A DNA stretch of 64,000 bases, taken from the NCBI GenBank assembly GCA_965219955.1, contig OZ244799.1, positions 3,904,001 through 3,968,000 of the forward strand, given 5' to 3'. Shown here in pieces: positions 1 through 64,000 of this stretch. The translations under genes were made by a program, and so were the position numbers. Each line of letters opens with the position of its first letter. Positions within the stretch are counted from its first letter, which is position 1. The notes beneath the pieces were generated by a model, which made no database searches, was not told where the DNA came from, and worked only from the letters and a program-made list of their open reading frames with translations. The stretch is from a bacterium (GTDB lineage Bacteria > UBA8248).

Positions 1-2
1 AT

Positions 3-86
3 TTCGTCAAATTGGGCGTCAGGTGCGAGAAGGCGAAAGAGCCATTCACGCATGATTTCGGCGCGTTTCACTCACACCACCACTAG
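3..86 (+). CDS. ureE: 3' end of urease accessory protein UreE (partial)
   Basis: Frame 3 reads FVKLGVRCEKAKEPFTHDFGAFHSHHH* with a His-rich tail, ending 3 nt before ureF. Confidence 0.7.
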   Translation, partial: FVKLGVRCEKAKEPFTHDFGAFHSHHH

Positions 87-89
87 AAG

Positions 90-770
90 ATGAGCGCCTA
101 CCGGCTCCTGCAGATTTCCGATTCCGCCTTTCCGCGCGGCGCCTTCGCCCATTCCTACGGGCTTGAAACCTACGTGGCGGAAGGGGCCATCGCCTCTGCC
201 GGGGAACTCGAAGAATTCATCGCGTCCGTTTTGCGTCACGGCGTGGCGACGCTCGACGGCGTCTATCTGCGCGAGGCGTTTCTGGCGAAAGGGGAGGGCG
301 ACCTGCCGAAAGTCCTTGCGCTCGACGCCGCCTACGACGCCGCACGGCCCGTCAAATCGCTGCGCGACGCGAGCCGGAGCGTGGGCCGCCAGTTCCTGCG
401 CACGGCGCGGGGTTTCATAAGGGATACTTTGCTGGACGAGTTGGAAGAGGAGGCGAGGGTGGAACGGACTTCCGGCCACTACCCGGTTGCTCTTGGCTGC
501 GTCGCCGAATCCTTGAGTCTCGGTTGCGCTGAGGCCCTCGAATCGCTTTGCTACGGCGCGGTGTCCGGCCTGGTCTCCGCCGCCGTGCGGCTTGTTCCGC
601 TCGGCCAGACGGAAGGCCAGCGCGTCATCTCCAATCTCGAAGGCGCGGTTAAAGAGGCGGTCGGGACGGCTACCGCGCTTTCGCTCGATGACGCGCACTC
701 CTGGGGGCCGGGGCATGAGATAAGGGCCATGACGCACCGGAGGCTTCACACGCGCTTGTTCGTTTCTTGA
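90..770 (+). CDS. ureF: Urease accessory protein UreF
   Basis: [22 protein letters not shown]-terminus, [11 protein letters not shown]-terminal RLFVS. Confidence 0.95.
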
Positions 771-781
771 CGAGGAGGACG

Positions 782-1399
782 ATGATGGATAAGGCGCCCG
801 TAAAGATAGGCGTGGGCGGGCCGGTCGGCTCCGGCAAGACCGCTCTTGTGGACAGGCTGTGCAAGCGGATGCGCGATAGGTACGCCATCGCCGTGGTGAC
901 GAACGACATCTACACGAAAGAGGACGCGGAGTTCCTGACGCGGAGCGGCGCGCTCGCGCCCGAGCGGATATCGGGCGTGGAGACGGGCGGGTGTCCGCAT
1001 ACGGCGATCCGCGAGGATATCTCCCTGAACCGCGAAGCCATGGAGATACTCGCGCGCGATTTCCATCCGCTGGACATCATTTTCGTGGAAAGCGGGGGCG
1101 ACAACCTCGCCGCCACCTTCAGCCCCGAGCTCGTGGACGCGTCGATCTACGTCATCGACGTGTCGGCGGGGGACAAGATTCCCCGCAAGGGCGGCCCCGG
1201 CATCACGCGCTCCGAACTCCTGCTGATCAACAAGATAGACCTTGCCCCCCTCGTGGGCGCGAGCCTCGAGGTCATGGACCGAGACGCGCGCAAGATGCGG
1301 GGCGAGCGCCCGTTCCTGTTCACGAACCTCAAAGCCGAACAGGGCCTGGATGAGGTGATCGGCTGGATCGAGCGCGAACTCCTCTTCGTGGGGGCCTGA
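782..1399 (+). CDS. ureG: Urease accessory GTPase UreG
   Basis: [10 protein letters not shown]-loop, TGGCPH, ESGGDNL, NKID; GAGGAGG RBS before ATG 782. Confidence 0.97.
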
Positions 1400-2256
1400 T
1401 GCCGCTCGCGAGCGCGCCTGCGCCCTCACGCATCGGACGCCACGGCGTCGCGCTCGCGCGCTTCGCGTGCGCGGGTGGGCGGACGTATCTTGCCGATTCG
1501 TTCTTCAGAGTGCCGCTTCAAGTGATGCGCCCCCTCTACCCCGAGGGGGAGGCTCCCGCCCACATGACGCTCATCAACCCGACGGGCGGGCACGTGGGCG
1601 GCGACACGCTCGAACTCGAAATCGCGCTCGATGAGGGGGCACGCGTCCTGTGGACGACGCAGGGAGCCAGCAAGGTCTACAAGAGCCTGGGCGAACCTGT
1701 GGTATCGACGACCAGGATCGAGATGGGCCCGGCGAGCGGACTCGAACTCCTGCCCGACCCCATCATCCCCTATGGAAGCTCCATCTACGCGCAGGAGACG
1801 AGTATCTCCATGGCCAAGGGCGCGAAACTCCTCTACGGGGAATCGCTCTATCATGGCCGGGTCGCCTCGGGCGAGCATTTTGATTATTCGTCCTTGAAGC
1901 TGAAGCTCCATATCGACTACGGCGGCGCGCCCCTCCTGCGCGACGTGATGGAGGTAAAGCCTGAAGAATCGGGCCCCGAGCACCTGGGCCTGTTCGAGCC
2001 TTATCCTTATCTCGGCTCTTTCTACGTCGCGGGCGGCTCGGATGAAGAACTGAAGCGCATCGCCGAGCAGGTCGATTCGCTTCTTGCGCAGGCAACGGGC
2101 CTTGCGGGCGGCTGTACGCGGCTCACCGGCCCCGGCGCGCTCGTCCGCTGGCTGGCGGATTCGCCCGAAGTTTCAAGAAAAACCCACTTCGAAATCTGGA
2201 ACGTCGCCAGAAAAACGCTTTTCGGCCAGGAGGCGACGCCGCTCAGGAAGTTTTAG
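1399..2256 (+). CDS. ureD: Urease accessory protein UreD/UreH
   Basis: NPTGGHVGGD, TTQGASKVY, GRVASGEHF, C-terminal LRKF; TGATG overlap with ureG. Confidence 0.93.
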   Translation: MPLASAPAPSRIGRHGVALARFACAGGRTYLADSFFRVPLQVMRPLYPEGEAPAHMTLINPTGGHVGGDTLELEIALDEGARVLWTTQGASKVYKSLGEPVVSTTRIEMGPASGLELLPDPIIPYGSSIYAQETSISMAKGAKLLYGESLYHGRVASGEHFDYSSLKLKLHIDYGGAPLLRDVMEVKPEESGPEHLGLFEPYPYLGSFYVAGGSDEELKRIAEQVDSLLAQATGLAGGCTRLTGPGALVRWLADSPEVSRKTHFEIWNVARKTLFGQEATPLRKF

Positions 2257-2386
2257 TGGCGCGCGGATGCGCGGTCCCGCCGAAAGCGGATTCGTGAAAC
2301 CTCCTGACGGGTCAAAATGCGATGGTTCTGTAGGGTCAGACATTGTGTGTTCTCCCCCTGCACGTCGTTTTGATTGTGAGCCGTAT

Positions 2387-2457
2387 GTAGGGGCCGCATA
2401 CATGCGGCCCATGACAGGACGGCGAAAAATCTTGGGTCGCATATATGCGACCCCTAC
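2387..2457. repeat. GTAG-type REP doublet; similar copies at 41958-42027 and 45849-45918
   Basis: GTAGGGGCCGCATACATGCGGCCC...GGGTCGCATATATGCGACCCCTAC, two hairpins in inverted orientation. Confidence 0.85.
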
Positions 2458-2642
2458 AGACCAAACCTGGCCGAGAAGGGGTTGTTGAAAAAGTCCCCTT
2501 CCCCGAGGAGGGTTATCGAAAACCACCTCGAGGAGGGAGGGATTGCCGGAATCCAGAGCCGATGCGGCGGTGTGAAAAAACGACCTTGCAATGTTATGCT
2601 TCCGGGGATGAGCAACCATGAGCCGCAAAGGAATGGATCGCC

Positions 2643-4007
2643 GTGAACAGCATCACGCTCAAGAATTTCCGCTGCTTCAGAGAGGAACAGACCGCCCGCC
2701 TCGCGCCGCTGACCCTCCTCGTGGGCGAGAACAGTACCGGCAAGACTTCCTTCTTGGCCATGATCCGCGCGCTCTGGGATCAATGCTACCTGGGGCGAAT
2801 CCCCGATTTCAAGGAAGAGCCTTACGATCTGGGGAGTTTTGATGAGATCGCTCACCATCGGGGAAGAAGAGGTAGCCGGGCAGAGAGTTTTGAAGCAGGA
2901 TTCGATGATGTTCTCAAAAATACCCGCGAATTAAGAAAAAAAATAGACGTCAAAGCCCATCCCTACCGGTTCGACGTGGCGTTTGAAAAACATGGAAGCG
3001 CGCCGGTTCAAGGGAAAATGAGGTTTACGTGCGAGAGTTCGTGGCTTGAACTTCGTCGCAAAGAAAAGTCACGAGAAGCCAGTTTTGGGACGTCAAGCGG
3101 AGCATGGGGGGTTTCCGATTATTGGCTAAACCAAATCGAAGACGAACTAAGCTGGGTATATGGTCTTGGTTTCATTGCACCAGGGATTGCACATCGGGAA
3201 GACGAGTCGGAACCAATTCCATTGCAAGGTGACGAACAACCGACGGACGAGGAATTGAACCAGATTCAACAACTAGGGGGTATTCTTACCGCTATATTAT
3301 TGTCGCATGGCAAAAAGCGTTCATACGCCAGTTCGCCCGTTCGCTCCAAGCCGCGCAGAACTTACGATCCCGCGCGCCCGACGCCTGACCCCGAAGGCGA
3401 CTACATTCCCATGCATCTCGCTCATTTGTCTCACTACGACCCAAACAGGTGGAACAGGCTGAAAGAAAAACTCGAAGACTTCGGAAAAGACGCAGGCCTG
3501 TTTGATGAAATAGACATTCGCCATCTCGGAAAGAGGGACAGCGAACCTTTCCAATTACAGGTGAGAAAGTCCGGCCGCAGGCTGAAAGGCCCCCGGCGCA
3601 ATTTGATCGACGTGGGCTATGGCGTCAGCCAGGTGCTGCCCGTGATAACGGAGTTGCTGGAAAAAGATGCGCCGCCCATGTTCTTGTTGCAGCAGCCAGA
3701 GGTGCATCTCCACCCCAGCGCCCAGGCGGCTCTGGGCAGCTTGTTTTGCCAAGTCGCTAGTTCGGAGCGCCAATTGATCGTCGAAACGCACGGGGATTAC
3801 CTGCTCGACCGGGTGCGGATGGACGTGCGCGACGGCGTTTCGGACTTGAAACCCGATGACGTTTCCATTCTGTTCTTCGAGCGCGACGATTTGGACGTCC
3901 GCATTCATTCACTCGGTTTCGATGAAGAGGGGAATGTTCTGAACGCACCCACTACCTACCGGAAATTCTTTATGGAAGAGACGCGACGGTCTCTATGGAA
4001 ACGATAG
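2643..4007 (+). CDS. ABC/AAA_21-type ATPase (DUF3696-like C-terminus)
   Basis: LKNFRCF, Walker A GENSTGKT, VGYGVSQVLP signature, LLQQPEVHLHP, ETHGD. Confidence 0.85.
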   Translation: MNSITLKNFRCFREEQTARLAPLTLLVGENSTGKTSFLAMIRALWDQCYLGRIPDFKEEPYDLGSFDEIAHHRGRRGSRAESFEAGFDDVLKNTRELRKKIDVKAHPYRFDVAFEKHGSAPVQGKMRFTCESSWLELRRKEKSREASFGTSSGAWGVSDYWLNQIEDELSWVYGLGFIAPGIAHREDESEPIPLQGDEQPTDEELNQIQQLGGILTAILLSHGKKRSYASSPVRSKPRRTYDPARPTPDPEGDYIPMHLAHLSHYDPNRWNRLKEKLEDFGKDAGLFDEIDIRHLGKRDSEPFQLQVRKSGRRLKGPRRNLIDVGYGVSQVLPVITELLEKDAPPMFLLQQPEVHLHPSAQAALGSLFCQVASSERQLIVETHGDYLLDRVRMDVRDGVSDLKPDDVSILFFERDDLDVRIHSLGFDEEGNVLNAPTTYRKFFMEETRRSLWKR

Positions 4008-4028
4008 CAAGCGATAGGGACCTGATGG

Positions 4029-4502
4029 ATGTGCGCGATCGTAGACGCAAATGTAGTGCATGAAGTTTTCGGCTCCAATCTGCGACCGGCGGGAGAGAAA
4101 TTTTTCGAATGGATAGAAACAGGCAGTGAACGTCTTGTTGTCGGCGGCAAGCTGCGCGAGGAACTTGAACAGGGTTCGGAAGATTTCAGAATATGGGCGA
4201 GACAGGCCATCATTGCTCGAAAAATGAAAATCATCAGCAAGGAGAAAGTCGACGCCCAGACGAAAGAAATCGAAGATAATGTTGAATACAAGTCGAATGA
4301 CCCCCACGTTATCGCCCTGGCCCAGGTGAGCGGCGCACGCTTGCTTTACTCGAATGATGGAAATTTGCAGGAAGACTTCAAGAACAAGAACTTAATCGAC
4401 GGACCAAGGGGGAAGGTGTATTCAACCCGTGAAAGCAAGAATTTTCAGTCCGCGCACAGGCGGCTTCTCGGCGACAGGAATTTGTGCCGTCCGCCAGGAT
4501 GA
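4029..4502 (+). CDS. PIN-domain-like putative nuclease
   Basis: IVDANV ... NDPHVIALA ... LLYSND acidic pattern typical of the PIN fold; 21 nt after the ATPase. Confidence 0.65.
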   Translation: MCAIVDANVVHEVFGSNLRPAGEKFFEWIETGSERLVVGGKLREELEQGSEDFRIWARQAIIARKMKIISKEKVDAQTKEIEDNVEYKSNDPHVIALAQVSGARLLYSNDGNLQEDFKNKNLIDGPRGKVYSTRESKNFQSAHRRLLGDRNLCRPPG

Positions 4503-4597
4503 CCACAAGTAACGGGCGGACATTTAGGTCCGTCCCTTCGGAACACGGATTTCGCTTGTCATTCCGTTGTCTACCCCAATCAAGGAGAAGGGTTTGA

Positions 4598-4699
4598 CGG
4601 GCGGGACGCTACGCCGTTCGCCTGAGCGCCAATATGCGCGTCACATTCGGGTGGGACGACGACGGCGCAACGGATTTAGGTCTAGAGGACTACCACTGA
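4598..4699 (+). pseudogene. higB: 3' remnant of HigB/RelE-type toxin
   Basis: Frame reads GRYAVRLSANMRVTFGWDDDGATDLGLEDYH*, matching the HigB C-terminus; in-frame TGA at 4595, no N-terminal half; TGATG overlap with higA. Confidence 0.7.
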
Positions 4700-5004
4700 T
4701 GATTGAGAGACACCCTTCCATCGACCCGGCGCATCCGGGAGAAATCCTGCGCGAGGACGTTCTGCCCGCCCTGGGCGTCAGCAAGACGGCGGTGGCCGCG
4801 GCCCTCGGCATATCCCGGCAGACGCTCTACGACATCCTGAACGAGAAGCAGCCGGTCACCGCCGAGATGGCGGTTCGCTTCGGGAAGCTCTTCGGCAACG
4901 GCCCGGGCTTCTGGGTCAACCTGCAGCGAAACTACGATCTGGCGCGCGCGGAACGGGCGGTGGACGTAAGCGGGATACCGACGCTCGAAGCGAGGGGTGT
5001 TTAG
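4699..5004 (+). CDS. higA: HigA family antitoxin (HTH)
   Basis: HPGEILREDVL, LGISRQTL, VTAEMAVR, FWVNLQ. Confidence 0.92.
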   Translation: MIERHPSIDPAHPGEILREDVLPALGVSKTAVAAALGISRQTLYDILNEKQPVTAEMAVRFGKLFGNGPGFWVNLQRNYDLARAERAVDVSGIPTLEARGV

Positions 5005-5059
5005 GAGGTTGCCCGAAGCGGCGAGCGAGAGCAAACGCTCATTCATCAATCGCGTTTGA

Positions 5060-5094
5060 CCTTCGATACGCGGCTCCGCCGCTACTCAGGATGA
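5060..5094. repeat. CTTCGATACG...CTCAGGATGA palindromic repeat family; also 41795-41908 and 48648-48736
   Basis: CCTTCGATACGCGGCTCCGCCGCTACTCAGGATGA recurs near-identically, as inverted pairs at the other two loci. Confidence 0.8.
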
Positions 5095-5205
5095 AGAAGG
5101 TGGGGGGCGGAGCTTGTCCCGAGCGACATCGAGGGGCCACTACTCAGGATGAGGGAAACGGGAAGGCCGGATTGCAGGGAAAACCCCTCAATGCAGAAAA
5201 TCCAC

Positions 5206-5422
5206 CGTCATTCCGGCGAAAGCCGGAATCCATTTTACGATTTTTGCTTTCGTTTTTGCATTTGACTCCGACTCACGGGAGGGAGCGTTGCGCCCGAATC
5301 CGGAACGGATGAGGCGGATATATATGGCGGCGTCCGTATCTTCCCCGGTCGGGAGAGAGTACGGCCGTGCGAAAGGCCAAAGACAAAGGCGAAAATGGAT
5401 TCCGGCTTTCGCCGGAATGACG
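5206..5422. repeat. Inverted pair of CGTC-type REP (CGTCATTCCGGCGAAAGCCGGAATCCA)
   Basis: 5206-5232 and its exact reverse complement 5396-5422; remnant near 52204-52222. Confidence 0.85.
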
Positions 5423-5556
5423 AACAAAGGCGAAGGTCAATCTCAAGCGAAGCGAGGCTTTTTCAACAACTCTCTCAAGGGGGTAATGATTTCTCCCGAA
5501 GGTTTGTAGGGACAGGTCGCGACCTGTCCCTACTGATAAATCTCGAAGGTCGGGAT

Positions 5557-5742
5557 TCACTCCCCCCTTGAGGGGGAGTCGATGAGGTAAGGGCGTAAGC
5601 CCGAAAGCGATTCGGTGGGGGGTATAATTCGGAATGGCGATAAAGCGTATTTTACCCCCCACCGAGTCAGCCTTCGCACAAAACGCTCGGCTTCCTCGTC
5701 GGGCTTTCCCCTCGGGAAGCCCGACCCTCAAGGGGGGAGTGA
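5557..5742 (+). mobile_element. ~185-bp MITE-like element A, copy 1
   Basis: 18-bp terminal inverted repeats TCACTCCCCCCTTGAGGG/CCCTCAAGGGGGGAGTGA; five near-identical copies in window; non-coding. Confidence 0.8.
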
Positions 5743-5816
5743 AATTCAAAAACTTGCGCTCAACTAAAATCACTCCACGGGACTTTTTTTACCCCTCTAT
5801 CAAGGGGGGTGGTTTT

Positions 5817-5875
5817 GTAGGGACAGGCCTCCGTGCCTGTCCTGATGAGGGACAACCACGGAGGGTTGTCCCTAC
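5817..5875. repeat. GTAG-type REP cluster (GGACAGGC/GGACAACC subfamily); also 5506-5533, 34389-34474, 45963-46046, 52329-52421
   Basis: Short hairpins bounded by GTAG...CTAC. Confidence 0.8.
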
Positions 5876-5916
5876 AACCGAGTCGCGCCCCCCAACACCA
5901 TAGCCTCCGCCTGCCC

Positions 5917-8229
5917 CTACAGCGGCCCGAAATCGGGCGGGGGGATTCGGCGCTTCGAGGCCGCCTCATATGTCGAGGCGATCCGCAGCAGGGCGTCCTC
6001 CCGGCCGGGTTCGGCGCGGAAGACGAGCGAAAACGGCAGGCCGGGCTCGGGGATGGTGGTGGCCTGATCGTTATGCGCGGAGACGAACCGCGTCCCGTCC
6101 TCGCTGAGCTCGAATACCGGGTCGTAGGTCGTCCGCACGTAGCCCGCCGGCACGAGCATCTCCGTCAGCCCCGCGTTCGGGCCGCTTTGGGATTCGGGCC
6201 GTGAGTTCAGCAGGAGGCCGGGCTGGACCGCCCCGCCGATGATGGCCGGCGGGAACGGCGTGTGCAGCCTGACCAGGGCGTCGAGGTCGTTCTCGAGGAT
6301 CACCATCATGTCCACGCGGCGCAGGAGCTCGCGCAGCATGATGCGCTCGTTCACCCCCTGCCGATGGCCGTGGGGGTTGCGCGGGTCCGCGACTTCCTCC
6401 CAGTTCCTGAAGGCGGCGCGGTGGTCGTCGCCCCAGAACTTCGAGCGCGCGTTCAGCTCGGGAAAGCCGGTGATGGTCTCTGTGAAGCCGCGCGCCTCCC
6501 AGTCCTCCGCCCGGCGCGAGAGGTACTGGTGGATGTGGTAGCGGAACGTCATGGCGAGTTCCTGCTGCTGCACGGTGGCGAGGTCGAGGTTCACGGGCTG
6601 CTCGATTCGGCCCTCGCCCATGGCGAGCATGTAGTCGATGGGCTGCATGTCGCCCGAACCGAAGACGACGCCCGGCGCGAACTCGGTGGGCACGATGGCT
6701 TCTGCGAACTCGGTGAAGAGCGGCTCGCCCTCGGGCGTGAGCCTGAACATGATGTCCGGCATGAAGACGGGGATGAGCCTGGCGAGCGCGCGGCGGAAAT
6801 CCGTCTTCATGGTCTCGACTTCGGGGTCGCCCGCCCAGAGCGGGTCGGTGGATTCGAGGAGCTTGGCACCCAGCTTCCGGCCCAGGACTTCCTTTATCTC
6901 CCGGCCTGCCGCGTTGACGATAGGCTCTTCCGACTTGGAACCCCTCGGGTACACCATCGACTCGCGGATGACGCCGATTCGCACGCCCTCCAGCGCGCCC
7001 GCCTCCCCGCTCGTTCTCACGTGCGAAGCGTAGGGCGTATCCAGGACGGAGGAGCGCGGCACCGTCGTGAACGGGTCGCGCGGGTCGTAGTAGCCGTTCA
7101 CCGGGTCTTTCAAGGCGTCGAGCACCCTGGCGCAATCGGCGAGTGATTTCGTGATGACGCCGCTCCTGTCGCAGTAGATGTCCGCCCCGATGGCCCCGCC
7201 GTCGAAGCCGAGCATCGCCTTGTGCGGCAGGATGAGCGCGACGGCGTTGTGGTTCGACGGCCCCCGGCAGGAGGCCCGCGTCTCCTCGCCCAGGCTCGCC
7301 ATCACCATGTTCGTGCTCACCGAGAGGGCGGAGCCCGAACTCGAACCCAGAGAGGCCGCCCGCGTGGTGTCGTAGGGGTTCGAGGGGTTCCCGCCCCAGG
7401 TGCTGCGCTGGTAGCCCAGGACGGAGGGCAACACCTTCTCGGGCGCGTGCCGCCCGCCCGGGTCCCCTGCGCGTCCGTTGTATTCGGTGCTCACGGCCTT
7501 GGCGAAGATGACGGCGCCCTTGTTCCTGAGCTGCTCGACGAGGATGTGGTCGCGCGCGGGGAAGTCGATGTCATAGGCCGCGTCGCCCCCGCCGGTGGAG
7601 CGCATGTCCTTCGTGTCGAAGGGGTCCTTGAAGGAGAAGGTGACGCCGTACATCGGCATTTTCTCGAGGTCGGGGTCGGCGCCGTATTCGGCGTCCAGTT
7701 CCGCCGCGCGCTCGAGCGCGTCGGGGTAGTGGCGGAAGACCTCGCACATGGGCGGCGCGCCCGGGGGCAGGGGGCCTTCCGAGGGATGCCGGTCGTAATC
7801 GCCCTTGCACGTCACGGAGCGCTCGCCGCGGATGTTCAGGGTGGCGAGGGCGTTCACCTGGCCCGCGTTCGGGACCCCGACGATCATGCCGTATTGCTGC
7901 TCGACGTCCGGGTCGGAGGCCGTATCCTCCATGCGGCCGAACTCGAGCGGCGGGCCTGCGTATTTGTCCAGATCGGGCAGGTAGTCGGCCGCCTTCACGG
8001 TTTCGGTCGGGAACTCGATCGGTGAGCCGCCGCGCACCACGCCCCTGGCTTCGGGAACGGGCGCGCCGTCTTCGGTGACGAGCATGCTGGCGACGCCGTT
8101 GTACGCGCGGATGCGCGCGAGGTAGCGCTCGACGACTTCTACGCACGTCGTGCGGCCGGCGCGAATCGCCGCGTGCATATCCCCGATGGACGCTTCTTCG
8201 AGGTGAAACGCCCCGCTCTTATCCTCCAT
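5917..8229 (-). CDS. Amidase signature family protein, 770 aa
   Basis: FKDPFDT (Lys), GSSSGSA, EETRASCRGP (nucleophilic Ser), NPYDTTR. Confidence 0.88.
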   Translation of the reverse strand: MEDKSGAFHLEEASIGDMHAAIRAGRTTCVEVVERYLARIRAYNGVASMLVTEDGAPVPEARGVVRGGSPIEFPTETVKAADYLPDLDKYAGPPLEFGRMEDTASDPDVEQQYGMIVGVPNAGQVNALATLNIRGERSVTCKGDYDRHPSEGPLPPGAPPMCEVFRHYPDALERAAELDAEYGADPDLEKMPMYGVTFSFKDPFDTKDMRSTGGGDAAYDIDFPARDHILVEQLRNKGAVIFAKAVSTEYNGRAGDPGGRHAPEKVLPSVLGYQRSTWGGNPSNPYDTTRAASLGSSSGSALSVSTNMVMASLGEETRASCRGPSNHNAVALILPHKAMLGFDGGAIGADIYCDRSGVITKSLADCARVLDALKDPVNGYYDPRDPFTTVPRSSVLDTPYASHVRTSGEAGALEGVRIGVIRESMVYPRGSKSEEPIVNAAGREIKEVLGRKLGAKLLESTDPLWAGDPEVETMKTDFRRALARLIPVFMPDIMFRLTPEGEPLFTEFAEAIVPTEFAPGVVFGSGDMQPIDYMLAMGEGRIEQPVNLDLATVQQQELAMTFRYHIHQYLSRRAEDWEARGFTETITGFPELNARSKFWGDDHRAAFRNWEEVADPRNPHGHRQGVNERIMLRELLRRVDMMVILENDLDALVRLHTPFPPAIIGGAVQPGLLLNSRPESQSGPNAGLTEMLVPAGYVRTTYDPVFELSEDGTRFVSAHNDQATTIPEPGLPFSLVFRAEPGREDALLRIASTYEAASKRRIPPPDFGPL

Positions 8230-8364
8230 GACGCATCCTTTCGTGTTGTGCCGCGTTCCCGCCCCCTGCCGGGGCCGTTAAAAAAATCCCGAGGAGAGGG
8301 TTCGCGGTTATTGTAGTGGACAATCCCTCCTCGGGATTATCCACGCATATATGCGGGCCCTTTC

Positions 8365-8412
8365 GGCCCTTTTCGCGGCCCTTTTCGCGGCCCTTTTCGC
8401 GGCCCTTTTCGC
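8365..8412. repeat. Tandem repeat (GGCCCTTTTCGC)x4
   Basis: Four exact 12-bp units plus a partial unit at 8356-8364. Confidence 0.95.
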
Positions 8413-9106
8413 GGGATATCGGTGCGGGTCGCATATATTTCGGACATCCATGTCCGACCTGCATACCTTCACATCCGTCGAACCGAACCGCAACGCCGGG
8501 CGTTTTTCAACAACCCCCCGTCGGCGGAGGGAGCGGTTTCCGGTGTCAGGCGATGCGGGAATACTATGGGCGAGGCGCGGTTTTGGCAACGGCGGGAGGG
8601 GACGAAGCACAGGAACGGGAGCTTTCCGCGCCCCGCCGTTTCGCCCGGGCGGGATCGTCCGCTTGCGTCGTCCGGGCCGGGGAGCCGGCGGCGCGATTCC
8701 CCCGGTGCCATGAGCGAAGTGGATTCCATTCAGCGGCCGGGAGCCATGAGGCAACGGCCCGGTTCACGCGCGCGCATTTGCCCGCAATTGCCGCTCGAAA
8801 ACTTATGCGTGTTCTCCTATTGTCCCCGGGCGGATTCCGGCGCGAATCCGTCTCCCCCGGTTCCGCTTCGCCGACCGGGCCGGAAGTCGACGGAGCGATT
8901 CGGAGGGCGCATTCGCCGCTCCAAAACCTGCGCGCGCTCCCTCATCTTCACGGAGCGGATTCCGGCGCGAATCCAGCTCACCCCCCCGGTTCCGAATTCC
9001 CGAAAAATTCGATAAAATCAGATAAATTCACGATGTTTTTCGATAAATACGTGAAAATTCATGAATGTATAAATGACTGAATTATAAACGGATAAGGGGT
9101 TTCGGG

Positions 9107-10756
9107 TTGAAAAAAGAGGCGAAAGCGGACCTCGACGTCCTCATCGTCGGCGCGGGCGTCGCCGGGCTTTTCATGCTCTACCGGCTGCGCTCGCGCGGTT
9201 TCAAGGCGCGCGTCTACGAGGCGGGCGGCGACGTGGGCGGCACCTGGTACTGGAACCGCTACCCGGGCGCGCGGTGCGACACGGAGAGCGTTCAGTATTC
9301 CTACCAGTTCTCCGAAGAACTCCAGCAGGAATGGGAGTGGAGCGAGCGCTACGCGAGCCAGCCGGAGATTCTGCGCTATGTCAACCACGTGGCCGAACGC
9401 TTTGATTTAAGACGCGATGTCGTTTTCAACACGCGAATCGTCTCCGCCGTCTTCGATGAGGAGGCGAGCCGCTGGGTCGTCGAGACAGACGGCGGCGAGC
9501 GGATTTCGGCGACGTTCTGCGTGATGGCCACGGGGTGTCTCTCTTCGCCCAACTTCCCCGCTTTCGAGGGCCTGGACGATTTCGACGGCCCCGTTTTCCA
9601 CACGGGCCTCTGGCCGCATGAGAAGGTGGATTTCCCGGGGAAACGGGTGGGCGTCATCGGTACGGGGTCGTCCGCCATGCAGTCGATTCCCATCATCGCG
9701 CGCGAAGCGGACGATGTGTTCGTATTTCAAAGAACGGCGCACTTCGCCGTGCCCGCGCACAACGGCCCCATCAACGAGGAGCGGGTGCGCGAGGTGAAGG
9801 CGAATTACCCGCAAATCAGGGCGAGGGCCAAGCGATCGGCCACGGGTTTCGATCAGACCTTTGGCGAGAAGGAGGCCTTGAAGGTCAGCGAAGAAGAACG
9901 CGAGCGCGAATTCGAGAAACGCTGGGCGCACGGGGGGCTGCCCTTTCTCTCCGCCTTCACGGATCTGCGCTACAGCGAAGAGGCGAACCGGATGGCGGGC
10001 GAATTCGTGCGGAACAAGATTCGGGAAATCGTCAAGGATCCCGAAACAGCGGAACTGCTTTGCCCCACAACCGTCATCGGCTGCAAGCGCCTGTGCGTGA
10101 TTACGGAGTATTTCGAGGCCTATAATCGCCCGAACGTCCACCTGGTCGACGTGAGCGAATCGCCCATCGAGAAGATAACGCCGGAAGGGGTGGTGACAGG
10201 GGGGCGTGTGTATGACATCGACATGCTCATCCTGGCGACGGGGTTCGACGCCATGACGGGGACCCTGCTCAGAATCGACATCCGTGGGCGCGGCGGGCGG
10301 ACCCTGCAGGATAAATGGAAGGAGGGCCCCCGCACCTATCTCGGCCTCATGACGGCGGGCTTCCCGAACATGTTCACCATCACGGGCCCCGGCAGCCCCT
10401 CGGTTTTGACGAACATGCAGACTTCCATCGACCATCACGTCGAGTGGATAGGCGCGTGTCTCGTGTATCTGCGCGAGAACGGGATGAAATCCATCGAGGC
10501 TTCCGTGGAGGCGGAAGACGCCTGGGTGGCGCACAACAACGAGGAGACCGCCAAGACGATTCGCTACAAGTGCACCTCCTGGTATCTGGGCGCGAACATA
10601 CCGGGCAAGCCGCGCGTGTTCATGCCCTACATCGCCGGGTTCGACGTCTATTCGAAAAAATGCGCGAAAATCGTGGCGGCGGGATACGAGGGGTTTCGTT
10701 TGATTCCGCGCGAAACCGACCCTGTGGATACTCTGGTCGGGCATTCCGGGCAATGA
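9107..10756 (+). CDS. Type I Baeyer-Villiger monooxygenase (cyclohexanone monooxygenase-like)
   Basis: GAGVAG, GGTWYWNRYPGARCD, fingerprint FDGPVFHTGLWP, GTGSSA; TTG start. Confidence 0.93.
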   Translation: MKKEAKADLDVLIVGAGVAGLFMLYRLRSRGFKARVYEAGGDVGGTWYWNRYPGARCDTESVQYSYQFSEELQQEWEWSERYASQPEILRYVNHVAERFDLRRDVVFNTRIVSAVFDEEASRWVVETDGGERISATFCVMATGCLSSPNFPAFEGLDDFDGPVFHTGLWPHEKVDFPGKRVGVIGTGSSAMQSIPIIAREADDVFVFQRTAHFAVPAHNGPINEERVREVKANYPQIRARAKRSATGFDQTFGEKEALKVSEEEREREFEKRWAHGGLPFLSAFTDLRYSEEANRMAGEFVRNKIREIVKDPETAELLCPTTVIGCKRLCVITEYFEAYNRPNVHLVDVSESPIEKITPEGVVTGGRVYDIDMLILATGFDAMTGTLLRIDIRGRGGRTLQDKWKEGPRTYLGLMTAGFPNMFTITGPGSPSVLTNMQTSIDHHVEWIGACLVYLRENGMKSIEASVEAEDAWVAHNNEETAKTIRYKCTSWYLGANIPGKPRVFMPYIAGFDVYSKKCAKIVAAGYEGFRLIPRETDPVDTLVGHSGQ

Positions 10757-10845
10757 CACCTTGAACGACTTACATTCTTGATGGATATGGAATAGAATAA
10801 GCAAATAACCGATATATACATTGCGCTTATGAATAGGACCTCTGC

Positions 10846-11940
10846 ATGGCGGAAGTGGTCGTAAAGGATTTGGTGAAACGCTTCGGTACGGAAACCCTGG
10901 CAGTGGATAACGTCAGTTTCACCGTGGGCGAAGGTGAGTTCGTTACTCTGCTGGGTCCCAGTGGTTGCGGGAAGACGACGACGCTTCGCTGCATCGCAGG
11001 GCTCGAGACCCCCGATGAGGGGGATATCCTCATCGCGGACGAAGTATTCACTTCGAGCCGCAACGGTGTTTGCCTGCCCCCGGAGAAGCGCCGGCTCGGC
11101 ATGGTGTTTCAGTCTTACGCCATATGGCCTCACATGTCGGTTTCAGAGAACGTCGCTTACGGCATTCAGGCCCAGGGGGCGAGTCGCGCGGAGGTCAGCG
11201 ACAAAGTCGCCAAGGCGCTCGAACTCGTCGGTCTGAGCGGTCTGGGCGAGAGAAACGCCACCAAACTCTCCGGCGGCCAGCAGCAGCGGGTCTCTCTCGC
11301 CCGCGCATTGGCCTACAACCCCCGCGTCCTTCTTTTCGATGAGCCGCTCAGCAACCTCGACGCGAAGCTGCGCGAACGCATGCGGGTCGAGTTGGCGAAC
11401 CTGATCAAGGAACTCAAATTGACGGCTATTTACGTCACCCACGATCAGGCCGAGGCCATGGTCATGAGCGACCGGATTATCGTCATGAAGGACGGAAGGA
11501 TACAGCAGGAAGGAGATCCGCACGCTACCTACAACGAGCCGTCCAACAGTTTCGTCGCCGATTTCATCGGCGTGACGAACATTCTCGAAGGCACAGCCGT
11601 CGAGAGAGAGAACGGCAAAGGCCTTTGGGTCGACGTGCCCTCTCTTCAGTCGAAAATCCTTTGCTCGAAAGGAATCGAACGTGATATCGCAGCCGGGTCA
11701 GATCTACTGGTCACCGTGCGGCCCGAATACATCGAGCTTGGAGAAGACGGGTCAAACGACAATAACGTCTTGAGAGGCCAGGTGAGCGATGCCGTTTACC
11801 TGGGGCAATCCTGGGATTGCCTGGTTCTATCGGGCAGCCTGGAATTGAGGGTGCATATTCGTGGTGATGCGGAAATTCGGGTTGGTCAGCCCGTGACCAT
11901 GAGCATATCTCCTTCAAGATGCGTGGTGTTGAGCGATTGA
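10846..11940 (+). CDS. ABC transporter ATP-binding protein (FbpC/PotA-like)
   Basis: GPSGCGKT, LSGGQQQR, DEPLSNLD, C-terminal TOBE-like region. Confidence 0.95.
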   Translation: MAEVVVKDLVKRFGTETLAVDNVSFTVGEGEFVTLLGPSGCGKTTTLRCIAGLETPDEGDILIADEVFTSSRNGVCLPPEKRRLGMVFQSYAIWPHMSVSENVAYGIQAQGASRAEVSDKVAKALELVGLSGLGERNATKLSGGQQQRVSLARALAYNPRVLLFDEPLSNLDAKLRERMRVELANLIKELKLTAIYVTHDQAEAMVMSDRIIVMKDGRIQQEGDPHATYNEPSNSFVADFIGVTNILEGTAVERENGKGLWVDVPSLQSKILCSKGIERDIAAGSDLLVTVRPEYIELGEDGSNDNNVLRGQVSDAVYLGQSWDCLVLSGSLELRVHIRGDAEIRVGQPVTMSISPSRCVVLSD

Positions 11941-12007
11941 GGGGAGGGGTAGACAAAACTTCTCCTTCAGAAACCGGTCATTTTCTAATAACTTGGGAGA
12001 GAGGTTG

Positions 12008-13153
12008 ATGAAGACGAGATGGAGTTACGCGTTGTTTACGGCGGCGGTATTGCTGGCGGGAATGTTTGCGCTGTACGGGACCGCCCGCGCTGCGGAAGCG
12101 CCTATTTTGAAAGAACTCAAGGGTGCGGAAAAAGCCCGCGTCGCGAAGTTGATTGAAGGCGCCAGAAAAGAAGGCAATTTCTCATGGGCCACGAACCTCG
12201 CTCCCGTGAAAGCGGCCAAGGCGATGGAGAAAGCCTTCAAGAAGCTCTATGGACTGCCGAAAGTGAAATTCCGTTTCGCCAACAGGCGCTCCGGTACGCT
12301 CATCAAGCGTTTCGAGCAGGAGATCAAGGCGGACAAGCTCTCCGTCGACGTGGTCGTGCTCGCCGCGGCCTCCTGGCTGCATTCGATGAAACGGCGCGGG
12401 CATTTAATGAAATACGTCTCGCCGGAAGACAAGCATTACGATTTGGCTGAAAAAGCGAACATGAACGGCGGCGGCTACTGGGTGTCCGATGGGCAAATCA
12501 ACACCATGGCGGTCAACCGCGATTTGGCGGGCAACGTCAAACTGACGAGTTGGTATGATTTGCTGAAGCCCGAGTTCAAGGGCAAGGTGCTGGTCGGCGA
12601 TGCGAGGCCCTCCGAAACGTACACGCTTTGGTACAAGGGCCTTCGCGAACGGCTGCCGAAGAGCTACTTCCAGAAATTGAGCGCTGCGGGCGCGGGCGTG
12701 ATGGCGAGAGGCTCGGCGCAGAGGCGCTCCCTCATGGCGGGTGAATACTGGCTCGGCACGACGATCATGGCCAGGCACAACTGGATTGCCAAAAAAGCCG
12801 GCGTCAACATGGACCCCATCTACCCCAAAGAGGGCGTGGTGGCGCTTCCCATCGGCTCGGTGATCATGGCGAAGGCGAAAAACCCCAACATGGCGAAGCT
12901 GTTCGTCGATTACTGGCGGAGCGTGAGAGGGCATCACATGCTCCTCAATTACAACCCTCTCAATTCCGGCAGGCCGCTTCCGCCGCACAAAGACGAGAAG
13001 ATCAACAAGCTCATCCTGGCGAAAGACGGCATTGCGCCGCCCATCGACAAGATCAACGTCATCCCGACCGACTGGAGCAAAGTCACGCCCGCGGACGTGA
13101 AAAAATGGAAGGCGGAATTCATCGAAGTGTTCGGTTCGGGGACGAAGAAATAA
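12008..13153 (+). CDS. ABC transporter substrate-binding protein
   Basis: Signal peptide ending ARA-A; GARKEG, YPKEG, KNPNMAKLFVDY; located between ATPase and permease. Confidence 0.88.
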   Translation: MKTRWSYALFTAAVLLAGMFALYGTARAAEAPILKELKGAEKARVAKLIEGARKEGNFSWATNLAPVKAAKAMEKAFKKLYGLPKVKFRFANRRSGTLIKRFEQEIKADKLSVDVVVLAAASWLHSMKRRGHLMKYVSPEDKHYDLAEKANMNGGGYWVSDGQINTMAVNRDLAGNVKLTSWYDLLKPEFKGKVLVGDARPSETYTLWYKGLRERLPKSYFQKLSAAGAGVMARGSAQRRSLMAGEYWLGTTIMARHNWIAKKAGVNMDPIYPKEGVVALPIGSVIMAKAKNPNMAKLFVDYWRSVRGHHMLLNYNPLNSGRPLPPHKDEKINKLILAKDGIAPPIDKINVIPTDWSKVTPADVKKWKAEFIEVFGSGTKK

Positions 13154-13181
13154 CAATGTCTGATACCCGGGGAATCGGAAA

Positions 13182-14942
13182 TTGAGCAGCGCATCGAAAT
13201 CGGAGTTGGAGGCCGGCGGTGGCGGGGCGAAACCCGCCGCTGCGGCCTCCTCCCTTGCGGGGCGGTTCTTCAATTCTGAAAATTCGCTGAAAATCGGTTC
13301 GCTGGGACTGCTCACGATTCTGGCCATCCTGCCCGTATCGGTGTTCATATACAGCGCGTTCGTGACCCACCCCGAAGCCGGGAAATCCATATTCACGTTC
13401 ACGAACTTCACGAAGACGTTTTCCACCTCCGAGGTGTTGGACGCTTCGCTGAACACCCTGATCATTGCGCTGGGAACGTCTGTTTTCTCTTGTCTGACGG
13501 GCGTTTCGCTCGCCTGGTTCCATGCACGCACCGACATGCCTTTCCGGAGGACTCTGGAGGCGCTGACCCTGATACCCTTCTTCCTGTCTTCCTTCCTGGG
13601 GGCAGTTGCCTGGTGGGCGCTGGCCGCCCCGAGGACGGGTATCCTGAACCGCTGGATGATCGACCTCTTCGGGTTGTCGGCCCCGCCGTTCAACATCTAT
13701 TCGATGGGCGGGATCGTCATGGTGATGGCGCTGTTTTATACGCCCTACATGTATCTGTTTACGATAGGCTCCCTGAATCGGATGGACCCGGCCCTCGAGG
13801 AATCCGCGCGGGTTTGCGGAACCGGCGTCTTGCGCACGGCCCTGAGGGTGACGATTCCACTTTCCACGCCCGCCATGCTCTCCGGCGCGGTCATCGTTTT
13901 CGTGGTGAGCATGGGTGTTTTCGGCGTGCCCAGTCTTTTGGGCCCGATTGCGAGAATTTCGACGCTCTCGACGATCATTTATACGAAAATGGAAGAATAT
14001 CCGCTGGACATAGGCGGGGCGGCCGCGCTGGGAAGCGTCCTGATGGTGTTCACCGCGGTGGGACTCTTCATCCAGAGAAAGATTATCGCGCCGAGAAGCT
14101 ACGTGACCGTGACGGGCAAGGGCTACCGCCCCAGCCGCGTTTCTTTGGGGCCCTGGAAATACGTCGCGCTCGCCATCAATTGTTTTTACGTTCTGCTGGC
14201 GGTCATCCTCCCGCTGGGCGCGCTCCTGCTGGCGTCGTTCAACCGCGCCTGGCTGGGCGGATTCCGCTGGAGCCAGCTTTCCATCTACAACTGGGCGTAT
14301 GTCCTCTTCGAATACGAATACGCCGTACGCGCCACCAAGAACAGTCTCATCCTGGGGCTTGTGGGCGGATTCATCACGGTGGTCCTGTGCACGTTCCTCT
14401 CCATGGTGATTCTCAGGGGCAGGAACAAGAAGCTCAGCGGCGCTGTCGATTACCTGAGCACCCTGCCCATCGGCGTGCCGGGCCTCATCATGGGTATGGC
14501 TTTTCTCATCACATGGATCAAGACGCCGCTCTATGCGTTGCCCATGCTCTTGCTTATGATGGCGTATATGACGCGCTACCTGCCCTATGGCCTGAGGACC
14601 ATATCTTCGGTGCTTCAGTCGCTCAGTTCCGAGCTCGAAGAAAGCGCCAGGATCTGCGGCTCCTCGTTCGTCTCGACGATAAAGAAGATCACCGTTCCGC
14701 TCCTGAGGCCGGGCATATTCGCGGCTTATCTCATGCTGTTCATCATGTTCATCAGGGAGTTGCCGGTGTCCGTTCTCCTGGCGACGGAGGACAGCGCCCC
14801 CATGGCGGTGGCCCTGTACATCCTGCAGGAAAACGAAGCTTTGGGCGTCGTGGCGGCATTCGCTCTCGTTCAGACCGCGCTTCTCCTGCTGGGAACGATT
14901 GTCTTCAGAAAACTCGGAAGCCTGGAAGAACTCTCGGTCTAG
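13182..14942 (+). CDS. ABC permease, fused double domain (FbpB-like)
   Basis: About 12 TM segments; two EAA loops (LEESARVCG, LEESARICG). Confidence 0.92.
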   Translation: MSSASKSELEAGGGGAKPAAAASSLAGRFFNSENSLKIGSLGLLTILAILPVSVFIYSAFVTHPEAGKSIFTFTNFTKTFSTSEVLDASLNTLIIALGTSVFSCLTGVSLAWFHARTDMPFRRTLEALTLIPFFLSSFLGAVAWWALAAPRTGILNRWMIDLFGLSAPPFNIYSMGGIVMVMALFYTPYMYLFTIGSLNRMDPALEESARVCGTGVLRTALRVTIPLSTPAMLSGAVIVFVVSMGVFGVPSLLGPIARISTLSTIIYTKMEEYPLDIGGAAALGSVLMVFTAVGLFIQRKIIAPRSYVTVTGKGYRPSRVSLGPWKYVALAINCFYVLLAVILPLGALLLASFNRAWLGGFRWSQLSIYNWAYVLFEYEYAVRATKNSLILGLVGGFITVVLCTFLSMVILRGRNKKLSGAVDYLSTLPIGVPGLIMGMAFLITWIKTPLYALPMLLLMMAYMTRYLPYGLRTISSVLQSLSSELEESARICGSSFVSTIKKITVPLLRPGIFAAYLMLFIMFIRELPVSVLLATEDSAPMAVALYILQENEALGVVAAFALVQTALLLLGTIVFRKLGSLEELSV

Positions 14943-15024
14943 CGAAGAGAACGAGACCCGGAAACAGGAAGGCGCCTGGAGCGCATGAGTTTCGGAATCC
15001 GGCGCCCGCAGGGAGGGAGACCGA

Positions 15025-15927
15025 ATGAAACTCAAAGGCATCATGGGAGCGCCCACGACGGCGTTCAAGCCCGACGGCGGCGTCGATTACGATACCTTCG
15101 CGAAGCAGATCGATTTCCTGATCAAGCAGGGATTTCCCTTCATCGCCCATCCCATGCACATCGGCGAGTCCCTGAATCTAAGCGATCATGAGCGAAAGGA
15201 ACTGGCGCGTATTCTGGTGGACACGGCCGCCGGCCGCGTACCCGCCTTCGTGAACGTAACCGCTTCGGGGCCGGATAACTCCATCGATTTGGCGAGGCAT
15301 TCCGAAGCTGTAGGCGCAACCGGAATCATCGTGCTCTCGCCTTATCATTGGGCGCCCGGGGACGAAGCCCATCTGGATTATTTCCTGACGATGGGGGGGT
15401 GTGTGGATGTCGCTATGATCGCATACAACAACCCAAGGCTCCAGGTGACCATCTCCCACGACATGCTGGAAGAAATGCTCGAAAAACTCCCGAACCTCCA
15501 TGCCCTGAAAGACGCGAGCTTCGACATGAACTATTTCACGGGCGCTTGCCGCATCGCATCCGCCGCCCGTGAGGATTTTTCCGTGTTCACCGGAATCGAG
15601 TGGCTCCTCACGTCGATTCCCGTCGGCGGCTCGGGGTCGTTCTCCAATTGCGGGGAGGTCGCCCCCCGGCTGGTTCTGTCTCTATACGATGCCTGCGTCT
15701 CGGGAGATTATGACAAAGCGCGCGTCCTGCAATACAAGATGGGCATACTCCTGCACTTGCTGCAGACGAACTACCCGGCGACGGTGAAATACGCGATGGA
15801 GCTCATGGGCCGTCCCGTCGGCGAGACGCGAAAACCCATTCTGCCCCCGGACGATGACGCCAGGGCCCACACGCGCAAGACGCTGGAGTCGCTCGGCATT
15901 TTCGAGAGCGAACCGTCAGGCTGGTAG
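15025..15927 (+). CDS. DHDPS/NAL-family class I aldolase/lyase
   Basis: YNNP, Schiff-base Lys in LKDAS; atypical HIGES in place of TTGE. Confidence 0.88.
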   Translation: MKLKGIMGAPTTAFKPDGGVDYDTFAKQIDFLIKQGFPFIAHPMHIGESLNLSDHERKELARILVDTAAGRVPAFVNVTASGPDNSIDLARHSEAVGATGIIVLSPYHWAPGDEAHLDYFLTMGGCVDVAMIAYNNPRLQVTISHDMLEEMLEKLPNLHALKDASFDMNYFTGACRIASAAREDFSVFTGIEWLLTSIPVGGSGSFSNCGEVAPRLVLSLYDACVSGDYDKARVLQYKMGILLHLLQTNYPATVKYAMELMGRPVGETRKPILPPDDDARAHTRKTLESLGIFESEPSGW

Positions 15928-18060
15928 GGCGGGCGTTTCCGCTTTATCCGACACTCCTTTTTGCCAGACATAGATGAAGAGCAACAGAGCCGCTCCCGCC
16001 GCGTTGGCGATGTATGCCGAGATACCCCCGGGCAGTTGGAATTTCCCTGGAAGAAAACAAAACAATGAAGCGACGCCAAGAAGCAGCCATTCGAGAGGGG
16101 AAGTCTTTCTCTTGAGGTAGCCCATCGTCCAAGCGGAAAACGCAATGGTGCCGAACAGCGCCGCTCCCATCGTCCAGAGCGTGAGTTTCACCGAGCCCGT
16201 CAGCAGGATGGGCGTATAGGCGAAGAGAAGCGGCATGACGTAGAGCATTTTGGCGAACCGGAAACTCGCCCAGCCCGTCTTCCAGGGGTCCGCTGCGGCG
16301 ATGGAAGCGGCGACGTAGGCGCCCAGGCATACCGGCGGCGTGATGTTCGAATCCTGACTCAGCCAGAAGACGATCATGTGCGCGGCGATGAGAGGAACGC
16401 CCAGGTTCTCAAGGGCGGGACCCGCGAGGACGGCCAGGACGAGATATGAGGCGGTAATCGGCAGCGCCATGCCCAGGACGAGAGACGCCACCGCCACCAG
16501 AAACAGGGCGAACAGAAGGCTTCCGCCCGAGAGCGCCACGAGCAGATAGCTCATCTTGAGGCCGAGACCTGTCAAGGCCACCATCCCGACGATGATCCCC
16601 ACCGCTGCTGCGGCCGAGCCGACGACGAGAGAATTTTGCGTACCCTCCACCATGGCGCCGAAGATGGTTCGCAGATTCATCCGTTCGCCGGGGGATGGGC
16701 ATCTATCGGGAAAGAGCCGCGCCAGCGCCATTCGAATCCAGTTGATGGCCAGGATGGAGAAGATGGCCATGACGGCGCACCAGTCCGGCGAGTAGCCGGC
16801 GATGAGGAAAGCGAGGAGAATCGCGAGCGGCAGGAGATGGAACCAACCGGATGTGAAAACATCTTTGGGGCGTGGGAGGTCGTCTCCGGCGATTCCCTGA
16901 ATACCTTGTCGTTTCGCCTCGAAGTGAACGATGGCGCTGATCGACAGCAGATAGAGCAATGCGGGCACCGCGGCAATGGCCATGATGCGCACGTAGGGCA
17001 CGCCCGTTATCTCCGCCATGACGAATGCGCCTGAGCCCATGACGGGTGGGAGGAGTTGACCGCCCAGGGAGGCGCTGTTTTCCACTGCACCCGCCACATG
17101 GGGCCGGAAGCCCACCTTTTTCATGAGCGGGATGGTGAAGGTGCCCGTCGAGACGACGTTCGCGATGCTGCTGCCAGAAATGGAGCCGAATATGGCCGAG
17201 GCGATGACGGCCACCTTGGCGGGTCCGCCCACCGTCCGTCCGGCGAGCGCCATGGGCATTTCGATGAAGAACCTGCCCATTCCCGATTGATTCATGAACG
17301 CGCCCAGATAGATGAATATCAAGACGTAGCTGGCCATGACGGAGGTCATGACGCCGAAGATGCCCTCCTGGGAATAGAAGGTGTAGTTGACGATCTGGTG
17401 AACCGTGGAGCCTCGGTGAGCGAGTGGACCGGGAGCGTAAGCGCCGAAATGGGCGAACAATAGCGCGACCACGGCAAGGGCCGGAATCCATAGTGCCAGC
17501 CCGCGTCTCGCCGCCTCCAGGGCGAGTGCGATGGCCACGAAGGCCATCCAGAAGTCCGTCTGATGCCAGGCGCCCGGCCTGTCCTGGAGTTCCAGGTAGT
17601 TGAAAACGAAATAGCTCAGACAAAGGCAGGCCAGTCCCATCAGGGTGAGGTTCAGGGCGCGCGGTCGCGCGAGCGCGACGAAGAACAGGAGTGTGCACCC
17701 GACCCACGTCGCCCAATCCGTCGTCAGCGCGCCTTCTTCCGAAACACCTTCCGCGCGGTAGATCGCAGCGGCGAGCAGCGCCACGAGGAGGAGGGCTACG
17801 CCCCAGTCAAGGATTTCCGGCTTTTCCCAGGTTGCTCCCTTGCGCCAGGGGTAGACGAGGAAGCTCATGATCCACATGACGAGAGTGAAAATGCCCAGGT
17901 GGAGATTATCCTCGGGGATGCCCGGTCCCGCCGCCCAGAGGGCGAAAAGAGAGAAGGCGACGCAGACGGCCTGGTGGAAATACTTCCAGGCGCCGCTCAG
18001 GTCCGAAGCGCGGCTGCCGCTCGCGTCATGTGCGATCCGGGTTTCATCGCTTTCGGTCAT
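15916..18060 (-). CDS. TAXI-TRAP fused 4TM/12TM permease
   Basis: GGPAKVAV, GSISGSSIANV, TGTFTIPLMKK, PPVMG, SNITPPVCL. Confidence 0.93.
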   Translation of the reverse strand: MTESDETRIAHDASGSRASDLSGAWKYFHQAVCVAFSLFALWAAGPGIPEDNLHLGIFTLVMWIMSFLVYPWRKGATWEKPEILDWGVALLLVALLAAAIYRAEGVSEEGALTTDWATWVGCTLLFFVALARPRALNLTLMGLACLCLSYFVFNYLELQDRPGAWHQTDFWMAFVAIALALEAARRGLALWIPALAVVALLFAHFGAYAPGPLAHRGSTVHQIVNYTFYSQEGIFGVMTSVMASYVLIFIYLGAFMNQSGMGRFFIEMPMALAGRTVGGPAKVAVIASAIFGSISGSSIANVVSTGTFTIPLMKKVGFRPHVAGAVENSASLGGQLLPPVMGSGAFVMAEITGVPYVRIMAIAAVPALLYLLSISAIVHFEAKRQGIQGIAGDDLPRPKDVFTSGWFHLLPLAILLAFLIAGYSPDWCAVMAIFSILAINWIRMALARLFPDRCPSPGERMNLRTIFGAMVEGTQNSLVVGSAAAAVGIIVGMVALTGLGLKMSYLLVALSGGSLLFALFLVAVASLVLGMALPITASYLVLAVLAGPALENLGVPLIAAHMIVFWLSQDSNITPPVCLGAYVAASIAAADPWKTGWASFRFAKMLYVMPLLFAYTPILLTGSVKLTLWTMGAALFGTIAFSAWTMGYLKRKTSPLEWLLLGVASLFCFLPGKFQLPGGISAYIANAAGAALLLFIYVWQKGVSDKAETPALPA

Positions 18061-18137
18061 GGCGGCCCCCGAAATCTCCCCGCGCGGGTGGGGAAGCCCG
18101 CGCGGAGAGGTTTGTGCGTATCAACCTGGTGAAGAGG

Positions 18138-19127
18138 CTACATGAGTTCTTTCGGGATCTTTTTCCCGGCTTCTTTCCAGAAACGGATCGCCCCTTTGTG
18201 GAGCGGCGCGTTGATGAGCTTGAGGCCGTTCTTAATGGAGAGTTCCTTCGCCACCTTGCCGGCGGCGGAGATGATGTATTTGCGGCCCTTCTCGGAATAC
18301 ATGGCTTTCATGATGTTATAAACCAGATCGGCGGAAACCTGGCTCCCCGCAATCATGACGGTGCCGGTGCCGAAGGTCGGGGTGTCCACGTTCACGTTCG
18401 GGTAGACGCCTGCGGGAATCATGGTGGGTCCGAAGAAGGGAAATTTCTTGTAGAACCCGGATTTGCGGGCGGGGGCGTCCATGTTGATGAAGCGGATTTT
18501 CATCATGGTGGCCGTATCGCGGATCATCGCGTTGCCCAGACCGGGGTGCCAGTTGTAACCGGCGATCTTCCCGTTGCGCATGGCTTCGGGGCTTTTGCGG
18601 CCCAAATACACGGGCTTGAAGGTGCCCCAGATGCCCAGGTGCTTGAGAAGCGCCGTGAGGTTCTTCGCCGATCCCGAACCCGGACCGCCCATCGAGATGG
18701 TCTTTCCCTTCAGGTCTTCGATTTTCTTAATCGGACTGTTCGCGGGCACCAGAAGATGACCCACCGAACCGAAAAGATACGTCATGGTTCGCATGTTCTT
18801 CTGGGGTTTCTTGAAATGCCCTTTGCCCCGGTAGCCCAGGAAGGAGTCGCTTGAGAAGGTCAAGGCGACTTCCACGGAGCCTGAATGGATCGCCCGCACG
18901 TTTTCAACCGAGCCGGTAGAGGACTCGGAAGAAACCTGAACTCCCTTCAACTCTTTCGTCAGATAGACGGCGTATGCGCTGGTCCATCGGTTGTAGGCGC
19001 CGCGAATCTGGCCGCCCTTCATGGTGATGCGTTGCTGGGCCGAGGCGTCCGGCAGCGTTGTAGCGAATTGAGCAGCAATCAGAAACGCAAACACGCTCAG
19101 GATTGATGTCCACCGGGTTTTGGTCAT
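18138..19127 (-). CDS. TAXI family TRAP solute-binding protein
   Basis: STGSVENV, DLKGKTISMGGPGSGS, PLHKGAIRFW; signal peptide; GGAG RBS before ATG 19127. Confidence 0.92.
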   Translation of the reverse strand: MTKTRWTSILSVFAFLIAAQFATTLPDASAQQRITMKGGQIRGAYNRWTSAYAVYLTKELKGVQVSSESSTGSVENVRAIHSGSVEVALTFSSDSFLGYRGKGHFKKPQKNMRTMTYLFGSVGHLLVPANSPIKKIEDLKGKTISMGGPGSGSAKNLTALLKHLGIWGTFKPVYLGRKSPEAMRNGKIAGYNWHPGLGNAMIRDTATMMKIRFINMDAPARKSGFYKKFPFFGPTMIPAGVYPNVNVDTPTFGTGTVMIAGSQVSADLVYNIMKAMYSEKGRKYIISAAGKVAKELSIKNGLKLINAPLHKGAIRFWKEAGKKIPKELM

Positions 19128-19261
19128 GGTATTACTCTCCTTTTGAAGGATGAATGGGATGAAAACTCCTGTTGCCGAAAACAATACGCACCCGAACGCC
19201 GGGCGTCCGAGAAACCAATATCAAGCCATAAGACACTTGTAGGCAGGACGCGCCTGCTAAA

Positions 19262-19290
19262 TTGACAGGGTTCTCATGAGTTCCTAAAGT
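19262..19290 (+). promoter_or_regulatory. Putative sigma70 promoter of the ThDP enzyme gene
   Basis: TTGACA-17 bp-TAAAGT about 45 nt upstream of the start. Confidence 0.55.
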
Positions 19291-19333
19291 CTCATCCTAT
19301 AATCCACTACCTTATCTTACAAGGAGCCGCATT

Positions 19334-21121
19334 TTGACCCGCATGAATGGTGGCCAGATCATCGTCGATTATCTCATTCAGGAAGAGGTTCCCTACGTCT
19401 TCGGCCTGTGCGGCCACGGGAACATCAGCTTTCTGGACGCGCTCCATGAGCGCACCGGCGAGATCAAGACGCTCTCGGTGCGCCACGAATCGCTCTCAGG
19501 CTTCATGGCGGACGTCTATTACAGGGTGGCGGGCAAACCGGTGGCGACGTTCACTTCCTGCGGGCCGGGTTCGGCGAACATGCCGATCTCTCTCGCCAAC
19601 GCCTTTTTCGATTCCGTCCCCTTTCTGGCCGTGACGGGCAACATCCCCACCAACCAGTTCAACCGGGGGGCGTTCCAGGAAACCTACCGCCACTACCAGG
19701 CGGATTTCCCCTCCACCGTGCAGGCTTACTGCAAGCGGGTGTACCAGCCCACGCGGGCGGAGATGGTGCCGCAGTTCACCCGACAGGCCTGGAAGACGAT
19801 GATGACGGGCAGGCGCGGCCCCGTCGTGCTCGACGTGCCTTTCGACATCTTCAAGGAAGAGGCCGAGGTGGAGATGCCGCAGGCTTCTGCGTGGAACGCG
19901 AACATCTCCTGCCGCTGCGGGGCGGACCCGGAGGGCGTGAAAAAGGCCGTCCAGATGCTCTCCGCCGCCGAGCGGCCCGTGATTCTCGTGGGCCAGGGCG
20001 TGAAATACGCAGGCGCCGCCGCGAAGATGGTCGCCCTCGCCGAGAAGCTGAAAATCCCCGTGGCTTGTTCATCGAGCGGGATGGGGGCCATTGACGCGCA
20101 GCATCCCCTGGCTCTGGGACTCATCGCGAGAAACGGGACCTACCCGGCGAACCACGCCGCGCGCCAGGCCGACGTTCTGCTCGCGCTCGGCGTGCGCTTC
20201 GACGATCGCACCTCGAGCAGCTGGCTGCCCGGCTATTCGTTCAACATCCCGCCGACCAAGCTGATTCACGTGGATATCGACCCCGAGGAAATCGCGCGGA
20301 ACTACCCCGTGGCCTTAGGATTGATGGCGGACGTGGACGTCTTTCTCGATCAGGTGAACGAGGCGCTCGGCGCGGGGGAGAACGTGGAAATTCCAGAGGC
20401 GAGAGAGGCTTGGCTTCGCAAGATCGACGGCTGGCGGAACGAGTGGGAGGAGTTTACGGCTCCCGGCTACCGCGAGGACACCGAGCCCATGCACCCCCAG
20501 CGGGCGGCGCATGAGATCGACAAGGCCCTGCCCGATGACGCCATCCTCATCAGCGACGTAGGCGTCCACCACAACTGGCTGATTCAGTGCTGCCGCCCCA
20601 AGGGGCCGCAGTCGCTCATCGGCTCGATGGGGTTCGGCGCGATGGGCTTCGGCGTGGCGGGGGTGCTGGGGGCCAAGCTGGCCGCACCGGAGAGGCCCTG
20701 CGTCGCGGTGTGCGGAGACGGCGCTTTCGCCATGCACCTGAGCGCCATCATGACGGCGGTGGAATACGACATCCCCGCCGTCTGGGTCGTCTGGAACAAC
20801 TACGCCTTCGCCTCCATCCGGGGGCTTCAGCGCGGCTATCTGGGCGGCCGCGAACTCGCCACCGATTTCCAGGAGCACGCCTCCGCCAGGCCGTACAATC
20901 CCGGTTTCGCCGCCATGGCGGAATCCGCGGGCGTCGCGGGCGTGCGGGTGGACAGGGCGGCCGATTTGAGCGAGGCGGTGGATGCGGCGGTGAAGGCCGG
21001 ACGCCCGTATGTGATCGACGCGAACATCCAGGGAGAGGAAAACCCCAGCGGCGCGGGCGCCTGGGAGTTGCCCGGCCTGGGATACGGAGAGCCCGCCATC
21101 GGCGAGCGGACCATTCTTTAG
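19334..21121 (+). CDS. ThDP-dependent enzyme, acetolactate synthase-like
   Basis: FGLCGHGN, VRHE, GDGAF...WNN ThDP motif. Confidence 0.92.
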   Translation: MTRMNGGQIIVDYLIQEEVPYVFGLCGHGNISFLDALHERTGEIKTLSVRHESLSGFMADVYYRVAGKPVATFTSCGPGSANMPISLANAFFDSVPFLAVTGNIPTNQFNRGAFQETYRHYQADFPSTVQAYCKRVYQPTRAEMVPQFTRQAWKTMMTGRRGPVVLDVPFDIFKEEAEVEMPQASAWNANISCRCGADPEGVKKAVQMLSAAERPVILVGQGVKYAGAAAKMVALAEKLKIPVACSSSGMGAIDAQHPLALGLIARNGTYPANHAARQADVLLALGVRFDDRTSSSWLPGYSFNIPPTKLIHVDIDPEEIARNYPVALGLMADVDVFLDQVNEALGAGENVEIPEAREAWLRKIDGWRNEWEEFTAPGYREDTEPMHPQRAAHEIDKALPDDAILISDVGVHHNWLIQCCRPKGPQSLIGSMGFGAMGFGVAGVLGAKLAAPERPCVAVCGDGAFAMHLSAIMTAVEYDIPAVWVVWNNYAFASIRGLQRGYLGGRELATDFQEHASARPYNPGFAAMAESAGVAGVRVDRAADLSEAVDAAVKAGRPYVIDANIQGEENPSGAGAWELPGLGYGEPAIGERTIL

Positions 21122-21165
21122 GGATGTGATAGATAGCGGGCCGTGCCCGCGTAAGGAGACGAAAG

Positions 21166-21786
21166 ATGAACGATGAAGCAAGACTGCGCGCGGCTGCGGA
21201 CAAGCTCGAGATGATGGAGGTCGCCATGTTCTCGCACAACTGCCGGGATTCGGGCGACTGGGACGGCCTGCTGGATTGTTTCCACCCCGATGCGGACATC
21301 ACCACCTCGTGGTTCATGGGCAACGCGCACGCGTTCATCACCGAATCGCGCGACATGATGCAGGGCCATCACCCCGATGACACCCAGAAACACGTCGCCG
21401 GCAACGTGCGCGTCCGCGTGAATGGGGAACGTGGCGTGTGCGAGTATTACCTCACCCTCCACCAGAGGCGGACGATGGACGGGTATGATTTCGACTTCTC
21501 GACCTGGAGCAGCGTGGTGGATCTGTTCGAGCGCAGGGACGGGCGCTGGCGCGTCATCAAGCGCACGATGATTTACGAGAAAGACAGGATGGATCCCCAC
21601 AAGCCGGGCGAGGTGCCCGCGTCTTATTTCCAGGAGATGGACCTGACGCCCTACCCCAGGGCGCTTCGCTACCATTGCTGGCGCAACGAGAAATTCAGCG
21701 GCAGCCCGCCGTCCGCGAATCTGGTGATGGAAGGAACCGAAAAGGCGCGAGCGATCCGGGAAGAAGCGCGACGCTGGGTGCCGTGA
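21166..21786 (+). CDS. SnoaL-like/NTF2-family protein
   Basis: RDSGDWDGLLDCFHPDA, DLFERRDGRWRV. Confidence 0.8.
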   Translation: MNDEARLRAAADKLEMMEVAMFSHNCRDSGDWDGLLDCFHPDADITTSWFMGNAHAFITESRDMMQGHHPDDTQKHVAGNVRVRVNGERGVCEYYLTLHQRRTMDGYDFDFSTWSSVVDLFERRDGRWRVIKRTMIYEKDRMDPHKPGEVPASYFQEMDLTPYPRALRYHCWRNEKFSGSPPSANLVMEGTEKARAIREEARRWVP

Positions 21787-21799
21787 CCCGCCTGGAAGC

Positions 21800-22954
21800 C
21801 TACAACAATTCCAGATAAATCCGCTTCATGTCTTCCGTGTCGGCGGGTACGGGGTTCGTCGCCACCGTGGTGCTGGCGGCCGCCTCGTGCGCCATGCGGT
21901 CGAGATACTCCGCTTTCGCGCCGATGGCCGCGAGCGATTCAGGGACCTCGATGTCGTCCGCCAGGGCGCGGACGCGCTCGATGGCGAGTTCCGCGTCCAA
22001 TGTATCGTCCGCTCCCTCGTCGGGGTTCGCCAGAAGCGGGGCCAGCCGGGCGTAGGTATCGCGCATGGCGGGCAGGTTGAAGCGCATCACGGGGGCCAGG
22101 AGTATCCCGTTCGTGGTGCCGTGGTGGCCGCCGAAGAAGTTGAAGACCGGGTGCGTAAGGCCGTGCACGATGCCGAGGCCCGTGTTGGTGAAAGAAGCGC
22201 CCGCAAGACAGGCTGCCAGCGCCAGCGGGTCGGCGGCATCGGGGTCTGAGGGATCGGCGACGAAGCGCCGGGCGTTCTGTCCGATCAGGCCGATGGCTTC
22301 GAAGCAAAGCGCCTGCGACCAGGGGTTCGCGCGCGGGGAGCCGAGCGATTCCACCGCATGGGTCAGGGCGTCCATGAGCGCGCCCGCGGCGAAGAATTTG
22401 GGCAAGGTCGCCAGAAGCGAGGAATCCACCACCGCCACGTCGGCGTAGAGCGCATCTGAGTGGATGCTCGATTTGGTGCCGCGCTCGATGTCGGTGATGA
22501 TGGAGGCGCGCGTCACCTCGCTGCCCGTGCCCGCCGTGGTCGGGACGGTGATGAAGGGCGGGATGGATTTCTCCACCGTATCCGCGCCGTAGTAGTCGCT
22601 AATCTTTCCGCCGTTCGCGAGGAGCGCCCCCATCGCCTTGGCGGTGTCGATGGCGCTTCCCCCGCCCACGGCGATGATTCCGGAACAATCGTTCGCCTCA
22701 TAAAACGCCTGAGCGCGCGTGATGCTCGGGTCTGAGGGGTTGGGCTCCACGTCTTCATACAGGCGGTATGGGACGCCCGCCGCATCAAGCCCCTCCGTCA
22801 CGGAGTCGAGCACGCCGGCCGCAGAAAGTCCCGGGTCCGCGAGAAGCATGGGGCGCGTCATATCGAGACTCTTCGCTTCGGCGCCGATGCAGGCGGCCTC
22901 GCCCCTGCCGAAGCGCACGCGCGGCACGGCGGACATGCGGAAAGGATCGATCAT
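21800..22954 (-). CDS. Iron-containing alcohol dehydrogenase
   Basis: GGGSAID, PTTAGTGSEVT, DALTHAVE, HGLTH, HG. Confidence 0.93.
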   Translation of the reverse strand: MIDPFRMSAVPRVRFGRGEAACIGAEAKSLDMTRPMLLADPGLSAAGVLDSVTEGLDAAGVPYRLYEDVEPNPSDPSITRAQAFYEANDCSGIIAVGGGSAIDTAKAMGALLANGGKISDYYGADTVEKSIPPFITVPTTAGTGSEVTRASIITDIERGTKSSIHSDALYADVAVVDSSLLATLPKFFAAGALMDALTHAVESLGSPRANPWSQALCFEAIGLIGQNARRFVADPSDPDAADPLALAACLAGASFTNTGLGIVHGLTHPVFNFFGGHHGTTNGILLAPVMRFNLPAMRDTYARLAPLLANPDEGADDTLDAELAIERVRALADDIEVPESLAAIGAKAEYLDRMAHEAAASTTVATNPVPADTEDMKRIYLELL

Positions 22955-23001
22955 GGCTGTTTTCTCCCTCTGGCAATGTTCATGCGGCTTCGTTTCGCGG
23001 T

Positions 23002-23367
23002 TCATCCCCCGCCTGCGAGCGTTTCTCGCGGCGGCCAGTCTCCGGATCGGTTCTTGAAAGAAAGATAGACGAGAACGTCAGATCCTAAGTTTCTAAGCTC
23101 ATGCTCCACGCCCAGGGGGATGTGGACCACCTCGCCCGCGCCCAAGGTCTTTTCTTCTTCTCCGACGCGGAACCAGCCCGTGCCCTCTAAAATATGGATG
23201 ATTTGCTCGCAGCCGTGGCTGTGCGGGCGTGTCGCCTTGCCGGGCGGCTGCTCCTGGCGCGTGAGGGTGGTGAACGCGCCGAGGATCATGCTGCCCTCTG
23301 AATCCGTGGTGGAGACGATGTTGCGCTTTTTCAGGTCGTCCCAGCGGTAGAAGGGCATGGCGCGCAT
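23002..23367 (-). CDS. Cupin domain protein
   Basis: HSHGCEQ...G motif 1; IPLGVEHELRN motif 2. Confidence 0.85.
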   Translation of the reverse strand: MRAMPFYRWDDLKKRNIVSTTDSEGSMILGAFTTLTRQEQPPGKATRPHSHGCEQIIHILEGTGWFRVGEEEKTLGAGEVVHIPLGVEHELRNLGSDVLVYLSFKNRSGDWPPRETLAGGG

Positions 23368-23391
23368 CCTCTCATTTAGAGCGGCGGGCGT

Positions 23392-24435
23392 TCAGCCCTG
23401 GACGGATTCGGCGATTCTCGCCTGGAGAAGCTCGTAGTTCGGGCGGCCCATCTCTACCTCGCCGTCGTCTATCATCCGCGCGATCTCTGTCACCGCGTCG
23501 TTGTAGGGAGTGGGGATGCCGAGCTCTCTCGCCCTGCGCGAGACGAGGCCGTTGATGTATTCCATCTCGCTCTTCCGGCCCTTGATGTGGTCCTGAATCG
23601 GGGCGGTGCGCGAACGGGGCCCCACGTGTTCGAGCAGCGTCTTCATGGCCGTGACGAGCACCTGATCGTCAGAACCCGCGAAATCATCCGATGAGAGGCC
23701 GAACACCGGCTCCACCCCGTAGCCCAGGGCTTCGCCCACCGCCATCGCCTCTTTTCCGAGTCCGACCGAAAGCTCGATGACGCCCGGAAGCTCCTTCGTT
23801 TCGGCGTTCTTGAGGCCCAGCAGGCCGAAGGGCCCCATCGTCATGCAGTTGGCGATGAGCTTCGTCCACTTGGTGCCCTCGATGTTGGGCGTGACTTCGG
23901 TGACGGCGACGTGCGCGAAGATGTCGCGAACCTCTTCCGCGCGCGGGGTGACCGAGCCGTCCAGTTCTCCCACGGCGAACCAGGTGCCCTTGCGGGGCGT
24001 GTTACGCTGGATGAAGCCGGGCGTGAAAATCTCCGCCGAGAGTTCCACGCAGCAGCCCACCACGCGCTCGCGCCCGATGACCGACGCGATCGTATCGTTG
24101 TTCATGCTGTTCTGCGCCCCGACGAATATGCCGTCGCTCTTCAGGTAGGGCTTGATGAGTTCGCACATCCAGCGGGTGTCGTAGGATTTAACGATGAGCA
24201 GGACGATGTCGAAAGTCGTCCGGAGCGAGGCCAGCTCGCACAGATGGTGCGCGCGCAAAGGCGGCGTTTTGAGGTCCAGGTCCGGCATCTGGACGTGGAG
24301 ACCCTTCTCGCGCATCACCTCCACGTGCTCGGGCCATTGGTCGATGACGGTGACGTCGAGACCTGCGTCGGTCAGGTCGGCGGACACGCTGCCGCCGATG
24401 GCGCCTGCGCCGAGAACGGCGATCTTCTTGTTCAT
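23392..24435 (-). CDS. Ketopantoate reductase family protein
   Basis: GAGAIGG, VKSYDT, QN, KWTKL, SEMEYING. Confidence 0.88.
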   Translation of the reverse strand: MNKKIAVLGAGAIGGSVSADLTDAGLDVTVIDQWPEHVEVMREKGLHVQMPDLDLKTPPLRAHHLCELASLRTTFDIVLLIVKSYDTRWMCELIKPYLKSDGIFVGAQNSMNNDTIASVIGRERVVGCCVELSAEIFTPGFIQRNTPRKGTWFAVGELDGSVTPRAEEVRDIFAHVAVTEVTPNIEGTKWTKLIANCMTMGPFGLLGLKNAETKELPGVIELSVGLGKEAMAVGEALGYGVEPVFGLSSDDFAGSDDQVLVTAMKTLLEHVGPRSRTAPIQDHIKGRKSEMEYINGLVSRRARELGIPTPYNDAVTEIARMIDDGEVEMGRPNYELLQARIAESVQG

Positions 24436-24506
24436 GCTGCACCTTGCCTTTCGGGGCTCCCGCCCTCAAGAGAATGAGAATGATGCTGCAAAATTGCGTT
24501 CGGTGA

Positions 24507-25682
24507 TTAAAAATACTTCATCGCGCGGATCCGCTGCGCCTGGTTGGTACCCGCCGAGTGGAGGAAGCTGATGACGTCGCGCAGGTATTTCTCCATCGGC
24601 GCTTCCGTCATGTAGCCCGTACCGCCCCAGACTTCGAGTGCGCGCGTGGCGATGCGGAAACCGGCTTCTGAAGTATACGCCTTGGCCATGTAGCCGAGCT
24701 TGGGGTCGTAGTTATCGCGCATCGCCCGCCAGGCGGCGTAGTGGAGCATCCGGCGCGAAGCCTCGTACTCGACGAAGCAATCCGCCAGCATGAAGCCCAC
24801 GCCCTGGTGTTCGATGATGGGTTTTCCGCCCTGGATTCTCGTTTTGGCGAATTCGAGCGCGTCCTCATAGGCGGCGCGGGCGGGTCCCAGGTTCGTGGCG
24901 GCGGATTCGATGACCGAGCCTCGCGAAAACGGGCCCGAGCGGGCCGCCACGCCCCCGCCGACCGGCGTGACGCGGTATTCATCCGAGACGCGGCAGTTCT
25001 CGAAGATGAGTTCCGCGTTCTGGGAGAGCTGCTGGCCCATCTTCTCGTGGATCTTCCCGATGGAGAAGCCTTCCATATCGGGCGTCACCATGAAGTAGGT
25101 GACGCCTTGCGAGACGCCGACGGTGGGGTCCGTGCGGCAGACGAGCACGTAGAGCTTGGCGATGCCCCCGTTGCTGATGTAGTGCTTCTTCCCGTTGATG
25201 ATCCAGTCATCCCCGTCTCGCACCGCGCTCGTGCGGACGCCGAGTCCGGGGCCTTCTTCGGGGATGAAGTTCTCGGAACCCACCTCGGGCTCCGTCATCC
25301 CGACGGCGAGGTGGAAGCGGTGATCCTCCAAAAACGCGGGCAGGAATTTCGCGCGTTGCTCCTCGTTCCAGACGATGTCGAGGAAATGAATGATCTTCCA
25401 GGTCTGGTCGAACGTGACGGCCACGCCCAGATCCCCCCAGCCGATCTCCTCGCCCACGATGCAGAGCGTGAGTATGTCGGCCCCGCCGCCGCCTGTCTCC
25501 TCGGGGATGGAAAGCGTCCTCAAGCCCAGCCTGCTCCCGGTCTCGAGAATATCCCAGGGGAACCGCTCGGCGGGGTCGGTGATCCGCTCGCGCGCGTGGG
25601 CGTGGGGCTTGAGTTCATCTCTGGCGTAGTCGTGCGCCAGTTTTTGCAGTTCGAGTTGTCTTTCGGTGAGGGTGAAATCCAT
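24507..25682 (-). CDS. Acyl-CoA dehydrogenase family protein
   Basis: MDFTLT, MTEPEVGS, INGKKHYISNG, RIQGGKPIIEHQ, MEKYLRD. Confidence 0.92.
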   Translation of the reverse strand: MDFTLTERQLELQKLAHDYARDELKPHAHARERITDPAERFPWDILETGSRLGLRTLSIPEETGGGGADILTLCIVGEEIGWGDLGVAVTFDQTWKIIHFLDIVWNEEQRAKFLPAFLEDHRFHLAVGMTEPEVGSENFIPEEGPGLGVRTSAVRDGDDWIINGKKHYISNGGIAKLYVLVCRTDPTVGVSQGVTYFMVTPDMEGFSIGKIHEKMGQQLSQNAELIFENCRVSDEYRVTPVGGGVAARSGPFSRGSVIESAATNLGPARAAYEDALEFAKTRIQGGKPIIEHQGVGFMLADCFVEYEASRRMLHYAAWRAMRDNYDPKLGYMAKAYTSEAGFRIATRALEVWGGTGYMTEAPMEKYLRDVISFLHSAGTNQAQRIRAMKYF

Positions 25683-25712
25683 CGCTCGCCTTTAAGGTTT
25701 AAGTGAAACGGC

Positions 25713-26747
25713 TCAGTCCATCACGATCGCCGCGCGGCCCGTAATCGCGCCCGCCTCCAGGCGTTCGTGCACCTTTTCGGCCTCTTCGAGTTTGTAGGTT
25801 TCCGTGACCAGGGGCCAGACCTCTCCGCGCGCGCAAAGCTCGAGAGATTCGATGATCTCCTGCCTGGTGAACGAGCGGCTGCCCATGACCTCCAGTTCCC
25901 CGTTCAGGAGGCTCCCGGCGGAAAGGCGAAACGGCTTGGGCGTGAAGCCGCCGAGCGTCACCAGACGACCTCCCTTGTCGAGCGCTTCGGCGGCGGCTTC
26001 GAGCGTGGTGTCCTGGGAGACGAAATCAATCGCCACGTTCACGCCCAGGCCGCCCGTGAGTTCGAGCAGCGCCTCCCTCACGTCGTCCTTCGAGGCGTCG
26101 ACGGTGGCCTCCGCCCCGAGTTCCTTGCACTGGGCCAGTTTTTGCTCGGAAACGTCCACGGCGATGACGCGCGCATTCGCCCAGCGGGCGAGCATGACCA
26201 TGTGGATGCCCACGCCGCCGCCCGCCCCGATGACGGCGACGGTCTCCATCGGCTCTATGCGAGCGCGGCGCACGACCTTGTAGGGGGTGACGATGGCGTC
26301 GCAGATGACGGCCACCTCGGCGGGATGGGCTTTGTAGTCCAGACTCTCCGGCACGTGAACGTAATTCCGCGCGGGGAGGTTGATGTATTCCGCATAGCCG
26401 CCATCGCAATGCCTGCCCACGAAGCCGGCCATGTTGTCGCATATGGGTTCGCGGTTCACCCGGCACCAGCGGCAGTGGCCGCACGTCAGGTAGCAGTGGA
26501 AAGTGACGATGTCGCCCGCCTTCACGTTCGAGACTCCGCCGCCCGTCTCGACGATCTCGCCCACCACCTCGTGGCCGATGATCATGGGATAGTCGATCTC
26601 CACGCGGCCCGCGCGCGCATGGTGGATCGTGAGGCCCGAGCCGCAGGCGATGACGCGCGCTACGGCTTCGCCCTCTCCGGGCGCGGGGTCGGGCACGTCT
26701 TCGTATGAAAAGGGCGCTCCTTTTTCCCTCAACACCATGGCCTTCAT
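25713..26747 (-). CDS. Zinc-dependent alcohol dehydrogenase (MDR)
   Basis: GHEVVG, CGHCRWC...C structural Zn, GAGGGVG; true start MKAMVL after GGAGG. Confidence 0.92.
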   Translation of the reverse strand: MKAMVLREKGAPFSYEDVPDPAPGEGEAVARVIACGSGLTIHHARAGRVEIDYPMIIGHEVVGEIVETGGGVSNVKAGDIVTFHCYLTCGHCRWCRVNREPICDNMAGFVGRHCDGGYAEYINLPARNYVHVPESLDYKAHPAEVAVICDAIVTPYKVVRRARIEPMETVAVIGAGGGVGIHMVMLARWANARVIAVDVSEQKLAQCKELGAEATVDASKDDVREALLELTGGLGVNVAIDFVSQDTTLEAAAEALDKGGRLVTLGGFTPKPFRLSAGSLLNGELEVMGSRSFTRQEIIESLELCARGEVWPLVTETYKLEEAEKVHERLEAGAITGRAAIVMD

Positions 26748-26969
26748 GAGAGCCTCCTTCCGAGAGAATCTCCTCGCGCGATGCAGAAACGCGAACATGT
26801 GTGATTGATGGCGGATAATATATCGGGATCCTCGGCAAAAGACTATAGCGAAGGAACGGGAATGACGAAGGTATAGAAACAGGTGGAAACTCGCTATATA
26901 CTCCGTACGTTCTTTGCCGCCTGATCGACATTGCGTGAAAGCCTGGGTTCGTTCGGCTCTCGGAAAGGG

Positions 26970-28370
26970 ATGGAAGTGAAGCCCTCGGGAACCTTCTGTG
27001 CGAGCTTTCTCATCATCGCCTTGCTGTATGGCTGCGGCGGCGGGGGAAGCGGCACTCCTGCTGTGCCTCCCGCCCCGCCGGCGGTGATGCCGCCGGCTGT
27101 ATTGCAACCCTCCACCAAGGCGGCGCAAGCGCCTCTTTTCGATTTCGGCGGTTCCCTGCATATCGGGATGGTGGATGTGCCTCCATCCGCGCGGCTTCAA
27201 ACGACTGGCGAGCGCAATGGCGTGGAAATCTCGCAGGGGCCGGTGCGGGACGGCTCCGTCGCCGCCGACGTCATCGAGTATCTGCGGCCGAGAGCGATTC
27301 ATCCCGAAGTCACAGGACTCGCGACGTTCCCTGATCCGCCGACCGTCCATGTCGTAATGGGAACGAGCGAGAAATACACCGACTATGCGGTGCGCGCCGT
27401 TCAGATCATCAACACCGCCTTGCCTCGTGATGCGCGCCTTTCGTTTGGTGATGCTCCCGCTCCGGATCCGGCGGACGTCGAAGACGTGCCGCGCGGCAGC
27501 ATCTATATCGAATTCATCCCGCAAGCGCAGTGGCCGGGGGAGGCTGATTTGGGTCGGAGTGCGGTTGGCCATACGCAATCCCGAATCATTTACACTCCCC
27601 GTGCGCAACGGAACGAAGTCGTGGAAGCCGGCTCTTCTCATATATTGATCGACAGCAGGGAAGTTCAAAATTTCCCTGAAGAAAAAACCGTCTACGTCAT
27701 CGTTCACGAACTGCTCCACGCCCTGGGTTTCTCCAGCCATACCGATCCGGGGCGCTTCCCGGATGCCACCTTGAACCCAGAAATCCCGCAGAACTTACCC
27801 CCGTTTCTTCTTTCCAAGATAGACCGCGATGCGCTGCTCGCGGCGTATGACAGATTCCGGCCCGGCGCCCTGCCGGAAGAGATATCGGCGGAGAATCTCG
27901 GTCCCTGGGATGAGACGTCGCTACATGGTCGGGGTGATCTGGGAATTCCGGGCGGGGAGGTTTCCTTCGGCGCCGCTTTCAGGAACGGCCTGGCGCAGCC
28001 TTGGGCCTCGGGGCCGGAGCCGCCGATGGATCTGGCGCAAAACCCGGAATTATCGGGAACCGCCACCTGGAGCGGCGCGCTGCTGGGCATTACGCCTTCA
28101 GGGCAGGTGGTCGCCGGCGATGCCGGCCTTGCCGTCGATCTGGCGGACCTGGATGGGCAACTCGACTTCACCAATCTGGAGTACGACGGCGGCGCGATGT
28201 GGGGAGACGGCGACCTCGGCTACTCGGTCGAGGTGCGCGGCAACGTCTTCACTCGATCGAGTGGTGATGCCGGGGAGGTCACGGGCGCTTTCTTCGGAAC
28301 CCGGCACGAGGGGATGGGCGGCGTTCTCGAGCGCAGTGATCTCTCCGCTGGTTTCGGCGGGAAGCGGTAG
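26970..28370 (+). CDS. Lipoprotein with metzincin motif and TbpB-like C-terminal beta-barrel
   Basis: Lipobox LLYGC followed by G/P-rich linker; HELLHALGFSSH; beta-rich tail ending GAFFG...FGGKR. Confidence 0.7.
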   Translation: MEVKPSGTFCASFLIIALLYGCGGGGSGTPAVPPAPPAVMPPAVLQPSTKAAQAPLFDFGGSLHIGMVDVPPSARLQTTGERNGVEISQGPVRDGSVAADVIEYLRPRAIHPEVTGLATFPDPPTVHVVMGTSEKYTDYAVRAVQIINTALPRDARLSFGDAPAPDPADVEDVPRGSIYIEFIPQAQWPGEADLGRSAVGHTQSRIIYTPRAQRNEVVEAGSSHILIDSREVQNFPEEKTVYVIVHELLHALGFSSHTDPGRFPDATLNPEIPQNLPPFLLSKIDRDALLAAYDRFRPGALPEEISAENLGPWDETSLHGRGDLGIPGGEVSFGAAFRNGLAQPWASGPEPPMDLAQNPELSGTATWSGALLGITPSGQVVAGDAGLAVDLADLDGQLDFTNLEYDGGAMWGDGDLGYSVEVRGNVFTRSSGDAGEVTGAFFGTRHEGMGGVLERSDLSAGFGGKR

Positions 28371-28577
28371 CCCTTCGACACAAACGCCGTTTCTGATTCA
28401 TCCTGCGTGAAAGCGGAGTGTCTTGGTTGGGTCTCCCTCTTGAGGGTCATTGGCAACCCCCTTGAAAGGCGAATCTCATAAAGGCAACCCCCCCTACCCC
28501 CCCTTGTCAGGGGGGCAAGAAAAAACCAAAACCCCTCAGCCCGGCGGGGGCGCATCGCCTTTATACCCCCCTGACAA

Positions 28578-28920
28578 GGGGTTGTTGAAAAAGTCTTGGT
28601 TTCGTGATTCGGGTTATGTAGCTGACCATCAAGGGATGAAACTTTATCCTCCCTTGTAGAGCGCCAATCAACCACTCCCCCCTTGAGGGGGAGTCGATGA
28701 GCTAAGGGCGTAAGCCCGCAAGCGAATCGGTGGGGGGATAATTCGGATGGCGATAAAACGCATTTTACCCCCCACCGAGTCAGCCTTCGCACAAAACGCT
28801 CGGCTTCCTCGTCTGGCTTTCCCCTCGGGAAGCCAGACCCTCAAGGGGGGAGTGATTTTTCTCTCTCGTCGGTCGGTTACATACGACAAATCCAGAGTTT
28901 CAGGGGTTTTTCAACAATCC
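28578..28920. mobile_element. Composite element: TGTTGAAAAA-bracketed arms enclosing element A (copy 2, 28672-28855, forward)
   Basis: GGGGTTGTTGAAAAAG...TTTTTCAACAATCC ends; arms homologous to 54423-54769. Confidence 0.75.
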
Positions 28921-29837
28921 TCGATAGCGGCGAGGGATTTCGCCGCCCAGTCGCAGCCCACCTGGCTCGCCCACAAGTCCATGAGGCGTTTGGTGACGGG
29001 ACCGGGAGCGCCGTGCGTCATCGGGGTTCCGTCGATGGAGGATACCGGGAGGATGCAGATGCTGTTCCCGGTGTGGAAGGCCTCGTCCGCAATCAGCAGG
29101 TCGTAGCGCGTCAAGTTGGTTTCGCGAACCGGGATGCCGAGTTCTTTCGCCATATCGATGACGTGGGTGCGCGTGACGCCGACCAGACAGTTGTAATCCG
29201 TAGGGGTGAGGATTTCGCCGTCTCTCACGAAAAAGCAGTTGTAGCTCGACCCCTCGGCCACGAAGCCGTTGATGTCGAGCATGATGGGCCAGGCGCCCGC
29301 CTCGGCGGCCTGGAAGTCGGCCTGCACGTGGTTCATCTTGTTGCCGACCTTGGCGCGCGGCTCGATGCACTCGGGTGGAATGCGGCGCACGCCGGTGACG
29401 ACCGAGGGTACGCCCTCTCTGTAGCCGTGGGCGTAGCGCGTATAGTCCATCGGCAGGGTGAAGATGACCACCGTGTGCGCCCCGTGGGTGTGGGTGGCTG
29501 CGGAACTGACGCCGCCGCCGCGCGTCACCCAGTGGTTGATGCGGAATTCCTCCCCCTCGGCGTAAACGCCCCGGTTCCGCTCGATGAGGTCCATCGTGAG
29601 GGCTTCCATCTCGTCCGCGTCCATGCCGGGGTCGAGTCGCGCGTAGCGGCACGAAAGATAGAGCCTGTCGATGTGCCCCCTCAGGTGCCATGGCTTGCCG
29701 CCGAAGGTGCGCGATGCGTCGTACACGCCGTCGCCGTAGAGGAAGCCGCGATCCAGAATGGACACGGTCGCTTCCGATTCCGGCACGAACCGGCCCTTGA
29801 CGTAGGCGATTCTCTCACTCAATTCCACATCCTCCAT
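28911..29837 (-). CDS. Class IV PLP aminotransferase (BCAT/D-amino acid aminotransferase-like)
   Basis: DRGFLYGDGVY, AKVGN (PLP Lys), EGSSYN, LVGVTR. Confidence 0.93.
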   Translation of the reverse strand: MEDVELSERIAYVKGRFVPESEATVSILDRGFLYGDGVYDASRTFGGKPWHLRGHIDRLYLSCRYARLDPGMDADEMEALTMDLIERNRGVYAEGEEFRINHWVTRGGGVSSAATHTHGAHTVVIFTLPMDYTRYAHGYREGVPSVVTGVRRIPPECIEPRAKVGNKMNHVQADFQAAEAGAWPIMLDINGFVAEGSSYNCFFVRDGEILTPTDYNCLVGVTRTHVIDMAKELGIPVRETNLTRYDLLIADEAFHTGNSICILPVSSIDGTPMTHGAPGPVTKRLMDLWASQVGCDWAAKSLAAIEDC

Positions 29838-29869
29838 ATATTCGCGTAATCGTCTCGCTCACGAGTCAT

Positions 29870-31009
29870 CTATAGCAGGCCCATCGCGGCGGAGCGCGCG
29901 GCATGGCTCATGCCAAACCCGTGGGAAAAAGCCACGAGGTCGCGCGTCAGCCGCTCCATCGGCGCTTCGGTCATATAGCCGGCGCCACCCCACACCTCCA
30001 TCGAACGCCGCGCGACACGCTCGCAAGATTCCGTAGCGAAGGCTTTTGCGAGAAAACTCCGCCAGGGTTCCGCGTTCCCGCCTCGTTCCGCCGCCCAGGC
30101 CGCCGCCTGGAGGCTTCTTCGGGCGGCATCGAGTTCCATAAGGTTATCACAAAGCATGTAGCCCACCGTCTGGTGCTCGATGATGGGTTTCCCCCCCTGC
30201 ACCCGCTCGCGCGCGTGGTCGAGCGCGTGCTCATGCGATTTTCTCGACGTTCCGACCGCAGCCGCCGCCGGGAGGATGCGGGTGGCGTGCGTAGCGTTCC
30301 TCCACTCCTCTTCCGCGCAATCGAGCGGGTGGTCGAGCGGCACGTCGTCGAAGCGCAGATCGACGTCCTGGGAGGCGCGCATCCCCATCAAATCATGGTA
30401 ATGGGCGACTTCGATCCCTCCTCCCTCGCGGTTTTCCAGGAGAAAAACCCGCAGCCCGCTTTCATCCGTGGGACTTGATTCCAGCAGATACATACCCGCG
30501 GCCGCGCCGTTCAGCACGTGTCTTGCGCTGCCGTCGAGACGCAGGACGTCGCCGTTTTTTTCGATGGATGCACCTTGGGGCGCGTCCGACGCATAGGGCA
30601 TTTTGTCTTCGGGGGGAGGCGTCTCGCTGATTTTCACGTGAGCCAGATGGGGCGGGTGATCTTGCGTGAAATTCGCCGCGAATGCCGACTCGTCCCACAA
30701 ACGGGATACGGCGTTTATGAGCGCCCAATCCTGCGCGTAGATGACGCCGACGCCCAAATCTCCCCAGCCGAGCTCTTCCGCCACGAAGCAGAGGCCGAGC
30801 AGATCGGCGCCCCCTCCGCCCTGGGTTTCCGGGACGGGGAGGGTGCGCAGGCCCAGTGCGTCGCCTTTTTCCAGAATATCGGCGGGAAAGCGGTTTTCCG
30901 GATTTTTTTCCTGATCGAGCGCATCCGTGCGCGGAGCGATCTCCTGACGCGAGAAACCGCGCGCCAAACCTTGAAGCGCGATAATAGCTTCTGAGGGAGC
31001 GAAATCCAT
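29870..31009 (-). CDS. Divergent acyl-CoA dehydrogenase family protein
   Basis: WGDLGV, RVQGGKPIIEHQ, WGGAGYMTEAPMERLTRD; TEP and NGxK motifs degenerate. Confidence 0.82.
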   Translation of the reverse strand: MDFAPSEAIIALQGLARGFSRQEIAPRTDALDQEKNPENRFPADILEKGDALGLRTLPVPETQGGGGADLLGLCFVAEELGWGDLGVGVIYAQDWALINAVSRLWDESAFAANFTQDHPPHLAHVKISETPPPEDKMPYASDAPQGASIEKNGDVLRLDGSARHVLNGAAAGMYLLESSPTDESGLRVFLLENREGGGIEVAHYHDLMGMRASQDVDLRFDDVPLDHPLDCAEEEWRNATHATRILPAAAAVGTSRKSHEHALDHARERVQGGKPIIEHQTVGYMLCDNLMELDAARRSLQAAAWAAERGGNAEPWRSFLAKAFATESCERVARRSMEVWGGAGYMTEAPMERLTRDLVAFSHGFGMSHAARSAAMGLL

Positions 31010-31044
31010 GCGTCGAACCCTTGTGAACGCGGGAGCGGCCCGGG

Positions 31045-32013
31045 CTAGTCGATGAGGCCCACGCTCTTCAAGTCCGAGGTCAGCTCCGCTTTCTCGTCCG
31101 TGCTCAGGGGGATCATCGGCGCGCGCGAGGGGCCGCCGTGCATGCCCATCAGGTCCATCCAGTCCTTGAGCGCGGCGATGGGGAACGCGCCCCGCGCCCA
31201 GGGCTCCCACAGCCATTTGTCGGCCACGCGGCGAATCGGGTTCATGGACTCGCGCGCGGTCCAGGCTTCCTCGAGGTTCCCCTCGTCGATCAGGTCGGTG
31301 TATTTCTGCATGCACAGATTGCCGGTGCGCTGCAAGAGGAACGGGTCGGGGCCGCTCATGTAGGTCTGCTGCTTGTGATAGGCGCGGTTGAAGAACCACT
31401 GGGTCTCCATCGGGTCGCTCACGACGATGTCCTCGCCGACGGCTTCGCGCACCTCGTCGCAGTGATACTTGGGCTGCGCGTTCTTGATGCAGCAGAGGTT
31501 CTCGTTGTCGTCGACGATCTGGCGAACCAGCGTCGGCGAGAGGGAATAGCCCGCTCCCGCCGTGTTGAACAGGGACACGCCGATATCCACGTTGCTGCAG
31601 AATTCCTTGAAAAACGCGCGGACGCGCTCGGGAATACCCTGCGCGCCGAGGTAGGGGTTCGCGAGAATCGCGTAGGTCGCGCCCGCCTCAATCGCCGCGT
31701 TGGTGAGTTCGATGGCTTCCTTGGCCGAGGTGTGGCCGGTGTGCGCGATGATGGGCACTTCCCCCGCTTCGTCGCAGGCGATCGCTTGGCCGCGCAGGCG
31801 CTCTTCTTTCGTCAGGCACCAGAACTCGCCGATCATCCCGCCGACGAAAAACCCCTTGATGTCGAGGTCGTCGATGTAATGGCGGATGTCGGCCCGCAGG
31901 CCCGCCTCGTCGATGTTGTCGTTCTCATCGAAGGGGTAGGGGATGGCGGCCCAGATTCCCTGCATGTTCTCCCTGCAGTAGGCGCGTGAGTCCGATTTCT
32001 TGTATGGGGGCAT
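31045..32013 (-). CDS. DHDPS/NAL-family protein
   Basis: IDEAGLR, GMIGEFW, HTGH, IKNA (Lys); RBS GGAG before MPPYKK. Confidence 0.85.
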   Translation of the reverse strand: MPPYKKSDSRAYCRENMQGIWAAIPYPFDENDNIDEAGLRADIRHYIDDLDIKGFFVGGMIGEFWCLTKEERLRGQAIACDEAGEVPIIAHTGHTSAKEAIELTNAAIEAGATYAILANPYLGAQGIPERVRAFFKEFCSNVDIGVSLFNTAGAGYSLSPTLVRQIVDDNENLCCIKNAQPKYHCDEVREAVGEDIVVSDPMETQWFFNRAYHKQQTYMSGPDPFLLQRTGNLCMQKYTDLIDEGNLEEAWTARESMNPIRRVADKWLWEPWARGAFPIAALKDWMDLMGMHGGPSRAPMIPLSTDEKAELTSDLKSVGLID

Positions 32014-32065
32014 TGCAGTCTCCTTTTCCTTCTCGGGTGTAGACAAAAATGTCTTAAGTGTCAGT

Positions 32066-33244
32066 TTACCATTCATCCACGCCGGCGGGAGCGAGCAGCG
32101 GCGCGGCCTTGAGCTTGACCGCCTCGTTCGTGCCGAAGCCGTGCAGATAGCTCAGCACGTCGCGCCAGCACTTCTCGGGCGTCGGCCTGTCGTCGTGATA
32201 TGTTGCGCCCGTCCTCCCCCAGACCTCCATCGCGGTGCGGCAGACCTTGATGCCGGCTTCGGAGGCGAACACCTTGGACATCAGGCGGCGCTTCGAATCG
32301 TCCGTCGGTTTTTCCGCATGCCACGCCGCAGAATACAGGTAGGTTCGCGACGCTTCAATCAGCATATACATTTCCGTGAGCGCCATCTGCGCCCACTGCT
32401 CGTCCGCCGCACCGCTCTCCTGCGCCGCCGTCCGCGCGAGGTCGTAGGCCAGGCGCGAGGGGCCCATGACCGGAATGAGCGCGCCGCTCACCATGCGTTT
32501 CAGGATAGAGAGGCCCCCGTTCCACTCACCGAAGAGATTGTGCGCGGGCACCCGGCAGTTCCTGAGCACGAGTTCGCCGTTTTGGAGGAGCCGCCTGCCG
32601 AGTTTCGAGTGCGCCTCACCGATCTCGAAGCCCTCGGTGTCGCGCGGCACGAGGAAGCAGGTGAGTCCCTCGCTCATCTTCTTGTCCGGCGCGGTCCGCG
32701 CAAAGATGAAGTAATACTTGGCAAGGCCCCCGTTCGAGATATAGTGCTTCGTTCCGTTCAGGATATAGAAATCACCCTCCCGCTTCGCCGTCATGCGGGG
32801 GCCGGCGCCCGGTTCGTCGTGCATCAGGAAGGTGTCGGTCCCGCTCTGGGGCTCCGTGGTGGCGAGGGCGAGTAAGGCTCTCGGGTCGTTCATGAAGTCT
32901 TCGAGGTACAAGTCGCGCTGGGTCTGCGTGGTCTCGACTGTGAGCAGTTGGGTGAATTTGTAGGTCTGATCCATCGAGACGGCGACGCCCAGGTCGCCGT
33001 ATGCGATCTCCTCGGCCACCATGGCCTGCACCAGATGGCGCGCGCCGAAGCCGCCGAACTTCCCGGGCACGGTGAGCGTTCTGAGTCCTGCGGCGTCCAG
33101 TTTATCCGCGATGTGCCAGGGGTAGGCCTCGCCGGGCGCGTAGTTCCTGTCCCGCGCCGCGGCGATGGGGAGGATGTCCTCACGCGCAATCGTGCGCGCG
33201 CGGGCCACCATCTCTGATTCTTCGGGGCTTAAGTCCGGCATCAT
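32066..33244 (-). CDS. Acyl-CoA dehydrogenase family protein
   Basis: TTEPQSGTD, LNGTKHYISNGG, EKCWRD. Confidence 0.9.
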   Translation of the reverse strand: MMPDLSPEESEMVARARTIAREDILPIAAARDRNYAPGEAYPWHIADKLDAAGLRTLTVPGKFGGFGARHLVQAMVAEEIAYGDLGVAVSMDQTYKFTQLLTVETTQTQRDLYLEDFMNDPRALLALATTEPQSGTDTFLMHDEPGAGPRMTAKREGDFYILNGTKHYISNGGLAKYYFIFARTAPDKKMSEGLTCFLVPRDTEGFEIGEAHSKLGRRLLQNGELVLRNCRVPAHNLFGEWNGGLSILKRMVSGALIPVMGPSRLAYDLARTAAQESGAADEQWAQMALTEMYMLIEASRTYLYSAAWHAEKPTDDSKRRLMSKVFASEAGIKVCRTAMEVWGRTGATYHDDRPTPEKCWRDVLSYLHGFGTNEAVKLKAAPLLAPAGVDEW

Positions 33245-33408
33245 GGCGGAGAAGGCATCCTTCTGGAAGCGGGAAACGTCGACAGTGATTTGCCCGATCC
33301 CATAGGACTACTTGAGACGATATGTTCTGTCAATCATATTGGGGTATACAAGAGGGGCAAACCCGGATACCACAACGCTTTGCTGACCTGGGCGATTGGA
33401 ACGTGCGC

Positions 33409-34371
33409 ATGAGAATCGTGATACCGGATGACTACGAGGGCAACTTCACGGACTCGGCCCACCTCGCGCGCCTCGAGAAGCTGGGCGATGTGGCCCGTTT
33501 CACCGAGCGGCCAAGGGATGAAGAGGAGATGGCGGAACGCATCCGGGACGCGGACGTTATCCTCACCGTGCGCTACCAGACGGACTTCAAGAACACTACA
33601 TTGCTGAACGTAGCGCGAAACTTGAGTTTTATCTCCATCTGGGGTACTCGCCCCCGGGCGGTGGACATGAAGCGCGCGCGTGGGCGGGGCGTTTCCGTAT
33701 CCGTGACGCCGGGCGCGGGGAGCCCCTCGGTGGCCGAGCACACGATGATGATGGTCCTCGCTCTGGCGAAGCGGCTCCCCTGTCAGGGGCCCGCCATGCG
33801 GACGGGGGCATGGGAGCGCGTCCGGGGCGTGGAGCTTCTCGGCAAGACGCTCTCCGTCATCGGCTTCGGGCACATCGGGAGCAAGGTCGTCCCCATGGCG
33901 CGGGGGTTCGGGATGGAGGTGCTCGCCTGGTCGAAGCACATGACGCCGGAACGCGCAGCCAAAGAAGGAGCGCGCGCGGCATCGCTCGAAGCGTGTATGC
34001 AAGCCGATTTCGTGACGATCCAGCTTCACGTAACGCCGGAGACCAAGGGAATCATCTCGCGTGAGCGAATCGCGGGGATGAAGCCCACGGCGTTCTTGAT
34101 CAACACCTCGCGCGCGGCGCTTGTGGATATGGACGCCCTGCTCGAAGCGCTGCGGGAAAAGAGGATCGCTGGCGCGGGTCTCGACGTGTTCGAGCCCGAA
34201 GAACCCTTGCCGGAGGATTCGCCATTCCGCTTGATCGACAACGTCATCCTCACCCCCCACGTCGCCGCGCATACCGAGGGAGCGGTAGAGCGTGAGGCGC
34301 GCATCGCGGTGGACAACGTGGAGGCCTTTGTCCGGGGGGAACCGCAGAACCTGGTGTTCGAGGACGCTTGA
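33409..34371 (+). CDS. D-2-hydroxyacid dehydrogenase family protein
   Basis: VAEH, GFGHIG, LINTSRA, LDVFEPEEP, TPHVA. Confidence 0.92.
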   Translation: MRIVIPDDYEGNFTDSAHLARLEKLGDVARFTERPRDEEEMAERIRDADVILTVRYQTDFKNTTLLNVARNLSFISIWGTRPRAVDMKRARGRGVSVSVTPGAGSPSVAEHTMMMVLALAKRLPCQGPAMRTGAWERVRGVELLGKTLSVIGFGHIGSKVVPMARGFGMEVLAWSKHMTPERAAKEGARAASLEACMQADFVTIQLHVTPETKGIISRERIAGMKPTAFLINTSRAALVDMDALLEALREKRIAGAGLDVFEPEEPLPEDSPFRLIDNVILTPHVAAHTEGAVEREARIAVDNVEAFVRGEPQNLVFEDA

Positions 34372-34554
34372 GGCGCAGTTTTTCATCCGTAGTGGACAAC
34401 CCCTCCTCGGGGTTGTCCTGCCCTCCGTGGTTGTCCTTTTCAGGTGTCGGACAGGCACGGAGGCCTGTCCCTACGGGCGCATTCCCTCCCTTGTCGGGGC
34501 TGTTGAAAAAGCCCGATTAACGAGGATTTGACTCGTCCAATGAAAGAGCAAGAT

Positions 34555-34739
34555 TCACTCCCCCCTTGAGGGTCTGGCTTCCCGAGGGGAAAGCCAGACG
34601 ATGAAGCCGAGCGTTTTGTGCGAAGGCTGAATCGGTGGGGGGTGAATCGCGTTTATTGCCATTCCGAATTATACCCCCCACCGAATCGCTTGCGGGCTTA
34701 CGCCCTTAGCTCTTCGACTCCCCCTCAAGGGGGGAGTGA
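34555..34739 (-). mobile_element. MITE-like element A, copy 3 (inside bracket 34496-34775)
   Basis: Same TIRs and interior as 5557-5742, reverse orientation. Confidence 0.8.
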
Positions 34740-34927
34740 TTTGGCCCGACCCGCAAGGATTTTTTCAACAACCCCCTTGTCGGTCGGAAAGGACAATCAG
34801 GGGAGGCGTGAGAAAAACCCGGGCAGGGAAAGGAAGTTGCCAACTAAAGTATATAATTCCCATAATTCATCGTATTTCATGAGGGGGCCACGTGGCTTCA
34901 CTCCTTTATCCAAAAAGAGGAAAACAA

Positions 34928-35647
34928 ATGACGTATCGAATCGAGAAGGCGCAGGTCCAGGGAAGCGAGATGGAGATTTTCCTGTATGAGCCCGAGGGCG
35001 CAGGGCCGCATCCGGGCCTCGTGCTCTGCCAGCACATACCGGGCCACGGGGGGATCGAGGGCGACCCCTTCACGCTTAAAGCAGCGGAGCGCTACCGGGA
35101 GAACGGCTACGCGGTGTCGGTTCCGTTTCTCTACCACTGGTGGTCGAAGAGTGACGATATGCAGATAAAGCGCGATGAGTTCAACGACGCGCAGACGGCG
35201 CTCGATCTCAAAGCCGGCTTCGACGCCCTCGCGGCGCTTGCGAGCGTGGACGCGGGCCGGATCGGCATCGTCGGCCACTGCTGGGGCGGGCGCGTGAGCT
35301 GGCTGGGCGCGTGCACGGATTCGCGCTACGCCGCGTGCGCGGTCTTCTACGGCGGCGGCGTGAAGGAGGTGCGTGGCGCGGGAAACCCACCCGCCATCGA
35401 GTTGACCGGCGACATCGCGTGCCCGGTCATCGGCATCTTCGGCAACGAGGATCAGAACCCCTCGCCCGAAGACGTGGACGACTACGAGGCGGCGCTCAAG
35501 GACGCGGGCGCCGAATACGTCTTCCACCGCTACGACGGCGCGGGCCACGCCTTTCAGTGGGAGGACAACCCCGAGCGCTTCCGCGCCGAGCAGAGCGAGG
35601 ATTCATGGGAGAAGACGCTCGCCTTTTTCGGCGAGAAGCTGGGGTAG
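34928..35647 (+). CDS. Dienelactone hydrolase family protein
   Basis: GHCWGG nucleophile, GNED, YDGAGHAF; GAGG RBS. Confidence 0.92.
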   Translation: MTYRIEKAQVQGSEMEIFLYEPEGAGPHPGLVLCQHIPGHGGIEGDPFTLKAAERYRENGYAVSVPFLYHWWSKSDDMQIKRDEFNDAQTALDLKAGFDALAALASVDAGRIGIVGHCWGGRVSWLGACTDSRYAACAVFYGGGVKEVRGAGNPPAIELTGDIACPVIGIFGNEDQNPSPEDVDDYEAALKDAGAEYVFHRYDGAGHAFQWEDNPERFRAEQSEDSWEKTLAFFGEKLG

Positions 35648-35682
35648 GGGGGATCTCTAAGGTGGTTACGCCGCAACGATTC

Positions 35683-36414
35683 TCAAGCCGCATGAACCTT
35701 TTGCAGGACCGGCTCGATATCGGCCATGACGAATAGCCGTGGATAGACCGAACGACCGCCCAGCCTGAACACGCGTGCGTCTATGTTCCCGTGCTCAATC
35801 CACCCTCGCACCGTTTGGGCTTGCAATCGGTTGACATAGCCGAGTCGGGCGTCATTTTCTCGGGCTATTTCTATTGCATCAGAATCATGCTCGTTTGTCG
35901 GATCGCGCCGGAAGATTACCGGCTCATCTACAGCGAGATCTGGTGCACCATTTCGGTAATGCCGGTAACCCGAGACGTCGAAGACGTAGCGGAATGGCCG
36001 GTCGAATCCCTCGAAAGTCTCGGTGACGCCGAAACTGTCACCGGTCAAGCGCGCGCCCGTATAGGCCAGCAGGCTGAGGTCGGAGAAATCGGCTTGTGGC
36101 GAGAGGCCGAATGTCTCGATGAAATCGTCGAAATCGGGCCGACCCCGGGGCGGCAGTCGTCGGGCCAGCACGTCGATCGCGGTATCCGCCCCGTGCGCCT
36201 CGCCCAGCGCCAGGCCGGGATAGCCGCTGAATCCGGTTTCAAGAGCCGGTGAGAGGCTTTCCTCACCCAGATACGAGAACGCCACGCCTCCCTCGCATTG
36301 CAACAACCCGGCGACGGCGAACCTGTCGCGGGAACCAGGCTGTTCCAGGGGACGCTGCCACGTCAGCAACGCCCGGCGCGTCTGTATGGGGTCGGTGATC
36401 ATGTCCGTCATCAT
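35683..36414 (-). CDS. HipS-like N-terminus plus HIRAN domain protein
   Basis: RRLPPRGRPDF region; C-terminal RDPTNEHDSDAI...LGYV HIRAN pattern. Confidence 0.75.
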   Translation of the reverse strand: MMTDMITDPIQTRRALLTWQRPLEQPGSRDRFAVAGLLQCEGGVAFSYLGEESLSPALETGFSGYPGLALGEAHGADTAIDVLARRLPPRGRPDFDDFIETFGLSPQADFSDLSLLAYTGARLTGDSFGVTETFEGFDRPFRYVFDVSGYRHYRNGAPDLAVDEPVIFRRDPTNEHDSDAIEIARENDARLGYVNRLQAQTVRGWIEHGNIDARVFRLGGRSVYPRLFVMADIEPVLQKVHAA

Positions 36415-37358
36415 TTCGTCTCGCGGAGGATGTTCTTGATGCGTTGCATACCAATTTCCAGAATAGCATAAATGTGCTCCGCCCTTCTATCCGTTAGCGC
36501 ATAGGGTTTCCGCAATTCGACGCGTGCGACGATCTCGTGAGCCAGTTTCTTCACGGCCTCCAGGTCGATACTCGCTACCTGTTCAAAGACAGCGCGGCCC
36601 TCAGGGTAGTTTTCCAGCAGTTTTCGGCACAGAGGCTCGAAGTGGGCTCCATGCCTCATTGGCTCTTCGAGTCGAACGTGATGCCTTCCTGATTTCCTGA
36701 ACCGGTTCATCCGGTCTGGTTTAAGGCGTCCGTCTTCCCCGAAGTATCGATCAAGACCTACGGGGTCCAATCCGCATCCCATGCTCGACCCGTGGTCATA
36801 GAGCGCCGCCATTCTGGCCCCATACGGAGATTTAATGATGGCCCAATTCTCGGCATGGCGGTCCGTGTTGGATATCAGCGTATCCAGTGCAAGCGCCCGT
36901 GACCAGAACTCCATGAAATCGGTCCGTTCGATTCCGTAGCGCGGGGCGATCAAGTCGGCGTGGGTCTGGAGGATCAGTGGGAAGGTGTGGTGCTGTCCCT
37001 TGTCCACGTCGAATTCAGGGTCAACCTCTTTACATAGTTGCCAACCTTCGATGAAGTCTTCTGGAACGTCGGGTTGGTAGATGTAGCGGAGCAGATTTCC
37101 CGGTTGGCCGTTTCGGACGCCCAAGGCAACATGCTGGACGTCCCAACCCAAAAGGTCTCCTGCGATGAACGACGCGAAAAGCTCCGACCATATTTGATGC
37201 TCGCGCTGAATTTTGGGCCATTTGAAGATAAAGTATTGGTTATCGCTTTTACGGTTCAGGGTCAGCTTGGCTCGTGAACCGGTCGGACGTTCCTCAGCAA
37301 CACTCCAGTCGTCCAACTCATATTCGACATCCAGGGAAATGTGCGTGAAGTCGCTCAC
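36411..37358 (-). CDS. HipA-like Ser/Thr kinase (kinase core only)
   Basis: GSRAK loop, FIFK, SE, LDTLISNTDRHAENW catalytic loop, LYDHGSS; ATGA overlap with the HIRAN gene. Confidence 0.85.
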   Translation of the reverse strand: MSDFTHISLDVEYELDDWSVAEERPTGSRAKLTLNRKSDNQYFIFKWPKIQREHQIWSELFASFIAGDLLGWDVQHVALGVRNGQPGNLLRYIYQPDVPEDFIEGWQLCKEVDPEFDVDKGQHHTFPLILQTHADLIAPRYGIERTDFMEFWSRALALDTLISNTDRHAENWAIIKSPYGARMAALYDHGSSMGCGLDPVGLDRYFGEDGRLKPDRMNRFRKSGRHHVRLEEPMRHGAHFEPLCRKLLENYPEGRAVFEQVASIDLEAVKKLAHEIVARVELRKPYALTDRRAEHIYAILEIGMQRIKNILRETK

Positions 37359-37411
37359 TCAATTATCTCACTCATTATTGCTGCGTACGAATGGTACTTG
37401 AAAGCTCCCCC

Positions 37412-38734
37412 CTAAAAATCGGACTCCAGTATCCACACACCCGCACCCAGGCGTTCGCTGATGTAGGCCCTGCCGTCCGCGGCCATGTAGACGTCGTCCA
37501 CCTGGACCTGCAGGAGTTCGTAGTCTTTCCCCCACAGGGGGCGGATGGGGTCGCGTTTGGGCGTTTCGGGCACGTAGTGGGCGACTTCTCTGGGATTCAG
37601 CGGGTCTTCGATGTCGAAGACGCGAAGCCCACCGTTGAACCACGTCATGTAGACTCGGGTTTTATCGATGAGCGAATCCGGGCGGTTCTCGTGCAGGTTA
37701 TGCGGGCCGGATCGTCCGCCGCGCTCGGCGTAATCGCCCTCGGGGTGCGGGAAGGTGGAGAGCACTTTCGGGTTTTTCTCATCGGATATGTCCATCACGC
37801 GGATTTGTTTTTCGATGTCTTCCATGTCCTCCGCCGTGCATTCATCCGAAACGATGCAGATGTTTCTGTCCAAAAGGGGCAGCACGGAGTGCGTGGCCGA
37901 ACTCTCCTCGGGCGGCCACTGGGTGTGGCTGATGAGGGCGGGGTTCGTGATGTCGGTGATGTCGAGGATGATGAAGCCAGAATCCCACCACGCGCCGTAG
38001 CACCTGTCGCCCACGTTCATGGACATGTGCACGCAGGCGCGTTTTTTCTTCATCCCCTCGGGCACTTCGCCGCCCAGGAGGATGTATTCGCCCTTGCGGT
38101 TTTTCTTGAAGCGGAACTGGCCCATCTGGTACCAGTCGCGCTCCTCGTCGTTCCGCATGCCCGGCATCGCCCAGCGGCCGACCTCTTTGGGGCGGGTGGG
38201 GTCTTTCAGGTCGATGATCTTCAGGAACTGATCGATGTATTCGTCGTCCCCGGCCGTCAGGAAGGCGTAGCGGCCGTCGCCGAACCAGAACCGGTGCACC
38301 CCGCGCCCGCCCGTGTGGAAATACCCCAGCGGGCGGAGTTCGGGCAGGTTCGAGACGTCGTAGATGTCGATGCCCGCCTTGAAGGGCTCGAAATCGGGGC
38401 CGCGTCCGCCGAACTGCTCGTTGTTGACGACCATGATGTCGCCCACGATCTGGAGCTTGTTGTTGTGCGTGTTGCGCGGGGCGGGAATCTGGTTCACGAG
38501 CCTGGGCTTCCGGGGGTTCGAGGCGTCGATGACGCTCGTGCCCACGCCCGACATGCCCACGTGGCCGCAGAGCACGAAGTCGTCCTTCACGAGAAGCTGC
38601 ATGACGTCGCCCTTGTTGCGGCCGCCGAAATCGCAGTGGCCTAATAGTTTGAAGCCGTTCGCTTCCTCGGGGGTGATCTCCTTGCCCGGTTTTCCGCGTC
38701 CCGGCGGAAGGGCCGGGTCCGGCGTGCATTCCAT
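37412..38734 (-). CDS. LVIVD-repeat beta-propeller protein
   Basis: Repeated VIDASNP, IYDVSN, IIDLKDPTRP, ILDITDITNP, VFDIEDPLNP; GPHN. Confidence 0.85.
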   Translation of the reverse strand: MECTPDPALPPGRGKPGKEITPEEANGFKLLGHCDFGGRNKGDVMQLLVKDDFVLCGHVGMSGVGTSVIDASNPRKPRLVNQIPAPRNTHNNKLQIVGDIMVVNNEQFGGRGPDFEPFKAGIDIYDVSNLPELRPLGYFHTGGRGVHRFWFGDGRYAFLTAGDDEYIDQFLKIIDLKDPTRPKEVGRWAMPGMRNDEERDWYQMGQFRFKKNRKGEYILLGGEVPEGMKKKRACVHMSMNVGDRCYGAWWDSGFIILDITDITNPALISHTQWPPEESSATHSVLPLLDRNICIVSDECTAEDMEDIEKQIRVMDISDEKNPKVLSTFPHPEGDYAERGGRSGPHNLHENRPDSLIDKTRVYMTWFNGGLRVFDIEDPLNPREVAHYVPETPKRDPIRPLWGKDYELLQVQVDDVYMAADGRAYISERLGAGVWILESDF

Positions 38735-39546
38735 ATCGGACTCCTTGCTTGATGAGATGCCGGATTATAGTCGCACAGGGGGTGAATCGAACAGCGGCGG
38801 ACGATTTCTTTTCACAGGCTCTTCCTGCAGGACGGGTTGAAAAAGCACCGATCAGGGGAGGTTTTGGCCCCGTATTTCCCCGCATTTGCGGTTATCGCCC
38901 CGCATCGGAATGCGGCAGAATCTCCCGCGAGTAGCGCAGAGGAGACGTTCTCATGGACGCGAGGAATGCGAAAAAGGGAAAGCAGCGGCCGGCCCCTCAT
39001 CAGGGAAGACCGGCCGGCTCCGTTCGGCCGATCATCCTTCTCCCGGCGATCGGGACTGCTCTTTCGCGATCGGGGACCAGCCGCGAAGAACGCGCGGCGA
39101 ATTTCGATAAAATACCGGAAAATAAGATAAATATAGATAAATTCACGGGGTTTTTCGATAAAAAACGAAAGCGGGAAAGCATTGCAAATAGTTGTAATAA
39201 AATGACTTATTTTACATATCTGAGCACAGGCGACTCAAATATGAGCACAAATTTTTTTCGCGCCCCGCATTTGCGATGAATTGCGCGGCTCTCCCCGCAT
39301 TTACCCGCAACTGCCCGCAGGAAGGCTCGGTGGGCCGCCGCGGCGAGGCGAAGACCCGGCGCGGGCTTCCTCTCCGCCGTCGCGTGAGTCTCCATGCCGC
39401 CCGCCGCCGAAGCCGGGTTATTCAAAAGCCCCCCAAGGGGAAATGGTTACATCATTCCCTGTCACATCTAGGCCCTTGTTCCCCACGATCGGGACATGTA
39501 TGTAGTTCCCGTTTATTTTCCCTGGTTTCTCTTGTAGGCTTCAGCC

Positions 39547-39825
39547 ATGCCGAAATTATCCCTTAACCGCTTGATCCACGACATTCAGCCCCTCGAGAAG
39601 CGCGAGGCGTTCCTGCGCGACCCGCTCGAATTCGCGCGCGGCTATGACGTCACCGACGCGGAGCTTGCGGCGGTTCGCGATTCCGACGTGCGCGCCCTGT
39701 GGAGCTTCGGCGCGAACCCCTACCTGCTGCGGGTGCTGCAGTTTCGCGCAGGGATATCGGATGAAGATTTCCGGGCGGCGCTTGCAGGCCTCTCCTATCC
39801 GCGTCCCGACGAGGGGGAGATATAG
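39547..39825 (+). CDS. LigA-like small subunit of extradiol dioxygenase
   Basis: 92 aa, REAFLRDP...GANPYLL; ends 1 nt before the LigB-like gene. Confidence 0.7.
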   Translation: MPKLSLNRLIHDIQPLEKREAFLRDPLEFARGYDVTDAELAAVRDSDVRALWSFGANPYLLRVLQFRAGISDEDFRAALAGLSYPRPDEGEI

Positions 39826-39826
39826 G

Positions 39827-40654
39827 ATGGCTGAGATCGTCGGCGCCTTCGCGGCCAGCCATACGCCTCTTTTTTTGCTGAGGCACGATGCGCCCGCGGA
39901 AGACGTGAGGGAAGAGGTCTTCTCCTCTTACCGCAGGATGGCCCGCGAGGTTGTCGAAAGGGGCGCCGAGGTGATGGTCCTGCTGGGGAACGATCACTTG
40001 CACGCCTTCTCCATGGACAGATACCCCGCCCTGGCCATCGGCGCAGGTCCCCGCTTCGGCCCGGTGGAGACCGAGCCTTTCCTCCCGCCTGACATATACG
40101 AAGGCGCCGAGGGGCTGGCATCCCACCTTACGCGGGGGCTGCTGGCGAGCGGCTTCGACCCCCTGTTGTGCCGGGAACTGGCGCTCGATCATTCCTTCGT
40201 CTCGCCCCTGGCGCTCATGGGCGATACGGGGCTGCCTATCGTGCCGATCCTCCAGAATACAGTGGCGCCGCCCCTGCCGCCCGCCGCGCGCTCATACGAA
40301 CTCGGCGTCTCGCTGAGAAGATTGATTGAGAGCTATGCGGGACACGAGCGCGTGGCCGTGGTGGCGACGGGCGCGCCCTCGCACTGGATCGGAACCCCCG
40401 AGCAGGGCGACATCGACGAGGCGTGGGACCGCGAGGTGATCGACTTGCTTTGCCGCGCCGACGCGAAGGGTCTCTCCGCGTGGCCCCAGGCCAAGATCGA
40501 TGAGGGCGGAAACGGGGGCAACGAGATCAGGACATGGATATCCGCCGCCGCTCTGAGCGGAGACACCGAAGCGAATCTTTGGATCTACCGGATAGAGCCC
40601 CTGTGGTTTCTGGGGGTGACGGTTATCGAGTGGCCCATCGGGCCTGCTCTTTGA
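39827..40654 (+). CDS. LigB/MhpB-type class III extradiol dioxygenase
   Basis: ASHTP, NDH, LDHSF, ATGAPSHW, NEIRTW. Confidence 0.88.
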   Translation: MAEIVGAFAASHTPLFLLRHDAPAEDVREEVFSSYRRMAREVVERGAEVMVLLGNDHLHAFSMDRYPALAIGAGPRFGPVETEPFLPPDIYEGAEGLASHLTRGLLASGFDPLLCRELALDHSFVSPLALMGDTGLPIVPILQNTVAPPLPPAARSYELGVSLRRLIESYAGHERVAVVATGAPSHWIGTPEQGDIDEAWDREVIDLLCRADAKGLSAWPQAKIDEGGNGGNEIRTWISAAALSGDTEANLWIYRIEPLWFLGVTVIEWPIGPAL

Positions 40655-40678
40655 GCGATTACGAAGGAGGATGAAGGA

Positions 40679-41668
40679 ATGCCGAAAGCGGTTCTTTTTG
40701 ACGAGTTGGGCGGCGCGGACGTGCTCCGCGTGGCGGAAGTTCCTGATCTGGAGCCGGGGGAGGGCGAGGTGCGGGTCGCCGTGGAGACGATGGGGCTCAA
40801 CCGGGCGGAAGTTCTCTTCCGGGAGGGCCGCTACCACGACAAGCCGGTGTTCCCCTCCCGCATCGGCTACGAGGCCTGCGGGGCGATAGACGCTGTGGGT
40901 CCGGGCGTGGAAGGTCTGGCGGTGGGCGACCGAGTGAGTACGATTCCCTGTTTCTCGATGGTGGAGCACGGGGTGTGCGGCGAGCAGGCGGTCGTTCCGG
41001 CGTTCGCCGCCGCCCGCTATCCCGATAACCTCTCGCCCGCCGAGGCCGCGTCCATCTGGATGCCGTATTTCACCGCATACGGCGCGCTCATCGAATTCGG
41101 AGGATTGAAGGAGGGTGACACCGCCCTGCTCACGGCGGCGAGCAGCAGCGTGGGCGTCGCGGCTGTTCAGATAGCGAAATCAGTGGGCGCGCGTGTCATC
41201 GCCACGACGCGCGGCGCGGGAAAGAAGGATTTCATCCTGGGTGTGGGAGCCGATCACGTAGTCGTGACGGATGAGGAGGATTTGGCCGAGCGGGTGATGG
41301 ATATTACGGGAGGCACGGGCGCCGACGTCGTCTTCGACCCCGTCGTCGGGTCCACGCTGCCGAAAGTTGCCGATGCGACCGCGTACCAGGGCTCGATTTT
41401 CCTCTACGGCCGCCTCTCGCCCGAGGATGCGGTGATACCCCTGTTCCCGGCTCTCCGGAAAGGGCTGACCTTCAGGTGCTACACGATCATGGAGATCACG
41501 AAGTTCCCGGAAAAAAGGGAAAAGGGGAAGAAGTTCATCTACGAGGGCCTGGAATCAGGCGCGCTCAGGCCCATCGTCGCGAAGACGTTCCCGCTCGATG
41601 AAGCGGTGGGGGCGTACAAGTACATGGAATCGAACCAGCAGATGGGCAAAATCGTCGTCGAGGCGTAA
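40679..41668 (+). CDS. Zn-independent MDR oxidoreductase (quinone reductase-like)
   Basis: GLNRAE, GYEACG, AASSSVG, QMGKIVV. Confidence 0.9.
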   Translation: MPKAVLFDELGGADVLRVAEVPDLEPGEGEVRVAVETMGLNRAEVLFREGRYHDKPVFPSRIGYEACGAIDAVGPGVEGLAVGDRVSTIPCFSMVEHGVCGEQAVVPAFAAARYPDNLSPAEAASIWMPYFTAYGALIEFGGLKEGDTALLTAASSSVGVAAVQIAKSVGARVIATTRGAGKKDFILGVGADHVVVTDEEDLAERVMDITGGTGADVVFDPVVGSTLPKVADATAYQGSIFLYGRLSPEDAVIPLFPALRKGLTFRCYTIMEITKFPEKREKGKKFIYEGLESGALRPIVAKTFPLDEAVGAYKYMESNQQMGKIVVEA

Positions 41669-42138
41669 GCCGCGGGTCTTTGAAATCCCAAGCCGGGGGC
41701 ATCGTTTTACCCCCTTGTCAGGAGGGCTTTCTTTTGTCTCTCTCGTCGGGGAGGTTTTCCGCGAAGGCGGAACCTGCGTGCAAGCACCCAACCCCTCATC
41801 CTGAGTAGGCGTGTCAGCGCCGTATCGAAGGAGGGGGGAACGAACATCTCCCGACCGGTGCGGGGCCTCGCCCTTCGATACGCGGCTTCGCCGCTACTCA
41901 GGGTGAGGTCAATATGGCAGCTGCGGGTTTCGTCCTTGCCTCGCCGCACCGGAGTGTGTAGGGGCCGCATATATGCGGCCCGTCGTTGGAAGGCAAAAAG
42001 GCCGGGTCGCATGTATGCGACCCCTACACACAAACAAATTTTCCCTCGGAGGGGGACTTTTTCAACAACCCCCTCAAGGGGGGAGTGAAATCCGGCATAC
42101 TTTTTCTGTAGGCTTTTTCAACGCGCTCCGCGCCGGAG

Positions 42139-43788
42139 CTAGCCGAACGGGCGGGCGTGGGAGTAGCCCATCTCCTCGCTCGTGATGAACTCGAGCAGCG
42201 CAGGCGTCCCCTCTTCAGTCACGCGCCTCGCTTCCAGGAAGGCGGGGCCGACCTCGCCCGGCTCCTCCACGCGCTTCGCCCAGCCGCCCAAGGCCCTGGC
42301 GATGTCGGCGTATTCGCCGCCCACGTCGCGCGTGCCGTATTTCTCATGAGAGAGCGCCATGTGGCTGGTCTCCACCGCCATGGTGGAGTTCTTGAGCACC
42401 ACCGTGCAGATGGGCAGGTTCTCGCGCACGGCGGTCTCGAAATCGAGCCCCGTCATGCCGAACGCCGCATCGCCCATGAAGTTCACACAGAATTTATCGG
42501 GCGCGGCGAGTTTCGCGCCCATGGCGAGGCCGAGCCCCGTGCCGAGCTGGTGCGATTTCCCCCAGCCGAGATAAGACCTGGGCGTGTCGCTAAGGTACAT
42601 GGGCAGCATCTCGTACCGCGGGTTCCCCGAATCGTGGGTGGCGATGGCCTCCGCCGCAGGGACGTTCCGCATCAGCTCCCCGATGACGCGGTAGGGGTTG
42701 ATGGGTTTTTCATCCGAAGTGAGCTTGGGTGCCCATTCATCGAGCCAGGCCTTCCGCGCCTCCGCCACCTGCGCCTGCACACTCTTGTCTCTCTCCGCGT
42801 TCTTCACCCGCTCGGCGCAGCAGTCGATGAACTGGCGCAGCACGAGCTTCGCGTCACCGAGCACGGGATGATCGGCGGCGTAATTCTTGTTGATATCTAC
42901 GGAATCGTTCGTCGCGTGGACGATGGTCTTGCCGCCGGGCACGCGCGTGGCGAGGCCGTGGTCGGTGAGGCTCGTGCCGACGGCGAACACGAGGTCCGCG
43001 TCTCTTAGGAAATGATAGGCGGGACCCGCCATGACGCTCGAACCGACGCCGAGGGCGAGGGGGTGGTTCGCTTCCGATATCGCGCTCTTGCCCTCCATGG
43101 TGGTCAACACGGGAACCTGGAGGAGTTCCGCCAGCTCGCGCAACTCATCCGTAGCTTCGGCGTAGAGCACGCCCGCGCCCGCGAGGATCACCGGACGCTT
43201 CGCCTCGACCAGCGCGCCTGCGGCGCTCTCCACGTCTTGGGGATCCGCCTGGGCGCGCGTTCGCTTCACGGGCGTGTAGCTTTCGAGCATATCTTCCGAG
43301 ACTTCCGCCCCCGCCACGTCTTCGGGCAGCTCGACGAGCACGGGGCCGGGGCGCCCGTTCCGCATCGCGTGAAAGGCGCGGCGCATGGCGTCCGCCGCCC
43401 GTTCGGGCACGTTTATCTGCTCGGCCGATTTCGTCACCGAGGCGTAGGAGTCCACGGAACTGAACATGGGGAACACGCGGTCGCGTCCCCTGGCGTGGCC
43501 CAGGGGGAGCAGCAGCATGGGCGTGGAATCCGAATACGCGGTCGAGATGCCCGGAAAGGCGTTTTCCGCCCCCGGCCCGTACTGCATGGTGAAGACGGAA
43601 GGAGAAGCGCCGTTGGTGACGCGGGCGAAGCCGTCCGCGATGCCCACCCCCACGCGCTCCTGACGGCAGACGATGGGCCGGATGCCGATAGCGGCGGCCG
43701 CTTCTATCTGGACGGTGGTGGGGTAGCATTTGAGGTTCCTCACCCCTTCGCGCTTCAGGATTCCGGCGATGACGTCGACGACGCGCAT
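42139..43788 (-). CDS. ThDP-dependent enzyme, acetolactate synthase-like
   Basis: CRQERVG, GPGAEN, GDAAFGM...KN. Confidence 0.9.
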   Translation of the reverse strand: MRVVDVIAGILKREGVRNLKCYPTTVQIEAAAAIGIRPIVCRQERVGVGIADGFARVTNGASPSVFTMQYGPGAENAFPGISTAYSDSTPMLLLPLGHARGRDRVFPMFSSVDSYASVTKSAEQINVPERAADAMRRAFHAMRNGRPGPVLVELPEDVAGAEVSEDMLESYTPVKRTRAQADPQDVESAAGALVEAKRPVILAGAGVLYAEATDELRELAELLQVPVLTTMEGKSAISEANHPLALGVGSSVMAGPAYHFLRDADLVFAVGTSLTDHGLATRVPGGKTIVHATNDSVDINKNYAADHPVLGDAKLVLRQFIDCCAERVKNAERDKSVQAQVAEARKAWLDEWAPKLTSDEKPINPYRVIGELMRNVPAAEAIATHDSGNPRYEMLPMYLSDTPRSYLGWGKSHQLGTGLGLAMGAKLAAPDKFCVNFMGDAAFGMTGLDFETAVRENLPICTVVLKNSTMAVETSHMALSHEKYGTRDVGGEYADIARALGGWAKRVEEPGEVGPAFLEARRVTEEGTPALLEFITSEEMGYSHARPFG

Positions 43789-43979
43789 GTGGCTTCTCCT
43801 ATCGGTTCGGTGGATGCGTTTGTCCGGGGCTTCAGTTTCTCACAAGTTTGGAGTTAAGGAAATTTCCGCGCACGGGGGCGCGCTCGGGCGGTTTTCGCTA
43901 CAATGCGCGACCATCTTGAGAGAATTCATGGGACAGGAGGCGTCGCTCCCGCACCTTTTCAGCAAAAGGAAGCCCGGCC

Positions 43980-44747
43980 ATGGCCAATCGAGAAGCAACC
44001 ACCTACGAAGTCAAGAACCACGTCGCGTATCTCACCCTGAACCGGCCCGAGAAGAAAAACGCCATCAACTACGCCATGCGCAAGGAGGTGCAGGACGCGT
44101 ATGTGGACATCAAGCACAACCCGGACGTCTGGGTGGCCGTCATCACGGCGGCGGGGGACGTATTCTGCTCGGGCAAGGACATCGTGGAGAAGATGCCCGA
44201 GGGCGACGCCCAGGTGATGTCGAACGACGAACTTTATCTGTATCTCCGCTATCTCTACAAGCCCGTCATCTGCGCCATCAACGGCCCCTGTCTGGCCCAG
44301 GGGGCGGGCTTCGCGTTGAACTCGGACATCCTGATTTTTTCAGAGCGCGGGTCCATGGGCTGGCCGCAGGTGCTCCGGGGGATATCCTCGGTGAGCGGCC
44401 CCGCCATGTGCGCGCACGCGATTCCCTGGACGCAGGCGATGAGCTACCTGATGCGCGGCAAGTTCATCCCCGCCGAGGAGTGCCTGCGCTTAGGGATAGC
44501 CACCGAGGTGGTGCCGCACGAGGAACTGCTGCCGACGGCTGTGCGCTACGCGCACGAAATCCTGGAAGCCGCGCCCATGGCGGTCTGCGCCATCAAGGAG
44601 GCGGCGCGCCGGGGCGAGGACCTGGGCTATAAGGACAGGGTCTACATGTCGCGCGACGTGGCGGATCGCATCCTGAACACCGAAGACTCGAAAGAAGGAA
44701 TCCTCGCATTCCGCGAGAAGAGAAAGCCCGAGTGGCGAGGCAGATAG
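43980..44747 (+). CDS. Crotonase/enoyl-CoA hydratase superfamily protein
   Basis: LNRPEKKNAI, FCSGKD, KPVICAING, AFREKRKPEW. Confidence 0.9.
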   Translation: MANREATTYEVKNHVAYLTLNRPEKKNAINYAMRKEVQDAYVDIKHNPDVWVAVITAAGDVFCSGKDIVEKMPEGDAQVMSNDELYLYLRYLYKPVICAINGPCLAQGAGFALNSDILIFSERGSMGWPQVLRGISSVSGPAMCAHAIPWTQAMSYLMRGKFIPAEECLRLGIATEVVPHEELLPTAVRYAHEILEAAPMAVCAIKEAARRGEDLGYKDRVYMSRDVADRILNTEDSKEGILAFREKRKPEWRGR

Positions 44748-44809
44748 GCTGCTGTTTCCCTTATTTTTCTCAATACATGCAAGAGCCAATGAAATGGAGA
44801 TGAACCTGG

Positions 44810-45817
44810 ATGAGCGATAAACCCGTGGTCTGGGTGGGAACCCCATTTATCCTGAATTTCGATGACCCGATGGAGATGTTCCAGCCCCTGGTGGACGAGG
44901 GGCTTGAGGTGCGCCTCGACGAGTGCCGGGGCTACATGCCCGAGGAAGACGTCATCGCGGCCCTGCCGGGCGTCACCGCCGTCATCGCGGGGGCGGAGCC
45001 TTATACGGCAGGCGTGATGGATGGCGCCCCCGGGGTGAAAATCATCGTGCGCGCCGGCGTGGGCCTGAACAACGTCGACATACCGGCGGCCACCGAGCGC
45101 GGCATACTCGTGGCGAACTCGGCGGGGCAGAACTCACAGTCCGTGGCGGAGCACCTCTTCGGCATGCTGCTCTGCGCCGTCCGGCGCATCGGCTGGCTGG
45201 ACACAGAAATCAGAAAGGGCCTGTGGCGGGAGATTCAGCCCCCCATGCGCCCGCTCAACGGGATGACGATGGGGATACTGGGGTTCGGGAACATCGGCAA
45301 GCAGGTGGCGAAACGGGCCGTCGCCTTCGACATGAACGTGATCGCCCACGACATCGTGCAAGACGAGGAGACGGCGAATGCGCTGGGCGTGCGCTTCGTG
45401 AGCCTGGAAGAGCTGGCGAGGGAGTCGGACTACCTCACCTGCCACGTGCCCCTGACGCCCGGGACGACGCACATCATCAACCGCGAAATCTTGACCCTCA
45501 TGAAGCCCGACGCCTACGTCTTCAACACCTCGCGGGGGCCCGTTTTCGATCTCGACGCTGTTACGGAAGCTCTTCAAAACGGCGTCATCCGGGGCGCGGG
45601 CATCGACGTGTTCCCCGAGGAGCCGCCCGATTATTCGCATCCCGTCTTCACGCTCGATAACGCCGTGCTCGCCCCCCACTTGGGCGGCCGTGGCGAGGAT
45701 GCGATTCGCAACACCCTCCGCCACACGACCGAGTGCGTCCTCGCCTACTTCCGGGGCGAGCGGCCGTCCACCCTCGTGAATCCCGAAGTCTATGAGGTTC
45801 TGGCAAGGGGGAGGTGA
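44810..45817 (+). CDS. Phosphoglycerate dehydrogenase-like 2-hydroxyacid dehydrogenase
   Basis: RAGVG, VAEH, GFGNIG, NTSRG, DVFPEEP, PHLG. Confidence 0.9.
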   Translation: MSDKPVVWVGTPFILNFDDPMEMFQPLVDEGLEVRLDECRGYMPEEDVIAALPGVTAVIAGAEPYTAGVMDGAPGVKIIVRAGVGLNNVDIPAATERGILVANSAGQNSQSVAEHLFGMLLCAVRRIGWLDTEIRKGLWREIQPPMRPLNGMTMGILGFGNIGKQVAKRAVAFDMNVIAHDIVQDEETANALGVRFVSLEELARESDYLTCHVPLTPGTTHIINREILTLMKPDAYVFNTSRGPVFDLDAVTEALQNGVIRGAGIDVFPEEPPDYSHPVFTLDNAVLAPHLGGRGEDAIRNTLRHTTECVLAYFRGERPSTLVNPEVYEVLARGR

Positions 45818-46101
45818 GGCAGCCTGCGAAACCCCGGTACGTTCCTGTGTAGGGGCTGCATACATGCGGCCCATTGTTGGTGGGCGAAAAATCAGGGTCG
45901 CATATATGCGACCCCTACGAAGATTATTTCCCACCGAGGAGAACTCCAAATCAACAGCCCCCGTAGGGGCGGGCCTCTGTGCCCGCCCGTATGGGGGATG
46001 CCTATCCCCGTAGTTTCCTCGGACAGGCACGGATGCCTGTCCCTACGGCGAGCAATCTCGAAGGGTGGACAGGATTTTTTCAACAACCCCATATATGCCC
46101 G

Positions 46102-46560
46102 CTACAACGTCCCGTTGATGGCGTAGTTGAGGATCCGCACCACCTGTTCGGGTTCCTCGGCCACGGCCATGGCGGCGGCGTCGACTTCCTTGAGGGCGTG
46201 GGTGTGGCCCGCGTCGTGCAGGGTGATGAGGGCTTTCCCCAGAGCCGCCGCGTAGCCCGCGTCGAACGCGGCGTTCCACTGCCTGTATTTCTCCCCGAAG
46301 CGCACGACCACCACGTCCGCCTTCTCGATGAGCGTGCGCGTCCTGATGGCGTTCACGCCCGCGCCCTTGCGGTCTTTCCAGAACGGTTTTTCCTCATCGC
46401 CGAGAATCGACACGCCGCAATCGTCGCTCGCGTCGTGGTCCGTGACGGGGGCGAGAAAGGTGATCGGCAGGCCCGCCCTCTCCGCTCCCCCGGTGATGCG
46501 TTCGCGCCAGTCGGTGTGCACTTCCCCGGATAGATAGACCGTCCAACTCGTCTGCGACAT
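46102..46560 (-). CDS. YtoQ family protein
   Basis: VYLSGEVHTDWRE, RFGEKYRQWNAAFDAG, HALKEVD. Confidence 0.88.
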   Translation of the reverse strand: MSQTSWTVYLSGEVHTDWRERITGGAERAGLPITFLAPVTDHDASDDCGVSILGDEEKPFWKDRKGAGVNAIRTRTLIEKADVVVVRFGEKYRQWNAAFDAGYAAALGKALITLHDAGHTHALKEVDAAAMAVAEEPEQVVRILNYAINGTL

Positions 46561-46629
46561 GAACCATGCTCCTTATGCATTGAAGATAAATGGTGTGGTT
46601 GATGGAAATTTTTCAGATGGCGCGACGTG

Positions 46630-46660
46630 AAAAACCCCGGCCCTTTCGGACCGGGGTCTT
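46630..46660 (-). terminator. Intrinsic terminator
   Basis: Minus strand CCCCGGTCC-GAAA-GGGCCGGGG-TTTTT. Confidence 0.8.
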
Positions 46661-46736
46661 TCATCGTTCGGTGACCTGGTGGGGATTCGCCTGGGCGAAG
46701 AATGAACCCATGGGAATCTCCTCAGGGCTCTCTCCC

Positions 46737-46775
46737 CTAGGCGCCGGTCACCTCGTCCCTACAGTGTATTTTCAT
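46737..46775 (-). CDS. Putative 12-aa peptide MKIHCRDEVTGA
   Basis: Preceded by AGAAAGGAGGTGATCC-TAAT-ATG; framed by its own promoter-like element and a terminator. Confidence 0.5.
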   Translation of the reverse strand: MKIHCRDEVTGA

Positions 46776-46807
46776 ATTAGGATCACCTCCTTTCTGACGT
46801 ACCTGGA

Positions 46808-46836
46808 ATCATCGGGAAAGCGAGGAGAAAAGTCAA
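46808..46836 (-). promoter_or_regulatory. Putative sigma70 promoter of the small transcript
   Basis: TTGACT-17 bp-GATGAT on the minus strand. Confidence 0.5.
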
Positions 46837-46935
46837 GGCGCAATATGCAGGGCCGACTGACAGCGTGGCGTCCTCCGTGATATACAAAACTCCGCATGGT
46901 CGGCTTGCCGTTTCAGGCGATGGCCCCACTCCCGC

Positions 46936-47028
46936 GGAGAGGTGTCCGAGAGGCCGAAGGAGTACGACTGGAAATCGTATAGGTGCCCACAAGGTGCCTC
47001 GAGGGTTCGAATCCCTCCCTCTCCGCCA
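46936..47028 (+). tRNA. tRNA-Ser(GGA)
   Basis: GGAGAGG/CCTCTCC acceptor stem, anticodon arm TACGA-CTGGAAA-TCGTA, long variable arm, GGTTCGAATCC, encoded CCA. Confidence 0.96.
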
Positions 47029-47173
47029 GTTTTCATACCGGCAGACTTGTCGGGAGAGTTGAGCTGCCCGCATTCTCTTTTCTACGGGCGCGCCGCCCTC
47101 GGAACATACCCCCGGCCGTGCGGATGGAGCAGACGCTTTGCGAAACGCCGCGAAGAACGAGAATAAAACAAGA

Positions 47174-47638
47174 TTGAATTTCTTCCGCCTGGACGCGACC
47201 CAGCAGCTTCCCATAGAACCCGACGCCGCCTGGGCGTTTTTCTCGAATCCCCGGAATCTCGCGGAGATCACGCCGCCCGAACTCCACCTGGTCGTCGAGA
47301 ACGAGTTGCCTTTGAAGATGCACCCCGGCGTCCTCATCTGCTACCGGGTGAAGCCCCTTCTCGGGATTCCGGTGCACTGGGTCACGGAGATCACCCACGT
47401 GGAGGAGGGCAGCTTCTTCGTGGACGAACAGCGCTTCGGCCCCTATCGCTTCTGGCACCACCAGCACCATTTTCAGCCGATCGAAGGAGGCGTCGAGATG
47501 CGCGACATCATCCACTACAAGCTGCCGCTGGGGCCTCTCTCGTTCCTGGTCGACAGCTTCGTGGTGGGGCGGCAACTGCGCCGCATCTTCTCCTACCGCG
47601 AAGAGGCGCTCACGAAGCGCTTCGGGCGGATGAATTGA
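47174..47638 (+). CDS. SRPBCC family protein (start uncertain)
   Basis: WAFFSNPRNLAEITP, FVDEQRFGPYRFWHHQHHF, IFSYR. Confidence 0.85.
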   Translation: MNFFRLDATQQLPIEPDAAWAFFSNPRNLAEITPPELHLVVENELPLKMHPGVLICYRVKPLLGIPVHWVTEITHVEEGSFFVDEQRFGPYRFWHHQHHFQPIEGGVEMRDIIHYKLPLGPLSFLVDSFVVGRQLRRIFSYREEALTKRFGRMN

Positions 47639-47761
47639 ATATGCGCCCCTCTATGGACTTGGAGCGCGACACGCTATAGAACATGAGACACCCGGCGGGA
47701 CGCACATCACCCGGGGCGTCCGGGAACCCTTTCTACTTCATGCACCGTCTGGAGATATCCG

Positions 47762-48592
47762 ATGAAAATCATACTCGCAATCGCTCTCTCGCTATTCATG
47801 GCTTCGGCCTCTTTCGCGCAGGAGATCGCAAAGGAAAAACCCACCAACCCGGTCCTTTTGATGAAGACGAATTTCGGCGACGTCTACATCGAGATGTTCC
47901 CCGAAGAAGCCCCCAAGACGGTGGCGAACTTCATGGACCTTGCCATGGGCAAGCGCGTCTTCGTCGACCACAAGACCAGCGAGAAAGTGAAGCGCCCGTT
48001 CTTTGACGGGCTGAAGTTTCACCGCGTCATCAAGGAGTTCATGATTCAGGGAGGCGACCCCAAGGGAAACGGAACCGGAGGGCCCGGGTACAACTTCGAG
48101 GACGAGATCAACGCCGACGCCCTGGGCCTGCACAAAATGAAGGCCGTGAAGGATGGGCGTCCCCACGCCTTCCTGCCCATCAGGAACCAGAGCGATTTCC
48201 AGCGCACCCTGGTGAATCCCCTGTTCCAGAAGATGGGCATCCGCTCCCAGGCCGACCTCGACAAGCGCAGGGAAGAAGTGAAGAAGCGCATCAACGATCT
48301 CACGCTCAAGGACGCGTACGAGAACATGGGCTACCGCTTCAACGGGAAGCTCAAATCGCGAGCGCCCGTGAAGGGCGTGCTCGCGATGGCGAACTCGGGC
48401 CCCAACACGAACGGCTCGCAGTTTTTCATCAACCTGATCGACACCCCCTGGCTCACCGGCAAGCACACGGTTTTCGGAAAAGTGGTGAAGGGGATGAACG
48501 TGGTGGAGAAAATCGGCGCAACGCCCGTGGGAGCGGGAAGCATGCCGCAACAAGAGGTGCGGATCATCTCGATCCGGCTCCACACGCCCTGA
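47762..48592 (+). CDS. Cyclophilin-type peptidyl-prolyl isomerase with signal peptide and internal insertion
   Basis: FHRVIKEFMIQGGDP, LAMANSGPNTNGSQFFI, WLTGKHTVFG. Confidence 0.95.
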   Translation: MKIILAIALSLFMASASFAQEIAKEKPTNPVLLMKTNFGDVYIEMFPEEAPKTVANFMDLAMGKRVFVDHKTSEKVKRPFFDGLKFHRVIKEFMIQGGDPKGNGTGGPGYNFEDEINADALGLHKMKAVKDGRPHAFLPIRNQSDFQRTLVNPLFQKMGIRSQADLDKRREEVKKRINDLTLKDAYENMGYRFNGKLKSRAPVKGVLAMANSGPNTNGSQFFINLIDTPWLTGKHTVFGKVVKGMNVVEKIGATPVGAGSMPQQEVRIISIRLHTP

Positions 48593-48756
48593 ATGGGGGT
48601 TGTTGGGAAAAGCTGGTCTGCCCCTCCGCAAACCTCCAACGCCTTTTTCCTCACCCTGAGTAGCCGCCGAAGGCGGCGTATCGAAGGGCGAGAGGGCATC
48701 CTTCGATACGCGGCTCCGCCGCTACTCAGGATGAGGCGGAGAGGGTTTTTCAACAG

Positions 48757-48935
48757 CCCCTTTGAGGGTCTGGCTTCCCGAGGGGAAAGCCAGACGATGA
48801 AGCCGAGCGGTTTGTGCGAAGGCCGATTCGGTGGGGGGTAAAATGCGTTTTCTTGCCATCCGAATTATCCCCCCCACCGATTCGCTTGCGGGCTTACGCC
48901 CTTAGCTCATCAACTCCCCCTCAAGGGGGGAGTGA
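48757..48935 (-). mobile_element. MITE-like element A, copy 4 (left TIR truncated)
   Basis: Same interior as the other copies; left end fused to TTTTTCAACAGCCCC. Confidence 0.75.
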
Positions 48936-49059
48936 TTCCTTTCTTCTCGGTTGCCGATGACCCTCAAGGAGGGAATGGTTGTTGAGTGCTCTCAAGGGGA
49001 GAGTGAAATTTAGCGCGCTCCTTCTATGGGCTTTTTCAACAACGCCCGCGCGCAAAAGG

Positions 49060-49668
49060 CTACATCTCGCGGCGGCCTTCGAGTGAGCGGGTGAGCGTCA
49101 TCTCGTCCGCGTATTCGAGATGGCTGCCCATGGGGAGGCCGTGCGCCAACTGGGTGACGCGCACGCCGAGCGGCTTGAGCACCTGTGCGAGATAGAGAGA
49201 AGTCCCCTCTCCCGCCATGTTTGGGTTCAGGGCCAGGATCACCTCTTTCACATCACTCGCCTTCACCCGCTCGATGAGCTTGGCGACGGTGAGGTCTTCG
49301 GGGTCCACGCCGTCCAAGGGGGAGATGACGCCCATCAGCACGTGGTAGCGGCCCTTCACGCCGCCCGCGCGCTCAACGGCGAAGACGTCCGCGGGTTCTT
49401 CCACCACGCAGATGACGCTCGGGTCGCGCGCGCCGCAAACCGAGCAGTCAATCCCGCCCGCTTCGCCTTCCACGAGCATCGAGCACGTGCCGCACAGGCC
49501 CACCTTTTCATGAAGCGCCTCGCAAGAGGCGGCGATTTTCCCGGCGGCATCGGGGTCCTTGCCCAAAAGGTGAAAAACGATCCGCTGCGCGCTCTTCGGC
49601 CCCACTCCCGGAAGGCGGCGGAACGCCTCGATGCACTCTTCTATGGCGGGAAAGCGGCTCAGCTGCAT
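49060..49668 (-). CDS. recR: Recombination mediator RecR
   Basis: LPGVGPKSAQR, C4 zinc finger, EVILALNP, LEYADE. Confidence 0.97.
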   Translation of the reverse strand: MQLSRFPAIEECIEAFRRLPGVGPKSAQRIVFHLLGKDPDAAGKIAASCEALHEKVGLCGTCSMLVEGEAGGIDCSVCGARDPSVICVVEEPADVFAVERAGGVKGRYHVLMGVISPLDGVDPEDLTVAKLIERVKASDVKEVILALNPNMAGEGTSLYLAQVLKPLGVRVTQLAHGLPMGSHLEYADEMTLTRSLEGRREM

Positions 49669-49759
49669 GGCGTTTTCTCACTCGCGTTTCAGGCGGCGGC
49701 CCGGAGCGACGATAATGGCGATATGAAAACGATGAGCGGCGCAGAGGCCGCGCACCTGT

Positions 49760-50077
49760 TCAGAACATGCCGGGAATGGGCAGGCCGCCGGTGAGTTTCT
49801 TCATCTCCTCGGACATCATGTCCTTGCCTTTTCGGGACGCCTCGTTGCACGCGGCGCGCACCAGGTCTTCGAGCATCTCCACGTCGTCGGGGTCGACCAC
49901 CTGCGGGTCTATCTTCACCGAGATCACGTCGCCCGCCCCGTTGGCGACCACGTTCACCATGCCGCCTCCGGCGGAAGCCTCCACCGTCTTCGCCGCCATC
50001 TCCTCCTGAAGCTTGGCCATCTTGTCCTGGATCTGGCGCGCCTGTTTCATCAGATTGCCGATGCCGCCTTTTAACAT
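49760..50077 (-). CDS. ybaB: YbaB/EbfC nucleoid-associated protein
   Basis: LMKQA, AGGGMV, DVEMLEDL; located between dnaX and recR. Confidence 0.96.
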   Translation of the reverse strand: MLKGGIGNLMKQARQIQDKMAKLQEEMAAKTVEASAGGGMVNVVANGAGDVISVKIDPQVVDPDDVEMLEDLVRAACNEASRKGKDMMSEEMKKLTGGLPIPGMF

Positions 50078-50108
50078 GAGAATCTCCCCGAGGTGTTTCC
50101 CTCACCAC

Positions 50109-51836
50109 TCAAGCGTATGAATTTCCACCCGATTTTCGCATCCGCCCCTGGCGAATGTCGACTATCTTTCCGTTGAACAAGTCCATGATTTCCTGAATTA
50201 CCGCCTCTTCATTCTCATCCGGTTTCCGGCCACGCGCATTGCTCGTTTCCCCGGCTCCCTGTCCGGTTTGCGAACCCGCTCCATTTTCCGCGCCCGCTAT
50301 CTCGACCCTGGCGCTCCAGGGGGAATGCTCCCGGAAAAACTCCTCGATTTCGGGCAGCACCTCCTGCGCCAAGTGCAGTCCCTGCGCGTTCCGGTTCTCC
50401 CGGGCGAGAACCACGCGGATGGTTCCTTCGGTTTCGAGGTCGAGCTCGACGCCGTGAAAGAGCGGGCGCCTCATCGGACGCAAGGCCTCCACCGCTCCCG
50501 TCCAGACGCGCCGCGCCTGAACGGTGTTCCACTCCTGTGTTTCTATATGCGCGACGGGAGAATCTCCCGAAGCAGGCTCGGTCGCAGGCGGCGGGGCGGG
50601 CGCCGTGGTTTCCCGGGGAACCGGAGGCGGCGCGGCGGCTGGAGTTTCCGCCCTCGTCGAGGGGGCGCGCGGGGGATTCGGCGCCGCTCCCCCGCTCATG
50701 GATTCGAGCCTCTCCATCAATGCGCCCAAATCCGCAATCGGCTCAATCTGGCACATGCGCAGAATCGCGACTTCGAGCGTCATGCGGGGATGATCCGAAG
50801 TCCTGAGTTCGAACTCCGCTCCCTGCAGAATGGAATACGCCTGATGCGCCTCGGTGAAACTCATCTTCGCGGCCACCTGCTTGCGTTCTTCGATCTCCGA
50901 AGCCGCCACGTCGAAGAGCGCCTCATCGTCGCCTGCCGATAAGAGCACCATGCAGTCGCGCAGATACTCGAGCAGGTTCGCGGAGAAGAGCTTGAGATCG
51001 TGGCCCGCGTCGAAGAGACCCTTGAGCTCGGTGAGCGCCCTGTTCCCGTCGCGCTCGATCACCGCCTCGACCAGGGCTTTATAAATGCTGCCCGAGGGCA
51101 CCCCGAGCACCTTTTCCACTTCTTCACCCGATACCGGATCCTCGGCGGCGAAAGCCAGCACCTGGTCGAGCAGGGATTGCGCATCGCGGATGCTGCCCTC
51201 CCCCATCCGCGCCAGCAGCTTGACGGCCGCCTCGTCCATCTTCCTGCCCTGCGCCTCGACGATCTTAGAAAGATGTTCCGCGATGACGGAAGTCGTGATC
51301 CTCCGGAACTCGAACACCTGGCAGCGGCTTAAAATGGTGTCGGGGACGTTCTTGATCTCCGTGGTGGCCAGGATGAAAACGACGTGGGGCGGGGGTTCTT
51401 CGAGCGTTTTCAAGAGCGCGTTGAAGGAGCTTTTCGAGAGCATGTGCACTTCATCGAAAATCACCGTCTTGTAGCGCCCGCGCGCGGGCTGGTAGCGAAG
51501 GCCCTCGCGCAGTTCGCGCACGTTGTCCACACCCGTATAGGTGGCGGCGTCGATCTCCAGAATATCCGGGTGGCTTCCCCCGGTGATCTCCTCGCACGAT
51601 GAGCACTCGTTGCACGGCTCGGGCAGAGGCCCGTCTCCCGATTCGCAGTTGAGCGCCTTGGCGAGAATGCGCGCGGTGGTCGTTTTGCCGACACCGCGCG
51701 TTCCGCTGAACAGGTAGGCGGACGCGACGCGCCCCGAGGCGAGCGCGTTCGAGAGCGTTCGCCGGATGTGCTCCTGGCCGATGAGTTCTTCGAAACGCTG
51801 CGGACGCCATTTCCTGGCGCTACCGATGAAGGCCAT
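50109..51836 (-). CDS. dnaX: DNA polymerase III subunit gamma/tau
   Basis: ARKWRPQRF, GTRGVGKT, CNEC, DEVHMLS, SRC; real start MAFIG (the ORF-track extension runs through the SRP RNA). Confidence 0.96.
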   Translation of the reverse strand: MAFIGSARKWRPQRFEELIGQEHIRRTLSNALASGRVASAYLFSGTRGVGKTTTARILAKALNCESGDGPLPEPCNECSSCEEITGGSHPDILEIDAATYTGVDNVRELREGLRYQPARGRYKTVIFDEVHMLSKSSFNALLKTLEEPPPHVVFILATTEIKNVPDTILSRCQVFEFRRITTSVIAEHLSKIVEAQGRKMDEAAVKLLARMGEGSIRDAQSLLDQVLAFAAEDPVSGEEVEKVLGVPSGSIYKALVEAVIERDGNRALTELKGLFDAGHDLKLFSANLLEYLRDCMVLLSAGDDEALFDVAASEIEERKQVAAKMSFTEAHQAYSILQGAEFELRTSDHPRMTLEVAILRMCQIEPIADLGALMERLESMSGGAAPNPPRAPSTRAETPAAAPPPVPRETTAPAPPPATEPASGDSPVAHIETQEWNTVQARRVWTGAVEALRPMRRPLFHGVELDLETEGTIRVVLARENRNAQGLHLAQEVLPEIEEFFREHSPWSARVEIAGAENGAGSQTGQGAGETSNARGRKPDENEEAVIQEIMDLFNGKIVDIRQGRMRKSGGNSYA

Positions 51837-51901
51837 CAAGAATCCATCCCAAGGATTTCCGCCGTTGAGGGGCCCCATACCCCCATGAGCGGCGCGCGGA
51901 C

Positions 51902-52034
51902 CCTGCGATGGAGTCGACCGGCCAGGCGCCCTCGTGGCACCCGGGAGTGTCCACTTACCGCTGCTTCCTTCCGGACCTGACGGGGTTCGCGGGCTCCCGC
52001 CGCACGAGACCCAACCGGCCGAATCCATCGCAGG
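51902..52034 (-). ncRNA. ffs: Signal recognition particle RNA (ends approximate)
   Basis: GTCAGGTCCGGAAGGAAGCAGC helix-8 motif in a long hairpin; usual position upstream of dnaX. Confidence 0.95.
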
Positions 52035-52256
52035 CTCTTGGGGAAATCCTACCCCGTCCCCCGGCCTTTGGGAAGCGGGCGCGCCGGCATTTCGGCGACG
52101 GCGAACCACGCGGCGGATAACCGGCCATATAACATGGCGTTAGGGGGAGTCCTGCTTGAGCAGACGACGCCCGAGGGGAAATGACGCGCCAAGCCGGGAA
52201 CACCGTCATTCGCCGGAATGACGATCGAAAACCCGGCCGTAACCAGGGGATTCCCC

Positions 52257-52557
52257 GTAAGGGCGGTTCGCGAGCCGCCCCTACGGGATTGTTGAAAAAG
52301 CTCTGATTCAGTCGGGGTTGTGGTTGTAGTAGGGACAACCCTTTGGGGTTGTCCTGCCCTCCGTGGTTGTCCTTTTTGCAAGATGATTACAATCAGGACA
52401 GGCACGGAGGCCTGTCCCTACGGGATCATCACGTCACCGACCGGAAGAATATATAGACTTTTACAGGGGGTAGGGGGCATTCCTTTGAGAAAGACTTTTT
52501 CAACGACCCCTTTCAACAAGGGGTTCCCCGTAGGGGCGGTTCGCGAACCGCCCCTAC
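52257..52557. repeat. REP cluster: two GTAGGGGCGGTTCGCGAACCGCCCCTAC-type palindromes around a TGTTGAAAAA bracket
   Basis: 52257-52284 (imperfect), 52530-52557 (perfect palindrome), bracket 52285-52510. Confidence 0.85.
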
Positions 52558-52727
52558 AAAACCCTAAACCCCACCCACATCGCTCGAAATTCCTCTCGCA
52601 CAGGCCGACAGGCATCGCCAATCCACGCGCAATGGGGTTAGAATGCGCCGTTCCAGCATCTGACTACGTGAAGCCCTCTCGGTGCGCGTACTTGATTCGC
52701 ACCGAATAAGGAAAGGCCGCCGGACGC

Positions 52728-53588
52728 ATGTCGTATTCCAAAGTCGTCGAACTCGCGGAGGGAAAGGTTTACGCCCTCCACAACACGTTCCCGCTGGACG
52801 GGCGCATCAGCGCATACCCCATCAGCGCGCGCGGGCACAGCGTCTCGAACTGCTATCTGCTGAAAGAAGACGAGGGCGCGCTCCTGCTCGATACGGGCTA
52901 TGTCGTTCACGAATCCGAAATCCTGTCGCAGATGGAATCCCTCATCGAGCCCGATACGCCCCTGCACCTGCTTCCCCTGCGCATCAACGAGTTCATGTCG
53001 GTGGGCAACGCCATGGCGATCGCCAAACGCTTCAACGTGGTGGAGTGCCTCGCCCCGGTGCCGGAGATCAACGAGTGGCTCGAGTTCGAAGCGCTCGAAC
53101 CCGGCGGAAGCAACGGCAACCCCGTCCTTCCCACCACGATACTGAAGCCGCTTCATCCCATCGAAATCGGCGATAGATACATCGAGGTGATGAACGCGCC
53201 GATCCGCCTCATCAGCACCCGCTGGATTTACGATGCGGCCACGCGCACCCTGTTCACCTCGGACATGTTCAGCCACCTTTGGGCGGAGGGGGCGGAAGGC
53301 CCCTGGCTGCTGGATGAAGACGGGGTGACGACGACTTCCTTCGTTCGCTCGTTCCTGCTGAACACGCGCTACTGGTGGCTCGAGGGCGCGAGGACGGATT
53401 CCATCCGCAAAGGAATCACGGAAGTCTTCGAGCGCTACGAGATCGAGACCATCGCTCCGGGCTATGGCGCGGTGCTGCGCGGACGCCATCTGGTGGAGCG
53501 GCAATTTGCCGTGCTAGATGAGGTTCTGGCGGGTCTCGACCGGGGCGTCGTCAAGCCGAACTACGTCGCGCTCGGTTTAGAGAGATAA
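52728..53588 (+). CDS. Metallo-beta-lactamase-fold protein (FprA/ODP-like), metal ligands degenerate
   Basis: NCYLL, LLLDTG, LFTSDMF, IAPGYG; HxExDH replaced by RINEFMS. Confidence 0.7.
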   Translation: MSYSKVVELAEGKVYALHNTFPLDGRISAYPISARGHSVSNCYLLKEDEGALLLDTGYVVHESEILSQMESLIEPDTPLHLLPLRINEFMSVGNAMAIAKRFNVVECLAPVPEINEWLEFEALEPGGSNGNPVLPTTILKPLHPIEIGDRYIEVMNAPIRLISTRWIYDAATRTLFTSDMFSHLWAEGAEGPWLLDEDGVTTTSFVRSFLLNTRYWWLEGARTDSIRKGITEVFERYEIETIAPGYGAVLRGRHLVERQFAVLDEVLAGLDRGVVKPNYVALGLER

Positions 53589-53594
53589 CAGCGC

Positions 53595-54356
53595 ATGAGC
53601 CATCCCCTGCCTCGAGAAGTCTCGCCCGGCGTCTTCTGGCTCGGCGACTGCCTCGTGCAGCACTCGCAGGGCAAAATCTATCACTCCTACAACGCGGCCT
53701 TCCTCGTCATCGGCTCAGAAGCCTCCATGCTGATAGAAACGGGACACCCCAAGGATTTCCCCATCATCGAGCGCCAGATGAAGGACATTCTGTCCCGCGG
53801 CGGAGGGCCGCTCAAGCACCTGTTCCTGACCCATCAGGAGACCCCCCACTCGGGAGGTCTGGGCCGCGTGCTCGACAGGTACCCCGACCTCACCATCCAC
53901 GGAGACATGTGCGACTACCATCTCGCGTTTCCCCAGCACGAAGGCCGCTTCAAGGAGATGCGGGTGGGAGACGCCATCGACCTGGGCGATACGAAGTTCA
54001 TGGCCGTGGAGCCGGTGATCCGGGACTTGAGGAGTTCGCTCTGGGGGTTCGAGACCAAAGGGCGCGTGCTGTTTCCCGGAGACGGCTTCGCCTACAGCCA
54101 CTACCATACGGACGGTCATTGCGGGATGTTCGCCGAAGAGGCCACGTCTCTCGATCTGGTCGACGTGCTGGGCGTATTCGCCGAGCGCGCCCTGTACTGG
54201 ACCACCTTCACCGACATGAACGTCTACGCCGACAAGCTCGAAGAGTTGATGGATGAACTAGACGTCGAAATCGTCGCGCCGACGCACGGCCTGCCGATAC
54301 GGGACATCGCGCAAACGATGCCGAAAGTCCGGGAGGGCCTTGTCCGGGGCGACTGA
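53595..54356 (+). CDS. Metallo-beta-lactamase-fold protein (FprA/ODP-like, no flavodoxin domain)
   Basis: YNAAFLV, THQETPH, FPGDGF, APTHG. Confidence 0.78.
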   Translation: MSHPLPREVSPGVFWLGDCLVQHSQGKIYHSYNAAFLVIGSEASMLIETGHPKDFPIIERQMKDILSRGGGPLKHLFLTHQETPHSGGLGRVLDRYPDLTIHGDMCDYHLAFPQHEGRFKEMRVGDAIDLGDTKFMAVEPVIRDLRSSLWGFETKGRVLFPGDGFAYSHYHTDGHCGMFAEEATSLDLVDVLGVFAERALYWTTFTDMNVYADKLEELMDELDVEIVAPTHGLPIRDIAQTMPKVREGLVRGD

Positions 54357-54422
54357 GGCGCTATCCCCGGGAGAGAAGAATTCCAACCGGTGAACGGGGA
54401 ATGGCAGGGACAGGGCCTCCTC

Positions 54423-54769
54423 GGGGTTGTTGAAAAAGCCCTGATTCCGTGATTCAGAGTAAGTAGCCGACCGAAGAGGGAAGAAACGTCACGATCCCCT
54501 TGTAGAGCACCCAACAACCACTCCCCCCTTGAGGGTCTGGCTTCCCGAGGGGAAAGCCAGACGATGAAGCCGAGCGGTTTGTGCGAAGGCTGAATCGGTG
54601 GGGGGTAAAATACGTTTTATCGCCATTCCGAATTATACCCCCCATCGAATCGCTTTCGGGCTTACGCCCTTAGCTCTTCGACTCCCCCTCAAGGGGGGAG
54701 TGATTTTTCTCTCTCGTCGGTCGGTTACATATAACAAATCCAGAGTTCCGGGGCTTTTTCAACAACCCC
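54423..54769. mobile_element. Composite element: same arms as 28578-28920, enclosing element A (copy 5, 54518-54703) in reverse orientation
   Basis: GGGGTTGTTGAAAAAGCC...GGCTTTTTCAACAACCCC. Confidence 0.78.
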
Positions 54770-54787
54770 GCCCTGGCCAGGCTTGAC

Positions 54788-55186
54788 TTAAACGTCCTCC
54801 ACCAGCTCCCAGAGCGTACCCATCGTGCTCTTGGGCTTGATGAAGGCGATGAGGTGCCCGCCGAAGCCGGGTCTTGATTTCTCATCAATCAACTCGAAGC
54901 CCTGCGCCTTCATCTCGGCCAGCACGCCGTCGATGTTCTTCACGTCGAAGGCGACGTGGTGGAGGCCCTCGCCGCGCTCCTCGATGAACTTGGCGAGAGG
55001 CGAATCCTGTTTGATGGGCGAGATGGGCTCGATGAGGTCGCCGCCCAGGTCCAGCATGGCCAGATCGGTCGCGCCGTCTGCGGAGGTCTCCCGCGCGAGC
55101 AGCTTCGCGCCCATGCCCTCGTACAAAGCGATGGCGGCGTCCATGTCCTTCACCGCGACGCCGATGTGATGAAATTTGTTGAACAT
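54788..55186 (-). CDS. VOC family protein, methylmalonyl-CoA epimerase-like
   Basis: HHIGVAV, GEGLHHVAF, IAFIKPKSTMGTLWELVE. Confidence 0.88.
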   Translation of the reverse strand: MFNKFHHIGVAVKDMDAAIALYEGMGAKLLARETSADGATDLAMLDLGGDLIEPISPIKQDSPLAKFIEERGEGLHHVAFDVKNIDGVLAEMKAQGFELIDEKSRPGFGGHLIAFIKPKSTMGTLWELVEDV

Positions 55187-55381
55187 ATCCGTATTTCCTC
55201 CTTGTCAGGCGCGGCGAGGGATAATATCCGCCCCGCCGCATCGTTGTTTCGAAGATGTTTAGCAGGCTTGGGGGGATTCCACAATCGAACCTGCCCGGGA
55301 AACTATACTCGGCGCGGCGTTTGTCGTATCCTGCGCGCATCAACGAAATTATGCGAACCACACATTCATGAGGAGATATCC

Positions 55382-55942
55382 ATGACAGGTCCTGTTGATG
55401 GACACAGCACCTCCACCGTGCCGGGCGAGCGCGTCATCGACAAGCCCGAACTCCCCAAAGGGGGGCTGTATACCGACAACACCGTCCACACCGAGATGCA
55501 CGAGGGCTCCCTGCAGCTCAAGCGCGGCACGGCGGGAGATTTCGAGATTTTCTGCGACGAGGGCGCGCACATCGGCGGCACGGCGCAATACCCCACGCCG
55601 ATGGCCTATCTCGCCATGGCGACGGGGTTCTGACTGCTCACCCAGGTGTCGCGGTACGCGCACATGATGAAAATGGATATCAAGGGGGCGAGCGTTTCGG
55701 TGCGGTTCCGGAAACTGCTGGGCGGCTCGGTGCTCAAGGGCACCGTGTTCAACAAGTGGGAGGCCGTGGACACGCATCTCAAAGTCGAATCGGACGAGCC
55801 CGCGGACAGACTAGCCCACCTCATCAAGAACGCCAAGAACGGCTGCTTCGCCGAAGCCCTGATCACCGAGCCGGTGCCGCTCCACTCCACCGTGGAGGTG
55901 AACGGCGAACCCTTCGAGATAGAGGGCGTGACGGCGGATTAA
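55382..55942 (+). CDS. OsmC-like protein, predicted selenoprotein (Sec at codon 84, TGA 55631-55633), 186 aa
   Basis: DEG...GG...PTP...ATGF-TGA-LLTQ continues in frame to AKNGCF; GAGGAG RBS; hairpin 12 nt after the TGA. Confidence 0.82.
55646..55663 (+). promoter_or_regulatory. Putative bacterial SECIS element
   Basis: GTG(T)CGC-GGTAC-GCGCAC hairpin with bulged U and G-led loop. Confidence 0.65.
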
Positions 55943-55964
55943 CCCCCATACCTGGAGTTTTTAC

Positions 55965-56414
55965 ATGGAATACTTCCACGCATCTGAAGACATCGCCTTC
56001 GGCTCGCAGCCCGAGCCTGCGGATCTGGAATCCCTCGCCGCAAGAGGCGTCAGGACCATCATCAACACGCGCTTTCCCGAGGAAGACCAGGGCGATCTGC
56101 CGCCCGAGCGCGCAAAGGCGGAGGCCGAGGCACTGGGGATGCGCTACGTGAACGTCCCCGTCTCGCCCGCCGAGTTCAGCCCCGCCTCGCTGGCCGAGGT
56201 GAGCCGCGCTCTCTCTGAAGCCAGGGCCCACGGCCCGACGTTCGTCCACTGAAAAGCCACGGGGCGGGCCGGGATTTGCTCGCTGAACCATCTGGCTGAT
56301 GAGAACGAGTGGACGGCGCGGGAGATGGAGGGAGCCGCCGACGCCACCGGATTCGACTGGCGCGCCGCGCCGCTCGCGCCCAAGTACCGCGAGTTCTTCG
56401 CAAGGAGACCCTGA
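55965..56414 (+). CDS. DUF442/PTP-like sulfurtransferase, predicted selenoprotein (Sec at codon 96, TGA 56250-56252), 149 aa
   Basis: GSQP, GVRTIINTR..EE, ALGMRYVNVPV, PTFVH-TGA-KATGRA matching H-C-x4-R; frame stays open 53 more codons. Confidence 0.8.
56264..56283 (+). promoter_or_regulatory. Putative bacterial SECIS element
   Basis: GCGGGC-CGGGATTT-GCTCGC hairpin starting 11 nt after the TGA. Confidence 0.6.
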
Positions 56415-56436
56415 GCAGGCGCAACGGGGGCGCCGC

Positions 56437-57495
56437 TCAGGAAACCGTCATTCGCGTCTCGGTATTTTCTTGTTCCTCCAATGGAAAATGGCAGGCGGTT
56501 TCGATTCCGCCGGGATGAGGAGTCAGTCCGGGCATTTCCTGTCGACACATCTCCTCTCTGCGGGGACAGCGGGAATAAAACCGGCAAACATGCGAGGAAG
56601 GATCGATGGGACTCATCGGCTCGCCGGTCAATCGCACCCGCTCGGTGCGCTCGGTCGTGTTGATGGCGGGTATGGCGGAGAGGAGCGCCCGGGTGTAGGG
56701 ATGGCGCGGGCGGCGCAGGATTTCCCGGGTAGGGCCGGACTCCACGATTTTGCCGAGATACATCACCAGCACCCTTTGGCAGAGCAGCCGGACGACGTTC
56801 AGGTCATGGGAGACGAACAGGTAGCTCATCCCGAGGCGGTTTTTCAGATCTTCGAGAAGATGCAGGATGACCGCCTGAACCGAAACGTCCAGGGCCGAGG
56901 TGGGCTCATCCAGAATGAGGAGCGAGGGCTCGAGCGCTATCGCTCGTGCGATACCGACCCTCGCCTTCTGGCCGCCTGAGAGTTGGTGCGGATAACGGGT
57001 CAGAAATTCGGGGGCGAGGCCCACGAGGTTGCACAGTTCCTCCACGCGCTTTCTGAGCTGAGGGCCGCTGCGCATTCCCCCCAGGCGCAAGAGCGGATCG
57101 GCAACCACCCGATAAGTGGTGAATCCGGGATTCAGGCTCTCCGTGGGGTCCTGGAACACCATCTGGATTTTCCGGCGCTTCTCGCCCTGGATGAAGCGGC
57201 TCGCCGGAATCCCCCCGATGTTCCTGCCCTCGAAGGCGATGGCGCCTGACGTCGGGTCCTGCAGACGGGCGATCAAACGGGCCAGCGTGGACTTCCCGCA
57301 GCCGGACTCGCCCACGAGGCCGACGCTCTCTCCCGCTTCGATCGTGAAAGTCACGCCGTCCACGGCGTGAAGATACCCCGCTTCGTCTCGTTCTTCGGCC
57401 CCCATGCCCCGCAGCGAATTCCAGACCCTTCCAAGCGCCCCGCTTCTGCGGATCGGGAACTTCTTCAGGAGGTCGACGGTTTGGAGCAATGCCAT
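56437..57495 (-). CDS. Peptide/nickel ABC ATP-binding protein (DppF/OppF-like)
   Basis: GESGCGKS, LSGGQKAR, HPYTRALL, C-terminal Cys cluster. Confidence 0.93.
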   Translation of the reverse strand: MALLQTVDLLKKFPIRRSGALGRVWNSLRGMGAEERDEAGYLHAVDGVTFTIEAGESVGLVGESGCGKSTLARLIARLQDPTSGAIAFEGRNIGGIPASRFIQGEKRRKIQMVFQDPTESLNPGFTTYRVVADPLLRLGGMRSGPQLRKRVEELCNLVGLAPEFLTRYPHQLSGGQKARVGIARAIALEPSLLILDEPTSALDVSVQAVILHLLEDLKNRLGMSYLFVSHDLNVVRLLCQRVLVMYLGKIVESGPTREILRRPRHPYTRALLSAIPAINTTERTERVRLTGEPMSPIDPSSHVCRFYSRCPRREEMCRQEMPGLTPHPGGIETACHFPLEEQENTETRMTVS

Positions 57496-58466
57496 CAGAG
57501 AGGGTACCGGCAGGCGACGAGATGGCCCGCTTCGGTCTCCAGACGGGGAAGCGGCGGTTCGAGGCAATCCTCTTTGAGGTGTTCGCACCGCTCACTGTAG
57601 CGGCAAGCCGGGAGTTGCGCGCGCAGATCCGGCAGGTTGCCGGGAATCGAAGAAAGCTCGGCGAGGTCTCTGCTCGCATTCGGCGTGGCGCCGATGAGTT
57701 TCGCCGTGTAGGGATGCCGCGGACGCATGAACAGGTGTTCGGTATCGGCCACTTCGACCACGTGTCCCGAGTGCATGACGATTATCCTGTCGCAGTATTC
57801 CGAGGCGAGGCCGAGGTCGTGGGTGATGAGGATCGTTCCCATGTTTCTCTCACGCGCCGCGTCCTTGATGAGGTCCATGATCACGGCCTGAGTCGTGACG
57901 TCCAGACCCGTTACGGGTTCGTCCGCTATCAGGAGCCAGGGGTTGGAGGAGATGGCGACTGCAATCATTACGCGCTGGCACATGCCGCCGGAGAGTTCGA
58001 ACGGATAGGCGCGATAGCGCTTCTCGGGATCCGGGATATGGACCTGGTTGAGCAGATCGAGTGCTCGCTCGCGAATCTGCCGGCCACGGAAGCTGCTGTG
58101 GCGATAGATGACGTCCTCGAGTTGTCTGCCGATGGTCCGGATGGGGTTCAGCGCCGTTCTCGGGCTCTGGAAGATCATAGCGAGCTCACGTCCCCGCATT
58201 TCCTGCAGTTCTTGCCCGGACTTTTCGAGCAGAGAGATGCCCCCGAAAACAATCCGGCCCGAGGTGATTTTCGCCGCCGGATCGGAAATCCCCATGATGG
58301 CGTAAGACATCACGGATTTTCCCGAGCCACTCTCGCCGACGACGCCGACAGTCTGCCCTTTTTCGATCTCGAAACTTACGTTCTCGAGCGCCTTGACGAC
58401 GCCGGTTCGGGTGCGGAATTCGAGCGAGAGATCATCGACGGCGAGAAGAGGGTTCCGGGATTCCAT
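57495..58466 (-). CDS. Peptide/nickel ABC ATP-binding protein (DppD/OppD-like)
   Basis: GESGSGKS, LSGGMCQR, HPYT; real start MESRNP. Confidence 0.93.
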   Translation of the reverse strand: MESRNPLLAVDDLSLEFRTRTGVVKALENVSFEIEKGQTVGVVGESGSGKSVMSYAIMGISDPAAKITSGRIVFGGISLLEKSGQELQEMRGRELAMIFQSPRTALNPIRTIGRQLEDVIYRHSSFRGRQIRERALDLLNQVHIPDPEKRYRAYPFELSGGMCQRVMIAVAISSNPWLLIADEPVTGLDVTTQAVIMDLIKDAARERNMGTILITHDLGLASEYCDRIIVMHSGHVVEVADTEHLFMRPRHPYTAKLIGATPNASRDLAELSSIPGNLPDLRAQLPACRYSERCEHLKEDCLEPPLPRLETEAGHLVACRYPL

Positions 58467-59311
58467 CACGTCCTCATTCTCGGGTCGATCAGATCGCGGA
58501 GGCCGTCGCCCAGGAGGTTGAAGCACAGCACGGCGAGCATCAGGGCGGCTCCGGGAAAGATGGCCAGCCACCACTCGCCCGAGACGATGAACTTGGCTCC
58601 CTCGGCCACCATGATCCCCCATTCGGGAGTCGGGGGCCGGACGCCCAGGCCGATGAAGGAGAGTCCCGCCGCGTTCAATATGGCGTAACCCATGTTCAGC
58701 GATATCTGAACCATCATCGGCGGCATGATGTTGGGTCCCAGATGAAAAAGAAGAATCCGCCCGTGTCCATTTCCCGAAAGGCGCGCCGCCTCCACGAACC
58801 CTGCTTCGCGGCGTGAATTCGCCTCGGCCCGCGCCACGCGGGCGTAGAAGGGAAAGTTGATGACGGCCGTGGTGTAGACGATGTTCTCTATCGTATTGCC
58901 CAGGGCCGATACGATGCCCATCGCCAGCACGAAAAGGGGAAACGCCATGATGGTGTCGGTGAGACGACCGATGAGCTTGTCCGTCGCGCCCCCAAAGTAG
59001 CCTGCGCAAACGCCGGCGACGCTCCCCGCGACGAAGGAGAGCGAAACGGCCGCCACGGATATCGCGAGGTCGAGCCGCGTGGCCGTGATCACGCGGCTGA
59101 AAACGTCTCGCCCCAGATTGTCGGTGCCGAACGGGTGCGCCCAAGAAGGCGGCCTGAGAGCGTTGGCCGTGTCGCTGGCGAGGGGGTCGTAGGGCGCGAG
59201 CCAGGGGCCGAACAAACCGAGAGCCATCAACAAGAAGAAAAGAACGAATGAAAAACACGTGACGGGATTCTCCCCCATCACATAGCGCAGGTGCCGGAGA
59301 TGGGCGCTCAC
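58466..59311 (-). CDS. Peptide ABC permease (DppC/OppC-like)
   Basis: HPFGTDNLGRD, FVEAARLSG, PEWG, NLLGDGLRD; GTG start inferred. Confidence 0.93.
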   Translation of the reverse strand: MSAHLRHLRYVMGENPVTCFSFVLFFLLMALGLFGPWLAPYDPLASDTANALRPPSWAHPFGTDNLGRDVFSRVITATRLDLAISVAAVSLSFVAGSVAGVCAGYFGGATDKLIGRLTDTIMAFPLFVLAMGIVSALGNTIENIVYTTAVINFPFYARVARAEANSRREAGFVEAARLSGNGHGRILLFHLGPNIMPPMMVQISLNMGYAILNAAGLSFIGLGVRPPTPEWGIMVAEGAKFIVSGEWWLAIFPGAALMLAVLCFNLLGDGLRDLIDPRMRT

Positions 59312-59313
59312 GT

Positions 59314-60342
59314 TCAGCCTTCCAGCCCGATACGCGGGTCGACCACCGTATAGAGGATGTCGATCGCCAGGTTCAGGAGCACGTACATCAACGCCATGGC
59401 CAGCACGAAGCCCTGCACCGCGGCGTAGTCCGAGGCGATGAGGGCCTCGATGGCGAACGAGCCGATGCCCGGCCAGGCGAAGACCTTCTCCACCAGAACG
59501 TTCGCCCCCAGCAGGAAAGAGAACACCATGCCGAGCGTGGTGAGAACGGGGAGAATGGCGTTTTGAAAAGCATAGACCCACAGCACCGTCTTGCGCGATA
59601 AGCCGCTCGCCCGCGCCGTGCGAACGAAGTCGCTCGAGAGAACCCCCAGCATCGCGGCTCTCGTCATCCGCGCGAGCGGGGCCAGGGCGAAAATGCCCAA
59701 TGTCGAGGCGGGGAGAACCATCTGGGAAAATGATGCGCGAAAGACCTCCAAATCACCCGCGACGAGACTGTCGATCAGGTAGAAACCCGTGACGTGATCA
59801 GGAGCGATGTGGATGATGCTCAAGCGTCCGAGGGGAGCGGGCGAGAGCCCCAGCAGAAAATAGAAGATATAGACGAGGAACAACCCGGTGAAGAAGGTAG
59901 GCAGTGAAACTCCGATGGTCACGACGAGACGGCAGAGGTGATCGACGAGTGAGTTGGGCCGCGTGGCCGCCAGTATGCCCAGAGGGATGGCGATGGCGAC
60001 GGCGAGAAACAGGCCCATGAGCGTGAGCTCGAGCGAAGCCGGAAGGCGGGTGGCGAGTTCTTCCATGACGGGCTGGCCCGTACTGATGGATTTGCCCAAG
60101 TCTCCGCGTGAGAGATTCTGAAGGTAGACCCAGAACTGCTCGGGCCAGCTCTTGTCGAGTCCCAGCGAGGCGCGTATCTCGGCGATGGATTTCTCATCCG
60201 CCGCAGGCCCGGCGAAGAATACCGCCGGGTCGCCCGGCAGGGCCCGCGTCAGAATGAACGTCACCACGATAATGCCCATCACGACCGGCGCCGCCTGCAG
60301 GAGGCGCCGGCCGATCAGGAACAGGGAATCGCCTTTCATCAC
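59314..60342 (-). CDS. Peptide ABC permease (DppB/OppB-like)
   Basis: LPGDP, GDLGKS, FVRTARASGL, EKVFAWPGIG, DPRI. Confidence 0.94.
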   Translation of the reverse strand: MMKGDSLFLIGRRLLQAAPVVMGIIVVTFILTRALPGDPAVFFAGPAADEKSIAEIRASLGLDKSWPEQFWVYLQNLSRGDLGKSISTGQPVMEELATRLPASLELTLMGLFLAVAIAIPLGILAATRPNSLVDHLCRLVVTIGVSLPTFFTGLFLVYIFYFLLGLSPAPLGRLSIIHIAPDHVTGFYLIDSLVAGDLEVFRASFSQMVLPASTLGIFALAPLARMTRAAMLGVLSSDFVRTARASGLSRKTVLWVYAFQNAILPVLTTLGMVFSFLLGANVLVEKVFAWPGIGSFAIEALIASDYAAVQGFVLAMALMYVLLNLAIDILYTVVDPRIGLEG

Positions 60343-60388
60343 ATCGTCCCCCCCTTCAAAGGACGCGCTGCATTGCTGCGAACCGGCT

Positions 60389-62056
60389 TCAGGCCTGTTT
60401 CGGTAATTTTTTGAACGGCCTCACGTCGAGTTGACGGTGGAACCAGTATTCGTAACCCTCGATATGCTTTTGCATGGCGACATCGAGATAGGGCTGCCAT
60501 AGCGGGATGAGGGGAACGTCCTCAAAAGCGATTTTGATGAACGCCTTGACGCGCTCCGCGTAGCCGGGGCTGCCTACCGGCATGTGCAGGGTCTCGTCCA
60601 CGAGTTTGTTCAGCTTCGGGTTGTCGTAGTTCATCGAATTGAACAGGCGCTTGGGCTGGTAGGCCCAGAAGAAATAATACTCGGGATAATTCAGCCAGCC
60701 CCCGAAATTCTTGAGGTGCATCGGGAGCTTCTTCTCCACGAGCGCCTTCGTCCGCCAGCCCGAGCCGGGGATCTTGTCGAGCTTCGCTTCAATCCCCACC
60801 TTGCCGAGCCCCTCCTGGATGAGGAGCGCCGTCGGCTCCGTCCAGTAGGCGAGCCCGAGGTTGAACGACAGCGTGACCTTGAAGCCCTCCGCGTAGCCGG
60901 CCTCCTTGAGCAGAGCCTTCGCCTTGTCCTGGTTGGTGTCGTAGGGGAAGGGCTGGGGCCACAGCGTGCCGGCGGGATCGGCGGATTTCGCTCCCCAAAG
61001 CGGCAGGCCGCGCTCATAGGCCGCCGCCTTGAATATCTTCTCATAGGGCATGGCGTAGGCCATCGCCTGGCGGACCCGCACGTCGGCGAAGGGCTTGAAG
61101 TTCAGGTTGAGACCTACGGCGTGGATGCAGTTCTCGATGGGGACTCCCGCGATCTTGAGCTTCTTGTTGCTCGTGAGTTCCTTGGTGTCCTTCGGCGGGA
61201 GATCGAGAGAGACATCGGCGTCTCCCCGAAGCAGGAGAGCGCGGCGCGTGGAGGCGGACGCCACCTCGCGGACGATCACCCGCTTCACGCCGGGCAGGGG
61301 ACCCGACTTCCACTCATCGTTTCGAATGTAGACTGTCTGCTGGCCGGGCTTCCAACGCCCCAGTTTGAAGGCCCCGCCACCTTGCGGGTTTTTGTGCAGA
61401 TACCCGGTCGCCCACGGGTCGTTCTTCGTGGCTTTGGCCTTGGCGGCTACCGAATTGATGATGAGGGGCACGGGAACGCCCAGATCGGGCAGCGTGAGCT
61501 TGCTCTTGCGGATAAAGTTGATCTTGAAGGTTTGCTTATCCACGGCGACGAACTGCTCTGGTTTGACGAGCGAGCCCGCCTTCATCTGCACGGCCGGAAA
61601 ACCACCGAGCGAGACCGCGCGGTCGAAAGACCATTTCACGTCATGGGCGGTGACGGGTTTTCCGTCGTGGAACCTGGCGTCTTTGCGAATCTTGAAGGTG
61701 ACGGACATGCCGTCGGGCGCAAAGTTCCAGGACTCGGCCAGTTCCGGTTCGATCTTCTGATAGTCGTACATGACGTTGCCGTCGGGCAGCTTCTTGCGCC
61801 CGTAAGTCACGAGGCGGTCGTAGATGTTCACGGCGACCTGGTAGCTCGGCCGGTTGGTGCCCTTCCTGTGGATGTCCATGCTGTTGGGGCCGTTTCCGAT
61901 CACGACCACGAGCGTGTCGCGGCCGGCGGCAGCCTCGGCGGGCAGGTATTTCAGGAGCGGCAACAGCCCCGCCCCGGCGGCGGCGCCTGCGCCGATTTTC
62001 AGAAAATCACGGCGTTTGAACTGCTTGTTATCCGGTACGTCCCTGTTCATGCTCAT
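60389..62056 (-). CDS. Family 5 substrate-binding protein with Tat signal
   Basis: KRRDFLK Tat motif, PELAESW, FHDGKPVTAHDVKWS, VRVRQAM. Confidence 0.93.
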   Translation of the reverse strand: MSMNRDVPDNKQFKRRDFLKIGAGAAAGAGLLPLLKYLPAEAAAGRDTLVVVIGNGPNSMDIHRKGTNRPSYQVAVNIYDRLVTYGRKKLPDGNVMYDYQKIEPELAESWNFAPDGMSVTFKIRKDARFHDGKPVTAHDVKWSFDRAVSLGGFPAVQMKAGSLVKPEQFVAVDKQTFKINFIRKSKLTLPDLGVPVPLIINSVAAKAKATKNDPWATGYLHKNPQGGGAFKLGRWKPGQQTVYIRNDEWKSGPLPGVKRVIVREVASASTRRALLLRGDADVSLDLPPKDTKELTSNKKLKIAGVPIENCIHAVGLNLNFKPFADVRVRQAMAYAMPYEKIFKAAAYERGLPLWGAKSADPAGTLWPQPFPYDTNQDKAKALLKEAGYAEGFKVTLSFNLGLAYWTEPTALLIQEGLGKVGIEAKLDKIPGSGWRTKALVEKKLPMHLKNFGGWLNYPEYYFFWAYQPKRLFNSMNYDNPKLNKLVDETLHMPVGSPGYAERVKAFIKIAFEDVPLIPLWQPYLDVAMQKHIEGYEYWFHRQLDVRPFKKLPKQA

Positions 62057-62602
62057 CTCCTTCGTTGTGCCCGGCGCTGCGGGCTCTGGGGAAAATAGTG
62101 ACCCATGCGGATGAAGATTCGAGCCGAATGAACGCTGCCGCCCCTTTGCTGCATTCAGCAGGATATGAACAACATGTGTCTTGCGAGTTTCGCGATCGTT
62201 AAATAGGGATTTCGGGATTGTTTCCCGGATGTTTCCGGGAGTTCATCGGATTGGAGAAATGCCGAAAGATAAAAAAGCCCGCCAAATGTGGAAATGAGCG
62301 TTCCGACCCGCGCCACGGAAGAGAGTCTGATCCGCGAAGAAGTCAGTACGATAATCCGGCAAGAACCCGCCGGGATTTGCGGGACCTTGAATTGGTACGC
62401 TTGCGTTTTATTTACATATTGCAGAAAGAGAATTTCAATAAACTACAAGAGTTTCATGACCTGCGGAAATAGCCTGGCGCATCTATATGGGCGGTTGGCG
62501 CTCTCACGATATTATTCGTTAAAGCTTCAGCGGAAATAAAACTTGAGCCCGATTGATGCACCCAAGGCCAAATCCCTTACCAAGTATATTTGGACCGGCC
62601 GT

Positions 62603-63844
62603 TTACGCTTTGCCTTCTAATTCGATGCGCCTGAAGTAGAAACTATCCTCGGCCGTCACGACCAGCCCCTCGGTGGAGGCATTGCGGATCGCCGTAACCT
62701 CGATCTGGTACTTCAAGCCGTATTGCGAGATTTTCCCCAAACCAGCTTCGACCGAGTTCCTGGCGGGGAACGGAAAGGCGAAGAAGTTCCTGTAAAGGGC
62801 GTTGTAGGCGTCATAGTCGCGGAAATCGGTCAGCGTCACCTGCGATTGCGCGACGTCCAACACCTCCATGTCGAACTCCTTCAAAAGATGTTCCACATTG
62901 GCAAGGACGTTTCGCGTCTGCTTCTGGATGTCACCGGGATCGCGCACGCCGCCTTCGTCATCCACGCTGAGGATACCGTTTGAGATCATCATCTCACCGG
63001 CCAAGACGCCTCGGGCGTTTCCGGGCCCCGTCCGGTACTCCTTCTCACCAAGGTATGCGGTCGCCTCTATCTTCACGTCGGCTTCGAGAATCGGCAATGA
63101 CGCCGTCACGATCGTCGTGACCGGTCCTGGTTCCGCAAATGCATCGGCGATTGCCGCTTCAACCGCCTCCACGTCTCTCATGTCACGGACGAACCCCCGC
63201 AGGCGGATGACGTCTCCGAGGGATCCGCCGTTTTCGGTCAATATGTCTCCAATACCCCCGACAATTGCCTCGGTCTGGGCCTTGGCATCGCCCGGCGAGA
63301 CGACCTCGCCCCTGGCGTCCAGCGGCAGCCGCGCACTCAGGCACAACAGGTCGCCCATCCTCCTGCCGGCGCAAGACGGCGCATACTCATGCGCCTGCTT
63401 CCCAGCGGGCTGGAGTGGTGTGGTTTCTACGGCGCCGGCAAACCCTTCGATTTCCATGATCATCGACGGCATATAGAGGCCGTAGCCGGTGAGCGTGTCA
63501 GCCGGTTCAGCCGGGATGCGATACTTCTCGTACGCTTTGATGAATGGCCCGATCTCTTTCCAGCCTTCCAGGAACAGATTCAGGCGAAGAACATCACTCC
63601 ACTTGCCACCGGCGATCTCGACGGCGAGTTTCAGGGACTCGATGGCCTCGCGCGTCTGGGCTTCCATATCGGCACGACCGGGCGTTTCTCCGGCCATTCG
63701 GCCATTCGGGATGCCATCGACCATCAACGCTTCGGTCGTGATGCCCGGCATCCCGCCAAGAAAGATGTAATCCCCCGCCCGGAACGCGTAACAGTACGGT
63801 CCTGATGGCGGTGGCAGTCTCGGGTCTTGTATTGTTCTGGGCAT
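62603..63844 (-). CDS. Triple-domain RidA/YjgF family protein
   Basis: Three repeats: QTREA...EIEG, QTEAI...KIEAT, QTRNV...FPARN...QIEVTA. Confidence 0.85.
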   Translation of the reverse strand: MPRTIQDPRLPPPSGPYCYAFRAGDYIFLGGMPGITTEALMVDGIPNGRMAGETPGRADMEAQTREAIESLKLAVEIAGGKWSDVLRLNLFLEGWKEIGPFIKAYEKYRIPAEPADTLTGYGLYMPSMIMEIEGFAGAVETTPLQPAGKQAHEYAPSCAGRRMGDLLCLSARLPLDARGEVVSPGDAKAQTEAIVGGIGDILTENGGSLGDVIRLRGFVRDMRDVEAVEAAIADAFAEPGPVTTIVTASLPILEADVKIEATAYLGEKEYRTGPGNARGVLAGEMMISNGILSVDDEGGVRDPGDIQKQTRNVLANVEHLLKEFDMEVLDVAQSQVTLTDFRDYDAYNALYRNFFAFPFPARNSVEAGLGKISQYGLKYQIEVTAIRNASTEGLVVTAEDSFYFRRIELEGKA

Positions 63845-64000
63845 ATTAGAATTCTCCTATCTTGAAACTCGTGATGACCGGTTGTCACGCGGTTGCAAAA
63901 ACTTAACCCCCCAGATAGTGGCTTATCAGGTCACCGTCCCCGATAAGACTGGCGGTGGGCCCGGCCATGGAGATCTTACCGTCGCGCAATATGTACCCGA

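Follow-up and report, generated by a model that had tools for sequence, protein, structure and literature searches.

Small mRNAs whose Shine-Dalgarno (SD) sequence complements the entire 3' tail of the 16S rRNA have one earlier experimental description, in alpha-proteobacteria, where rreB and rreR carry a SD of 16-17 nt and a small open reading frame (sORF) of 14 or 18 codons (Hahn et al. 2016, RNA Biol 14:1353, PMC5711450). The rreB RNA co-sediments with 30S subunits in gradients, depending on the 5' extension of its SD, and is weakly translated, and its half-life increases from 10 to 37 min when the start codon is removed. It is far rarer than ribosomes, and 20-fold overproduction had no effect on growth and caused no phenotype. 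The synthetic RreB and RreR peptides are unstructured, although each is conserved within its clade. A hairpin resembling the H1 hairpin described below was predicted for rreB, and the fragment of rreB that accumulates carries the ORF and not the 3' UTR (PMC5711450). An ATG start was reported for the Azospirillum rre; the paper reports rre analogues in four alpha-proteobacterial orders only, and its supplement may list further taxa (PMC5711450).

Two Rfam families are also relevant. Ms_IGR-5 (RF02471) has RNA-seq support in S. lividans, according to the portion of PMC8079986 that concerns it. CC2171 (RF01867), a Caulobacter sRNA, is expressed in Methylorubrum as judged by Northern blot, and the available text of that preprint gives no condition known to affect it (bioRxiv 10.1101/2022.01.24.477521). 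The extended SDs of S. aureus, as presented in the available text of PMC13009471, belong to ordinary mRNAs and not to a rre-like class. The unit analysed here is probably a stand-alone small mRNA that belongs with rre and Ms_IGR-5, that is, a high-affinity ligand of the 30S subunit with ribosome-controlled translation and decay.

Layout of the locus

The whole unit spans 46836..46630 on the minus strand of the window, the window being the entire stretch of 64,000 nucleotides that was analysed. Transcription is predicted to start near 46802-46800, and the predicted transcript is about 172 nt long. The features of the unit and of its surroundings are the following, with the basis of each in brackets.

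46808..46836, minus strand: promoter-like site with -35 TTGACT (46836-46831), 17-nt spacer and -10 GATGAT (46813-46808) (promoter scan)
46780..46795, minus strand: SD1, AGAAAGGAGGTGATCC, 16 nt perfectly complementary to the 3' tail of the organism's own 16S rRNA (sequence match)
46737..46775, minus strand: 12-codon ORF from ATG (46775-46773) to TAG (46739-46737), encoding MKIHCRDEVTGA (direct reading)
46756..46782, minus strand: H1 hairpin enclosing the start codon, formed by UCCU of SD1 with GGGA (codons 6-7) and by AUA with UGU (RNAalifold)
46748..46754, minus strand: SD2, the Shine-Dalgarno-like GAGGTGA within the ORF (codons E8-V9) (direct reading)
46744..46752, minus strand: 5' strand of helix P1, GGTGACCGG, within the ORF (alignments and pair counts)
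46686..46699, minus strand: P3 hairpin TTCGC-CCAG-GCGAA (94.5% of cells paired in the family)
46679..46687, minus strand: conserved unpaired motif AATCCCCAC, directly 5' of the P1 3' strand (alignment across phyla)
46670..46679, minus strand: 3' strand of helix P1, CCAGGTCACC, which resembles the 16S tail (GGUCACC versus GAUCACC) (pair counts)
46630..46660, minus strand: intrinsic terminator with 13-bp stem, GAAA loop and T5, the T-run ending at 46630 (reading and fold)
46102-46560, minus strand: YtoQ ORF, downstream of the unit (profile match, PF11071, E 2.3e-65)
46936-47028, plus strand: tRNA-Ser(GGA) gene, divergent from the unit (tRNA search)

The promoter, named in the original prediction, is the only promoter-like site found in 46000-47400, where shuffled sequences averaged 0.4 sites. 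The 12-codon ORF, the GAAA-loop terminator, the divergent tRNA-Ser gene and the downstream ytoQ gene, all of them previously claimed, are present; a simple terminator scan did not list the terminator. An A/U-rich spacer, TAAT (46779-46776), separates SD1 from the start codon, and the second codon is AAA. SD2 precedes the last sense codon by 8 nt, and exactly three codons stand between its GTG and the stop codon. The ytoQ gene, which has its own AAGGAG site, follows about 70 nt downstream on the same strand.

AGAAAGGAGGTGATCC occurs once in the 64-kb window, even when 2 mismatches are allowed, against 0.05 occurrences expected. In the organism's own genome, AAGGAGGTGATCC has only two occurrences, one at 46795-46780 and the other at the 16S 3' end, and the 16-nt match can therefore be attributed to the organism's own rRNA tail. 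The end of this 16S gene reads GGATCACCTCCTTTCT followed by AAGG, and the match stops at the expected end of the tail. The exact complementarity announced beforehand thus agrees with the 16S gene of the same genome, and the locus does have the form of a stand-alone unit with a 16-nt pairing far beyond initiation needs. The predicted duplex of SD1 with the whole tail has a free energy of -29.9 kcal/mol, and unfolding these 16 nt costs 5.1 kcal/mol by thermodynamic calculation.

It may be asked whether the match is fortuitous or the relic of an rRNA operon, as the plus strand bears a 16S-end sequence about 140 nt upstream of the tRNA gene. However, the match is limited to 16 nt, its flanks are unlike 16S and Rfam finds no rRNA at the unit. 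A chance match is ruled out because of the conservation and covariation across many genomes described below, and this explanation as a whole has a negligible probability.

Two metatranscriptome contigs from two studies cover the unit, one of 162 nt that is identical at 46597-46758 and one of 184 nt from a relative at 46603-46788. These contigs show neither strand, ends nor transcription itself, and ytoQ is covered at similar depth. In runs X4 and X6 no contig fell on the unit, and parts of it were uncovered in runs X1 and X5, which is not evidence of absence. Sponge, coral and marine runs gave small shares of words, which were not read as an indication of habitat.

Conservation and RNA structure

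By blastn the unit was found in 22/22 genomes of the genus, in 33/36 of the family and in 0/24 outside the family. Promoter, SD, ORF, P1 and terminator are all kept in the family alignment, and TTGAC and GAT(G/A)AT are constant across 30 aligned loci, with a varying spacer between them. The unit is single-copy: a covariance model, R1, scores 96.5 bits at the unit, and its next match in the same genome is the 16S end (E 0.1).

The 186-nt RNA folds with z = -5.6. The consensus fold of the family comprises 34 pairs, with 95.2% of cells paired and 10 pairs changed on both sides; none of 500 shuffles was as good, and slid partners were paired in 32-55% of cells. The terminator is 97.3% paired, and 6 of its pairs are changed on both sides. 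P1 is 91.9% paired in the family, one of its pairs being A-U in 21, G-C in 6 and G-U in 2 sequences. Over 44 diverse sequences it is 88.6% paired, against 27-52% for slid partners and with 0/500 shuffles as good, and one pair is G-C in 23, A-U in 12 and G-U in 7 sequences. The outer pairing GGTGACCGG/CCAGGTCACC, which had been proposed from the single sequence, is hence supported by covariation. The inner helix GGAGATTC/GAATCCCC proposed with it is not supported, being 75.4% paired with no pair changed on both sides and with 198/500 shuffles as good. It also competes with the better-kept TTCGC-CCAG-GCGAA hairpin.

The diverse alignment, A2, started from 53 non-redundant sequences. Seven loci (L041, L066, L075, L095, L105, L112 and L121) were left out for want of a clear 3' strand within 130 nt or beside the motif, and L068 and L088 had no 3'-strand candidate whatever; for L083 the end was shifted to a candidate adjoining the motif. 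L119 (a 101-aa ORF, taken as a chance match) and L072, L109 and L123 (no in-frame start) had been excluded earlier. The 3' trimming point of A2 was picked partly by pairing, a choice that favours P1. When P1 was tested sequence by sequence against shuffled downstream regions, 12/53 and 16/53 of these G+C-rich RNAs beat at least 95% of the shuffles. As these per-sequence tests were not discriminating, we relied on column-wise counts on MAFFT alignments. An unconstrained search for the best duplex partner of P1 at times fell in the terminator.

H1 is 96.1% paired in the family with little covariation; in the wider set, pairs 25-51 and 26-50 of the corresponding helix covary. The register of H1 varies among lineages, and SD1 is paired otherwise in the single-sequence fold. 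The 5' part of SD1 is likely to be a single-stranded toehold. As a possible switch, SD1 was also matched by hand with the tail-like strand, which gave 4-7 bp only.

In the 3' domain, the AATCCCCAC motif can be aligned across phyla in A2 and appears in the Rfam consensus of Ms_IGR-5 as AAUuCCccGcAGuCACC, but outside AAUCC(C)A(A/C) both length and sequence are highly variable. An unpaired motif with a sequence conserved across phyla could indicate a trans-acting sRNA gated by translation, in which the 3' domain (P3 and the AAUCCCCAC motif) would be the effector for protein or RNA targets and the 5' ORF module would control its exposure or stability. Ms_IGR-5 and CC2171 are indeed catalogued as sRNAs, and the Northern signal of CC2171 in Methylorubrum, as given in the portion of the preprint concerned, fits such a role. 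However, no target is known, the remainder of the putative effector is the variable part of the RNA, and the rreB fragment that accumulates lacks the 3' UTR (PMC5711450). We regard this explanation as improbable.

Distribution, reading frame and Rfam families

The homologues with the same layout that the original prediction had called for were found in the family and under many phylum labels. A pattern search over 401 genomes gave the layout in 9 further genomes belonging to other families, and a scan of named genomes gave at least 120 stretches. Among the matches listed (80 loci), a start codon is in frame with GAGGTG in 77; the ORF has 12-18 codons in 76, and in 73 of these 76 exactly three codons precede the stop. 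The scan pattern demanded neither the in-frame start, nor the ORF length, nor the three-codon spacing. The labels among the matches listed include Actinomycetota, Acidobacteria, Krumholzibacteriia, Zixiibacteriota, Ignavibacteria, Spirochaetia, Eisenbacteria and Rhodobacterales. Model R1 finds 12 of 80 non-family genomes, 8 of the 12 outside its seed, and all 8 new matches have an in-frame start, E-V, three codons and a stop. The same or nearly the same peptide was seen at loci labelled 'bacterium' (L073, L125) and 'uncultured Nitrospinaceae bacterium' (L122).

The recurrent layout consists of an extended SD and an in-frame ORF of 10-18 codons with GAGGUG exactly three codons before the stop, followed by a downstream 16S-tail-like GYCACC that pairs with GGUGRC (P1), the AAUCCC motif and a terminator. 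It is apparently the signature of a little-studied and very widespread class of ribosome-binding mini-mRNAs.

Such a strong ribosome-binding site could simply serve the production of a functional 12-residue micropeptide. The frame is genuine and is kept in relatives, with a constant stop position, even though start codons (ATG 27, GTG 27 and TTG 23 among the matches listed) and stop codons (TAG 49, TGA 23 and TAA 6) are exchanged. The ATG, the AAA second codon and the A/U spacer favour initiation, the peptide changes little within the family, and RreB and RreR are likewise conserved in their clades. On the other hand, the 77 loci among the matches listed encode 56 distinct peptides with only the E-V of GAGGUG in common. 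In the family alignment the promoter spacer diverges but the codons do not change, not even at synonymous sites, a pattern that indicates a constraint at the RNA level. Substitutions in the C-terminal codons are matched in their P1 partners, ACC to GCC being compensated by T to C. Added to this, the RreB and RreR peptides are unstructured and RreB overproduction gave no phenotype (PMC5711450). A micropeptide as the purpose of the unit, one of the roles first considered, is thus unlikely. In the comparison of peptide with structure that had been suggested, the structure covaries at P1 and the frame is kept, and the peptide is not conserved across relatives beyond E-V. Because start and stop codons are exchanged, the peptide varies and P1 covaries, frame and fold seem to matter rather than the peptide, so selection, as far as it can be read from these alignments, would keep the reading frame and the RNA fold.

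Neighbouring genes differ among lineages. The position of the unit upstream of ytoQ on the same strand, kept in the genus, had led to the suggestion of a translation-coupled leader or attenuator of read-through into this gene. However, ytoQ lies downstream in the genus of the window only; other genera of the family have a hemE-like ORF or other genes there, and the unit and its strong terminator remain. No conserved anti-terminator alternative was seen in the alignment by inspection, and ytoQ has a ribosome-binding site of its own. Clustering of neighbouring ORFs revealed no common neighbour among the relatives in other phyla, only lineage-level synteny and generic ABC-transporter ATPases. An attenuator of ytoQ is accordingly very unlikely. 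A tRNA gene lies within 500 nt at only 9/85 of the wider loci, and tRNA adjacency is therefore a habit of the lineage and not a feature of the class.

The Rfam scan advised at the outset, run at gathering thresholds, returned tRNA and SRP RNA only in the 64-kb window and nothing at the unit, nor anything for seven related loci of other families or for the non-actinobacterial loci tested. Below these thresholds two models agree on the locus. Ms_IGR-5 scores 21.3 bits at the unit (gathering score 45), which is its best and sole match in the genome at E <=1 (E 0.016), and CC2171 scores 21.8 bits (gathering score 75), the unit again being the best match in the genome (E 0.028). Both weak matches depend largely on the SD and terminator regions. 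The actinobacterial loci found by the pattern (Streptomyces, Kitasatospora and Brachybacterium) are Ms_IGR-5, with 64-89 bits. The unit had at first been assigned to no named family; it is better described as a rre / Ms_IGR-5-like small mRNA, though below every Rfam gathering score.

Proposed function and comparison with known systems

The reading of the unit as a ribosome-controlled small mRNA is based on the anatomy, conservation and covariation established for the unit itself. By analogy with the rreB experiments, the RNA would bind 30S subunits, be weakly translated and have a start-codon-dependent turnover. We further infer a toehold invasion, a recapture by SD2 and a function linked to free mature 30S subunits, either as a read-out or as a regulator. 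The 5' end of the RNA complements the entire single-stranded 3' tail of the 16S rRNA; the purine-rich part AGAAAGGAGG would be exposed and the GAUCC part and start codon held in H1. A free 30S subunit would dock at the exposed part and its tail would displace H1, resulting in a very stable 16-bp duplex; from these two proposed properties a high-affinity 30S ligand with slow initiation would follow. A ribosome reading the 12-codon frame would open P1, which in its closed state may sequester the second SD-like sequence, GAGGUGA, against the internal 16S-tail-like strand. At the stop codon, the second SD would stand 8 nt behind the P site of the ribosome, an initiation-like distance, and the passage of the ribosome would thus set the folding and decay of the RNA.

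A related idea, already raised as a trap or store of 30S subunits, is that the RNA serves as a stoichiometric sink or shield for free 30S subunits or 16S tails, for instance under stress. The predicted duplex with the whole tail fits it, and its binding part is experimental for the relative rreB, which is found on 30S subunits (PMC5711450). Stoichiometric trapping is unlikely for rreB, given its rarity and its harmless overproduction (PMC5711450). The present unit exists in one copy behind an ordinary promoter, and a sponge would not account for P1, for the conservation of ORF length or for where the second SD stands with respect to the stop. We consider a sponge or store to be quite unlikely.

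Leader-peptide transcription attenuators (trp, his) resemble the unit in having a short ORF whose 3' part pairs downstream, followed by a terminator. In contrast to them, the unit has no regulatory codon runs, no conserved downstream operon and no anti-terminator seen by inspection. To our knowledge, its SD is far longer than that of any known attenuator.

The resemblance to rreB and rreR is closer. These are also stand-alone transcripts of about 165 nt with their own promoter and terminator, features that together with the length are predicted in the unit, and they have a 16-17-nt perfect complement of the 16S 3' end a few nt from their 5' end with a very short sORF directly after it. The unit likewise has a complement of at least 16 nt to its own 16S 3' end directly upstream of a sORF. 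rreB adjoins tRNA-Gly, and the unit tRNA-Ser. Its sORF, however, has 12 codons and an ATG after TAAT, instead of 14 or 18 codons and a GTG whose first base lies inside the complement. The ATG, the 4-nt A/U spacer and the AAA second codon favour efficient over weak initiation, unlike in rreB and rreR. The peptides have no similarity, and the in-ORF GAGGUG, the P1 helix and the AAUCCC motif are not among the features that the available text of PMC5711450 describes for rreB and rreR. Neither the in-frame GAGGUG, three codons ahead of the stop, nor its pairing with a 16S-tail-like strand was found in the literature as far as searched. The unit would be the same device as rreB and rreR in an unrelated lineage.

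Ms_IGR-5 has the same order of parts, its consensus reading GGAAGGAGGUGGUCC, a 12-codon frame ending in GAG GUG GCU GCC CGC UAG, AAUuCCccGcAGuCACC and a terminator. An extended SD, a 12-codon frame with GAGGUGRC, AAUCC..CAG.UCACC and a terminator, in this order, are common to its consensus, the unit and A2. It differs in being a non-coding sRNA in Rfam with a consensus structure that lacks P1, and in its middle domain and terminator. The consensus of CC2171 begins with cAAcaAucGAAAGGAGGUGAUCCAGUG and has a terminator about 160 nt further on, a rre layout with a GTG start; its alignment with the unit covers the SD and terminator alone, the interior being unrelated. Traced outward from the unit, these two Rfam 'sRNAs' and loci without annotation that carry at least nine phylum-level labels come together in one architecture. 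This suggests that the members of Ms_IGR-5 and CC2171 are mini-mRNAs that are translated, rather than non-coding RNAs. The invariants are concrete, mutable features that can be tested in Streptomyces, Mycolicibacterium smegmatis, Caulobacter and Bradyrhizobium.

More tentatively, and with considerable doubt, the unit, Ms_IGR-5, CC2171 and rreB/rreR could be lineage-specific forms of a single ancient riboregulator of patchy, pan-bacterial distribution, with toehold-gated loading of the 30S subunit, a mini-ORF of fixed geometry leading into the SD/anti-SD mimic of P1, and a second SD recapturing the tail of the terminating ribosome. Its task would be to signal or regulate how many free 30S subunits with a mature, accessible 3' tail are on hand, as a sensor of ribosome quality or availability whose output would be its own decay, its refolding or its 3' domain. 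Should it indeed sense free mature 30S subunits, ribosome homeostasis would have a widespread layer that has gone unrecognised.

Anatomy of the element and its match to the 16S rRNA tail

The features of the small RNA element, all of them on the minus strand, are the following.

46836-46808, minus strand: promoter-like site TTGACT-17-GATGAT, the sole such site in the 1.4 kb scanned
46795-46780, minus strand: SD complement AGAAAGGAGGTGATCC, the sole match in the window with two mismatches allowed
Between the SD complement and the ATG, minus strand: spacer TAAT (sequence reading)
46775-46737, minus strand: ORF ATG AAA ATA CAC TGT AGG GAC GAG GTG ACC GGC GCC TAG (sequence reading)
Ending at 46630, minus strand: terminator with a 13-bp stem, GAAA loop and T5, a structured stretch lying between ORF and stem (sequence reading)

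The promoter, SD complement, ORF and terminator described in the original prediction were all confirmed on this strand, and the predicted RNA length is ~172 nt. Folding of positions 46625-46810 (186 nt) gave a stability above that of shuffled sequences (z -5.6). The 13-nt core of the SD complement occurs twice in the 4.28-Mb genome, in the element and at the 16S gene end. As the 3' end of the own 16S gene reads ...GGATCACCTCCTTTCT, followed by AAGG, the SD complement matches the organism's own rRNA tail and stops at the expected tail end, the position of which is based on other bacteria. The single-contig assembly has one 16S 3' end matching the core (G000:C1:3780823-3780835, locus L001); the genome has either one rrn operon or rrn copies that are collapsed or differ at this end.

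Short contigs on the element came from two metatranscriptome runs of two studies: a 162-nt contig that is identical to 46597-46758, and a 184-nt contig at 46603-46788 that derives from a relative. These are uninformative on strand, ends and transcription, ytoQ depth being similar, and are at most a weak hint of expression.

Conservation, neighbourhood and helices within the family

The element was found by blastn in 22/22 genomes of the genus, in 33/36 of the family and in 0/24 outside the family; the three family genomes without a match have a completeness of 87-96%. In the family alignment, the -35 and -10 hexamers, SD complement, A/U spacer and ATG, ORF, outer helix and terminator are kept; the sequence diverges between the two hexamers and far out in the flanks. 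Judged from sequence, the element is a conserved, single-copy, stand-alone unit.

Upstream of the element in the window lies a divergent tRNA-Ser(GGA) gene, and an opposite-strand tRNA gene was present at this place in all of the 16 loci scanned, tRNA-Ser(GGA) being replaced by tRNA-Cys(GCA) in one genus. The gene downstream in the window is that of YtoQ (PF11071), which occupies this position in the window's genus only; other genes follow in the remaining genera, among them, in the tRNA-Cys genus, an ORF called hemE-like on visual inspection of its sequence. Since the downstream gene varies among genera, a dedicated ytoQ leader is ruled out, and the translation-coupled attenuator for ytoQ considered in the original prediction is unlikely.

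The three loci that have tRNA-Cys and the hemE-like gene as neighbours, in place of tRNA-Ser and ytoQ (L028, L030 and L031, family genus g2) have GGAGGTGGTCG rather than GGAGGTGATCC as SD complement, so that perfect complementarity is shorter unless the 16S tail differs in this genus. A 166-aa ORF just past tRNA-Ser (47138-47638, plus strand), which is present in several genomes of the genus, had no Pfam match with E at or below 0.001. The window also contains an ordinary housekeeping RNA, the bacterial small SRP RNA (RF00169, 51917-52016, minus strand, 74.4 bits).

Four helices were placed on a MAFFT alignment of 29 distinct family sequences, and paired cells were counted.

Helices in the family alignment (cells paired)
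H1: UCCU/GGGA plus AUA/UGU, enclosing the start codon, 96.1%
P1: GGUGACCGG/CCAGGUCACC, 91.9%
P3: UUCGC/GCGAA, 94.5%
Terminator helix: 97.3%

Slid controls paired in 32-55% of cells; ten pairs had both sides changed, and none of 500 shuffles equalled the observed values. One P1 pair is A-U in 21 sequences, G-C in 6 and G-U in 2; this switch changes Thr to Ala on the coding side, and the 'peptide' therefore tracks the helix. The inner helix originally proposed, GGAGATTC/GAATCCCC, showed no covariation in the family alignment and was no better than shuffles.

Distribution and geometry of the class beyond the family

A search of 401 genomes for the 15-nt SD core without 16S continuation after it matched 39 genomes, against one for the reversed control pattern. 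Outside the family, nine genomes of other families had, as judged by eye, the same layout of promoter, SD, start codon 1-3 nt on, 13-18-codon ORF, structured domain and terminator. A scan of one genome per species for AAGGAGGTGATCC with a start codon no more than 5 nt on, followed after 18-48 nt by GAGGTGRC, yielded at least 120 stretches, with 80 loci among the matches listed. The labels of the latter include actinomycetal ones (Streptomyces, Kitasatospora, Nocardioides, Nocardia, Brachybacterium and other Actinomycetota), labels of several Acidobacteria, Krumholzibacteriia, Zixiibacteriota, Ignavibacteria, Spirochaetia and Eisenbacteria, and those of a 'delta proteobacterium', Rhodobacterales and MAGs with the window's own peptide type.

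In-frame start and ORF length are properties beyond the demands of the search pattern. Among the matches listed, the start codon was in frame with GAGGTG in 77/80 loci, 76 of the 80 had ORFs of 12-18 codons (60 of the 76 with exactly 12), and the gap from GTG to the stop was exactly three codons in 73/76; these counts overstate independence because many loci are from close relatives (Streptomyces, Kitasatospora). The start codons among these matches were ATG (27), GTG (27) and TTG (23), and the triplet at the stop position in 85 loci was TAG (49), TGA (23) or TAA (6). Synonymous start and stop signals thus swap at fixed positions, which marks a genuine reading frame, and the same ORF rules hold in each labelled phylum among the matches listed. 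The 56 distinct peptides among them have E-V alone in common. A micropeptide function, also suggested originally, is unlikely, given that the peptides share only E-V and that the P1 pair change carries Thr to Ala.

Across the class, P1 was counted in 44 diverse sequences aligned with MAFFT; their ends were picked partly by pairing, and nine unclear sequences were excluded. It paired in 88.6% of cells, compared to 27-52% with the partner slid, and 0/500 shuffles were as good; one pair was G-C in 23, A-U in 12 and G-U in 7. The helix between the SD's GAUCC and a GGAU-like ORF stretch is present with register shifts among sequences; with the register of the actinobacteria, pairing covered 64.6% of cells (1/500 shuffles as good), and two pairs outside the invariant UCC/GGA covary, the first as G-C 13, U-A 4, A-U 3 and U-G 3, the second as A-U 12, G-C 12, G-U 5 and U-G 2. 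A covariance model built from this alignment detected a single copy in the window's genome, the runner-up being the 16S end (E 0.1), and matched 12/80 genomes of other families (5/7 in the sister family of the class, 7/73 in the others), four of the 12 being seed members. In each of the other eight, an in-frame start was followed by E-V and, after three more codons, a stop.

At L194 (genome G060, element near 1501-1647), the 16S complement extends on its 3' side (GGAGGTGATCCAGCC) and would pair past the single-stranded tail, reaching the 3' strand of helix 45, with a GTG start 6 nt beyond. Loci L042 (G115) and L043 (G278) have the same 15-nt extended SD with an ATG 1 nt later, followed by proteins of 73 and at least 56 residues (the latter ending at the contig edge) made up nearly entirely of Lys/Arg-Ala-Val repeats (MPVKAKKKATKKKVAKKK...); the full-tail SD is therefore not confined to the mini-ORF class. 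The Kitasatospora loci (L069-L141) have tRNA-Met(CAT) upstream on the same strand, at a distance of 120-170 nt in some and of about 1,020-1,150 nt in others, which suggests an insertion of ~0.9 kb between tRNA gene and element in some species.

Relation to known small mRNAs and proposed working

The Rfam scan proposed in the original prediction detected no family at the element at gathering thresholds, and in E-value mode gave two weak full-length matches, CC2171 (21.8 bits) and Ms_IGR-5 (21.3 bits); the element was the top match of each model in its own genome. The CC2171 consensus opens with ..GAAAGGAGGUGAUCCAGUG. Within that of Ms_IGR-5 lie a 12-codon frame and AAUuCCccGcAGuCACC, a motif whose counterpart in the window is GAAUCCCCACCAGGUCACC. 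Four of four Streptomyces, Kitasatospora and Brachybacterium loci tested were assigned to Ms_IGR-5 (64-89 bits); one Nocardioides locus and the loci tested from other phyla did not reach Rfam thresholds. In the passages of the literature searched, both families appear just as sRNAs, catalogued or confirmed by Northern blot or RNA-seq. RF02471 has a conserved 12-codon frame despite its typing as a sRNA gene; in its consensus structure (printed for locus L074:1093-1290) the SD is bound to GCUGCC of the ORF and AAUuCCccGcAGuCACC stays single-stranded, whereas our own pairing counts favour GGUGRCUGC with GCAGUCACC.

According to Hahn et al. (2016, PMC5711450), rreB of Bradyrhizobiaceae is a small mRNA of 165 nt encoded beside a tRNA-Gly gene; 17 nt of it are complementary to the 3' end of 16S rRNA, and its sORF of 14 codons starts with GTG. 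It co-sediments with 30S subunits, for which the 5' extension of the SD is required, is weakly translated, and is stabilised by removal of the start codon (half-life from 10 to 37 min). The rreR sORF of Rhodobacterales has 18 codons. The authors found analogues in four alpha-proteobacterial orders only and call the function elusive (PMC5711450), and the citations of this paper in the literature searched were from the same laboratory only.

The computed duplex of the RNA 5' end with the full 16S tail has an energy of -29.9 kcal/mol, at a computed cost of ~5 kcal/mol for freeing the SD complement. The predicted fold leaves the 5' purine run unpaired and has GAUCC and the start codon in pairs. 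The ORF contains a second SD-like element, GAGGUGA, which is mostly sequestered in P1 against a 16S-tail-like strand, 8 nt from the last sense codon, an SD-to-start-like spacing that is invariant across phyla. By analogy with rreB, the element would sit on 30S subunits, initiate poorly and decay in a start-codon-dependent manner. A free 16S tail might dock on the exposed purines and displace H1, translation might open P1, and the tail of the terminating ribosome could re-pair with the second SD. The fate of the RNA, and possibly also that of its 3' domain with the conserved AAUCCC motif, would then hang on ribosome traffic.

The original prediction of an RNA that traps or stores 30S subunits holds as far as binding is concerned, which is backed by the experiments on relatives; stoichiometric storage is disfavoured. 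A regulatory or sensing role linked to free, mature 30S subunits is favoured instead, because the gene is single-copy and overproduction of rreB was without effect.

The element, for which no named family had been proposed, indeed reaches no Rfam gathering threshold, but it belongs to a known, obscure kind, the rre small mRNAs and Ms_IGR-5, in a new lineage. Its layout was found both in the family and in other phyla, and the class extends far beyond its published range, scattered widely among bacteria with fixed ORF and helix geometry. Compared to rreB, the element has an ATG, an A/U spacer and AAA as second codon, differences that may lead to stronger translation.

Follow-up and report, generated by a model that had tools for sequence, protein, structure and literature searches.

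Two adjacent genes in a 64,000-nt stretch of contig OZ244799.1 (assembly GCA_965219955.1, positions 3,904,001 to 3,968,000; hereafter the window) each carry an in-frame UGA at a catalytic cysteine column and, from comparison with their relatives, are both true selenoprotein genes. The upstream gene (gene A) is assigned to a known OsmC-related selenoprotein family, and the downstream gene (gene B) to the DUF442/PTP-fold sulfurtransferase-like proteins, among which it seems to represent an unlisted selenoprotein family. The two lie next to each other only within one genus. We give a probability of about 0.55 to the reading in which they form a short unit, probably expressed as one transcript, with products that act side by side and are not obligate partners. 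The host is an uncultured Nitrospinota-labelled bacterium with close relatives in sponge and marine metagenomes.

Locus organization

The features of the locus are listed in Table 1. An earlier reading made from the sequence alone (the sequence-only reading) had described two UGA genes 22 nt apart, each with a ribosome-binding site and a SECIS-like hairpin, and all of these are read directly from the sequence.

Table 1. Features of the gene A-gene B locus, in window coordinates.
Feature	Position	Strand	Details
Shine-Dalgarno-like GAGGAG, gene A	55370-55375	+	6 nt 5' of ATG 55382
Gene A	55382-55942	+	186 aa; ATG 55382, TAA 55940-42; read from sequence
UGA read as selenocysteine, codon 84 of A	55631-55633	+	catalytic Cys column
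SECIS-like hairpin of A	55646-55663	+	GUG[U]CGCG-GUA-CGCGCAC; core CGCG/CGCG, loop GUA, bulged U
Intergenic gap, A stop to B start	55943-55964		22 nt
Shine-Dalgarno-like GGAG, gene B	55954-55957	+	7 nt 5' of the ATG of B
Gene B	55965-56414	+	149 aa; ATG 55965, stop TGA 56412-14; read from sequence
UGA read as selenocysteine, codon 96 of B	56250-56252	+	catalytic Cys column
SECIS-like hairpin of B	56263-56284	+	GGCGGGC, 8-nt loop CGGGAUUU, GCUCGCU; 7-bp stem
GC-rich hairpin between convergent B and ABC ATPase genes	56410-56441		from folding energy
ABC ATPase gene	56437-57588	minus	convergent with gene B

Selenocysteine decoding

The genome encodes selB (390 bits), selA (578 bits) and selD (333 bits, itself with one TGA), together with tRNA-Sec (75.9 bits) and tRNA-SeC(tca), and a genome lacking selABCD, the case that the sequence-only reading had named as fatal to its proposal, is thereby ruled out. 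Because this machinery is present, Cys occupies either TGA column in homologues and the SECIS elements are conserved, A and B are identified as selenoprotein genes, as had been proposed. SelB with Sec-tRNA(Sec) would read each UGA as selenocysteine, guided by the small hairpin downstream. Six selenoproteins were verified in this genome (A and its paralogues A2 and A3, B and its paralogue B2, and SelD). A GC3 filter tried for a genome-wide selenoprotein count was rejected; it missed B2 and admitted many same-frame neighbouring genes.

Gene callers treat the TGAs as true stops, which would make these broken genes or else four small ones. Among 58 database relatives of B, 51 measure exactly 95 aa, the public gene calls ending at residue 95, and the expectation that standard annotation would give only fragments is borne out. 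The comparative data already contradict true stops, however, with the TGA at an identical codon in 50/50 B loci from Nitrospinota and Tectomicrobia MAGs and at the codon-84 column in 52/52 distinct A-family members examined, and with conserved protein downstream in both families (many invariant columns 3' of codon 84 among the 52 A members; R101, A102, G103, C105, S106 and W132 invariant across the 50 B loci). Added to the Cys of homologues at both columns, the conserved hairpins and the complete Sec machinery, they leave this explanation virtually no chance of being correct.

SECIS-like hairpins

Each hairpin begins 11-15 nt 3' of its TGA. Folded as single sequences, the two do not stand out from shuffled sequences (z=-0.66 for A and -0.65 for B), and their significance comes from comparison with relatives, not from folding energy alone. 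The core stem of A is kept in 36/36 sequences, two of which have a compensatory C-G to A-U change, and all seven pairs of the B stem are kept in 40/40 distinct sequences, where the sole change is G.U to A-U. Nearly no synonymous change occurs in codons 87-93 of A and none in codons 101-107 of B, except for ATA in place of ATT at one of 43 Ile codons; this suppression is confined to the stem-loop codons in both genes. Both elements resemble bacterial SECIS elements in being hairpins shortly after the UGA with a G in the apical loop, and neither matches an Rfam family (two Rfam matches were obtained across 54500-57000, both at chance level). The SECIS of B lies within the codons of the active-site loop, where the same bases are clearly constrained both as RNA and as coding sequence.

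Gene A, an OsmC-related selenoprotein

Gene A scored 165.1 bits against NF041052 (cut-off 95) and 47.5 bits against Pfam OsmC (2.6e-12), which places it in the OsmC-related selenoprotein family. This OsmC-like family (Sargasso Sea selenoproteome, 2005; NF041052) is already on record among selenoproteins, with UxxT as its motif (PMC1088965; PMC13188914, Table 1), and A shares with it that motif (U84 in GF-U-LLT), the second conserved Cys (Cys155, in GCF) and the downstream hairpin. Nothing essential is different, A being one of three Sec paralogues and lying upstream of another selenoprotein gene. Of the features expected of an OsmC/Ohr thiol peroxidase (two catalytic Cys positions, a homodimer and hydroperoxide reductase activity), the two positions are seen in A, as U84 and C155, and the homologue PDB 3cje carries a Cys at each of them. 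The predicted monomer structure has a pLDDT of 82. Gene A may encode an OsmC-type two-residue peroxidase or oxidoreductase in which Sec84 would replace the peroxidatic Cys and Cys155 would be the likely resolving residue.

Gene B, a DUF442/PTP-fold selenoprotein

The motif of gene B is H-U96-KATG-R101-AG-I-C105-SL (H-U-x4-R-A-G-x-C). The protein scored 48 bits against PF04273, above the cut-off of 26.1, and 47.9 bits against TIGR01244, below the curated cut-off of 85.85, so that its activity may differ from that of Blh. The structure model (pLDDT 93.7) has DUF442 structures 3gxh and 2f46 as its best fold matches (Foldseek probability 1.00, TM 0.72-0.80), and the PDB sequence match to 2f46 (E 7e-10) aligns U-KATG-R with C-RTGT-R. 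On these grounds B is classed as a DUF442/PTP-fold sulfurtransferase-like, persulfide-carrier-like protein, and with the NF041052 match of A this agrees with the sequence-only reading, in which one protein was OsmC-like and the other a persulfide carrier.

A comparison with 61 genomes gave 57 matches to B, of which 52, at identities as low as 39%, contain a single TGA. At E<=1e-10, 1261 representative proteins match B; all 16 Cys relatives aligned keep H-C and, five residues later, an Arg that in most cases precedes Ala-Gly, and in the Cys form P0034 the segment FVHCKAIGRAG aligns with FVHUKATGRAG of B. Neither NCBIfam, nor the literature searched, nor a 2026 catalogue that covers 119 prokaryotic selenoprotein families yielded a DUF442 selenoprotein, and B appears to be an unlisted family. 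The useful result of the analysis is this Sec form of a DUF442/PTP-fold sulfurtransferase-like protein, which is conserved throughout the lineage: listing it would improve the annotation of Nitrospinota and Tectomicrobia MAGs, and B and P0034 make a natural Sec/Cys pair for asking why selenium replaces a persulfide-carrying nucleophile.

PMC5823870 describes the DUF442 domain of Blh as a tested sulfurtransferase, with thiosulfate as the donor of sulfane sulfur and cyanide or GSH as the acceptor. B shares the PTP fold and C-x4-R loop with this domain (Xylella/Agrobacterium bigR operon), with 2f46 (Neisseria NMA1982) and with 3gxh, and some relatives of B, like Blh-type enzymes, have a rhodanese or MBL-fold domain in the same polypeptide. 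It differs in having Sec rather than Cys as its nucleophile, in standing alone at 149 aa, in its score below the TIGR01244 cut-off and in an extra invariant Cys nine residues after the Sec. The nearest functional analogues are the rhodanese-like selenoproteins (forms 1-5 of the 2026 catalogue; PMC13188914, Table 1), which likewise have Sec at the persulfide-carrying position but have a rhodanese and not a PTP/DSP fold, with motifs UxxS, UxxG and CxU.

Sec96, in the C-x4-R loop, would be the nucleophile of a PTP-fold, DUF442-type sulfurtransferase, to which sulfane sulfur (or selenium) would be bound as an Se-S adduct. Cys105 occurs only in this B subfamily and may be the resolving residue; the codons for Cys105-Ser-Leu form the 3' arm of the SECIS stem, so its conservation may reflect an RNA constraint rather than a catalytic one.

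Transcription and pairing across genomes

One contig of a sponge metatranscriptome covers 55352-56429 unbroken, and two contigs of a second metatranscriptome run bridge 55879-55993; RNA-library contigs can include DNA, and these fit co-transcription of both genes without proving a single transcript. Gaps in RNA-contig cover within 55200-56500 in runs X17, X19 and X20 are given no weight.

In one genus, across which B protein identity is 82-95%, 21 of 23 genomes have A and B no more than 700 nt apart, and adjacency is found only there. The sequence-only reading would have been refuted by a pair never adjacent elsewhere, and this is half the case, since only close kin have the two side by side. 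At the 29 loci where B identity is <=68% (a few on short contigs), no A homologue was found within 4 kb. The spacer is 21-25 nt and keeps GGAG in 16 of the 20 A-adjacent loci; in the other four it measures 71-697 nt and contains GC-rich palindromes. At 28 other loci B lies downstream of a Transglut_core2 gene, beside ilvD, and in the tree the A-adjacent clade is nested inside the B genes beside Transglut_core2. The tree thus points to the Transglut_core2 context as the older and wider neighbourhood of B and to a young A-B pairing, which would have arisen once in the genus when a B copy came to lie downstream of A.

The sequence-only reading had A and B cooperate as a relay, in which B would load or unload sulfane sulfur or selenium, or reduce the Sec84/Cys155 of A, within one pathway. 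A common strand, the 22-nt gap with a separate ribosome-binding site for B, the tight spacer of most loci in the genus and the RNA-library contigs across the junction would all fit such a relay, but adjacency limited to one genus, an older Transglut_core2 neighbour and the long palindromic spacers would not, and the paralogues A2, A3 and B2 are unpaired in the same genome. Among 43 long B homologues, one metagenome protein (P0153) combines an AhpC/TSA peroxidase domain with a DUF442-like one, a hint that peroxidase-DUF442 coupling can exist, and operon-sharing selenoprotein genes are often in a common pathway (PMC13188914, section 9); against this, none of the 43 has an OsmC domain, and the nearest A-family gene in one genome (G015) is 6.9 kb away. 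Neither recurrence in independent lineages nor fusion, by which a coupled operon would be recognized, was found, and a pairing this recent lends little support to joint action. We consider a direct relay improbable and find that claim unsupported. It is likewise a long shot that B founds a new family with the first Sec nucleophile in a PTP/DSP fold and was recruited behind A into a two-selenoprotein module, where it would regenerate A or hand sulfane sulfur or selenium on to it.

The two genes may also be neighbours by accident, a duplicated B copy having landed behind A without shared function and with only accidental shared regulation. For MAGs labelled Nitrospinota or Nitrospinaceae (GTDB UBA8248), PMC13326102 (Table 2) gives 48-54 selenoprotein genes each, and by our own estimate about 50 such genes among about 4000 would yield roughly 0.3-0.6 chance adjacent pairs per genome, so a chance pair is not unlikely if the present genome is of that lineage; the selenoproteins verified in it, however, number only six. 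The A family is multi-copy (three members pass the cut-off in this genome, a related genome has up to 17 matches and others have tandem A-A pairs), the adjacency is young, and the flanking genes, a methylmalonyl-CoA epimerase and an oligopeptide ABC transporter, are unrelated to A and B. An accident accounts less readily for a short spacer and ribosome-binding site retained across a genus with this range of B identity, or for RNA contigs across both genes; the tight GGAG spacer in 16/20 loci favours real co-expression, possibly more. We judge accidental neighbourhood unlikely, though a serious candidate.

In the preferred reading, of two selenoproteins acting side by side, A and B would serve under shared expression in oxidant or reactive-sulfur defence. 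The pair itself is an ordinary consequence of a selenoprotein-rich genome, and to imply a new pathway would take biochemical evidence. Gene pairs in established selenoprotein operons turn up in several lineages or are linked by a recognized common reaction, whereas the A-B pair is confined to one genus. The described operons (grdA-grdB, prdB-prdC, Prx with SelW-like, Prx-like with AhpD-like, SAO and Tso) share with it the tandem arrangement of two Sec genes on one strand (PMC13188914, section 9).

Other signals in the window

A sigma-70 promoter scan found no site (0.4 expected). A filter listed 38 read-through candidates in the window, A and B included; when the ten best-coding of the others were compared with Pfam, no domain crossed the TGA. 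The sequence-only reading had the unit end in a hairpin, and a real hairpin does lie between the convergent genes (-24 kcal/mol, z=-2.8; only 2 shuffled sequences in 200 fold equally well), but it has no U tract, and a terminator scan made no call there and returned one unrelated site only. The hairpin, which extends over the stop codons of both B and the convergent ABC ATPase gene, has a sequence common to few relatives and lacks conservation in most.

Description

Re-reading of the sequence returned the coordinates and motifs that the sequence-only reading had assigned to two adjacent UGA-containing genes (listed in the table), and both are confirmed as real selenoprotein genes. Gene A and gene B lie on a common strand and are separated by a spacer of 22 nt. 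The genome, a single contig of 4.28 Mb, can decode selenocysteine (Sec): the sel machinery, whose absence had been named as grounds for doubt, is present as adjoining SelB (390 bits) and SelA (578 bits) genes, a SelD (333 bits) whose own gene carries one TGA, and a tRNA-Sec (75.9 bits; called by ARAGORN as tRNA-SeC, anticodon tca).

Features of the A-B locus, its surroundings and its paralogues (positions within the window unless prefixed C1, own genome)
Feature	Position	Strand	Basis
Two MBL-fold genes, upstream of A	52728-54356	+	
Methylmalonyl-CoA epimerase gene, divergent	54788-55186		
GAGGAG ribosome-binding site ahead of A	before ATG 55382	+	sequence read
Gene A, OsmC-related selenoprotein, 186 aa on read-through	ATG 55382 to TAA 55940-42	+	sequence read
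In-frame TGA of A, single	55631-33	+	sequence read
GGAG ahead of B	before ATG 55965	+	sequence read
Gene B, 149 aa on read-through	ATG 55965 to TGA 56412-14	+	sequence read
In-frame TGA of B	56250-52	+	sequence read
Hairpin between convergent stop codons, without U tract	56410-56441		
Oligopeptide-type ABC transporter operon, downstream, convergent on B	56437-62056		
A2, Sec paralogue of A	C1:374525-375070		
A3, Sec paralogue of A	C1:3127549-3128067		
B2, paralogue of B in Transglut_core2/ilvD context	C1:2051740-2052183		

A SECIS-like hairpin had been proposed in each gene. Folded as single sequences, neither was better than shuffled sequence; compared across relatives, both putative SECIS hairpins have a strong signal. 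All 40 distinct sequences compared for B (40/40) retain its hairpin (7-bp stem GGCGRGC/GCUCGCU, loop CGGGAUUU), and the stem varies only by G.U to A-U (17/40). The A hairpin core (CGCG/CGCG, loop GUA) is retained in 36/36, two of which have C-G replaced by a compensatory A-U. Codons 87-93 of A have almost no synonymous change, and codons 101-107 of B have no synonymous variation (GGG 49/49, GCC 50/50, GGG 50/50, TGC 50/50, TCG 50/50); most other well-conserved B residues use 2-6 codons, with a typical entropy of 0.7-2.3 bits. Because the 3' arm of the B stem also encodes the subfamily-specific Cys105-Ser-Leu, these residues could be invariant through constraint on the RNA, on catalysis, or on both.

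Gene A belongs to an already known family. Both Pfam OsmC (2.6e-12) and the NCBIfam model NF041052, 'OsmC-related (seleno)protein' (165 bits; cut-off 95), recognise it, and its GF-U-LLT motif is the UxxT given for OsmC-like selenoproteins (PMC1088965; PMC13188914, Table 1). The earliest report of that family concerned the Sargasso Sea (PMC1088965), and a 2026 review still includes it in its Table 1 (PMC13188914). Since 3cje, the nearest solved relative, has Cys at both the Sec and the Cys155 columns, A is predicted to be an OsmC-type redox protein that works with two residues, the first of them Sec. Family members above cut-off occur in 48/51 genomes across the phylum, with one TGA in 150/150 of the matches listed (193 further matches exist). 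Tandem OsmC-like selenoprotein gene pairs were seen in four related genomes (G034:C69:5634-6653, G061:C177:1109-2143, G028:C4:50771-51812 and G035:C46:2971-3966), and G035 has 17 matches to the family. Paralogue A3 lies ~110 nt upstream of an AIR-synthase-superfamily gene of 400 aa (locus L012, C1:3127549-3129379; HypE 96 bits, SelD 92 bits, ThiL 79 bits, all under cut-offs), a possible partner that would activate selenium or sulfur.

Gene B matches PF04273 (BLH_phosphatase/DUF442; 48 bits) and TIGR01244, 'sulfur transferase' (47.9 bits, under that model's cut-off of 85.85). An AlphaFold model built with 16 relatives as input (pLDDT 93.7) is closest in fold to the DUF442 structures 3gxh and 2f46, then to dual-specificity phosphatases; a PDB sequence search also found 2f46 (E 7e-10). 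The active-site loop, H-U-KATG-R-AG-I-C-SL, is a C-x4-R loop with Sec in the nucleophile place. Among 61 related genomes, 33 have B matches, of which 52/57 contain exactly one TGA (identity down to 39%), one contains two, and three lack TGA (a partial match and two distant ones); the last, a weak match, carries TAA. A scan of species-representative genomes gave 50 B loci, all with TGA at the same codon; where a record names a taxon, it is Nitrospinota, Nitrospinaceae or Candidatus Tectomicrobia, and many say 'bacterium' only. One B2-type copy (G010:C5:285649-286089) has two in-frame TGAs: the extra one encodes another Sec, or the copy is decaying.

When 1.84 billion representatives were searched with a profile, 1261 B relatives came up at E<=1e-10, mostly ~150 aa among the 150 matches listed. 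All 16 aligned Cys relatives have H-C and, five residues later, an Arg that in most of them precedes Ala-Gly, and the metagenome protein P0034 (162 aa, ~50% identical to B) has Cys at the Sec column (FVHCKAIGRAG). In a Pfam scan of the 43 relatives >175 aa among the matches listed, rhodanese occurred in two, MBL-fold in three, AhpC/TSA in one and OsmC in none. The AhpC/TSA case is the metagenome protein P0153 (265 aa), in which this peroxiredoxin domain is joined to a DUF442-like one whose loop reads HC-x4-R; it appears N-terminally cut, because its peroxiredoxin part begins at profile position 45, just past what we take to be the peroxidatic residue. The Blh DUF442 domain is reported to be a sulfurtransferase by experiment, coupled to a persulfide dioxygenase (PMC5823870). 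From this family, fold, loop and set of relatives, B is best read as a putative Sec-dependent sulfane-sulfur, or selenium, transferase.

B seems to represent a Sec subfamily that has not been listed before. The 119-family Table 1 of the 2026 review includes rhodanese-like, OsmC-like and many other families, and in that table PF04273, TIGR01244 and DUF442 selenoproteins are absent (PMC13188914). No model in NCBIfam release 20 is dedicated to it, and the literature on DUF442-type proteins and on selenoproteins of Nitrospinota and UBA8248 yielded no earlier report of B, although coverage of family catalogues is incomplete and priority may shift. As the sequence-only reading had anticipated, standard annotation shows fragments: public protein sets hold B as 95 aa in 51/58 matches, one named 'sulfur transferase domain-containing protein'.

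A and B are probably co-expressed as an operon, given the common strand, the short spacer and B's own ribosome-binding site. A spacer of 21-25 nt with GGAG is kept in 16/20 A-adjacent loci of the genus (23 genomes, own included). Contigs assembled from RNA libraries also fit co-transcription, short of proof: a 2115-nt sponge metatranscriptome contig spans 55352-56429 unbroken (46 differing letters over 1078 positions), and two contigs from another run in that study bridge 55879-55993. The hairpin said to end the unit is present; it has no U tract, and only a minority of relatives conserve it.

That A and B act jointly in a Sec-based relay, as had also been proposed, we consider unlikely. A lies directly upstream of B in 20/23 genomes of the genus (the others have a 697-nt spacer, the nearest A-family gene 6.9 kb off, and a contig-end cut, one each); 0/29 loci outside the genus have an A homologue within 4 kb of B, and a scan of genome contigs found looser spacers (71-697 nt, with GC-rich palindromes) in 4/20 A-adjacent loci. 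In 28/50 loci of Nitrospinota and Tectomicrobia MAGs, this genome's B2 among them, B instead follows a Transglut_core2 gene (PF13369, SirB1-like), with ilvD alongside; this is the older and wider context of the DUF442-type selenoprotein family. On a maximum-likelihood tree the A-adjacent clade is nested within genes of the Transglut_core2 context (2 changes of the A-adjacent label needed), and A2 and A3 have other neighbours. A published table (PMC13326102, Table 2) reports 48-54 selenoprotein genes for each of the MAGs labelled Nitrospinota or Nitrospinaceae (GTDB UBA8248); if our genome, with six Sec genes verified, is similar, we estimate that the number of adjacent pairs expected by chance is a few tenths per genome. 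The Transglut_core2-B2 locus in this genome is L062 (C1:2051740-2053049), with kin in 28 of L063-L112.

None of the genes flanking A-B is an evident partner. Two other same-frame TGA arrangements, LigB-type dioxygenase/TGA/zinc ADH (39644-41668, +) and ApbA/PanE/TGA/cupin (23002-24435, -), were rejected as selenoproteins and look like ordinary neighbouring genes, because no Pfam domain spans the TGA. The second MBL-fold gene contains the motif HQETPH and weakly matches NorV flavorubredoxin (44 bits) and the ODP family; it resembles a di-iron domain of the flavodiiron type that lacks the flavodoxin part.

Follow-up and report, generated by a model that had tools for sequence, protein, structure and literature searches.

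Does the TGA at positions 56250–56252 of the 64,000-nucleotide stretch of UBA8248 DNA analysed here (the window, part of contig OZ244799.1) end a short protein, or does it encode selenocysteine (Sec) in a longer one? In translation table 11, the ORF at 55965..56252 (+ strand) specifies 95 residues with the C-terminal sequence AHGPTFVH, and the TGA follows directly. When this TGA, which is codon 96 and the sole in-frame TGA of the ORF, is read as U, the sequence continues as H95-U96-K-A-T-G-R101, with 53 further codons between the TGA and a stop TGA at 56412–56414, and the product is 149 residues long. A first-pass annotation of this DNA had noted that the predicted protein stops at PTFVH and that readthrough gives H-U-KATG-R and a plausible full domain of 149 residues. 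Both observations stand: the 95-residue ORF ends in GPTFVH with the TGA next, and the match of the longer product to the Pfam family PF04273 spans the TGA. The elements of the gene, called Sec-DUF442 below, are as follows.

55954..55957, + strand: ribosome-binding site GGAG, read directly, 7 nt ahead of the ATG
55965..56414, + strand: Sec-DUF442 gene, 149 codons plus a TGA stop at 56412–56414
56250..56252, + strand: UGA, codon 96 (predicted Sec), at the catalytic Cys position of H-C-x4-R by alignment with Cys homologues
56250..56267, + strand: codons of the active-site loop U96-K-A-T-G-R101 (C-x4-R anion-binding loop), by alignment and structure model
56264..56283, + strand: SECIS-like hairpin, with 5′ arm 56264–69 GCGGGC, 8-nt loop 56270–77 CGGGAUUU and 3′ arm 56278–83 GCUCGC
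56277..56279, + strand: Cys105 codon UGC, the last two bases of which begin the hairpin 3′ arm

The readthrough protein matches PF04273 (BLH_phosphatase/DUF442) over residues 7–102, across the TGA, with 48.1 bits against a cut-off of 26.1. Its match to the NCBIfam Blh model NF040641 covers residues 6–135 and profile positions 3–130 of 423 only (53.9 bits, cut-off 625). Since this match runs to residue 135, the part behind the TGA is homologous to DUF442 C-termini; the first-pass annotation had made its proposal depend on this point, and here profile matches and alignment agree. The protein is not a member of the Blh family (NF040641), being 149 residues long and lacking the fused ETHE1-type dioxygenase domain. 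Because its match to NCBIfam TIGR01244 (residues 7–104) scores 47.9 bits, under the cut-off of 85.85, the protein is, as far as profiles can tell, a divergent DUF442 subfamily.

In the alignment, U96 falls on the catalytic Cys of the Cys homologues, and C96, R101 and G103 are invariant. The H-C-x4-R motif, which had been put forward as typical of DUF442/Blh domains, is present in most Cys relatives in the form H-C-x4-R-[AVS]-[GA] (best 150 of 1619 matches). The KATG loop had been described as divergent. It does not lie outside the range of the family, in which the x4 segment is variable among Cys homologues. The C-x4-R loop is one residue shorter than the C-x5-R loop of the phosphatase-like proteins P0057–P0060, and the Sec-DUF442 protein lacks the C-x5-R P-loop that defines classical Cys phosphatases (PTP/DSP). 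One family member (L045/L068) has a Tyr in place of the otherwise invariant His ahead of Sec (Y-U-K-G-A-G-R).

The AlphaFold2 model, calculated from a 23-row alignment, has a pLDDT of 94.9 and a pTM of 0.90. It forms a single domain, uninterrupted at the TGA position, with a strand (residues 92–96) leading via the loop into a helix (residues 100–114), i.e. the PTP-like α/β fold of DUF442 proteins with a C-x4-R loop between strand and helix. The top Foldseek matches are the DUF442 structures 3gxh and 2f46 (TM 0.70–0.77, probability 1.00), followed by TpbA and dual-specificity phosphatases, and a profile search of PDB sequences agrees with this ranking of the DUF442 structures. Within the helix, Cys105 and Ser106 are invariant in the Sec clade. 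Cys105 is also present in the Cys homologue P0034, and residue 105 is hydrophobic in the other Cys homologues (best 150 of 1619 matches). Cys105 may be a resolving Cys, or merely the product of the hairpin 3′ arm at a buried position.

The TGA is conserved far beyond this genome. In 21 of 21 orthologous loci of other assemblies the internal stop at codon 96 is TGA, never TAA or TAG, and the final stops of the same 21 orthologues vary (TAG, TAA or TGA). A search with the readthrough protein in 51 genomes of the phylum gave a match in 37 of them. All 56 near-full-length matches (query residues 1–5 to 145–149) carry the TGA, 55 of them with one and one with two; the remaining four matches, which are weaker or partial, comprise three without a stop and one with TAA. 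Most genomes of the genus contain two copies of Sec-DUF442. In the genome of the window, the second copy (C1:2051740–2052183, − strand, equivalent to L040:2983–3444) is 39% identical and has the same TGA and hairpin; these two genes are its only PF04273 members. Paralogues retain the TGA at 35–46% identity. The TGA, rather than being unique to one assembly, is thus common to dozens of independent assemblies and to paralogues down to 35–39% identity. The first-pass annotation had suggested a search for such TGA-containing homologues. In the paralogue L052 (G024:C5:285649–286089, − strand), a second TGA takes the place of the otherwise invariant Trp132 and the hairpin 3′ arm contains a mismatch (GCUCGU); this gene may be a decaying copy or contain a sequencing error.

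The two sides of the TGA evolve at similar rates. The median dN/dS is 0.167 ahead of the TGA (210 pairs) and 0.187 behind it (207 pairs, after three pairs with dS ≤ 0.05 were dropped). The region behind the TGA, for which the first-pass annotation had suggested such a comparison, is by this measure under purifying selection.

Eleven nucleotides (56253–56263) separate the UGA from the 5′ arm of the hairpin, and the 6-bp stem hairpin that had been seen starting 11 nt behind the UGA is thereby located at 56264–56283. An extra G-U pair is possible at 56263/56284, for a stem of 6–7 bp. The bSECIS model, as given in the Fig. 2 legend of a 2026 review, has a loop of 3–9 nt, a stem of 4–16 bp, a G in loop positions 1–2, a UGA-to-loop distance of 16–37 nt and an MFE of ≤ −7.5 kcal/mol. 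The hairpin falls within these limits, with an 8-nt loop, a 6–7 bp stem, a G at loop position 2 that is followed by another G, a UGA-to-loop distance of 17 nt and an MFE of −11.3 kcal/mol. This folding energy is not unusual compared to shuffled sequence (z = +0.32), and no compensatory double changes were found when covariation was sought across 30 distinct hairpin sequences. For these two reasons, the hairpin is supported by its conservation and sequence invariance, not by its stability. A long-range MFE structure obtained by folding 71 nt behind the UGA (z = −0.36) was dropped in favour of the local hairpin, which is conserved.

The invariance of the hairpin is pronounced. The element GCGRGC-CGGGNUNU-GCUCGC (20–21 nt) is found at a constant distance behind the UGA in 40 of 40 Sec genes, and all six stem pairs form in each of the 30 distinct sequences, five of them being invariant and one switching between G-U and A-U. 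Codons 100–107 (G-R-A-G-I-C-S-L) display no synonymous variation in 21 orthologues except CGG/CGA, a change that keeps the hairpin pair (G-U to A-U), and other invariant residues of the gene use 2–4 codons in the same orthologues. The hairpin nucleotides persist in paralogues with only 35–50% protein identity, and in metagenome contigs the paralogue sequences align to the window over 56243–56284 only, that is, over the TGA and hairpin. Part of this invariance could have its source in the protein constraint on G-R-A-G.

The genome encodes the complete machinery for Sec insertion. It contains tRNA-Sec (75.9 bits, cut-off 47), SelB (390 bits), SelA (578 bits) and SelD (332.7 bits), all above their cut-offs. 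Its SelD gene (G000:C1:2942487–2943449, − strand) has one in-frame TGA itself and is the Sec form of selenophosphate synthetase. With the TGA conserved, U96 on the catalytic Cys and a full set of Sec genes in the genome, the earlier suggestion of a Sec version of the DUF442 fold is well founded.

The exact TGA-N11-hairpin pattern has 52 matches in 185,579 species genomes (one genome per species). All 52 lie in in-frame DUF442 ORFs and all encode distinct proteins; the final stop is TGA in 10 of them. The MAGs that bear the pattern are all labelled Nitrospinota, Nitrospinae, Tectomicrobia or ‘bacterium’. One of these, the MAG of L068 (L045), belongs to the same family as the genome of the window and is assigned to GTDB UBA8248 in its BSepDB entry, which lists 54 selenoprotein genes.

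In P0034 and most Cys homologues examined, a Cys is aligned to the UGA (H-C-x4-R, same column). P0034 is 51% identical and makes a natural Sec/Cys pair with the Sec form. In a quick maximum-likelihood tree of 128 rows (54 Sec forms, P0034 and 73 Cys homologues), where branch support is SH-aLRT only, the 54 Sec forms and P0034 make up one clade (SH-aLRT 99) against the 73 Cys homologues. The tree needs two state changes, of which the well-supported branches force just one. It is consistent with a single Cys-to-Sec event, P0034 being either a sister or a reversion. The Sec form would thus have arisen once, or nearly so, in the UBA8248/‘Nitrospinota’ lineage and then have been duplicated. A scan for the locus of P0136, a 94-residue truncated relative with 41% identity, gave distant relatives only: three cyanobacterial Cys forms and a fourth (Chthoniobacterales) that contains neither H-C-x4-R nor an in-frame TGA in the frame read.

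The UGA at codon 96 almost certainly encodes Sec at the catalytic site of a small enzyme of the DUF442 sulfurtransferase family, judging from the conservation patterns described above. With a similarly high degree of confidence, the locus appears to be a real, conserved selenoprotein gene, the Sec variant of this family. That the TGA is instead an ordinary stop, and the gene product a 95-residue truncated protein or the gene a pseudogene or one half of a split gene, is scarcely credible. The public gene calls examined do all end at residue 95 (exactly 95 aa in 50 of 58 database matches), and the hairpin energy is not above chance. The 53 downstream codons are conserved with a dN/dS of 0.187, however, and the internal stop, in contrast to the variable final stops, is TGA in every case; the modelled domain passes through the TGA as a single unit, from the strand to the helix, at a pLDDT of 94.9, and paralogues at 35–46% identity keep the codon. 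Equally far-fetched is readthrough of the UGA that inserts no Sec, by a reassigned code or by near-cognate insertion of Trp or Cys. Nothing specific favours it, and it is at odds with the use of TGA as a terminator (10 of 52 family members, and the Sec-DUF442 gene of the window itself), with the complete Sec machinery, and with the position of the UGA at the catalytic Cys and ahead of an invariant SECIS-like hairpin.

What, then, does the enzyme do? DUF442 domains of Blh and of SQR from Cupriavidus pinatubonensis are reported to be sulfurtransferases with an active-site Cys (Cys94 in the SQR-fused domain), and the activities described include thiosulfate:cyanide, thiosulfate:GSH and GSSH:sulfite sulfur transfer (PMC5823870, PMC9163753). 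The closest multidomain Cys relatives of the Sec-DUF442 protein (38–40% identity, best 150 of 1619 matches) are P0065, which consists of an MBL (persulfide-dioxygenase-like) domain, two rhodanese domains and DUF442, and P0063, with two rhodanese domains and DUF442. Because the Blh and SQR domains are sulfurtransferases and Cys relatives are fused to rhodaneses, the protein is most likely a Sec-based persulfide/thiosulfate sulfurtransferase. Sulfur transfer as its biochemical role is taken from homology, and the odds on this part are about even.

From the recoding signature, family, fold and Sec position observed here we infer the insertion event, the substrate and the acceptor as follows. SelB carrying Sec-tRNA(Sec) would bind the hairpin at 56264–56283, 11 nt behind the UGA, and Sec would be inserted at codon 96. 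The product would be a cytoplasmic enzyme with 149 residues and one domain, belonging to the DUF442 branch of the protein-tyrosine-phosphatase fold. Sec96 would be situated where a β-strand ends and the five-residue anion-binding loop U-K-A-T-G-R begins, with the helix following this loop. The loop and Arg101 would hold a persulfide, polysulfide or thiosulfate, the sulfane sulfur of which would be attacked by the selenolate, and the enzyme Se-S(H) intermediate formed in this way would pass the sulfur on to sulfite or a thiol. We give a probability of about 0.85 to this reading as a whole, i.e. Sec insertion via SelB and the hairpin into a Sec-dependent persulfide/thiosulfate sulfurtransferase of near-single origin.

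The surroundings of the gene contain a second selenoprotein gene. The other features of the window that are referred to here are listed below.

55382..55942, + strand: OsmC-like selenoprotein gene with a TGA at 55631–55633 and the motif U-L-L-T (NF041052, 165 bits, cut-off 95)
52728–54356, + strand: genes for a 286-residue protein without a family and then a 253-residue stand-alone MBL-fold protein, syntenic with both selenoprotein genes throughout the genus
51917–52016, − strand: bacterial small SRP RNA (74.4 bits), ordinary
46936–47028, + strand: tRNA-Ser(GGA), ordinary

The OsmC-like gene lies directly upstream in the same orientation, with 22 nt between its stop (TAA, 55940–55942) and the Sec-DUF442 ATG. 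This adjacency is found in 20 of 22 loci and only within the genus, where a conserved block comprises the 286-residue protein without a family, a flavodiiron-like MBL protein, a methylmalonyl-CoA epimerase-like gene and both selenoprotein genes. The 253-residue MBL protein is weakly similar to the diiron domain of flavorubredoxin/flavodiiron NO/O2 reductases, with a score of 44 bits that falls far below the cut-off. Behind its UGA the OsmC-like gene carries an fdhF-like hairpin, in which a U is bulged and the loop is GGUAC. Several contigs from metagenomes and RNA libraries match this gene only near the TGA and hairpin (window 55613–55672 and 55414–55457) and then diverge, which suggests OsmC-like Sec paralogues with a common SECIS. 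An Rfam scan of the whole window gave no SECIS match, which says little; its matches were the SRP RNA and a tRNA only.

In other genera, and around the paralogue, the neighbours of Sec-DUF442 are Transglut_core2 and IlvD. The paralogue at C1:2051740–2052183 sits between a Transglut_core2 gene and ilvD, an arrangement seen again in other genera, where it is often preceded by genes for squalene/phytoene synthase and amine oxidase. Neither a persulfide dioxygenase nor an SQR gene adjoins any Sec-DUF442 copy examined, so that sulfide oxidation finds no support in the genomic context. Gene context was set aside as a guide to function, as the adjacency to OsmC is limited to the genus and Transglut_core2/IlvD suggest no chemistry. 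An RNA-library contig (run X18, 2115 nt) spans 55352–56429, including both genes, at ~96% identity, and neither TGA is touched among its differences listed. The contig may be due to DNA carry-over and is no proof of a transcript.

The Sec could also be real and the enzyme not a sulfurtransferase, a doubtful but serious alternative. The protein would then be a redox or oxyanion-handling enzyme, e.g. a reductase in which Sec96 attacks and Cys105 resolves via Se-S, or a phosphatase; the attack might be on an oxyanion or a peroxide-derived species, with the OsmC-like selenoperoxidase as a partner. The distribution of Cys105, invariant in the Sec clade and P0034 and replaced by hydrophobic residues in other Cys homologues, speaks for such chemistry, but this Cys may be only what the 3′ arm (xGC-UCG-C) encodes at a buried helix position. 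The OsmC-like Sec gene 22 nt upstream and the flavodiiron-like protein nearby point in the same direction, but this neighbourhood is confined to one genus, and elsewhere, as at the paralogue, Transglut_core2/IlvD take its place. The fold is common to Cys phosphatases and the TIGR01244 cut-off is not reached, yet the loop has the C-x4-R form of DUF442 sulfurtransferases and not the C-x5-R of phosphatases. More speculative still, and rather improbable, is the idea that the protein is the first natural Sec enzyme of the PTP fold, a selenium carrier or reductase that forms Se-S(Cys105) and makes up, together with the OsmC-like selenoperoxidase, a two-selenoprotein module for peroxide/persulfide detoxification in sponge- and sediment-associated UBA8248, with a SECIS built from the invariant G-R-A-G codons.

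The sulfurtransferase reading places the protein closest to the N-terminal domain of Blh (Xylella/Agrobacterium) and to the SQR-fused DUF442 domain of Cupriavidus, with which it shares the Pfam family, H-C-x4-R, the fold and a nucleophile at about residue 94–96. Unlike them, it has Sec for Cys, is a stand-alone protein of 149 residues with no dioxygenase or SQR fused or adjoining, falls under the TIGR01244 and NF040641 cut-offs, and has an extra invariant Cys105. Its best structural and sequence-profile matches, 2f46 (Neisseria meningitidis NMA1982) and 3gxh/3gxg (Shewanella putrefaciens), are Cys proteins of ~19% identity that were deposited as putative phosphatases, with no function in the entry titles. 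Rhodanese-like selenoproteins (forms 1–5, PF00581 and others), listed as computationally predicted in Table 1 of the 2026 review, also carry Sec as the catalytic residue in an anion-binding loop of the sulfurtransferase type, but their fold is that of rhodanese and not PTP/DUF442, and no sequence relation was found here. OsmC-like selenoproteins (NF041052, UxxT), to which the adjoining gene belongs, occur in the same lineage and use the same Sec machinery, but have an unrelated fold and peroxidase chemistry and are already catalogued.

The first-pass annotation suspected a new or barely described selenoprotein family, and the sources consulted agree with this. Table 1 of the May 2026 review contains 119 prokaryotic selenoprotein families, among them OsmC-like (PF02566, UxxT) and five rhodanese forms, and that table has no entry for PF04273, TIGR01244, DUF442 or a phosphatase fold. 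Term searches in the deep-Sep, BSepDB and GOS papers (main text) turned up no DUF442 selenoprotein, and the full-text literature outside subscription papers yielded nothing relevant on selenocysteine in DUF442/PF04273/TIGR01244 or on UBA8248 selenoproteins. None of the selenoprotein-specific NCBIfam models matches Sec-DUF442 (only Blh and TIGR01244 do), and the OsmC-like neighbour, serving as a positive control, matches its selenoprotein model NF041052 with 165 bits. As far as checked, Sec-DUF442 is a selenoprotein type missing from current catalogues.

With Sec-DUF442, the selenoproteins gain a family that has escaped both the current catalogues and the annotation models. As the gene calls examined end at residue 95, the enzyme is invisible in databases and the selenoproteome counts of its selenium-rich lineage are too low; the exact 35-nt signature of TGA and hairpin is a ready probe for correcting the annotation. 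The codons of the catalytic loop supply part of the hairpin, which provides a clean case of a SECIS evolving inside a conserved active-site motif. With Sec in a phosphatase-fold C-x4-R site, the Sec/Cys pair formed with P0034 allows one to ask what selenium buys in sulfur transfer.
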